Below, in pieces: positions 1-32,000 of a stretch of 32,000 nucleotides of DNA (position 1 is the stretch's first letter; the number at the start of each line of letters is the position of its first letter). Source of the DNA: Telmatocola sphagniphila (lineage in GTDB: Bacteria > Planctomycetota > Planctomycetia > Gemmatales > Gemmataceae); NCBI RefSeq assembly GCF_018398935.1, contig NZ_CP074694.1, positions 3,510,001 to 3,542,000 on the forward strand, given 5' to 3'. Both the position numbers and the translations under genes were made by a program. A model generated the notes under the pieces. That model saw only the letters and a list, made by a program, of their open reading frames with translations. It had not been told where the DNA came from and made no database searches.

Positions 1-1053
1 AAATTCGAACAGGCTTCGCTCTGGGAAGGCTTCATTGATGCCGCTTCCAGCGCCTCGCTTTCGGTTACACTTACCGAGGAGCAAAAACGGCTCGCCCTGC
101 AGATTTACGATCAATGGTCGCGAATCGAAATTACCGATGCCTCTCGTTTGTCTCGTCTGGGTTGGGTGATGTATAAGGTGGGTGACCTGTCGAAAGCCTC
201 GGCCACCATGGATCGCGCTTTGCGATTGAATCCGCCCGAACCGTCGGTCCGCAAAGAACTGGCGGGAGTGCTGGCGGCCCTGAAACGCAACACAGAAGCT
301 CTGGCACTCGTGAAGGATCTGCCCAACCTGAACTTTGCCGAACGCAATACGCTGGCCACCTTGCTGAGTGCCAATAAACGCTTCGACGAAGCCGAGGCAG
401 AATTGCGGACACTCGTCAAAGCCAAGCCGAACGATCCGGAACTGCGTCGCCAGTTGGCCGATGTATTGCTCTGGAACGGCCGCTATCAGGATGCCGAGGC
501 GATGTACGCCAATCTTCTGCGGAATATGCCGGCCAACACCGACGTCAAACTGGTTGAGGACGTGCAACTGAAGTTGGCCCAGACCTCCTTGTGGGGCGGC
601 AACGGACCTATCGCGGCAGAACGCTTCCAGGCTCTGATGAAGAAAGATGCCAACAATCCGGAATACATCGCCGGGTACATCGATTCGCTCTCGACGCTTA
701 AGGATATTAGCGCTGATCAGGAAAAGGCGATTCGGACCATCAACGCCAAGATTCAAACGCTCAAGACCAGCGAGACCGATCCGCAACGCATCGCAGACGT
801 TCAGAAACGGCTCCTGAGCAATATGGGCCGGATCATGGCGAAGTTGAGTCTGAAGTCACGCGACGGAGCTTTCGATAAAGCTCGTAGCCGACAGCTCTAC
901 ATGCAGGCCATTGCCATGGATCCGCAATCCCGGGCTCTCTGGCAACGTTATGCCCAATCGTTGTTCGACATGCGGGAATTCGGCGAGGCCGATCAGATCC
1001 TGACGTCGATCATCGCCGGGGATGTTCCCACCCTGCCCAAAAACGGAAATTGA
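1..1053 (+). CDS. TPR-repeat protein, 5'-partial (reading frame is open to the window edge)
   Basis: Frame 1 has no stop from nt 1 to the TGA at 1051-1053, so the track's TTG at 148 is only an internal codon. The protein is helical and A/L/N-rich with repeated ~34-aa TPR-like units (e.g. 'LGWVMYKVGDLSKASATMDRALRLNP', 'WQRYAQSLFDMREFGEADQIL'). A strong terminator follows. Confidence 0.6.
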   Translation, partial: KFEQASLWEGFIDAASSASLSVTLTEEQKRLALQIYDQWSRIEITDASRLSRLGWVMYKVGDLSKASATMDRALRLNPPEPSVRKELAGVLAALKRNTEALALVKDLPNLNFAERNTLATLLSANKRFDEAEAELRTLVKAKPNDPELRRQLADVLLWNGRYQDAEAMYANLLRNMPANTDVKLVEDVQLKLAQTSLWGGNGPIAAERFQALMKKDANNPEYIAGYIDSLSTLKDISADQEKAIRTINAKIQTLKTSETDPQRIADVQKRLLSNMGRIMAKLSLKSRDGAFDKARSRQLYMQAIAMDPQSRALWQRYAQSLFDMREFGEADQILTSIIAGDVPTLPKNGN

Positions 1054-1076
1054 TCCTTAAGCAATAATTCCTTGTC

Positions 1077-1126
1077 GGGCTTTCAGAGTTCTCGAGATCC
1101 GAAGACTCTGAAAGCCCTTCTTTTTT
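1077..1126 (+). terminator. Rho-independent terminator after the TPR gene
   Basis: Perfect 13-bp stem GGGCTTTCAGAGT (1077-1089) / ACTCTGAAAGCCC (1105-1117), followed directly by TTCTTTTTT (1118-1126). Confidence 0.8.
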
Positions 1127-1187
1127 AGCCGGAGCGCTCACTTCGAACTAATCTTATAAGTGTGAATTCCTTCCTCTGAGATCGGCG

Positions 1188-2186
1188 ATGACTACCTTTG
1201 CTCCCCTGCCCTTCGACCCGATTTTCAAACCCGCTCTCTGGGGCGGCCGAAAATTGAAACCGTTCTTCGGACTTCCCGCCACCGAGGAGGCTATCGGCGA
1301 GGCTTGGATTCTGTCCGATCAGGGGGATAACGCCAGCGTGGTGACTGACGGCCCCTGGCAGGGAAAAACGCTACGGGAACTCCTCGAAAGCCATCCGCAC
1401 GAATTGATCGGCTCCTCCAAACTGCCTGGCGGCCGTTTTCCGATTCTGCTGAAATTGATCGATGCAGCGGACAAGCTTTCCGTGCAGGTGCATCCCACCG
1501 ATGATTTATCGACTCGATTCCCTGCTCCCGACGGCAAGCCGCATCCGGGATTAGGTAAAACGGAAGCCTGGGTGATTCTGGAAGCCGCCAAGGACAGCGA
1601 GATCTACGCCGGTGTCAAGCCAGGTACAACAGCCGAGAGTATTCGCGACGATCTTAAAAAGGGTTCGATCACTAATTGGCTGCATGAATTCCATCCCAAG
1701 AGGGGTGACTGCCTGTTTCTGGAAGCGGGAACGGTACACGCCATCGGCAAGAAGATCTTTTTGTTCGAGATTCAGCAAACCAGCGATATTACTTATCGGT
1801 TGTTCGATTGGAATCGCGTGGATGCCAAGACGGGCAAGCCGCGCGATTTACATATCGAGCCGAGTCTGGCTTGCATCGATTATGCCCGAGGGCCGGTCGC
1901 ACCTGTGGTTCCCAAACTGGAACTCGAGCAGGAAGGGACCTGCGAGCGATTGGTCAGCTGCCGGTATTTCGAGCTCTGGCGCTGGTCGATGCAGCAGGAA
2001 TTCGCGGTCGGTGCCCCGGGCAAATGTCGCGTGGTGGTCTGTACGGGAGGAGCGGGAACGCTCCTTTCCAGCTCGCAGCAATTTGAGCTTAAACCGGGTT
2101 CGGTCTATTTGCTCCCGGCCGAATTAGGGGGAGTCTGGTGCATACCGGCGGGCACGATCGAGTTGATGGAATGCGGGATTCCGTGA
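1188..2186 (+). CDS. manA: Type I phosphomannose isomerase (mannose-6-phosphate isomerase, class I)
   Basis: ATG start, 332 aa. Family-typical blocks: 'KPALWGGRKL', 'GEAWILSD', 'FPILLKLIDAADKLSVQVHP', 'GKTEAWVILEA', 'GTVHAIG'. The cupin metal ligands (Q/H/E/H pattern) are recognisable. Confidence 0.8.
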   Translation: MTTFAPLPFDPIFKPALWGGRKLKPFFGLPATEEAIGEAWILSDQGDNASVVTDGPWQGKTLRELLESHPHELIGSSKLPGGRFPILLKLIDAADKLSVQVHPTDDLSTRFPAPDGKPHPGLGKTEAWVILEAAKDSEIYAGVKPGTTAESIRDDLKKGSITNWLHEFHPKRGDCLFLEAGTVHAIGKKIFLFEIQQTSDITYRLFDWNRVDAKTGKPRDLHIEPSLACIDYARGPVAPVVPKLELEQEGTCERLVSCRYFELWRWSMQQEFAVGAPGKCRVVVCTGGAGTLLSSSQQFELKPGSVYLLPAELGGVWCIPAGTIELMECGIP

Positions 2187-2286
2187 TACGGGATATAAGG
2201 AGTAGTGGAACGCGGTACGGAAGGATCCTTGGAAAAACACTCCATTCCCTAGTGAAAACGAGTTTTTTTGTTCCGGAAACTTTTTA

Positions 2287-2305
2287 GCAATGGCGGAGCC
2301 ATTGC
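2287..2305. terminator. Small hairpin between convergent manA and the dehydrogenase gene (possible terminator)
   Basis: GCAATGG (2287-2293) / CCATTGC (2299-2305) with a 5-nt loop. T/A runs lie nearby (TTTTTTT at ~2264-2270 on +) but are not directly adjacent. Confidence 0.25.
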
Positions 2306-2340
2306 CACCCAAATGCAAACAAGCAAGTCAAAGCCCGTAT

Positions 2341-5283
2341 CTATTTCAAACTCTCCAGAAACTCCACCAGATCCGCGGCCTGCTGCGGCGTTAAATCCCG
2401 GACCAGACCTTCAGGCATCAAGGAAATCGAACTGATCGCACTCTTTTCAATGTCCTGGGTAGCGATCGTCGTTTCCTGATTTTTCGCATCCTTCAAAGTA
2501 ATCGAATTGCCAGATTTTCGGACCACCAGACCGCTAATCTGCTTCCCCTCCATCGTCGAAATTTGCAGCACCTGATACTCCTGCTCGATTCGTCGAGACG
2601 GCAAAAGGATGCTTTCCAGGAGTTCGGCTTTTCGACGCTTGGCGCCAATTTTGGTTAACTCCGGCCCGACATTTAGGCCTTTCTCGCCGATCTTATGACA
2701 GGAGATGCACTGCAAGGATTCTCGAAAGAAAAGAGCCTTGCCTCGCTCAACATCCCCTACTAATGCAAGAATTTTTTGAGGTTTCGGATTCGAACCCAGC
2801 TTGCGTTCTCCGGGTTCCAGCGGGAAATACCCCTCGAACAGATCTTTTACAAACCCATCGGAAGTTTGTCGAGCTTCATTCACCAAGCGCAGTCGTTGTT
2901 CCTTCGTGAAATCCTTCCAATTCAAAATCGCTTGTAATGCCGACGTGGAGTCCTGGGTGCCCGGCGCCGTAGTGGCTTGCTCGGATTTCAACGATTGGAT
3001 CCAGGCCGCAACGAGACGAGCACCGGCCAGGTCGGGCCAATCACTGGCCAGATGCGGCATCCGGCCACTACCGAATTTCGATAGGCGGTAGGCCAAGATA
3101 CTTTTCTCCGGATGTCCCGGATAAATCAGCTGACCCTCCTTGATATTGAAGCTGCCCTGCTGAGGAACAACTCCAATTGCTTTCATCTCCTCTTTTTTCA
3201 TTTCCGCATTGAGCACTACTTGAACGGAACCGCCGCCGCCGAAGCGATGGCAATGGCCGCAGTTGGCGTGCAAATAGGCCCGGGCGCGCGCTTCCAGAGG
3301 TTCAGTTTCCGAGGCAGGGTTCGCTAAACGATTTGAAATCTTCAGCAATTCGGGCGAAGCCTGAGGGATATTTTTTCCCTGCTTGTCAAACCGCTTGAGT
3401 AAATCCAGCGAGCACAATTTTTTCAGTGATGTCTTTTGCAGTTGCGGAATCTGAAAACCGAGCGTGCCTTCCGCCCAGGAGTTGTGGCATTGCAGGCACT
3501 GGGCCCGGCTCAGATAGTTCCAGGTCAGCCTGCGTTTGGGATAGGGAAGTGAAGCATCGGTAATCTCGAAATCCTTATCGGCTCCCTCGCCCGAGACTAA
3601 ATCGGCATCCGACTGATCGTCTCGCCAGGCATAGGAATAACCGCGGAATTGCTCTCCGTCGAAATGCAGCAGTTGTGTTTCTACACGCCGTCGGGTTTTC
3701 GGATTGCCAACCTCGGTTTCGAGAGAAATCGTTTTGACATAAACGGCATCCTTGGGCGGGTGCAGCTGATAGTTGTGCCAGACCACCTGGCCGGGGATGG
3801 GTCGCGGTTCATCGTACCAATTGATTGCACTAGCCCCGGGTAGAGCGACTAAGCGCTGAGCGGTGGCTCCATCCTGCCACTGGGGTGACTGGATCTCGAA
3901 TTCATACACACCCTCGGACGGGATATGATTGGGAACATCTTTGAATAGTCCGCTGGCACTGAGTGTTCTTGGGAATTTCTTCCAGCTATCGCCCTCGACT
4001 TTATTGGCGGCGAGTGTGTAGAGGCCCCCATTATCGTAGTCGAGAACGTACACTTCACCGTCGCCATCTTCGCCGAAAGCCACTACGCGTATAGTCGGAT
4101 CGGCAATCTCCTCCAATTTCTCAAGATTCATCCCCCGCACTTGCGCGGCCCAAAGCCTTTTGGTTTCCCAGTCGCCAAAGACATATTTGCCAAGCAACTG
4201 GGGGAACTTCTTGCCTCGGTAAACGTAACCGCCCGTGATGCTGGCGGCCATGGTGTGCGGCAACTCGATTACCGGAGGAATAATCGCCCCGGGGCCGCGC
4301 GGCCAGGAAGTATTGATGGGTTGGCTGGCTTCCATGATGCTCCAGCCGTAGTTGCCGCCGCGGGTGACTTTGTGAATCATCTCCCAGAGTTCCCAACCGA
4401 CATCGCCGACCCACAACTCTCCTGTCTGCCTGTCGAAACTCATCTTCCAGGGATTGCGGAAACCGAAGGCCCAGATCTCCGGACGGATTTCTTTTCCGTC
4501 GTACTGTTTCTGACCGATGAAAGGATTGTCCTTGGGAATCGAGTATTTTTTGCCCTGCACCGGATGATGCACGTCGATGCGCAAAACGCAACAGAGCAGA
4601 TCGGAATTGTCCTGGCCGGTCTTGTGGGAATCGGGTGGGCTGGGATCGGCCGAGTCGCCGGTAGAGATATAGAGGTAACCATCCGGCCCAAACTGCAGGC
4701 AGGCACCGTTATGGCCTCCTTCGAGATAAGTGATCAATATCTCTTCTGATTGCGCCTCGATCCTCGGCGTGGCTCCTTCTTTTAACGAGAAGCGGGAAAC
4801 GCGAGTTCCCTCCGGCCAGTTCTTTACATCCCCATCGCCCTTGACCGTGTAGCTGAGATAGACGAAGTGATTGGTCGAAAACTTCGGATCGAAGACTATG
4901 CCAAAAAGTTGATCGACGCGCTTGGCTCCTTTCGTCTGAGCCATGGTCGTGCATTCTTTTCGCAAATCGATGAGGAGCTTCGGCTTGGCGTCTTGATCGG
5001 GGTTATAAGAGAAGACTTTGCCGTCCTGCTCGGTAACTACAGCGTGGCGTGTCCCCGGAATGAAAGTGACCGCGGTAGGATGGTAGAACTGGACCTCTTT
5101 TCCTACTCTTTCCAACTTAAATGGCGGCGGAGGCTCGGGACTGCCTTGAATGTGCGAAGACTGCCACGGCACGCGCTTAAGAGGTGCTGAATCGGCCCCC
5201 GCTACAGATCGTTCAATAGCAAATTGCTGCGCGATCAGGACAGCGATAAGAGTGACTAAGCCTGCGACGAAAGCTGTACGCAT
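2341..5283 (-). CDS. Secreted PQQ-dependent sugar dehydrogenase (GSDH-like beta-propeller) fused to three c-type haem-binding (CxxCH) modules
   Basis: The preferred start is the ATG at 5283, giving 'MRTAFVAGLVTLIAVLIAQQF' (signal/anchor); the track's start at 5370 is a TTG. The N-terminal half looks like a glucose/sorbosone-dehydrogenase propeller ('HNGACLQFGPDGYLYISTGD', 'FGFRNPWKMSFD', 'GDVGWELWEMI'). Three CxxCH motifs are present: CLQCH, CGHCH and CISCH. The last sits in a C-terminal 'CISCHKIGEKGLNVGPELTKIG' domain resembling the Pirellula/Verrucomicrobium-type haem-binding domain. Confidence 0.75.
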   Translation of the reverse strand: MRTAFVAGLVTLIAVLIAQQFAIERSVAGADSAPLKRVPWQSSHIQGSPEPPPPFKLERVGKEVQFYHPTAVTFIPGTRHAVVTEQDGKVFSYNPDQDAKPKLLIDLRKECTTMAQTKGAKRVDQLFGIVFDPKFSTNHFVYLSYTVKGDGDVKNWPEGTRVSRFSLKEGATPRIEAQSEEILITYLEGGHNGACLQFGPDGYLYISTGDSADPSPPDSHKTGQDNSDLLCCVLRIDVHHPVQGKKYSIPKDNPFIGQKQYDGKEIRPEIWAFGFRNPWKMSFDRQTGELWVGDVGWELWEMIHKVTRGGNYGWSIMEASQPINTSWPRGPGAIIPPVIELPHTMAASITGGYVYRGKKFPQLLGKYVFGDWETKRLWAAQVRGMNLEKLEEIADPTIRVVAFGEDGDGEVYVLDYDNGGLYTLAANKVEGDSWKKFPRTLSASGLFKDVPNHIPSEGVYEFEIQSPQWQDGATAQRLVALPGASAINWYDEPRPIPGQVVWHNYQLHPPKDAVYVKTISLETEVGNPKTRRRVETQLLHFDGEQFRGYSYAWRDDQSDADLVSGEGADKDFEITDASLPYPKRRLTWNYLSRAQCLQCHNSWAEGTLGFQIPQLQKTSLKKLCSLDLLKRFDKQGKNIPQASPELLKISNRLANPASETEPLEARARAYLHANCGHCHRFGGGGSVQVVLNAEMKKEEMKAIGVVPQQGSFNIKEGQLIYPGHPEKSILAYRLSKFGSGRMPHLASDWPDLAGARLVAAWIQSLKSEQATTAPGTQDSTSALQAILNWKDFTKEQRLRLVNEARQTSDGFVKDLFEGYFPLEPGERKLGSNPKPQKILALVGDVERGKALFFRESLQCISCHKIGEKGLNVGPELTKIGAKRRKAELLESILLPSRRIEQEYQVLQISTMEGKQISGLVVRKSGNSITLKDAKNQETTIATQDIEKSAISSISLMPEGLVRDLTPQQAADLVEFLESLK

Positions 5284-5413
5284 CTCAAAAGCCCGGAGAG
5301 AGGGGAATTTATCAATTACTGCGTAAACCCATGATAGGCCAAGATTAGACGGAAGTCCGCCGGGTTGCAACCGGAATCGGATGAGATTGCAGCCGGGATA
5401 GTGGGCGAAACGG

Positions 5414-7573
5414 CTATTTTTTCTTGCGGACGCGAATGACTGAGGGAGGTTTAGTCCCCTCCACCTTCTCCGGTTCGGGAGGCGTCGCCGCTTTACGGTC
5501 GGCGATCTCCATGAATCGACTCTGGCTGCGAAGCGGCGTCTCGCCTTCTTTCAATACAACTTTGCGGTAGGACCCATCGGGCATGAGTTCGCGGGCCTTA
5601 ACGTTATCCGCCATCGTATAGGCCAGAATTTCATCGATCACCCGCTTCTTCAAATCGGGTTGTTCGATCGGGAAAACCACTTCCACCCGTCGGCTCAGAT
5701 TGCGATCCATCCAGTCGGCGGAGCCGATATAGACCTGCGGATCGCCGCCATTGCCGAAATAGAAGATTCGCGAGTGTTCGAGGAATCGATCGACGATGGA
5801 GATGACTCGAATATTTTCGCTGACACCCGGTATTCCGGCACGTAAAGCGCATATTCCCCGGCAGGCGATATCGATCTTCACGCCGGCTTGGCTAGCACGG
5901 TAGAGAGCCTTGATCACGGCCGGTTCCAGAAGGCCATTGATTTTGACGCGAATCCGGCCCACTTTTCCCGATTTCTGGAATGCCGCTTCCTTGTCGATGC
6001 TTTCGATCATGAAATCCTGCATACGGGAAGGCGCGACGATCAACTTCTTCCAGTGCGGCAGTTCGCTATATCCGGTCAGGTAATTGAATAGTGCGGAGAC
6101 ATCCTCCGCGAAATCGGTGTTGCATGTGAAAAAGCCGAGATCGGTATAGAAGCGGGCCGTCTGAGGGTTATAATTGCCGGTCGAAAGGTGAACGTAGCGG
6201 CGAATACCGTCTTCCTCTTTCCGGACGACCAGGGCCACCTTACAGTGGGTCTTTAAGCCCACGAATCCGAAGACAACATGCACTCCCGATTTCTCGAGTT
6301 CGCGAGCCCAGAGGATATTGCGTTCTTCATCGAGTCTCGCCTTCAGCTCAATGACGGCGGTAACCTGCTTCCCCGCATCGGCCGCGCGTTGCAGGGCACG
6401 AACGATCGGCGAGTCGCTGCTGGTTCGGTAAAGGGTCTGTTTAATCGCAAGCACCCGTTCATCGGCTGCGGCAGCTTCAATGAAATCGACCGTGTGATTG
6501 AACGATTCGTACGGATGATGAACCAGGATGTCTTTGGCACGGATGGCCGCGAAGTGGTTAGCCGCCCGGGTGAAATCGGTAACAGACTGCGGCACGTGCT
6601 GCGGATCGCGGAGATTGGCGAAGCCAGGCAGCGAATAGATCTGAAACAGGCACGTCAGATCAATCAGGCCAGGTATGCGGTAAACATCCGCCTGCTCCAG
6701 GTGTAGAGCCGTAGTCAGGAACTGTTCGATCTCCGCCGGGCCGTCTTTTTCAATTTCCAACCGCACGGCATTACCCCGCCGTCGCTTCCGGACTTCTTCC
6801 TCGATCGCCTTCAGCAAGTCCTCGACTTCCTCGTCGTCGATTTCGTATTCGCTGTCGCGAGTCACGCGGAAGATCGTCGAATGATCGATCTGCATTCCCG
6901 GAAACAGCTCTTCCATATTTAGACGGATGACGGTTTCCAAGGGCAATAAAGCATAGCCGGTTTCGATCGGCAATGAGATGAATCGAGGTAGTACGGAGGG
7001 GACCTGAACCACCGCAATCTTCTTATCGGGATGTTTGGGTCGTTGTAAGACTACGGCGAGATTGAGCGACTTATTCAACAAGTGCGGGAAGGGATGACCG
7101 GGATCTACGGCGAGCGGCGTGAGTACGGGAAAGACTTCTTTCCGATAGTATTCCTGAACGAACTTCCGTTCGGCCTCGCTTAAATCCTGTTGCGTACGGA
7201 TATGAACGCCCGCGGATTCCAGAGCGGGAAGAATCTCTTTCGACTTCACTTCATATTGAGTGTTCAGGCACTGCCGAACAATCTTGCCGATCTGCTCGAG
7301 CTGAATGCGCGGCAATAATTTATCGGCTCCGAAGGAGCGGTTGATCCCAGCCTGCACCTTACGCTGCAAACCGCCGACGCGAACCATGAAAAACTCATCG
7401 AGATTCGACGAATAGATGGCCAGGAATTTCAACCGTTCCATAACCGGAACGCTGGGATCCAGGGCTTCCTCCAGCACCCGCCGGTTGAACTCCAGCCAAC
7501 TCCGTTCGCGATTGATGTAGAGGGAAGGATCATCCAGGCTCGACGGTGGTGTATCTATAATCGGAAGGGACAT
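5414..7573 (-). CDS. ppk: Polyphosphate kinase 1
   Basis: 719 aa with an ATG start. The N-terminus 'YINRERSWLEFNRRVLEEA' and the PLD-like C-terminal domains ('HCKVALVVRKE', 'RFLEHSRIFYF') are classic PPK1. Confidence 0.95.
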   Translation of the reverse strand: MSLPIIDTPPSSLDDPSLYINRERSWLEFNRRVLEEALDPSVPVMERLKFLAIYSSNLDEFFMVRVGGLQRKVQAGINRSFGADKLLPRIQLEQIGKIVRQCLNTQYEVKSKEILPALESAGVHIRTQQDLSEAERKFVQEYYRKEVFPVLTPLAVDPGHPFPHLLNKSLNLAVVLQRPKHPDKKIAVVQVPSVLPRFISLPIETGYALLPLETVIRLNMEELFPGMQIDHSTIFRVTRDSEYEIDDEEVEDLLKAIEEEVRKRRRGNAVRLEIEKDGPAEIEQFLTTALHLEQADVYRIPGLIDLTCLFQIYSLPGFANLRDPQHVPQSVTDFTRAANHFAAIRAKDILVHHPYESFNHTVDFIEAAAADERVLAIKQTLYRTSSDSPIVRALQRAADAGKQVTAVIELKARLDEERNILWARELEKSGVHVVFGFVGLKTHCKVALVVRKEEDGIRRYVHLSTGNYNPQTARFYTDLGFFTCNTDFAEDVSALFNYLTGYSELPHWKKLIVAPSRMQDFMIESIDKEAAFQKSGKVGRIRVKINGLLEPAVIKALYRASQAGVKIDIACRGICALRAGIPGVSENIRVISIVDRFLEHSRIFYFGNGGDPQVYIGSADWMDRNLSRRVEVVFPIEQPDLKKRVIDEILAYTMADNVKARELMPDGSYRKVVLKEGETPLRSQSRFMEIADRKAATPPEPEKVEGTKPPSVIRVRKKK

Positions 7574-7611
7574 TTTTACGTTTCTATTAGAGAAGATGTC
7601 ATGCTAGAAGT

Positions 7612-8550
7612 TTACGAATTCAACGCGGGTTTGGCGGCTCGGGCGCGCGGTTGATGCTTCCATCGCCGGTGCAACCAGAAGTATTGTTCGGGGTGACGTC
7701 GGATCAAGCGTTCCAACGATTTGTTGTAGCGCTCTGTCAGCAGCCGGACTCCATCGGGCAAATGGGCATACTGTCGCGGTTCGATGACATCCTCGACCTC
7801 CACGCAAAAGAAGAGCGGTTCCTTTATTCGCGGCACGCCCACGATCACCATTCGGGTATCGAACTCCATAGCCATCAGAGCCACCGCTTTGTGGGTGGAA
7901 GCGGGCCGGTTGAAGAAGTCGACGAAGAGACCTTTCTGTCCGGCATCCTGATCGCCCAGGGTGGCAAGTTTGCCTCCGGCGCCCAAAATTTCTGTGATGC
8001 GATCGAAATCTCCCTTCTTGGCCAGGATGGTCTGGCCGGTTTTTTGACGGAACTTTTTCAAGTAGACTTCGAGATAAGGGTTATCGAGCGTCCGGGCGAT
8101 TGCGTAGCTTTTCAATCCCAGCAGGCCGAGCACATAACCGGCAATTTCCCAATTGCCGTAATGGGCCGTTACCAAAAGTACCGGCTTTTTCGGCTCGATC
8201 AGATCGCAAAGGATATCGGTCGGGATTTTCAGTTGAATGTACTTGATCCAGTTATGGACGTGGAGCTTGCGGCTGAAGACGATCATTTCCACCAGCATCA
8301 GGCAGAGATGCCTATAAACTTTTCGCACGAGTTTTTTTCGTTCGTCCTCCGATAATTCGGGTAGTGCATACCGGAGATTTTCCAGGGCCACGAGCCGGTG
8401 CCGCTTATCGGCGAAATGCAGGAATTGAGCCAGGATTTTGGCAAACGCCATGCTAATCGATAGTGGTACGGCCTGAATGACACCGATCACCACGCGGACG
8501 GCCAGATAAACCAGCCAGTCGACCCAGAGCGACCGAACTTTCGCAGCCAT
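7612..8550 (-). CDS. Lysophospholipid/lipid A late acyltransferase family protein (LpxL/HtrB-like)
   Basis: 312 aa with an N-terminal TM helix ('WLVYLAVRVVIGVIQAV'). It carries the family catalytic block 'TAHYGNWEIAG' (HxxxxE) and has the size typical of Kdo2-lipid IVA acyltransferases. Confidence 0.7.
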   Translation of the reverse strand: MAAKVRSLWVDWLVYLAVRVVIGVIQAVPLSISMAFAKILAQFLHFADKRHRLVALENLRYALPELSEDERKKLVRKVYRHLCLMLVEMIVFSRKLHVHNWIKYIQLKIPTDILCDLIEPKKPVLLVTAHYGNWEIAGYVLGLLGLKSYAIARTLDNPYLEVYLKKFRQKTGQTILAKKGDFDRITEILGAGGKLATLGDQDAGQKGLFVDFFNRPASTHKAVALMAMEFDTRMVIVGVPRIKEPLFFCVEVEDVIEPRQYAHLPDGVRLLTERYNKSLERLIRRHPEQYFWLHRRWKHQPRARAAKPALNS

Positions 8551-8578
8551 AACACCTTCCGTGGATATTCGAAACTCG

Positions 8579-9634
8579 CTACTTCATTTCGACGACACGT
8601 CCTGTTCGCATCGATTCATAGATGGAACAGATCAAAGCGACCGCCTTGCGCCCTTCGGCTCCATCTACCTGGGGTCTGCCGTTTGTTTCGATGGCCCGCA
8701 CGAAATCAGCTAACTGGCGAGCATGCCCCTGATGCGAGATGGCTTTAGGATCGGCCGAACCGCCCGATGCGCCCAACTTCACGGCAAATTTCGCTTTGAT
8801 GAAATCATCTTCCGGAGTGGGCGGGTTGAAGTCCCATCTGAGGATGTCTTCCTGCTCGATCGCCGCACTGCCCCGATTGCCATGGATCGCGATAGTTTTG
8901 GGAAGACCGGGATAAACGGAAGTCGCTGCCTGAATGACCCCGAGTGCTCCGTTGCGAAAACGCAGACAGGCCACGGCGGTATCCTCGACCTCAATGCGTT
9001 CGTGAGCCAGAGTGGCCGTGAAGCCGGAGACGTGAGTCGCATCCCCCATCATCCAGAGCAGAAGATCGACATTGTGGATCGCCTGATTCATGAGGGCGCC
9101 GCCGCCATCGAGTGTCTGAGTTCCTTTCCAGCCTCCCTCATCATAATAAGCTTGGGAACGCCACCATTTGCAAGTTGTTTCACCCAGTGTGAGTCGGCCG
9201 AAACGCCCCGCCGTCACGGCATTCTTCAGAGCCATGTTGGCATCATGGAAGCGCGAGGGGAAAATTGTGCAGAGGAGCACGCGGTTTTTGCTGCAGGCGT
9301 CGATGATGCGATCGCAACGCTCCGGCGTAATTTCCAGTGGCTTCTCGACGATAACGTGCTTGCCAGCTGCAGCGGCCAGGATTGCAGATTCCAGATGGGC
9401 GCCGCTGGCCGTGCAGATGATGACGGCATGAACATCGGTACGGGTCAGCATCGACTTGATATCGGCGAAAATCGGGCAGGGAGACAGGCCGGTTTCTTGT
9501 AGGAGTTTCTCGGCGTTAGCTGGATTCCGACTGACGAGAGCCGCCAAACGGGTGCCGGGTATTTCAGCTAGCGCCCGGGCGTGAAAACGAGCAATCATCC
9601 CGCAGCCCACAATCGCAAATCCCAAAGCGGACAT
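8579..9634 (-). CDS. Gfo/Idh/MocA family NAD(P)-dependent oxidoreductase
   Basis: 351 aa. N-terminal Rossmann motif 'FAIVGCGMIARFHARAL', the 'VIVEKPL' block and a C-terminal alpha/beta dimerisation domain. Confidence 0.85.
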   Translation of the reverse strand: MSALGFAIVGCGMIARFHARALAEIPGTRLAALVSRNPANAEKLLQETGLSPCPIFADIKSMLTRTDVHAVIICTASGAHLESAILAAAAGKHVIVEKPLEITPERCDRIIDACSKNRVLLCTIFPSRFHDANMALKNAVTAGRFGRLTLGETTCKWWRSQAYYDEGGWKGTQTLDGGGALMNQAIHNVDLLLWMMGDATHVSGFTATLAHERIEVEDTAVACLRFRNGALGVIQAATSVYPGLPKTIAIHGNRGSAAIEQEDILRWDFNPPTPEDDFIKAKFAVKLGASGGSADPKAISHQGHARQLADFVRAIETNGRPQVDGAEGRKAVALICSIYESMRTGRVVEMK

Positions 9635-9646
9635 AACGGCCCTTAA

Positions 9647-10204
9647 TCACTTCTGAAGATGCGGCCAGGAACGGACCAGATATTGAACACCACTGCCAAT
9701 GGTGGCCAGGATCGTAACGTAAATCAAGACAATTTGAATGCCGACCAGGAATTCGATATCGCTTCCGGCAATTCCCAGAAAGAAGAGCAGGTAACCGAAT
9801 AAAATACACTGCAGGAACATTTTCAGCTTACCAAACCAGTCGGCACCGAATTTCACACCTAACGATTCCATGTAGCCGCGCAAACCGGTGATCAAAAATT
9901 CCCGGGCGAGCATCGCGGCAACCATCCAAGCCGATAGTCGACTTTCCGGTTTGGTCATCAGGAAAACGAATCCTCCCAGAATCATGACTTTGTCGATCAG
10001 CGGATCGGCCGCCCGGCCAAAAGGCGTACCCTGATCGTAACGTCGGGCCCACCAGCCATCGAGCCAGTCGGTAAGCGAAGCCACGACAAAGAATCCTAAC
10101 GCCCACCACCAATAATCGAGTTGAATGGCGACAAAAATCAATGCCGAGAGCGGCAATCGACTGAGAGTGAGTAGGTTAGGAACGTTCCAGAGGGGTGAAA
10201 CCAT
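9647..10204 (-). CDS. pgsA: CDP-alcohol phosphatidyltransferase (CDP-diacylglycerol--glycerol-3-phosphate 3-phosphatidyltransferase-like)
   Basis: 185 aa and polytopic. The signature D-x2-DG-x2-AR...G-x3-D-x3-D is seen as 'DWLDGWWARRYDQGTPFGRAADPLIDK'. Confidence 0.85.
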   Translation of the reverse strand: MVSPLWNVPNLLTLSRLPLSALIFVAIQLDYWWWALGFFVVASLTDWLDGWWARRYDQGTPFGRAADPLIDKVMILGGFVFLMTKPESRLSAWMVAAMLAREFLITGLRGYMESLGVKFGADWFGKLKMFLQCILFGYLLFFLGIAGSDIEFLVGIQIVLIYVTILATIGSGVQYLVRSWPHLQK

Positions 10205-10210
10205 GGTTTT

Positions 10211-11578
10211 TTACCGGGGAGTTCCCACTGCCCGTGCTGCCAGATCGTAACCATCCGCGGCCGTGACTTTCACCTGGACGATATCGCCGGAACGAAGGTT
10301 TTTGCCCTTCACACGAACCATGCCATCAATCTCCGGCGCATCGGCATGGCTGCGAGCCAGCCAGTGATTCGGAACTTCGGGATCTGCCCCATCGATAATC
10401 ACTTCGATTTCCCGACCGGTCTGCCGTTCGCTCCACGCGAAAGCCACAGCTTGCTGAGTTTCCATCAGGCGATTGTAGCGATCCTGTTTCACTTCTTCAG
10501 GCATATGCCCATCGAGTTTGACGGCGGGCGTGTCGGGTTCGAAAGAATAGGTGAAAACGCCCGCCCGTTCGAAAGCCATATCCTTTACGAAATTTCTGAG
10601 CTCTTCAAATTCCGCCTCGGTTTCGCCGGGGAAACCGACGATGAAGGTGGTCCGAAAGTTCAGTAAGGGAATTTCTTTGCGCAGCTGACCGATCAGCTTT
10701 TCGGTGGAAGCTCGATTTACCCGGCGCTGCATCCGTTTTAAAACTCGGTCGTTGATGTGCTGCAACGGCATGTCGATATAAGGAATCACTTTTTCCGAAC
10801 TCGAAAGTGTCTTCAGCAATTCGCTGGTGATATGCTCGGGATAGGCGTAGAGCACACGGATCCACTCAAGACCGTCGACTTTGTTTAATTCCCGCAATAA
10901 CTGCGCGAATCGCACTTCGCCGTAGAGATCCATGCCGTAATAGGTACTATCCTGGGCGACGATCAGCAGTTCCCGCACCCCATCCGCCGCCAGTTCGCGG
11001 GCTTCCGCCAGAACTTCCTCCATCGGTTTGGTAGCGTGCTTACCCCGCATCTTGGGAATCGCACAGAATGTGCAAAGCCGATCGCACCCTTCGGAGATTT
11101 TCAGGTAAGCGTAATGGCGGGGAGTGATGCGAAGCCGGGCCGTGTCATTCAGTGCTCGGACAGGGGCCGGTTTGAACCAGGCCCGCTGTTCCTGTTGGTG
11201 CTCTACGGCACGATCGACCGCTTGAACGATCTCTTCCCGGCCGAAGACGCCGACGATCTGATCGACCTCCGGAACTTCTTGCAGAAGCATATCCTTCTGC
11301 CGCTCAGCGAGGCACCCGGCAACCACCACCGAGCCGACTTTCCCCTGCTTCTTGAGATCAAGCATCTCGCGGATGACACTTAGTGATTCCTGACGGGCTG
11401 ATTCGATGAAGCCGCAAGTGTTGATCACAACAACGCTCGCCCCATTCGCATCTGGCTGCAGAGCATAGCCATCCTGGGCGAGTTTTCCCAGCATGCGCTC
11501 GCTGTCGACGAGATTTTTGGGGCAACCCAGCGAAACGAAAGCAAAAGACTTTTCGGTAGTAGGCAGAGAAACACTCAT
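10211..11578 (-). CDS. rimO: Ribosomal protein S12 methylthiotransferase RimO (radical SAM)
   Basis: 455 aa. 'FVSLGCPKNLVDSERMLGKL...VINTCGFIESARQES' closely parallels the E. coli RimO N-terminus. Radical-SAM motif CDRLCTFC and a C-terminal TRAM-like domain are present. Confidence 0.9.
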   Translation of the reverse strand: MSVSLPTTEKSFAFVSLGCPKNLVDSERMLGKLAQDGYALQPDANGASVVVINTCGFIESARQESLSVIREMLDLKKQGKVGSVVVAGCLAERQKDMLLQEVPEVDQIVGVFGREEIVQAVDRAVEHQQEQRAWFKPAPVRALNDTARLRITPRHYAYLKISEGCDRLCTFCAIPKMRGKHATKPMEEVLAEARELAADGVRELLIVAQDSTYYGMDLYGEVRFAQLLRELNKVDGLEWIRVLYAYPEHITSELLKTLSSSEKVIPYIDMPLQHINDRVLKRMQRRVNRASTEKLIGQLRKEIPLLNFRTTFIVGFPGETEAEFEELRNFVKDMAFERAGVFTYSFEPDTPAVKLDGHMPEEVKQDRYNRLMETQQAVAFAWSERQTGREIEVIIDGADPEVPNHWLARSHADAPEIDGMVRVKGKNLRSGDIVQVKVTAADGYDLAARAVGTPR

Positions 11579-11678
11579 TAAACACGCTCAGATCGTTATA
11601 ATCACCAACTCTTTATCATATGAAAAAGAATTCGGATTTCGTAGGCGAACTCAGCCATTTATAATAGGCACTGGTCCG

Positions 11679-12764
11679 ATGCGAATTCCGCTGGTGGGTG
11701 GTTCCGTGGTACGAATTTATTTTTCTTTGCTGATGCTGCTGGCAATTCCAACGACGGATCGGGCGGCCGATCCGGAAGAGTTCGAGATCGCTGTGGCGCG
11801 CGGCTTGGAATTCTTGCGATCCAGCCAAATGATCAATGGCTCCTGGATGGCGGGCAACCAATCCCGAGATCCGTCGATCACGGCACTTTGCACGATGGCG
11901 TTTCTATCCGCAGGCCATGTGCCCGGGGAAGGCAAGTACGCTCAAACCGTGGAAAAAGGGATCGACTATATTCTCGCCTGTCAGCAAAAATCGGGTTTAT
12001 TCACCTTCCCGAACGGTCAGAAAAACAATTTCGAAATGTACTGCCACGGCATCTGCACATTAACTCTGGCGGAATGCGTGGGGATGTTGCCCGATGACAC
12101 GCGATCGAAACAACTACGACAGGCGGTGGAAAAAGGGGTGAAGATCATTCTGCAGGGGCAAAGGAAGCAGAATGGCCCGGAACGGGGCGGCTGGCGATAC
12201 ATGGTCAACGGCACCGACAGCGATCTGAGCGTAACCGGTTGGCAGTTGATGGCGTTAAGAGCGGCCAAAAATATCGGCTGCGATGTGCCGGGTGAAGTGA
12301 TCGAAGAAGCAATCGAATATATTCGCCGTTGTCAGGATCCGCAGACAGGAGGCTACCGCTATCAGCCGCACAATCAGGTGACGATTGCCTGCACGGGGAC
12401 GGCGATACTTTCTCTGGAACTGAGCGGCAAAGAATATCATCGATCCAAGGAGGCGATTCAGGCCGGGAATTTTCTCTTGCGGCGCGATAACCAACTGGTA
12501 CCCAATCGGGTGCACTTTTTCTACGGCACTTACTACACGACCCAAGCGATGTTTCAGCTGGGGGAAAACTACTGGGAACTGCATCGAAGCGGACTTCATC
12601 AGCTTCTGTTGAAGCATTTGCCGCAGAGAAATAACGGGGGTTGGTATAGCCTGGCGGCCGACGATAATCTGTTTGGGCCGAACTACTGCACGGCCATGGC
12701 CGTCTTGAGTTTAACGGTGGAGTTTCGCTATTTGCCGATCTATCAACGCGGCGAGGACAAGTAA
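11679..12764 (+). CDS. Secreted prenyltransferase/squalene-oxidase-repeat (alpha/alpha-toroid) protein
   Basis: The preferred start is the ATG at 11679 ('MRIPLVGGSVVRIYFSLLMLLAIP', a signal peptide). The track's 11493 start would be antisense to the rimO 5' end. Repeated 'Q..(N)G(S/G)W' units ('SSQMINGSWMAG', 'ERGGWRYM', 'SVTGWQLMALRAA', 'QTGGYRYQ', 'NNGGWYS') are typical of the terpenoid-cyclase/prenyltransferase repeat. Confidence 0.6.
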   Translation: MRIPLVGGSVVRIYFSLLMLLAIPTTDRAADPEEFEIAVARGLEFLRSSQMINGSWMAGNQSRDPSITALCTMAFLSAGHVPGEGKYAQTVEKGIDYILACQQKSGLFTFPNGQKNNFEMYCHGICTLTLAECVGMLPDDTRSKQLRQAVEKGVKIILQGQRKQNGPERGGWRYMVNGTDSDLSVTGWQLMALRAAKNIGCDVPGEVIEEAIEYIRRCQDPQTGGYRYQPHNQVTIACTGTAILSLELSGKEYHRSKEAIQAGNFLLRRDNQLVPNRVHFFYGTYYTTQAMFQLGENYWELHRSGLHQLLLKHLPQRNNGGWYSLAADDNLFGPNYCTAMAVLSLTVEFRYLPIYQRGEDK

Positions 12765-12896
12765 CTATTTCTTTGCGGGCGCTTCCGAGGGAATAGGCAC
12801 TTCAACGGGTACGTCTTTTCCTTTGTTCTTTCCTCGTTCGCCGCCGAAGCCGCATCCGGATATTGAAAGTAAAGCTAGAAGCAGAAGTGAACGCAT
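12765..12896 (-). CDS. Tiny lipoprotein (43 aa), below the ORF-track cutoff
   Basis: Hand translation from ATG 12896 to TAG 12767-12765 gives MRSLLLLALLSISGCGFGGERGKNKGKDVPVEVPIPSEAPAKK. It has a clean n-region/h-region and an I-S-G-C lipobox. Its stop abuts the stop of the convergent 11679..12764 gene with no spacer. No obvious SD. Confidence 0.45.
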   Translation of the reverse strand: MRSLLLLALLSISGCGFGGERGKNKGKDVPVEVPIPSEAPAKK

Positions 12897-12918
12897 GAAG
12901 GGAATACCGTCTGGCTTA

Positions 12919-12949
12919 AGAGATCGGGAGTAATTTCCTCCCGATCTCT
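12919..12949 (-). terminator. Perfect 12-bp hairpin downstream of the 41-aa lipoprotein gene (possible terminator/attenuator, no U-tract)
   Basis: AGAGATCGGGAG (12919-12930) / CTCCCGATCTCT (12938-12949) with a 7-nt loop. An alternative 9-bp pairing GTAATTTCC (12930-12938) / GGAAATTAC (12952-12960) overlaps the stop codon. Confidence 0.4.
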
Positions 12950-12956
12950 AAGGAAA

Positions 12957-13082
12957 TTACATCTTCTTGGTTTCAGGTTTGGTATCGGCGGGCTTCTTGG
13001 TGGGTTCTGTCTTCTTGTCATCGCAGCCCATAGCGCCCAAACCGAAAGCCACAGCAACCATCAATGCGAAAATCTTCTTCAT
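12957..13082 (-). CDS. Tiny lipoprotein (41 aa), below the ORF-track cutoff; paralogue of 13137..13373
   Basis: Hand translation from ATG 13082 to TAA 12959-12957 gives MKKIFALMVAVAFGLGAMGCDDKKTEPTKKPADTKPETKKM. Lipobox A-M-G-C. AAAGGA lies upstream of the ATG. The signal-peptide-coding 69 nt match 13305-13373 at 62/69 positions by hand alignment. Confidence 0.55.
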   Translation of the reverse strand: MKKIFALMVAVAFGLGAMGCDDKKTEPTKKPADTKPETKKM

Positions 13083-13136
13083 CGAAAAAAATCCTTTCAA
13101 CAGGGTTGTAAATTCTTGAGGTTAAAAAGACCCTAA

Positions 13137-13373
13137 TTAATTCTTGGGTTCGTCCTTCTTCGGCTCATCCTTCTTGGGTTCGTCCTTCTTCGGCTCGTCT
13201 TTCTTCATTTCTTCCTTCTTGGGATCTTCCTTCTTATCGCCGCCCTTGGTCATGCCCGGGGGCATCGAGGGGACACTTCCCTTGGAAGGTGTGGTCGTCT
13301 TGGCCTTGTCATCGCAGCCAATAGCGCCGAAACCGAATGCCACTGCAACCATCAATGCAAAAATCTTTTTCAC
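13137..13373 (-). CDS. Small lipoprotein (78 aa) with a C-terminal (KKDEP)n repeat
   Basis: The preferred start is the GTG at 13373, preceded by GGAG with a 7-nt spacer. Product: M(V)KKIFALMVAVAFGFGAIGCDDKAKTTTPSKGSVPSMPPGMTKGGDKKEDPKKEEMKKDEPKKDEPKKDEPKKDEPKN. Lipobox A-I-G-C. The track's 128-aa version (TTG at 13523) adds an implausible N-terminal extension. Confidence 0.65.
   Translation of the reverse strand: MKKIFALMVAVAFGFGAIGCDDKAKTTTPSKGSVPSMPPGMTKGGDKKEDPKKEEMKKDEPKKDEPKKDEPKKDEPKN
13141..13200. repeat. Tandem coding repeat: 2 x 30 bp, each made of 2 x 15 bp
   Basis: TTCTTGGGTTCGTCCTTCTTCGGCTCATCC (13141-13170) and TTCTTGGGTTCGTCCTTCTTCGGCTCGTCT (13171-13200) match at 28/30. They encode KKDEP x4 on the minus strand. 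Confidence 0.85.
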
Positions 13374-13611
13374 AGTCACTCTCCAGATATTTGGAATGCC
13401 CGCAGTCCATCTCAGTGGAACTGCACTCAACACACAAGATGCCAATCGGTAGGAATTTATTCCCGGCAAAATTTCATTACTCGAAAAATTTTTATAACCG
13501 CACCCCGGGAACGGAAATGGCAAAAAGATTTTTTCGAAGAATCTTTCGGAATTTGTTTCGACTCAGGAATAAAATGATCCCGCAGGGCATCTAATTAGTC
13601 AGGTATCGCTC

Positions 13612-14145
13612 ATGATGAGTTGGTTAACACCTACGGTCAACATTAACGCCCTGGTTGATGCTCATTACGATTCCCTGTACCGATTCGCTTATCGACTATG
13701 TGGGAGTGCTGCCGACGCCGAGGATATTACTCAGGACACTTTCTGTAAGGCCCAACAGAACTTGAGCCAGTTGGTGGATGTCGCCAAAGTGCGCACCTGG
13801 CTGTTTCGAATTCTCCGCAACGAATATTTGCAAAGAGTTCGCAGCCAAGCCCGTAAGAATGTGCAAACGCTCGACAATCTCGGCGAGATTCCCAGCGCGG
13901 AGTTGAAGCAAAATCTGGAATTCACGTCGGAAGAGTTGCAGAAGGCACTCGACGAATTACCGGAAATTTACCGAACTCCGGTTGTGCTATACTTTTTCGA
14001 GGAGTTCAGCTATCGGGAAATTTCCGAGCAGTTGGAAGTTCCCATCGGCACGGTCATGTCCCGGCTGTCCCGAGCCAAATGCTTTTTGAAAAACAGACTT
14101 GAAGGGGACGACACTCAAAAAGTGATGCCTCCGAAAGCGGATTAA
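13612..14145 (+). CDS. ECF-type RNA polymerase sigma-70 family factor
   Basis: 177 aa. Region 2 ('LYRFAYRLCGSAADAEDITQDTF', 'WLFRILRNEY') and region 4 HTH ('FSYREISEQLEVPIGTVMSRLSRAK'). Confidence 0.9.
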   Translation: MMSWLTPTVNINALVDAHYDSLYRFAYRLCGSAADAEDITQDTFCKAQQNLSQLVDVAKVRTWLFRILRNEYLQRVRSQARKNVQTLDNLGEIPSAELKQNLEFTSEELQKALDELPEIYRTPVVLYFFEEFSYREISEQLEVPIGTVMSRLSRAKCFLKNRLEGDDTQKVMPPKAD

Positions 14146-14146
14146 C

Positions 14147-14857
14147 ATGAGATGCGAACAATTCCGACTCTGGTCTGATCTCGGCGGCTATCGCGGTCAG
14201 GAACTGGATCATACCCAGCTCAGCCAACTGGAAGACCACCGAACGTCCTGCGCGCAGTGCCAGCGTTACTTCGAAGAACAGAATCGATTCGAAAAACGCG
14301 TGCACACACTCCTGCACGACGTTCAAGTTCCCGAACAGGCACGCGAGAAACTCAAAATTAAGCTGCGCGTTGGCGTCCGAAAGCACATTCGGGTACGCGT
14401 AACTCAAATCCTGGCCGTCGCGGCCAGCTTGATGCTCGCTGTGGGTGTCGGTTATAAGTGGCGCGATAATCGGGCCAAGAGCGATATCGAAACCGTTGTG
14501 GAACAGTTCGATCCCGCTCGAGGCTATCAAGCCTGGTTGGATAGCCTGGAATACGACTTCAACCCGGAAGTCTCCTTCAATTCCACGCTCTTTGTCTCGC
14601 AAGGCTCTTTTGATATTCGACCGCAAGTCTCGATTCCTTCGATGGTCTTGCTCAACAAGCGACTCAGCGTGACAGCGCACGTTTTGATCGTTCCCGATTC
14701 AGTGGCCAACCTGCAGGAGTTAATGAAACTATCGCCCAGTACTCCCCTGCTCCACTCCCGAATTCTTCGGGACAAGAGCCGCGCGGACTTACGTTACTTA
14801 GTCCTCTATACCGGCCCCTCTCTCGAAGCCTTCCTCGAACATCCCGAAGATATCTGA
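14147..14857 (+). CDS. Membrane-anchored zinc-type (ZAS, zf-HC2) anti-sigma factor
   Basis: It starts 1 nt after the sigma gene's stop codon. The N-terminus carries C3...H31-x3-C35-x2-C38 ('EDHRTSCAQCQ'). There is a single TM ('ILAVAASLMLAVGVGY') followed by a ~130-aa extracytoplasmic domain. Confidence 0.7.
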   Translation: MRCEQFRLWSDLGGYRGQELDHTQLSQLEDHRTSCAQCQRYFEEQNRFEKRVHTLLHDVQVPEQAREKLKIKLRVGVRKHIRVRVTQILAVAASLMLAVGVGYKWRDNRAKSDIETVVEQFDPARGYQAWLDSLEYDFNPEVSFNSTLFVSQGSFDIRPQVSIPSMVLLNKRLSVTAHVLIVPDSVANLQELMKLSPSTPLLHSRILRDKSRADLRYLVLYTGPSLEAFLEHPEDI

Positions 14858-14902
14858 GCTGAGCTTTCCCATCTGTTAGCCACGGACAATTCCCGTAAAA
14901 TT

Positions 14903-14925
14903 CCAGTGTCGTCCTTGCACACTGG
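14903..14925 (+). terminator. Hairpin between the anti-sigma gene and the selenoprotein gene; its 3' arm overlaps the downstream Shine-Dalgarno
   Basis: CCAGTGT (14903-14909) / ACACTGG (14919-14925) with a 9-nt loop, extendable by AATTC/GAATT with a bulge. GGAG at 14924-14927 is the SD of the TTG at 14935. No U-tract. Confidence 0.3.
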
Positions 14926-14934
14926 AGAATTCCC

Positions 14935-15174
14935 TTGCGCCTAGAACTCAAATATTGCGCGGTTTGAAACTATGAGCCGCAGGCTGTCAGTTTGACGAGC
15001 CAGATACTGAAACGCTTCAAACAAAAAATCCAGGAACTGAAGCTCATCCCCTCCGGAGGTGGCTGCTTCGAAATCAAGTTGGACGATCAACTGATTTACT
15101 CCAAACTGAAACTGGGCAAGTTTCCGAACGAACCGGATATTCTCAAGGTGATCGAGAATCACTTGAAATCCTGA
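14935..15174 (+). CDS. SelW-like / Rdx-family thioredoxin-fold selenoprotein, with in-frame UGA at 14965-14967 read as selenocysteine
   Basis: The TTG at 14935 is preceded by GGAG (7-nt spacer). Hand translation gives M-RLELKYCAV-U-NYEPQAVSLTSQILKRFKQKIQELKLIPSGGGCFEIKLDDQLIYSKLKLGKFPNEPDILKVIENHLKS (79 aa). The 'YC-x-x-U' motif after beta-1 and 'P(S/G)GGG.FE(I/V)...LI(Y/W)SK...G.FP' are the hallmarks of the Rdx (SelW/SelT/SelH) family. The ORF track reports only the part after the UGA (14992..15174). The gene lies 10 nt upstream of selD. Confidence 0.75.
14965..14995 (+). promoter_or_regulatory. Candidate bacterial SECIS hairpin starting at the UGA
   Basis: Lower stem UGAAAC (14965-14970) / GUUUGA (14990-14995), 5 of 6 pairs. 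Upper stem UGAGCC (14973-14978) / GGCU-[GU bulge]-CA (14982-14989). The apical loop is GCA. Confidence 0.45.
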
Positions 15175-15184
15175 TGAGCCAATC

Positions 15185-16243
15185 ATGACAGAATCAAAAG
15201 CCCCCCGCTTGACCGATTATGCTTCCTGCGCCGGGTGCGCGGCCAAGATTGCGCCCGGGAATATCTCTCGAGTCCTCTCCTTCATACCTCAACCGCCGAA
15301 CGCGAATGTTTTGGTCGGCACGGAAACCCACGACGATGCGGGAATCTACCAACTGACCGATGAAATCGCCCTCGTTCAAACGCTCGATTTTTTTCCGCCG
15401 ATTGTGGACGATCCCTTTATTTACGGCCAGATTGCGGCCGCGAACGCCTTGAGCGATGTTTACGCCATGGGTGGGGAACCTAAAACCGTTCTCAATCTTG
15501 TCGGCTACCCGGATAATACACTCGGACAATTCGACTGGCTGGGACAAATTCTTCAGGGCGGCGCTGAACGCTGCCGGGAAGCAGGTGCCTTTATCATCGG
15601 CGGTCATACAGTCCGGGATGCAGAAATCAAATTCGGGCTTTCAGTGACTGGGGTTGTACACCCCCAAAGATATCTCACCAACGCCGGCGCAAAACCGGGA
15701 GACCTATTGATACTGACCAAACCCCTCGGAACGGGCTTCGTCACCACCGCGGCCAAAAAGGATAGCTGCCCCGCCGCAGTCTTGAAGGCCGCCTGCGATA
15801 GCATGACGCAGTTGAACAAGGTGGGGAAAGAAGCCGCCTTGGCAGTAGGCGGGGTGCATTCTATGACCGACATCACCGGGTTCGGATTAGCCGGTCATGG
15901 ATTCGAGATGGCGGATGGCTCCCAGGTCACGCTCGCTTTTGACGTTCGTAAGCTGCCCATCATTACGGGCATACTCGAAAACAAGTTGACGCAGTTTAAG
16001 ACTCGAGCAAGTAAAACCAATTTCGAGTATGTGGAATCGCAAATTGCCTTCGAAGGCGAAAAAGATCCGATTCTGAGTGAATTCCTCTGGGATGCCCAGA
16101 CGTCCGGTGGATTGTTGATTAGTGTTGCGCCGGAGAAGGCCGATCTGCTGCGGACTCGACTGCGGGAAATGGGGGCAACGTTTAGTGCGATCATCGGTGA
16201 AGTGAAGCCGAAGCAGGAGAAGGCTTTAATCTTCCGCTTCTGA
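15185..16243 (+). CDS. selD: Selenide, water dikinase (selenophosphate synthetase), Cys-type
   Basis: 352 aa. The N-terminal active-site loop 'LTDYASCAGCAAKIAPG' aligns with E. coli '..GAGCGCKISP' (catalytic Cys/Lys retained). AIR-synthase-like domains are present ('DDAGIY', 'DFFPPIVDDPFIYGQIAAANALSDVYAMGG', 'MTDITGFGLAGH'). Confidence 0.95.
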   Translation: MTESKAPRLTDYASCAGCAAKIAPGNISRVLSFIPQPPNANVLVGTETHDDAGIYQLTDEIALVQTLDFFPPIVDDPFIYGQIAAANALSDVYAMGGEPKTVLNLVGYPDNTLGQFDWLGQILQGGAERCREAGAFIIGGHTVRDAEIKFGLSVTGVVHPQRYLTNAGAKPGDLLILTKPLGTGFVTTAAKKDSCPAAVLKAACDSMTQLNKVGKEAALAVGGVHSMTDITGFGLAGHGFEMADGSQVTLAFDVRKLPIITGILENKLTQFKTRASKTNFEYVESQIAFEGEKDPILSEFLWDAQTSGGLLISVAPEKADLLRTRLREMGATFSAIIGEVKPKQEKALIFRF

Positions 16244-16248
16244 AATTC

Positions 16249-17271
16249 TCACCAGCGCATCAGGGCTGTGCCCCAGACCAACCCCGCCCCAAATCCGCTC
16301 ATCACGATGAGATTTCCGTCTTTCACCCGCCCCTCGGTAAAGGCTTCGTCCAAGGCCAGGGGAATTGAACCGGCGGAAGTGTTCCCGTACTTATCGAGAT
16401 TGTTGAAAACTTTCGAACGGGGAATCTTCAGAACGTCGATCGAGGCATTGATTATGCGAATGTTGGCCTGGTGAGGAATGTACAGATCGACGTCGTTAGG
16501 CTGCAAATTGCTGTAGTTCAGCACATCCTGAATTGTGTCGCACAGGATGTCCACGGCCCAGCGAAAAACCGCCCGACCATCCATGTACATAAAGTGCTTT
16601 CCCTCCACAAGATGCTCAGGCTTAGGAGGCATTCGGCTGCCCCCGGATTCCCGGCACAGCAGCATTCCGCCCGCTCCATCGGAGCCCATGCTATAGCTCA
16701 AAATCCCCTGATCGGGTCGACCACGGGTAAGCAGCACGGCCCCTGCACCATCGCCGAATAGTGGAAAAGTCTTGATGTCGTTGGGGTTGAGAATTCGCGA
16801 GTTGGTATCGCCGCCGATCACCAGAGCCATATCGCTGGCCCCGGAGACGATATAACTGGCTGCGGTGATTAGGGCGTACATGAATCCGGCGCAGGCCGCT
16901 TCCACTTCGATGGCGGGGCAAACCAGTCCCAATCGATCCTGAATAATCGATGCGGTTGAAGGAAAAGACATATCCGGGGTAAATGTTCCCAGAACCAGCA
17001 GATCGATGTCCTTAGCTTCCACGCCGGCCTTTTTCAAACACCGGTTGGCCGCTTCGATGCATAAATCGCTGGTCGCTTCGTGGGGGGCGGCGTGCCGACG
17101 CTCCAGAATGCCGGTCCGCTTGACGATCCAGTCGGAATCGAAACCGAGCATGGCGTGCAGATGATTGTTGTCGAGAACCGTTGAAGGCACGTAACTGCCC
17201 GTCGAGATAACCCGAACCCCCATCAGTTGACGGCAGCGGGGGCGGTGTGTCGGTTTCTTTTCAGAGTCCAT
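16249..17271 (-). CDS. fabH: 3-oxoacyl-ACP synthase III
   Basis: 340 aa. 'ISTGSYVPSTVLDNNHL' aligns with the FabH N-terminus. Active-site Cys in 'EAACAGFMYAL', then 'HQANIRII' and 'GNTSAGSIPLAL'. An alternative ATG at 17223 would give the canonical N-terminus 'MGVRVISTG'. Confidence 0.9.
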   Translation of the reverse strand: MDSEKKPTHRPRCRQLMGVRVISTGSYVPSTVLDNNHLHAMLGFDSDWIVKRTGILERRHAAPHEATSDLCIEAANRCLKKAGVEAKDIDLLVLGTFTPDMSFPSTASIIQDRLGLVCPAIEVEAACAGFMYALITAASYIVSGASDMALVIGGDTNSRILNPNDIKTFPLFGDGAGAVLLTRGRPDQGILSYSMGSDGAGGMLLCRESGGSRMPPKPEHLVEGKHFMYMDGRAVFRWAVDILCDTIQDVLNYSNLQPNDVDLYIPHQANIRIINASIDVLKIPRSKVFNNLDKYGNTSAGSIPLALDEAFTEGRVKDGNLIVMSGFGAGLVWGTALMRW

Positions 17272-17346
17272 ACAGTTAAAAAATCTCGACGAAGTTCCAA
17301 ACGCAAATAAGCGTTTTGAGATTATATGAACTTACGCGAGTGCCGT

Positions 17347-18669
17347 TTACCGCTCCGCTCCACTGGCCAGGAATTGAGTAAGGGCCATGCAGGCCATGGA
17401 GGTCTGATCGATCCGGATATTCCCGTCAGTCGGATTATTGAAGAAAGCTCCGATCAGGTACGCCCGCAATGTCGGAACGAAATGAGAAGTGCGATCTTCG
17501 GAATATTGCAATCTTTCGAGAAAACCGCAGCCGCGCATCAAGGCCTGCTTGTACTTGTCCAACCGGGCGGCATCCGGTTTTTGCAGCATTCCCATACATT
17601 TGTAGGCTTCGGACAGGCTGAGCACGGCCTGAGCAGAGTCGAGAGTAGGGATAGGCTCCAGGTGTTTTACGTCAAAGCCCCAGCGAAAACCTCCTCGATA
17701 AATCAGATATTTCGATTCCGTTTGGGTGAATTGCAAAGCGCAAAGCCAATCGTTCATCTCAAATACAAACTCGGCGAATGGTGTTTCCCGAGCCAATTGG
17801 AATGCTTCGGCGTATGCGGGGCCCATCCAGCCGATTTGCGCCGGGGAAGGGTTGCTGCGGAAGACCGTGCGATAGTACGTCCCCGTGCTGCGCAGTGCCT
17901 GTAACTTCCAATCGGCGGGCTTCAGTTTCTGACTGGCAACCAGGCCGTAGACTGCCATCCCCGCCGTCGTTAGATTATCGCCTGGCTCTTCTTTAAAGGA
18001 ACCATCGGCTTGTAGCAGCGATTTGAGATATTGCGCCAATTCTTCCGCTTTGGCAATCATATCCTCGGCTGGTTCGGGAAGGAGGCAGATCGCTCGAAGC
18101 AGCATCCCGGTGAAGGCCAATTTGCTCGGCATGTTTGCCGAAGTGTTAGGCGTTCGAATGCCCGCGTCATTGAGCGTAGTTTCCGAAAGTAAAGTTAAAA
18201 TCGCTTGAGCGGCCCGGGCCGTGTAGCGATTTTCCCCCGTTGAGCGGGCCGCATGAGCCAAGGCGCAGGCGGCAATTGCTTGTCGCGTCAGTTGATCACC
18301 ATCGGTCGGTTGATTCAAAGCCGGGTTGTAACCCGTGATGAACAAGCCGTTGGGTTGCTGCATGCGAAACAGCCAGTCCATTCCGAGACGAGCCGCTTTC
18401 ACACTCATCCAGGTAGATTCAGAGCTGCTGTCGGGAGATCGAAAGCGATCGAACACGGCCGGTACACGCCGACTCGGTGCTGCGGAAATTCCTGGAGTGG
18501 GCACGGAAGCAGTGTTGCCGATCGGTCGAATGGCCGGTGTGTCTTTCGATCCCTCCTGAAGAATTGTTTCGGGGAGTCGATTTGGCGGAGTCTGAGCGAC
18601 TAAAAAGCTATAGCTGCATCCCAGGATAGCCAGTACGAACAGGGCGACGAATAAATTTCGATGGGACAT
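17347..18669 (-). CDS. Hypothetical secreted protein/lipoprotein, possibly alpha/alpha-toroid repeat
   Basis: 440 aa. The ATG is preceded by GGAGGAGG. Signal peptide 'MSHRNLFVALFVLAILGCS'. Helical repeats ('MDWLFRMQQPNGLF', 'AIAACALAHAA') are reminiscent of the 11679..12764 protein. I recognised no catalytic motif. Confidence 0.55.
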   Translation of the reverse strand: MSHRNLFVALFVLAILGCSYSFLVAQTPPNRLPETILQEGSKDTPAIRPIGNTASVPTPGISAAPSRRVPAVFDRFRSPDSSSESTWMSVKAARLGMDWLFRMQQPNGLFITGYNPALNQPTDGDQLTRQAIAACALAHAARSTGENRYTARAAQAILTLLSETTLNDAGIRTPNTSANMPSKLAFTGMLLRAICLLPEPAEDMIAKAEELAQYLKSLLQADGSFKEEPGDNLTTAGMAVYGLVASQKLKPADWKLQALRSTGTYYRTVFRSNPSPAQIGWMGPAYAEAFQLARETPFAEFVFEMNDWLCALQFTQTESKYLIYRGGFRWGFDVKHLEPIPTLDSAQAVLSLSEAYKCMGMLQKPDAARLDKYKQALMRGCGFLERLQYSEDRTSHFVPTLRAYLIGAFFNNPTDGNIRIDQTSMACMALTQFLASGAER

Positions 18670-18749
18670 TGCTCAGCCTCCTCCATGATGCTTTTCCACC
18701 ATTGGAGCAGGTTTAGCGAAAGATGGGAAGGGCAATTTGGGCGATCCTG

Positions 18750-18769
18750 CACCGGCCCGAAGACCGGTG
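18750..18769 (-). terminator. GC hairpin downstream of rplU (possible terminator, no U-tract)
   Basis: CACCGG (18750-18755) / CCGGTG (18764-18769) with an 8-nt loop, 34 nt downstream of the rplU stop. Confidence 0.3.
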
Positions 18770-18802
18770 AATCATTCAATAAAGGCGGAAGTTCGAAATC
18801 GA

Positions 18803-19111
18803 TCAGACCACGATGCTCTTGATCTTCACATCGAGATGTGTTTGGGTGTGACCACGCAAACGGCGATAGTTTTTGCGGCGTCGGAAATGCTGAATCTGAA
18901 GCTTGTCCGAATGTTCGCCCAAGACTTCGGCGACGACCTTGGCCCCGGCCAGATAAGGTTGGCCGATTTTGATGCTGGCGCCTTGCCCGGCGAGCACTAC
19001 GCTATTCAGTTCGACCGTGGAACCAATTTCCGCTTCCCGATAATCGATTCGAACGACATCGCCTTCGCTGACTCGGTACTGACGAGAGCCATCTTCAAAC
19101 ACAGCGTACAT
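18803..19111 (-). CDS. rplU: 50S ribosomal protein L21
   Basis: 102 aa. 'MYAVFEDGSRQYRVSEGDVVRID...KVVAEVLGEHSDKLQIQHFRRRKNYRRLRGHTQ' is the canonical L21 sequence pattern. Confidence 0.95.
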   Translation of the reverse strand: MYAVFEDGSRQYRVSEGDVVRIDYREAEIGSTVELNSVVLAGQGASIKIGQPYLAGAKVVAEVLGEHSDKLQIQHFRRRKNYRRLRGHTQTHLDVKIKSIVV

Positions 19112-19223
19112 ATTCCAGCTCCGAAGCTTTTCACTTTTATTCGAGTCTATTAGTGTAGCGTCCGGGAAATAATTTGGCTAGGATCTGTCACCAGATTGTT
19201 TTTAATGGAATTTGAGTGCATCA

Positions 19224-20300
19224 ATGAGCTATCCCCTGGACGAAATTGGCGAGCCCCCGGCCGAGAAGAGCGATAATCTCAAAACGCTCTGGACTATTGC
19301 ATTGTGGGTAGTGATTTTGTCCGGGCTCTGGTACCTTTTGAATGCCTTGGAATCGGTACTTAAACCCTTTTTTCTTGCAGTTCTACTCGGATATGTCATC
19401 CTGCCCGTATACGGCAAATTGCGAAAGCTTACCGGTCGCATCCCGGCGATGATTCTAATGGTTGTCGGCAGTTTAGTTCTGCTGATCTTGCTCGGAACGG
19501 TATTTTCAGCAAGCATTCTCGATTTGAAACAGGAAATGTCCAATTTGTTCGGCGTCCTGGAGACCAAATGGAAAAATCTCATACACTCGCTGGCCGAGGA
19601 CTCCAATACCGCCAAGTACCTGAAGCATTTCTTTGAAGAAGATGGCGATGGCACCCTCTTCCTGAAAAGCCAAATCAATCAATTAGCATCCGTGACTGCC
19701 AGTATGATTTCGAGCGGCTTGATCGTCGGCCTGTATCTCACTTTCATGCTGCTGGAAGCCGGTCGCTTTCCCAAACGCCTGGAACGCGCATTTCCAGGCG
19801 CCCTCCAGGACCAGATTGCCGGGACAATTCGTTCGATCAACAAAGCGATGTCGGATTATTTCGGGGGTAAAGTGCTTTCCAGTGCTGTGCTGGCGGCGCC
19901 CATCTGGCTGGTCCTGATGTTCTTCAACGTGAAATTGGCGACGTTTTTCGCGCTAGTGAATTTTCTGGGTAATTTTATCCCGTATATCGGCACCGGAGTC
20001 GGCTGCGGCCTGCCGATCATCTTTGCACTATTAACACTCGAGGGGAGTTGGCAGCCGTGGGCCGTGGCAGGTTGCTTAATCTGCATCCATCTGGTCTGTG
20101 CTTTGTTTGTAGAGCCAATGATTCTCGGTAAAGCCGTGGGCATGAGCCCGCTACTGCTTCTTCTGGCACTGGCTTTCTGGGGAACTTGCTGGGGCTTTAT
20201 GGGTATGTTGCTGGCAGTACCTCTGACGGCCATGCTCCTAATCATCCTTCGAAATATTTCCGCAACTCGATCTTTAGGGATGCTACTTTCGGACGAATGA
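19224..20300 (+). CDS. AI-2E family transporter (PerM/UPF0118-like permease)
   Basis: About 358 aa from the ATG at 19224 (the track's TTG at 19212 is 4 codons upstream). It is polytopic, with a family-like layout of TM helices and a central soluble loop. The C-terminal 'GMLLAVPLTAML' block is typical. Confidence 0.8.
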   Translation: MSYPLDEIGEPPAEKSDNLKTLWTIALWVVILSGLWYLLNALESVLKPFFLAVLLGYVILPVYGKLRKLTGRIPAMILMVVGSLVLLILLGTVFSASILDLKQEMSNLFGVLETKWKNLIHSLAEDSNTAKYLKHFFEEDGDGTLFLKSQINQLASVTASMISSGLIVGLYLTFMLLEAGRFPKRLERAFPGALQDQIAGTIRSINKAMSDYFGGKVLSSAVLAAPIWLVLMFFNVKLATFFALVNFLGNFIPYIGTGVGCGLPIIFALLTLEGSWQPWAVAGCLICIHLVCALFVEPMILGKAVGMSPLLLLLALAFWGTCWGFMGMLLAVPLTAMLLIILRNISATRSLGMLLSDE

Positions 20301-20315
20301 CCGGCCGGGAGGCGA

Positions 20316-20573
20316 TTATTTCTTGACGAATTTATCTAACAGCAGAAAAACCAGGATGAAGGCCGCCACGCAGGTCAGGCCGATCATAATGCGATCGTAG
20401 TGCTGAGATTTTTCCAGGGAATCGTAGATCTTTTTGAGCCGTTGCTCGAAGGTCTTGGTTTTTTTACGCGAGGAGGGAACACGTAAAGGTTCCTGACAAT
20501 TGGTGCAGGTGATTCGGCTCCCTGCTTTAACTCCATCGATCCGTATTTTGCACTTGGGACACTTTATATGCAT
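20316..20573 (-). CDS. Small zinc-ribbon protein with a C-terminal TM anchor (85 aa)
   Basis: The preferred start is the ATG at 20573 ('MHIKCPKCKIRIDGVKAGSRITCTNCQEPLRVP', CxxC...CxxC). The C-terminal TM is 'IMIGLTCVAAFILVFLLL'. The track's longer version overlaps the ggt 3' end. Confidence 0.55.
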   Translation of the reverse strand: MHIKCPKCKIRIDGVKAGSRITCTNCQEPLRVPSSRKKTKTFEQRLKKIYDSLEKSQHYDRIMIGLTCVAAFILVFLLLDKFVKK

Positions 20574-20629
20574 AAATACACTGGTATTGGGCGGAAAGTG
20601 GGCACGTAGCCGACTCGCCGCCAGGAATG

Positions 20630-22321
20630 TTAGTACCCTACAGCCGCTCCATCTTTGCGGGATTCTGAAGCGCCTTGGAGAATGTCGTTCTCCCAGTCGA
20701 TCCAAATGCCCTGATAACCTCCACTATTCGTTTTCACTCGATTGATTTTGTGGCCGCGCCGGGTCAGTTCGGCAACTACCTCATCCGGTATCCCCACTTC
20801 CACCTGGCAGGTTCCTCCATTCGCGTCCCCCGGTTTGCCCGTAGGAGTGGCTGACCCAACATGTTCGATACGGGGTGACTCACCCGCGGCTTGGACATTC
20901 ATCCCGAAATCGATGATATTCACCAGCACTTCCACATGACCCTGCGGTTGCATATCACCGCCCATGACCCCGAAGCAAAATACAGGCTTGTTGTTTTTGG
21001 TTACCAGGGCGGGAATGATCGTATGGAAGGGTCGCTTGCCCGGTTCCAGTTTATTGGCATGATTCGGATCGAGCGAGAACAGCGTTCCGCGATTCTGAAT
21101 GGAGAAACCAAAATCGGAGCAGAATAAGCCGGAGCCGAAGCCCATGTAATTGCTTTGAATCAATGAAACACAGTTACGATCTTTATCGACCACGGTCAGA
21201 AAAATGGTGTCGGCTTTGCCAATCTTGGCATCTCCGGCGGCCACATCAGTCATCGCTTTATCCATCGAGATCAGCTTGTTGCGACTGGCCGCATACTCCT
21301 TCGAGATCAACTCTTTCACGGGCACTTTTTCAAAGTCCGGGTCGGTGTAATATTTGGCCCGATCCGCGAACGCCAGTTTCTTGGATTCGATCAACAGATG
21401 CCAGTAATCGGCCGAGTTAGGCCCCATTTTCTTCAAATCGTACTTTTCCAGGGTGTTCAACATCTGCAACGTGGCAATCCCCTGGCCCGGCGGGGGAATT
21501 TCCCACACATCGTAGCCTCGATAATTGGTGGAAACGGGTTCCACCCAGCTGGCACGAGTCTTCTCGAAGTCGGCCTTCTGAAACAGGCCCCCTTTGCGAT
21601 CCGACAAGGCAATCAAACTTTCGGCAATCGGTCCGTTGTAATAGCCGTCCCGACCCTTCTCCGCCAGTAATCGAAACGCGCGGCCCAGAGCCGGATTTTT
21701 GAACAAAGTCCCGGTAGCGGGTAACTTGCCGTTGGGCATATAGATCTTGGCAAAATCTTCATCGCGGGCGTACCGTCGGCTCGCTTGATAGTATCGTCCA
21801 ATGACCTCTGGAACAGGGTAGCCTTTTTCCGCGTAATCGATGCTCGGCTGCAGGATCTTCGCCATCGGTACAGAACCGAACTTACCGTGCAGGGTAAACC
21901 AGCCATCGACACAACCGGGAACGTTCCAACTCAGCGGACCACTTTCGGGTATGGCCTTAAGGCCCTTGGAAGCAAAGAATTCGCGAGTGGCTTTCAGAGG
22001 AGCCCGCCCGCTGGCATTCAGGCCGTAAAGCTTCTGAGTTTTGGCTTCCCAGACGATGGCGTACAGATCGCCTCCCAGGCCATTGCTCATCGGTTCCATC
22101 AAACCCATCGCCGCGTTACAGGCGATGGCGGCATCCATCGCATTTCCACCCTGCTTGAGAATGTCCAAACCGATTTCTGCCGCCAGGGGATGACTGGTAG
22201 CCACGATGCCGTGGGGCGCGTAGGTGACCGAACGCCCGGCCTGCCCCGCTTTGGGAACTACTCGTTCCTGAGCATGTGAAAAAGAAACGCAAACCAAGAA
22301 AATGAAAGTGGCTAATCGCAT
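20630..22321 (-). CDS. ggt: Gamma-glutamyltransferase (secreted)
   Basis: The preferred start is the ATG at 22321 ('MRLATFIFLVCVSFSHAQE', a signal peptide), 5 nt after the mlaE stop. 'GGNAMDAAIA' and the autoprocessing/nucleophile region 'DTIFLTVVDKDRNCVS' align with E. coli 'QTTHYSVVDKDGNAV'. 'MGGDMQPQ' is also present. The track's 646-aa version runs into mlaE. Confidence 0.9.
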   Translation of the reverse strand: MRLATFIFLVCVSFSHAQERVVPKAGQAGRSVTYAPHGIVATSHPLAAEIGLDILKQGGNAMDAAIACNAAMGLMEPMSNGLGGDLYAIVWEAKTQKLYGLNASGRAPLKATREFFASKGLKAIPESGPLSWNVPGCVDGWFTLHGKFGSVPMAKILQPSIDYAEKGYPVPEVIGRYYQASRRYARDEDFAKIYMPNGKLPATGTLFKNPALGRAFRLLAEKGRDGYYNGPIAESLIALSDRKGGLFQKADFEKTRASWVEPVSTNYRGYDVWEIPPPGQGIATLQMLNTLEKYDLKKMGPNSADYWHLLIESKKLAFADRAKYYTDPDFEKVPVKELISKEYAASRNKLISMDKAMTDVAAGDAKIGKADTIFLTVVDKDRNCVSLIQSNYMGFGSGLFCSDFGFSIQNRGTLFSLDPNHANKLEPGKRPFHTIIPALVTKNNKPVFCFGVMGGDMQPQGHVEVLVNIIDFGMNVQAAGESPRIEHVGSATPTGKPGDANGGTCQVEVGIPDEVVAELTRRGHKINRVKTNSGGYQGIWIDWENDILQGASESRKDGAAVGY

Positions 22322-22326
22322 ATTCG

Positions 22327-23076
22327 CTAACCGAAAAGTATCCGGATAATTCCCACCAAGAGAATATCCGAAGCGAGTACGAATAAGCAAGCGGCAACCA
22401 CCCCGGATGTGGCGGATCGGCCGACACCTTCGGTTCCCCCCGAGGTTTTCAGGCCGAAATAGCATCCTGAAACCCCGATGAGAAATCCAAAAACGATCGT
22501 TTTCAGGCACGCCGGGATGACGTCGTAAGCAAAAAGTTCCTTTAAACAAGCCGATTGATATTTCAGCCAACTGGTATTTCCGATCACATTTTCAGCGACG
22601 AAACCGCTCAACAAAGCGACGGCCCCGATGAGAATTTCCAGTAAGGGCAGTGCCAGCATACAGGCGAGAATGCGTGGGCCGACCAATTTTCGGATCGGTG
22701 ATTCGCCTAGCATCTCCAAAGCGTCGATCTGCTCGCCGATTTTCATGGATCCCAGTTCCGCGGCGAGGTTGGCCCCGGTGCGAGCCGCCACGATCAGCCC
22801 AGCCCCAATCGGGGCGAGTTCCAGGAGGACTGCCGCCGCAAGCACGGTGGGGAGATAATCGGCTGCTCCCGTACGCTGCAAGATCGAATGCGTGTGCATC
22901 CAGACCACGGCCCCCAGAGTAACACCGGCAACCAGCCCGAGGGGGAGAGCTCCGATCAGGACGTTGTACAACTGCCGGAGCACTACGGAGGGATGGCGGA
23001 TTGCTCCTAAAGCTGCAGGGAAAGCCTGCCCGGCAAAGTGAGCCAATCCGCCGATCAGTTCGAAGAAAGAGAGCAT
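22327..23076 (-). CDS. mlaE: MlaE-family ABC transporter permease
   Basis: 249 aa and polytopic. 'GALPLGLVAGVTLGAVV', 'GAELGSMKIGEQIDALEMLG' (the conserved EQIDAL block) and 'GTEGVGRSATSGVV' are typical of MlaE/Ttg2B. Confidence 0.85.
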   Translation of the reverse strand: MLSFFELIGGLAHFAGQAFPAALGAIRHPSVVLRQLYNVLIGALPLGLVAGVTLGAVVWMHTHSILQRTGAADYLPTVLAAAVLLELAPIGAGLIVAARTGANLAAELGSMKIGEQIDALEMLGESPIRKLVGPRILACMLALPLLEILIGAVALLSGFVAENVIGNTSWLKYQSACLKELFAYDVIPACLKTIVFGFLIGVSGCYFGLKTSGGTEGVGRSATSGVVAACLFVLASDILLVGIIRILFG

Positions 23077-23084
23077 AAGAGTTT

Positions 23085-24302
23085 TTACTTTTTGCGCATC
23101 AATCGCAGTAGAGTTTTCGCCGCTTCGTCTCCAAACGCGGGGTCGTTGATATGCAGATCGAGTTCGATTACCGGCACGTCGGAATAGACCCAGTTCCGAA
23201 TACTCTGGAACAAGGCTTCATCGGCCTCGGGCCACCAGAATGGGCCGTCTCTCTTGTCAATAGCCGAGACGCCGCGCAACGGAAGCATAATGACGGTCGG
23301 GCCGCGTGAAGCACAGGCTTTTTCTGCGATTTCTTTACCCAACCGGTCATTTTCTTCGGGATTTGTCCGCATCAGAGTTACCGAAGCGTTATGGTGATAA
23401 AATTTTCGCTTGGAAAATTTCTCCGGCACCGATTCCATCGGACCGAAATTCACCATATCCAGAGCCCCGACCGAAATCACCTGTGGGATGCCCTCAATGG
23501 CAGCTGCCGTGAGCCGATCTTTTCCCGCCGATAGCACCCCACCGACCAATTCATCGGCCAATTCGGTAGTAGTGATGTCGAGTACTCCCGCGAAGAGGCG
23601 ATCGCGAATCATCGCTTCCATGGTCCGGCCACCGGAACCTGTGGCATGGAAAACCAGCGTTTCAAAATTCTCCGAATCGAAATGGTTCCGCGCCTGCTCG
23701 ACGCACGGGGTGGTAACACCGAACATACTTGAGGCAATCATCGCACGGTCGGTATGAGCCTGAGGCAGCTCCGAATTGAGCATTCCGGCCATGGCGTGAG
23801 CGGCGTTAGCCAGGATCGTTCGACTGAAGCGATTGAGACCGCAGAAATCGACCACGGAATACATCATGCAGATATCGCGCACACCGACGTAATGGCCCAC
23901 CTGTCCACTGGCGAGTGTCGAAACCAGTATCTTGGGTAGACCGTACGGCAAGGCCCGCATGACCGCCGACGCAATCGTGGAGCCGGCGGAGCCTCCAATA
24001 CCGAGGACACCCTGAATCTGACCTCGGCTGGCCAACCCCGTCGCCACTTTCACGGCCCCGCGTGCGGCCAGATCAATCGCTTCCCCTCGATCATTCCGAC
24101 GACGGACCAAATCGAGAGTTGTACCGGCGGCGGCGAAGATTTCCTGACTCGTAATTTTTGCGAATTTTGCGGATTCTCCCAGCACGCCACAGTCCATGAT
24201 GGCGACTTGTAACGACTGGGAAGACAGGAGATCTCGGAGATATTCGATCTCCGCGCCTTTTGTATCCAGAGTGCCTATTAACAGGACCGTTTTAGTCCCC
24301 AT
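23085..24302 (-). CDS. UPF0261 family protein (Tm-1-like ATP-binding domain)
   Basis: 405 aa. The N-terminus 'VLLIGTLDTKGAEIEYLRDLL' and the blocks 'GIGGSAGSTIA', 'PKILVSTLASG' and 'FHATGSGGRTMEA' match the UPF0261 family as I remember it. Confidence 0.8.
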   Translation of the reverse strand: MGTKTVLLIGTLDTKGAEIEYLRDLLSSQSLQVAIMDCGVLGESAKFAKITSQEIFAAAGTTLDLVRRRNDRGEAIDLAARGAVKVATGLASRGQIQGVLGIGGSAGSTIASAVMRALPYGLPKILVSTLASGQVGHYVGVRDICMMYSVVDFCGLNRFSRTILANAAHAMAGMLNSELPQAHTDRAMIASSMFGVTTPCVEQARNHFDSENFETLVFHATGSGGRTMEAMIRDRLFAGVLDITTTELADELVGGVLSAGKDRLTAAAIEGIPQVISVGALDMVNFGPMESVPEKFSKRKFYHHNASVTLMRTNPEENDRLGKEIAEKACASRGPTVIMLPLRGVSAIDKRDGPFWWPEADEALFQSIRNWVYSDVPVIELDLHINDPAFGDEAAKTLLRLMRKK

Positions 24303-24377
24303 TTATTCCCTCTATTTTCTCGGCAGGAGCGCCGATTCGTGCTACATTTACTTTTACGACCAGGAGTTAACGCAGTC

Positions 24378-24701
24378 ATGAAATTGTTTGTACTACGCCT
24401 GATTAAACGGTCGGTGCTAGTTGTCGCGGCCCTTGCGGCTATTGGCTGTATTTACGGTAGAATCCTGTATACGGTCATGACCAGCCACACCACTAATCCT
24501 CCCGAAGAAGCCGCCGAGATTCTCTGGAGAGCCCCGGTTACTCTGGCCGCGATCGGATTTGTTTTTCTCGTTTTCGGGGAACTGCTTTCTGAAGCTTTTC
24601 GTCGCCGAAAGTCCACTATTTCGTCCCATAGCCTCAAAAAGACAGCTTACACCTCGGTTTCGGAAATTCCGATTCCCCCTCCTCCAACTCACACAGTTTA
24701 G
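24378..24701 (+). CDS. Hypothetical small membrane protein (107 aa, two predicted TM helices)
   Basis: The ATG at 24378 has AGGAG 11 nt upstream. TM helices 'SVLVVAALAAIGCIYG' and 'VTLAAIGFVFLVFGELL', with a Pro-rich tail. I recognised no family. Confidence 0.4.
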   Translation: MKLFVLRLIKRSVLVVAALAAIGCIYGRILYTVMTSHTTNPPEEAAEILWRAPVTLAAIGFVFLVFGELLSEAFRRRKSTISSHSLKKTAYTSVSEIPIPPPPTHTV

Positions 24702-24749
24702 TTCGCTTGAACCTGTCGAAGACGCCCGGCCCAACTACAATTTCCCATT

Positions 24750-25577
24750 ATGTCGATACGTCAACAATGTTTAGAGCGTCTGCACGCTCAAATCCGCGCG
24801 GGTAAACCGATCATCGGCGGCGGGGCCGGTACGGGTATTACCGCTAAGTGCGCCGAACAGGGCGGCATCGATTTACTGATTATTTACAACTCGGGTCGCT
24901 ACCGCATGGCCGGTCGGGGCAGCCTGAGCGGCATGATGCCCTATGGCGATGCCAATCAGATCGTCTTGGACATGGCCCGGGAAGTCCTGCCGGTGGCTCG
25001 GAAAACCCCGGTGCTGGCCGGGGTGTGCGGCACCGATCCCTTCCGGATCATGGAGTATTTCCTAAGGGATATTAAGTCGGCCGGTTTTAGCGGCGTACAG
25101 AACTTCCCGACCGTTGGTCTGATTGATGGTCTGTTTCGGCAGAACCTCGAAGAGACCGACATGGGTTACGACAAAGAAGTGGAAATGATCCGTATCGCCC
25201 GGCAAATGGACCTCCTTACTTGTCCTTACATTTTCAATGAACGAGAAGCTGAGGAAATGACTCGAGCCGGTGCCGATGTGTTGATACCACACATGGGTCT
25301 GACCACTAAAGGCTCGATTGGTGCCAAAACCGCGATGACACTGGATGAAGCGGCGGACCGGATCCAGAAAATGGAAGCCTCGGCCCGGGCGATTAATCCT
25401 GAGATTCTCGTCTTATGTCACGGTGGGCCGATTTCGGAACCGGAAGATGCCGCTTACATTTTGCAGAAGTGCCCGCGTATCGTGGGCTTCTTCGGTGCCT
25501 CCAGTATCGAGCGGCTTCCGACGGAACGGGCCATCCAAGGCTGCGTGGAAGAGTTCAAAAAGCTGAAGCTGGCATGA
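24750..25577 (+). CDS. Phosphoenolpyruvate hydrolase-like TIM-barrel protein (usual partner of UPF0261; C-terminal half of plant Tm-1)
   Basis: 275 aa. '[52 protein letters not shown]' is the characteristic N-terminal block of this family. Confidence 0.8.
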
Positions 25578-25758
25578 TCCAATTTGCTCATTCCCGGATC
25601 GATTTAACGCCCCTCACGTCTAGATTTTTAAGAATCCTCCTCAAGTAATCTTGCGTCTCATTCCGATTGAAAATAAAATTATTTTAATATTAAGCCCGGT
25701 TTAGAACTGAGTCTGATTCAGTGAAAACCTGCCCCGCCTAAACTCCTGGAGAACGGAA

Positions 25759-26673
25759 GTGATTCGCTTTTCTTGCCCACACTGCGACAAGGTATTTCGG
25801 GTGGACGATTCCAGAGCCGGGCTTTCGACTAAATGCCCAGGGTGTCAAAACAAAATCACCGTGCCACACCCTGAAGTCAGTTTGGAAGAAGACTTTGACG
25901 AAGTTGAAGTCTTGGACGACGAGGAAACTCCGGCCGTTTCCAGAAAAAAGAAGTCCGGGAAGCGCCGACGTTCGGAATCTGCCGAACTCGAAGCCCGTCG
26001 CGGATTGCGGATGCTGATCATTTTCAGTTGCATCCTGTTGGGTTCTCAAATGTTCAACATGGTTCGGACCTGGAAAAATATGTCCTCATCCGAGCTAGAA
26101 AAAAAGCCAGCGGCAGCTACGAACCCAGTGCCAAATGATATGCGGCGGGAAGTCACAGCGATGTTCGCCCAAAAAGAAGACAATATGGACGTGAGTAAAC
26201 TTCTAGAAAATCCTAATCTCTCTCCAAAAGAGAAGAGAATGATTACGGAAGCGTCCGAAATGAGCAAGCGTAATCGAGAGATGCTTCGCGAACAAGATGC
26301 TCAATTTCAACGACAGTTTTTTAACAATACTAAAAATGTCCCTAAAAATCCCAAACAAGAAGAACTCGCCACAGCGATGAATATCAGCTACATCGCTTTC
26401 ACGTTCACTGCCAGCCTTATAACTTGCATATTTTTCAAGATGAACTGGGCCAGATACCTCTTGGCGGGTTTGTTGTTGCTCTCAGTGGTTTTGACGCTTC
26501 TTTTGGCAATCTTCATCCTGGCGAATAACTTCGACGCGCTTCAGGCTGAGGGGACTGGAATACTCCTTTTAAGGATACTTATCACCCTGATTGGCATCAC
26601 GCTACCGACTGCTATTGGGATAGTTCTGTTAAAATCACAACGCATTTCGGCCTACATGGATAAGCGAAGGTAG
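25759..26673 (+). CDS. Zinc-ribbon N-terminal domain protein with four predicted TM helices (hypothetical)
   Basis: GTG start preceded by GGAG. 'MIRFSCPHCDKVFRVDDSRAGLSTKCPGCQNKITVP' (CxxC...CxxC), then acidic and basic linkers and TM1. A ~100-aa soluble K/E/N-rich segment follows, then three C-terminal TMs. By eye it is more AT-rich than its neighbours. Confidence 0.6.
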   Translation: MIRFSCPHCDKVFRVDDSRAGLSTKCPGCQNKITVPHPEVSLEEDFDEVEVLDDEETPAVSRKKKSGKRRRSESAELEARRGLRMLIIFSCILLGSQMFNMVRTWKNMSSSELEKKPAAATNPVPNDMRREVTAMFAQKEDNMDVSKLLENPNLSPKEKRMITEASEMSKRNREMLREQDAQFQRQFFNNTKNVPKNPKQEELATAMNISYIAFTFTASLITCIFFKMNWARYLLAGLLLLSVVLTLLLAIFILANNFDALQAEGTGILLLRILITLIGITLPTAIGIVLLKSQRISAYMDKRR

Positions 26674-26777
26674 CGTGCTCTGGAAGTGCAGGCCCGTTGT
26701 GAAGATAGCCATCGCCTTTTTGTTGCAAGTTTCCCTAACAATCGAATAAAGTAGATTTAACAGGAGACAATAGAAGT

Positions 26778-26799
26778 GATTGCTACAAGTTCGCTATTC
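26778..26799 (+). repeat. Left copy of an imperfect direct repeat bracketing the peptidase gene
   Basis: GATTGCTACAAGTTCGCTATTC. It matches 28831-28853 (GATTGTAACAAGTTCGCTTATTC), with an exact 11-mer core ACAAGTTCGCT, two mismatches and one indel. Confidence 0.5.
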
Positions 26800-26830
26800 G
26801 AGAGCGTCCGGCAATTAGCTGGACGCTCTC
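26800..26830. terminator. 10-bp perfect hairpin between convergent genes (bidirectional terminator candidate, no U-tract)
   Basis: GAGAGCGTCC (26800-26809) / GGACGCTCTC (26821-26830) with an 11-nt loop, 12 nt downstream of the peptidase stop codon. Confidence 0.45.
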
Positions 26831-26842
26831 TCCTACTACCCC

Positions 26843-28732
26843 CTATCTCGGCAGTACAGTCATCTTAATTTGCGAAGCCCCTTCCGCTCCGTGATAGACC
26901 CGATGCGTCTGCTTCTTGAAGTCCCCTTCCTTGGCGCTGTAGATATCGCAGAAGACCTGTGGATTGCGATCCACCAGCGGGAACCAGCTACTTTGCACCT
27001 GAATCATCAGCCGATGGCCTGGCCGAATCGAGTGATAGATATCCGCGAGGGAAATGCGAACTTCTGACATCTTGCCCGGTTCGAAAGGCTCCGGCTTTTC
27101 GTAACTGTTGCGGAACTTGCCCCGGAAGACATCCCCCCGAATCAACTGCTGATAGCCGCCCATGCGGATCTCTCGCGGATTCGGATCGAGATCGGGGTAA
27201 TCCTCGGGATATACATCGATGATCTTCACCACCCAGTCGGCGTCGCTGCCCGTCGTCGAAACAAATAATTTCACTTCAATGGGTCCAGCGATCACATAAT
27301 CCTTATCAAATACATCCGTTTGATACGTCAGCACATCCGTCCGGCGAGAGGCAAACCGCTGATCGGCGATCATATATTCTTTTTCCATCCCCACTGACGT
27401 CTTTTCGATGTAGGGAACCGGTTTGGCTGGGTCGCTGACAAATTCGTCGAATCCTGCGGCGACCGGCTTTTCCGTACTCAACCCGGCAGATTCACCTAGG
27501 TATAGCACGGTTTCCTTGGCTTCCTTGGGCGGCCACGAGTCGAGATTACGCCACTGATTGGTGCCGGTTTCAAAAACGATGGCCTTGGGTGCCTTCCAAT
27601 CTCCCTTGCCCTTAAGGTGATATTCGAAGAAGGGTAATTGCACTTTTTCCTGGAAGTAGACTCCCGTTTTGGCGTTAAAGCGAACGGGTCCCAGCGAGTC
27701 CCCATCGCCGCGCGACCAACCGCCGTGCACCCACGGCCCCATCACGAGAGTATTGGGAGCCGTCGCGGTCTTTTCCACCTGGCGGAAGGTATGGATAGCC
27801 CCGAAAAGATTTTCCGCATCGTACCAGCCGCCGACCGTCATCACGGCCGGTTTGATGTTTTTGGTATGCTGGCGGATATTTCGAGATTTCCAGAACTCGT
27901 CGTAAGTGCCATGAATCATCATTTCATTCCAGAACGCCACCTGCCCTTTCATGTAATTCGCATCGGCGTTGTATAACGGCCCCATCTTGAGGAAGAAATC
28001 GTAGCCGTCCGGCGTACCATGATCGAACGGCAGATACCCATATTTTTTGGTCGGCTCGGGGCGCGGCTTGCCGAAATTGGACAGGAAGTTGAAGCAATGC
28101 GGCAAAAACAAAGCTCCATTGTGGTGAAAATCATCGCCCACGAACCAGTCGGTGACCGGAGCCTGCGGCGAAGAGGCTTTCAGCGCGGGATGAGCATCGA
28201 TCATGCCGCAGACGGTATAGAACCCGGGGTAGGAAATCCCCCATTGGCCTACTTTACCGTTGTTATTCGGCACATTCTTGACCAGCCAATCGATCGTATC
28301 GTAGGTATCCGAAGTTTCGTCAAACTGCTGCCCCTTTTTGTCCACAATGTAGGGCCGCATGTTGACGAACTCCCCCTCCGACATCCAGCGACCGCGGACA
28401 TCCTGAGCCACGAAGATGTAACCTTCTTTCAGGAAGCCGGCCGGAACGCGCGGCGGCGTCAGCTGATCCACCCCGTAAGGCCCAACGCTGTAGGGCGTTC
28501 GCATCAGGAGCATCGGATAAGTTTTGGAGATATCCTTCGGAGCATAGACCGCCGTGAAGAGCTTTTTGCCGTCTCGCATGGGTATGCGAAATTCGTACTT
28601 GGTGTAATGGGAGAGGAAGAACTCCCGATTGAGTCTTTCCTCATCGGAAATCGTTGCCGACGGCCGCATTTGTGCAAATGAGGCGGCGGGAAGCAGACCC
28701 AGCAAAAGAATCAATAATAAAAATCGCTTCAT
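26843..28732 (-). CDS. CocE/NonD family hydrolase (S15 Xaa-Pro dipeptidyl-peptidase-like), secreted
   Basis: 629 aa. Signal peptide 'MKRFLLLILLLGLLPAASFAQ'. 'LLMRTPY', the nucleophile elbow 'WGISYPGFY' (GxSYxG as in CocE) and a C-terminal galactose-binding-like domain. Confidence 0.85.
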   Translation of the reverse strand: MKRFLLLILLLGLLPAASFAQMRPSATISDEERLNREFFLSHYTKYEFRIPMRDGKKLFTAVYAPKDISKTYPMLLMRTPYSVGPYGVDQLTPPRVPAGFLKEGYIFVAQDVRGRWMSEGEFVNMRPYIVDKKGQQFDETSDTYDTIDWLVKNVPNNNGKVGQWGISYPGFYTVCGMIDAHPALKASSPQAPVTDWFVGDDFHHNGALFLPHCFNFLSNFGKPRPEPTKKYGYLPFDHGTPDGYDFFLKMGPLYNADANYMKGQVAFWNEMMIHGTYDEFWKSRNIRQHTKNIKPAVMTVGGWYDAENLFGAIHTFRQVEKTATAPNTLVMGPWVHGGWSRGDGDSLGPVRFNAKTGVYFQEKVQLPFFEYHLKGKGDWKAPKAIVFETGTNQWRNLDSWPPKEAKETVLYLGESAGLSTEKPVAAGFDEFVSDPAKPVPYIEKTSVGMEKEYMIADQRFASRRTDVLTYQTDVFDKDYVIAGPIEVKLFVSTTGSDADWVVKIIDVYPEDYPDLDPNPREIRMGGYQQLIRGDVFRGKFRNSYEKPEPFEPGKMSEVRISLADIYHSIRPGHRLMIQVQSSWFPLVDRNPQVFCDIYSAKEGDFKKQTHRVYHGAEGASQIKMTVLPR

Positions 28733-28808
28733 GGATGCCTCGCGGGAAAAAATCGAAGAGGTGTTGAGATTGTAAATATTTCAGAGGAGAATCCAATCTA
28801 CTGATCTC

Positions 28809-28869
28809 ACAGATTCTGAAGGTTAGGCCGGATTGTAACAAGTTCGCTTATTCAATTGACAGATTCTGA
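28809..28869 (+). repeat. Direct repeats in the divergent peptidase/TolC promoter region
   Basis: ACAGATTCTGA occurs at 28809-28819 and 28859-28869. GATTGTAA occurs at 28768-28775 and 28831-28838. CTTATTCA occurs at 28847-28854 and 28877-28884. Confidence 0.6.
28831..28853 (+). repeat. Right copy of the imperfect direct repeat bracketing the peptidase gene
   Basis: GATTGTAACAAGTTCGCTTATTC; see 26778-26799. Confidence 0.5.
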
Positions 28870-28922
28870 GTACTTCCTTATTCATCCGCCAAGCGCGGCG
28901 GGGGCTGCGCGGGGGGATCTGC

Positions 28923-31202
28923 ATGCGCCGGTTGATTGCCTACGTACTGGCGTTACTTATTTCGTCGGGCTGTTCGCGCGGCTACTATCGACAGTCGGCC
29001 GATGTCGAAACGCAGCAAATCATTCGAGATCGCAATGTCCCGATCGGCGATACCGAACTCCTCCGCCCAGCGGAATCGCGACTACACGACCCCAATTCGG
29101 TCGAATTTCCTCCTAAACCGCCGGACGACGACCAGGCTGCCGTTTACATGCTGCTGGCCAATGGGATGAAGGGATCTTCCCACTGGTACAAGTGGGGCAT
29201 GAGCGATGAGATTGAATGGAACGGCTGGCTCAGCACATTGCCGCATGACGACAAAGGGGTCGTGAAAATCGATCAGGACAAAGCAGTCGATCTGGCTTTG
29301 AAAAATAGTCGCGAATATCAGTCCGCCGTGGAACAAGTCTATCTGACAGGTCTGGCTTTGACTTTGAATCGCTTCGAATTCGCCTTGAGGTGGTTCAGCG
29401 ACCCCAGCACGAACTACACGCACGCCGGTTCGGGCGGGATACCTTACGAAACGAATACATTCACCCAGTACCAAAATCTCGGGGTGGCCAAGGATTTCGC
29501 GGCTGGCGGTCAATTGGTGATCGATTTTCTCAATACTCTGATGGTGCAATTCACTGGATATACCCCCAGTTTCAGTTCGAACATCAGCATCAGTTTTATT
29601 CAGCCGTTACTTCGAAATGCCGGTCGCATGATTCGCATGGAGAGCCTGACCCAGGCCGAGCGCGATACTCTCTATGCTGCCCGGGATTTTGCAAGGTACC
29701 GCAAACAATTCTGGGCCGATATTCACACGAATACCTATCTGAATCTGCTTTTGCAGAAACAGGGCATCCGTAACCTGGAAGCGAACTTCAAGAGTCAGGA
29801 GTTGAACCTGCGCTTCAGCCAGGAATTGTTTAATGGGGGCAAAGCGTCGGTCGTTCAAGTCGATCAGAGTTTCGTACGCTTTCTGACCGCGCGACAGCAA
29901 ATTGTCGATGCCCAGGCCCTTTACGACAGTTCGCTCGATTCCTTCAAAATTCAGATGGGATTGCCGCCCTCCCTGACGATCGACCTCGACGATAGCATTT
30001 TGAACATGTTTTTACTAACGTCGCCCGACCTGGATATCTTACAGGAACAGGCAGAGAAATTTCAGCAAGCTCGCTTCAGCGAATTGAATGAAGTTCCCAG
30101 CTTGGTATCGCTGAAGAAGAGTTATGAAGATTTGGCGGTTTTGTTGAAACGGACAACCCCCTTCGTCGATCTTATAGATAAGGAGCTTACGGACTGGGGG
30201 CTTCAATTGCGCACCTCACCCAAGTCCGAAAAAGAATACCAGCAAAAGCTGCTCGATACGTTCGCGGAATTCAAAGCTTTATTTCCCGATATCCGTAAAG
30301 ACCTGGCGAAGCTGGACGAAGACCTGAAGCAAGAAACACCGGCATTGAAAGAAGTGGCCCGCAAAGAGGCCTGGGAACGCAGCCTGATTTTGATTCGTCG
30401 CTTGATGGCCTCATTGGACCAGCTATCGAACATCCAGACTCGAGTTCGAATCTATAGAATCGAATTGCCCTCGTTCAAGGAAACCGAAGCGAATGCCGTT
30501 GCGTTTGCCAAGGCAAATCGATTAGACTTTATGAATTTGAAAGGTCGGGTCACCGATAATTGGCGCAAGGTTCAGGTCGCTGCAAATGCCTTAAAAGGAG
30601 AAGTGAATATTGTCTCCAACGTTAATCTTGCAACCGATCCGAATCACAATAATCCTTTGAATTTTGCGGCCTCCGCCAGTACCTTCAGCTTCGGCTTGCA
30701 GTTCGATGCGCCGTTAAATCGTCAGGCGGAACGAAATGCGTTCCGGACCAGTTTGATCAATTATCAGGTCGCGCGTCGAAATTACATGGCCCTGAGTGAC
30801 ACGATCGAACAAACGATTCGCGCGGATTTGAGAAATCTGGAAGCCCAACGTCAAAGTTTTGAGATCGGGCGGCAGCAGGTCGTGGCCGCGGCCCGACAGG
30901 TGGAAGGGGCTCGACAGGATATTATCGCCGGCTCGCGGCAGGCGGCTGCCAGCGGCAATGCGGCAACGTTGAATATCTTGAATGCATTACAGGATTTGCT
31001 GGATGCCCGGAACCGGCTGGCCAGCAGTTTTTTCAATTACGAACAATTGAGGATCAAGATCCTGCTGGACATGGAAAGTTTGCAACTGGATGAACGAGGA
31101 TTTTACTCCGATGAACTCACCCGTACGCCTGGCAGCAGCCCAAATCTCGACCGAACTCGAACCCCAGCCGAGCAAATCTTCGGCGGGCCCAACAGCCCTT
31201 AA
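28923..31202 (+). CDS. TolC-family outer membrane efflux lipoprotein (long form)
   Basis: 759 aa. Lipoprotein signal 'MRRLIAYVLALLISSGCS'. Two OEP-like halves begin 'AVDLALKNSREYQSAVEQVYLTGLAL' and 'AVAFAKANRLDFMNLKGRV', with coiled-coil-rich segments. A membrane-fusion protein gene follows. Confidence 0.75.
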   Translation: MRRLIAYVLALLISSGCSRGYYRQSADVETQQIIRDRNVPIGDTELLRPAESRLHDPNSVEFPPKPPDDDQAAVYMLLANGMKGSSHWYKWGMSDEIEWNGWLSTLPHDDKGVVKIDQDKAVDLALKNSREYQSAVEQVYLTGLALTLNRFEFALRWFSDPSTNYTHAGSGGIPYETNTFTQYQNLGVAKDFAAGGQLVIDFLNTLMVQFTGYTPSFSSNISISFIQPLLRNAGRMIRMESLTQAERDTLYAARDFARYRKQFWADIHTNTYLNLLLQKQGIRNLEANFKSQELNLRFSQELFNGGKASVVQVDQSFVRFLTARQQIVDAQALYDSSLDSFKIQMGLPPSLTIDLDDSILNMFLLTSPDLDILQEQAEKFQQARFSELNEVPSLVSLKKSYEDLAVLLKRTTPFVDLIDKELTDWGLQLRTSPKSEKEYQQKLLDTFAEFKALFPDIRKDLAKLDEDLKQETPALKEVARKEAWERSLILIRRLMASLDQLSNIQTRVRIYRIELPSFKETEANAVAFAKANRLDFMNLKGRVTDNWRKVQVAANALKGEVNIVSNVNLATDPNHNNPLNFAASASTFSFGLQFDAPLNRQAERNAFRTSLINYQVARRNYMALSDTIEQTIRADLRNLEAQRQSFEIGRQQVVAAARQVEGARQDIIAGSRQAAASGNAATLNILNALQDLLDARNRLASSFFNYEQLRIKILLDMESLQLDERGFYSDELTRTPGSSPNLDRTRTPAEQIFGGPNSP

Positions 31203-32000
31203 AAGCCTGAGCTCTAAAGTCGACTACCGCCGGAAGAAAAGTAATTCGACTTTCTACCTTCGACTTATCGCATTCCTGGTCGTTGTCGGGGGCTTCGCCT
31301 GGATCGGCCGGGACTATCTCAGCCCGAAAGCCCGTAAATCGGAAATCATCATCGCCAAAGTTCTGCGGGCGCAGCTTCCCATTGTCGTTACCGATCGCGG
31401 AGAGTTGGAGAGCGCGGAAAACATCATCGGCCGCTGCGAGGTCGAAGGGGAACGCGTCAAGATTGTGAAAATTGTCCCCGAAGGTTCCCTGGTCAAAAAA
31501 GGACAGCCGGTCGTCTGGCTCGATAGTGAACCATTCCAGAAAGATTTCGCCAAACAGGAAATTCTCTGGAAGCAGGCCGAAGGCAAAGCGAAAGCGGCCA
31601 AGGGTGACCTGGAGGTGTCAATCAACAAAGGCGAAACCGACATTGATGCCAAGGATCTGGCCTGGAAGCTGGCGAAACTCGATCTGCATAAGTATGTGGA
31701 GGGGGATCTCAAGGTTGAAGTCGATGACAAAAATGGAGCCATCGAACTTTCGCGGAAGGAGCTACGCGAAGCCGAGGATAATCTGATTCACATTCGCGTC
31801 ATGGTGGCGAAAGGCTTGAAGCAGATGGACGAATTGCGGCAGACCGAACTGCAAGTTCAAAGTAAGAAATTTTCGCTTTCAAGTAACGAAAACAAGTTAA
31901 TGGTACTCGAGAAGTTCGATAAGGAGCGCAAAGTTACTGAGCTTCAGGCCAAAGCCCGCGATGCCGAGCGCGACTTGGAGAGAACTAAAAAGAGTTCCGC
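31111..32000 (+). CDS. HlyD-family membrane fusion (periplasmic adaptor) protein, 3'-partial; absent from the ORF track
   Basis: I read frame 1 by hand as open from 31051 to the window end. The nearest start is the ATG at 31111 (alternative ATG at 31090). TM 'FYLRLIAFLVVVGGFAWIG', then 'IIAKVLRAQLPIVVTDRGELES...IVKIVPEGSLVKKGQPVVWLD' (the MFP beta-barrel/lipoyl motif), then a long coiled coil. The track ORFs 31283..31468, 31472..31786 and 31314..31742 are off-frame. Confidence 0.75.
   Translation, partial: MNSPVRLAAAQISTELEPQPSKSSAGPTALKSLSSKVDYRRKKSNSTFYLRLIAFLVVVGGFAWIGRDYLSPKARKSEIIIAKVLRAQLPIVVTDRGELESAENIIGRCEVEGERVKIVKIVPEGSLVKKGQPVVWLDSEPFQKDFAKQEILWKQAEGKAKAAKGDLEVSINKGETDIDAKDLAWKLAKLDLHKYVEGDLKVEVDDKNGAIELSRKELREAEDNLIHIRVMVAKGLKQMDELRQTELQVQSKKFSLSSNENKLMVLEKFDKERKVTELQAKARDAERDLERTKKSS

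What the first reader, a model, noticed from the sequence alone, without database searches (positions are those of the whole stretch)
14935..15174. Hidden selenoprotein gene: Rdx/SelW-like ORF with TTG start and in-frame UGA (C-A-V-U), truncated by the ORF track
The track shows only a 60-aa ORF (14992..15174) starting at an internal TTG. Reading the same frame upstream crosses a TGA at 14965-14967. This yields 'LELKYCAV-U-NYEPQAV...', which puts the UGA exactly where the Rdx (SelW/SelT/SelH) family has its CxxU/CxxC redox motif after the first beta-strand. The downstream part ('IPSGGGCFEIKLDDQLIYSKLKLGKFP') is the family's conserved core. A GGAG sits 7 nt before the only available start (TTG 14935). 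The gene ends 10 nt before selD, the selenium donor synthetase. Standard gene callers would miss it or truncate it.
Basis: partly seen in the sequence, partly recalled or inferred. Interest (0 to 1): 0.75.

Follow-up and report, generated by a model that had tools for sequence, protein, structure and literature searches.

The report
Mis-annotated SelW-like selenoprotein gene before selD
A small redox protein gene just upstream of selD in Telmatocola sphagniphila almost certainly reads an internal UGA "stop" as selenocysteine, so the public annotation cuts off its first 19 residues and its active site; the gene family itself is well known.

Summary
Reading from TTG 14935 through TGA 14965-67 to the stop at 15172-74 gives a 79-residue protein with a C8-A-V-U11 motif. 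It matches the Rdx / SelT-SelW-SelH profiles end to end. The public 60-residue version covers only profile positions 19-73. All 15 orthologous loci first collected keep the TGA at codon 11 and have ATG where the window has TTG. A hairpin at 14982-15001, with apical loop GUU 22 nt after the UGA, meets the published bacterial SECIS criteria. It is the only consensus structure predicted, and it shows frozen synonymous sites and a compensatory pair. Most relatives carry a selenocysteine-type selD directly downstream. In the window, selD has switched to Cys and lost its own hairpin, while the SelW-like gene keeps both UGA and hairpin. The main gap is that selA, selB and selC of this genome could not be reached, so present-day Sec insertion is inferred, not shown. 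Verdict: a real selenoprotein gene, a new and mis-annotated member of a well-known family. The side lead is a recurrent SelW-like→tRNA-Sec→selD→selA→selB gene order.

The parts
14924..14927 (+). Shine-Dalgarno-like GGAG, 7 nt upstream of the start codon
   Evidence: Read directly. Orthologues carry AAGGAG/GGAGG at the same distance before their ATG.
14935..15174 (+). Full SelW-like (Rdx family) selenoprotein CDS: TTG start, 79 codons including Sec codon 11, stop TGA 15172-74
   Evidence: Translation. Pfam Rdx 70.9 bits, profile positions 2-73 of 74. TIGR02174 68 bits against a cutoff of 34.2. ATG lies at the homologous position in 15 of 15 orthologues and in 100 of 118 metagenome loci.
14956..14967 (+). 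Redox motif C8-A-V-U11 (TGC GCG GTT TGA). The Sec codon TGA is 14965-67.
   Evidence: Aligns with the CxxC of solved Rdx structures. TGA is invariant in all orthologues.
14982..15001 (+). SECIS-like hairpin GGCUGUCA-GUU-UGAC(G)AGCC. The apical loop GUU is 14990-92, 22 nt after the UGA. The consensus core stem is 14985-89 paired with 14993-97.
   Evidence: MFE is -9.4 kcal/mol. It is the only RNAalifold consensus structure in the first 102 nt. Pair 51-63 is CG:11, UA:4, UG:1, and C-G 101, U-A 7, U-G 2, none unpaired in metagenomes. Third positions of codons 18-20 are invariant. It meets the criteria quoted from PMC13188914.
14992..14994 (+). Internal TTG used as the start of the truncated 60-aa public annotation. 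It lies inside the hairpin (last loop base plus the first two bases of the 3' stem).
   Evidence: The codon is CTG in L006 and L008, so it is not a conserved start. No SD precedes it.
15185..16243 (+). selD (selenide, water dikinase), Cys type (TGC 15236-38 in SCAGCAAK), 10 nt after the SelW-like stop
   Evidence: TIGR00476 367.5 bits. 11 of 15 relatives have TGA at this codon plus a GCGCAG-GUY-CUGCGC hairpin, which is absent in the window.
13612..14857 (+). Co-directional ECF sigma factor (13612-14145) and a weakly DUF3379-like, putative anti-sigma gene (14147-14857) directly upstream. Their link to the selenoprotein gene is uncertain.
   Evidence: Pfam Sigma70_r2/r4 hits. The DUF3379 hit is 31.7 bits, below the 33.2 cutoff. 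The same four-gene order occurs in the Fimbriiglobus sp. locus L017.

Best explanation
Bases 14935-15174 encode a 79-residue SelW-like (Rdx-fold) selenoprotein.

**Proposed mechanism**
- Translation starts at TTG 14935, with GGAG 7 nt upstream.
- At UGA 14965-67, SelB carrying Sec-tRNA(Sec) is recruited by the in-frame hairpin 14982-15001 (apical loop GUU, 22 nt downstream). Selenocysteine is inserted instead of terminating.
- The product has beta1 - C8-A-V-U11 - alpha1 at the N-terminus of a thioredoxin-like fold. It should cycle between a selenol/thiol and a selenenylsulfide, like other CxxU thiol oxidoreductases.
- The gene is probably co-transcribed with selD, given the 10-nt gap.

**Shown here:** the sequence features, family membership including the N-terminus, conservation of the UGA, conservation and covariation of the hairpin, and synteny with selD.

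**Inferred:** that Sec is actually inserted in Telmatocola today, the redox chemistry, the co-transcription, and any physiological role.
For: - **Family membership.** The profile matches cover the N-terminus. Cys homologues of solved structure place CxxC on C8..U11.
- **Fold.** An AF2 model of the full-length orthologue P0002 has beta1 at 3-8, a loop, and alpha1 at 15-28. Its best Foldseek matches are SelW-related crystal structures 2p0g and 2fa8, TM 0.72-0.74.
- **Conserved UGA and upstream coding.** TGA is conserved in 15 of 15 and 118 of 118 loci. The upstream codons are under coding-type selection: E4 and Y7 invariant and C8 in 15 of 16 (the other is TGA), each with synonymous variation.
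- **Hairpin.** All published bSECIS criteria are met. Synonymous sites are frozen at the hairpin apex: Ser19 is always AGT, although Ser56 uses TCC, TCA and TCG. There is a compensatory pair: C-G 101, U-A 7, U-G 2, never C-A. Fisher p is about 1e-9 without correcting for phylogeny.
- **Internal control.** The relatives' Sec-type selD carries the same G-U-Y-loop type of hairpin. The window's Cys-type selD has lost it, whereas the window's SelW-like gene keeps both UGA and hairpin.
- **Lineage context.** The lineage and phylum decode Sec: Sec-type selD in Gemmataceae MAGs and SelB in Pirellulales. In other lineages the gene heads SelW-like/tRNA-Sec/selD/selA/selB clusters.
Against: - selA, selB and tRNA-Sec were not found in the window or within reach.
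- The window differs from nearly all orthologues in two ways: a weak TTG start and a Cys-type selD. Both would fit a lineage reducing its use of Sec.
- No Rfam family matched, although Rfam is not expected to model this element.
- The hairpin lies in a strongly conserved peptide (NYEPQAVSLT). Part of its conservation is therefore protein-level.
- There is no expression or mass-spectrometry data.
Confidence: 0.85

Rival explanations
1. Relic gene. Telmatocola has lost, or is losing, selenocysteine decoding. selD is kept for selenouridine or a selenium cofactor, and the SelW-like gene is a recently inactivated pseudogene that terminates at codon 11.
For: selD is Cys-type here but Sec-type in 11 of 15 relatives. 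The start codon is TTG rather than ATG. No Sec machinery was seen in the 32-kb window.
Against: - The UGA, the hairpin, the SD, the 10 upstream codons and the 68 downstream codons are all intact, despite about 35% protein divergence from the nearest orthologue.
- In the same genome, selD lost its SECIS hairpin once it became Cys. This shows that unused SECIS elements decay on this timescale.
- Four metagenome loci also pair a UGA SelW-like gene with a Cys-type selD.
- No selU or ybbB motif is present in the window.
Confidence: 0.1
2. The public annotation is right. UGA is a plain stop, and the product is the 60-residue protein starting at TTG 14992.
For: NCBI annotates exactly this protein. 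On its own it still passes the Pfam Rdx cutoff with 48 bits.
Against: - It would lack beta1 and the whole CxxC/U redox motif (profile positions 1-18).
- TTG 14992 has no SD, lies inside a stable hairpin, and is CTG in L006 and L008.
- This reading does not explain the conserved upstream ORF with ATG and SD in every orthologue.
Confidence: 0.03
3. The UGA is recoded, but not as Sec. It could be read by near-cognate read-through as Trp or Cys, with the hairpin acting only as a read-through stimulator.
For: One source translated the orthologue with W at this position (P0002). That is most simply a gene caller run under a UGA=Trp code ('translates to query: no').
Against: - The position is the catalytic C/U of a family defined by CxxC/CxxU (TIGR02174).
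- The hairpin has the G-U apical loop and the spacing typical of SelB-dependent bSECIS elements.
- The gene is physically linked to selD, tRNA-Sec, selA and selB.
Confidence: 0.02

Closest known systems
Bacterial SelW-like selenoproteins (Rdx family, Pfam PF10262; NCBIfam TIGR02174 'CXXU_selWTH')
   Same: Size of about 80 aa, CxxU directly after beta1, thioredoxin-like fold, an in-frame UGA followed by a coding-region SECIS hairpin, and rare Cys forms. The family is described as one of the most widespread prokaryotic selenoprotein families (PMC2398784: 427 Sec against 56 Cys sequences in GOS; PMC1794560).
   Different: Nothing fundamental. This copy comes from a Gemmataceae planctomycete, uses a TTG start, and is truncated in the public record. 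The papers I read did not describe its tight linkage to selD.
Cys-type Rdx proteins of solved structure (Atu0228 2fa8, V. cholerae 2p0g, SAV_2001 3dex, P. fluorescens 2obk)
   Same: They align over residues 2-74, E = 4e-15 to 5e-9. An orthologue model superposes on 2p0g, 2fa8, 3dex and 2obk at TM 0.65-0.74. The CxxC lies at the same place.
   Different: They have Cys rather than Sec, are 25-35% identical, and are about 25 residues longer. Their own biochemical function is also unknown.
NCBIfam NF041051 'SelTWH_Campy' SelT/SelW/SelH family (seleno)protein (equivalog)
   Same: It is the best-scoring NCBIfam model, 83.2 bits over 68 of 70 profile positions.
   Different: The score is below the curated cutoff of 88, so the gene is not a member of that equivalog group. 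This probably explains why the annotation pipeline did not apply a selenoprotein rule here.
Mammalian selenoprotein W (2npb) and MIEN1 (2ljk)
   Same: Same fold and the same CxxU/CxxC position.
   Different: The similarity is distant (E = 0.004). The eukaryotic SECIS lies in the 3' UTR and works through a different mechanism.

Membership tests
Rdx / SelT-SelW-SelH family (PF10262, TIGR02174) | Profile score above the curated cutoff over the full domain | tested here: met
   PF10262 scores 70.9 bits against 22.6, profile positions 2-73 of 74. TIGR02174 scores 68 bits against 34.2, positions 1-74 of 74.
Rdx / SelT-SelW-SelH family (PF10262, TIGR02174) | CxxC or CxxU redox motif between beta1 and alpha1 | tested here: met
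   C8-A-V-U11 aligns with the CTQC/CRQC of 2fa8, 3dex and 2p0g. In the model of orthologue P0002 it lies in the loop between beta1 (3-8) and alpha1 (15-28).
Rdx / SelT-SelW-SelH family (PF10262, TIGR02174) | Thioredoxin-like beta-alpha-beta-beta-beta-alpha fold | tested here: met
The model has pLDDT 73. The top Foldseek PDB matches are SelW-related proteins at TM 0.72-0.74, followed by mouse SelW and thioredoxins.
Bacterial selenoprotein gene (Sec-UGA plus bSECIS) | In-frame UGA conserved among orthologues and aligned with Cys in homologues | tested here: met
   TGA in 15 of 15 loci and in 118 of 118 loci. Cys occupies that position in solved homologues.
Bacterial selenoprotein gene (Sec-UGA plus bSECIS) | bSECIS criteria as quoted in PMC13188914: apical loop of 3-9 nt, upper stem of 4-16 bp, G in the first two loop positions, 16-37 nt from the UGA, MFE of -7.5 kcal/mol or lower | tested here: met
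   The loop is GUU (3 nt). The stem is 8 bp with one bulge. The spacing is 22 nt and the MFE is -9.4 kcal/mol. The hairpin is conserved with covariation. bSECISearch itself was not available.
Bacterial selenoprotein gene (Sec-UGA plus bSECIS) | selD present in the genome | tested here: met
   15185-16243 scores 367.5 bits against TIGR00476.
Bacterial selenoprotein gene (Sec-UGA plus bSECIS) | selA, selB and tRNA-Sec (selC) present in the same genome | not testable with these tools
   None lies in the window. A search seeded with a Pirellulales SelB listed only Pirellulales-like hits among its best 120 of 8000. The cluster representatives looked up carried no names.
Bacterial selenoprotein gene (Sec-UGA plus bSECIS) | Selenium actually incorporated at the UGA | not testable with these tools
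   Needs 75Se labelling or mass spectrometry.
NF041051 SelTWH_Campy (equivalog) | Score at or above the curated cutoff of 88 bits | tested here: not met
   83.2 bits. The gene is not filed under this equivalog.

The most novel reading that the evidence does not exclude
The SelW-like gene may be a dedicated part of the selenocysteine pathway rather than just another selenoprotein.

It sits directly before selD in Gemmataceae. In other lineages it heads co-directional SelW-like → tRNA-Sec → selD → selA → selB clusters (L042, L050, L085, L098).

Two readings fit this layout:
1. A selenol/thiol carrier that hands reduced selenium to SelD.
2. A 'leader selenoprotein', in which successful UGA decoding at codon 11 keeps ribosomes on the mRNA and so couples expression of the downstream sel genes to the cell's current Sec-decoding capacity.

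Neither reading was tested here. The plainer alternative is that selenoprotein genes simply travel with the Sec machinery, as already described for fdhA and selD (PMC1794560).
Probability: 0.15. Interest if true: 0.6.

Novelty: new member of a known kind. Interest (0 to 1): 0.3.

Why it matters
- **Annotation fix.** The public record lists a 60-residue 'Rdx family protein' that lacks its active site. The correct product is a 79-residue selenoprotein with a TTG start and a translation exception at the UGA. The same truncation affects the orthologues in the protein database (P0003 and P0004 are also 60 aa).
- **Biology of the organism.** If confirmed, a cultured peat-bog Gemmataceae planctomycete would be a selenocysteine user.
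- **Wider lead.** The recurrent placement of SelW-like genes next to selD, tRNA-Sec, selA and selB offers a testable clue to the function of bacterial SelW-like proteins, which I understand to be still unknown.
- **What it is not.** It does not change what is known about selenocysteine decoding.

Tried and rejected
- **Rfam scan of the window:** no match.
- **ARAGORN on the window and the 12 genome loci:** no tRNA-Sec.
- **Searches for SelA, SelB and SelU in the window and the first loci:** motif scans and tblastn with E. coli SelA and SelB found nothing.
- **Reaching the rest of the Telmatocola genome failed.**
  - selD, the 1188-2186 product and P0001 are 'not on record'.
  - Only a Logan contig (SRR14506984_89) was returned. 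The stretch retrieved from it ends about 1.1 kb past the window.
  - The source genome did not appear in the genome-contig scan.
- **Attempts to find a Gemmatales SelB failed.**
  - A Pirellulales SelB seed (from L115) returned 8000 hits, of which the best 120 were listed. The named ones were Pirellulales or unclassified Planctomycetota.
  - The 50% cluster representatives and their cluster members carried no names.
  - The third large protein search was left unused, because its chance of success was low.
- **Structure prediction of the window protein with U replaced by C:** Orthologue P0002 was used instead.
- **Crude window-wide scan for other UGA-plus-hairpin candidates:** 10 hits, which were not examined individually. 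The two I checked (+27065 and -19681) lie antisense to predicted genes. The scan's strict stem rule also missed the true element, so it says little either way.
- **Sigma-70 promoter and terminator scan around the gene:** nothing above the shuffled expectation.
- **Literature:** no paper mentions both Telmatocola and selenocysteine. The papers I read describe no SelW-selD linkage.
- **MFE fold of 14955-15020:** it also predicts a first hairpin that encloses the UGA. I rejected it as a feature because RNAalifold does not support it across orthologues.

Full report
**1. The observation**

- In the frame of the 60-aa ORF 14992..15174, the upstream sequence stays open back to TAA 14896-98.
- The only canonical start in that stretch is TTG 14935-37. 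GGAG 14924-27 lies 7 nt before it.
- Codon 11 is TGA (14965-67), and the frame ends at TGA 15172-74.
- The product is (M)RLELKYCAV-U-NYEPQAVSLTSQILKRFKQKIQELKLIPSGGGCFEIKLDDQLIYSKLKLGKFPNEPDILKVIENHLKS.
- Ten bases downstream starts selD, 15185-16243 (TIGR00476 367.5 bits, cutoff 125).
- The source is Telmatocola sphagniphila (Planctomycetota, Gemmataceae). NCBI holds the truncated 60-aa form as 'Rdx family protein [Telmatocola sphagniphila]' on a 6.59-Mb contig.

**2. Family membership includes the N-terminus**

- With C in place of U, the 79-aa protein matches Pfam Rdx at 70.9 bits over profile positions 2-73 of 74. It matches TIGR02174 'CXXU_selWTH' at 68 bits, cutoff 34.2.
- The annotated 60-aa form covers only profile positions 19-73 and scores 48 bits. 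With X at the Sec position the full form still scores 63.7 bits, so the gain does not depend on my substitution.
- A profile of four orthologues finds the solved Cys-type Rdx proteins from residue 2 onward. Their CxxC (2fa8 RYCTQCNW, 3dex EYCTQCRW, 2p0g YYCRQCNW) lies on C8..U11.
- The window protein could not be submitted for folding. An AlphaFold model of the full-length orthologue P0002 (pLDDT 73) has beta1 at 3-8, the motif loop, alpha1 at 15-28, three further strands and a C-terminal helix.
- Its best Foldseek matches in the PDB are the bacterial SelW-related proteins at TM 0.72-0.74. Mouse SelW, MIEN1 and thioredoxins follow.
- The nearest NCBIfam equivalog, NF041051 SelTWH_Campy, scores 83.2 bits against a cutoff of 88. 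I do not file the gene there.

**3. Orthologues**

- Three metagenome contigs and twelve GTDB MAG contigs were collected. The MAGs are labelled Gemmataceae, Fimbriiglobus sp., Planctomycetia, Planctomycetaceae and Planctomycetota.
- All carry the gene. All have TGA at codon 11, ATG exactly where the window has TTG, and an AAGGAG-type SD upstream.
- The ten upstream codons behave as coding sequence. E4 and Y7 are invariant with synonymous variation (GAA/GAG, TAT/TAC). C8 uses TGT or TGC in 15 of 16 sequences; L015 has TGA there. Other positions show conservative K/R/Q and V/L exchanges.
- The internal TTG used by the public annotation is CTG in L006 and L008.
- One source translated the orthologue with W at the UGA (P0002). 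This is most simply a UGA=Trp gene-calling code.
All 118 evaluable loci have TGA. Codon 1 is ATG in 100, GTG in 4 and TTG in 1.
- This last result is conditional. The pattern required the peptide and hairpin sequence, so it shows only that this nucleotide pattern never accompanies a Cys codon.

**4. The SECIS element**

- The window folds GGCUGUCA-GUU-UGAC(G)AGCC at 14982-15001, with MFE -9.4 kcal/mol and the apical loop 22 nt after the UGA.
- The bSECIS model quoted in a 2026 review has four criteria: loop of 3-9 nt, stem of 4-16 bp, G in the first two loop positions (usually followed by G or U), and 16-37 nt from the UGA with MFE of -7.5 or lower (PMC13188914). All four are met.
- Across the 16 sequences, this hairpin is the only consensus structure RNAalifold predicts in the first 102 nt.
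- 88% of cells pair, against 11-39% when the partners are slid by 1-3 columns.
- Pair 51-63 joins two four-fold-degenerate third codon positions. It is C-G in 11 sequences, U-A in 4 and U-G in 1; the U-G is the window.
- In 110 distinct metagenome sequences, where column 63 was left free in the pattern, the same pair is C-G 101, U-A 7 and U-G 2. It is never C-A and never has a pyrimidine at column 63. Fisher p is about 1e-9, not corrected for shared ancestry.
- Third positions of codons 18, 19 and 20 are invariant. Ser19 is always AGT, whereas Ser56 uses TCC, TCA and TCG. Other invariant residues show third-position entropies of 0.5-1.9 bits. This is constraint at the RNA level, on top of the protein constraint.
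- L016 and L017 keep the hairpin through a register shift.
- Rfam has no match.

**5. An internal control from selD**

- In 11 of the 15 relatives, selD follows directly and has TGA at the catalytic position (SCAG-U-AGK).
- About 27-33 nt later comes a conserved GCGCAG-GUU/GUC-CUGCGC hairpin. Its three-base G-U-Y loop is the same type as in the SelW-like gene.
- The window's selD has TGC (15236-38), and that hairpin is gone.
- So in Telmatocola, a SECIS that was no longer needed decayed, while the SelW-like gene kept both its UGA and its hairpin. This is the best available argument that the UGA is still decoded there.
- Four metagenome loci show the same combination of a UGA SelW-like gene with a Cys-type selD.

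**6. Sec machinery**

- No tRNA, selA or selB lies in the window or in the Gemmatales flanks.
- The rest of the genome was out of reach.
- The metagenome loci did contain the machinery. selA was found in 6 loci and selB in 9.
- Four loci (L042, L050, L085, L098) show the co-directional order SelW-like, tRNA-Sec, selD, selA. In L042, L085 and L098 selB follows; L050 ends before it.
- A SelB from L115 identified that contig as Pirellulales-like. It showed thousands of SelB clusters, and the named hits among the best 120 were Pirellulales or unclassified Planctomycetota. No Telmatocola or Gemmatales entry appeared among those 120.
- The attempt to reach a Gemmatales SelB through 50% cluster representatives gave unnamed sequences only.
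- Whether T. sphagniphila itself has selA, selB and selC therefore remains untested.

**7. Explanation and rivals**

- *Best (0.85):* a functional SelW-like selenoprotein. SelB decodes the UGA through the 14982-15001 hairpin, giving a CxxU thiol/selenol oxidoreductase co-expressed with selD.
- *Relic (0.10):* a recently inactivated gene in a lineage that has given up Sec. Cys-type selD and the TTG start fit this. The intact gene and the selD control argue against it.
- *Annotated 60-aa protein is real (0.03):* it would lack beta1 and the active site, and its start is not conserved.
- *Non-Sec read-through (0.02).*

**8. Comparison with what is known, and novelty**

- SelW-like CxxU proteins were described among prokaryotic selenoproteins two decades ago. 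They are, with SelD, the most widespread selenoproteins in ocean metagenomes, at 427 Sec against 56 Cys sequences (PMC2398784; PMC1794560).
- Selenoprotein genes travelling with Sec-machinery genes is also an established idea for fdhA and selD (PMC1794560).
- This is therefore a new, mis-annotated member of a known kind.
- The open-access papers I read do not describe the specific and recurrent placement of SelW-like genes before selD or at the head of selC-selD-selA-selB clusters. I cannot claim it is unpublished.
- It supports a low-probability but testable reading: the protein, or the act of translating it, serves the selenium pathway itself.

**9. Verdict**

- Interest is 0.3. The work is mainly an annotation correction, plus a modest functional lead.

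Noticed in passing
L015 5129-5374 and L075 (oriented start 443): Two independent assemblies (a Gemmataceae MAG and a JGI metagenome contig, with different sequences) have TGA at both codon 8 and codon 11 of the SelW-like gene. This gives U-A-M-U instead of C-x-x-U and implies a possible diselenide form. Both UGAs would lie within the 16-37 nt range of the single hairpin (31 and 22 nt).
   Followed up: partly
window 15236-15300 compared with L001, L004, L006, L008 and L011-L017 downstream genes: selD is Cys-type in the window (TGC 15236-38) but Sec-type (TGA) in 11 relatives. Those relatives carry a conserved GCGCAG-GUY-CUGCGC hairpin 27-33 nt downstream, which is absent in the window (ISRVL instead of IAQVL). 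This is a clean example of a Sec-to-Cys switch accompanied by SECIS decay.
   Followed up: yes
L042, L050, L085, L098 (also L076, L097, L113, L115, L124, L138): In metagenome contigs from other lineages, the SelW-like gene heads a co-directional cluster. The order is SelW-like, tRNA-Sec (ARAGORN, anticodon tca), selD, selA, then selB where the contig reaches. L115 is Pirellulales-like by its SelB.
   Followed up: partly
window 13612-14857; L017 6728-8006: An ECF sigma factor and a 236-250-aa putative anti-sigma gene lie directly upstream and co-directional with the SelW-like/selD pair. This holds in both Telmatocola and the Fimbriiglobus sp. MAG (ECF 54% identical). It may hint at stress-dependent control.
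   Followed up: partly
L006, L008, L010 upstream of the gene (about -45 to -75): By eye, three relatives have their own sigma-70-like promoter, TTGAAA/TTGAAT-N17-TAGTAT, upstream of the SelW-like gene. The L011, L015, L016 and L001 groups have TAATAT/TAGTAT boxes. The window has no such site in its 77-nt intergenic region.
   Followed up: no
L001 245-490 (protein P0002): The source database translated the orthologue's UGA as W. Presumably the gene caller was run with a UGA=Trp code on that metagenome, and this accidentally preserved the full-length ORF.
   Followed up: partly
L009 6507-7493 (minus strand): In this Planctomycetia MAG, the SelW-like gene is followed by a convergent and much more divergent SelD-like gene (35% identity to the window's SelD), rather than the usual co-directional selD.
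   Followed up: no
window 17347-18669 (minus) and 18737-19153 (plus): A 440-aa ORF has no Pfam or NCBIfam match, and a 138-aa ORF has no NCBIfam match (it was not scanned against Pfam). Both lie just beyond fabH (16249-17271).
   Followed up: no
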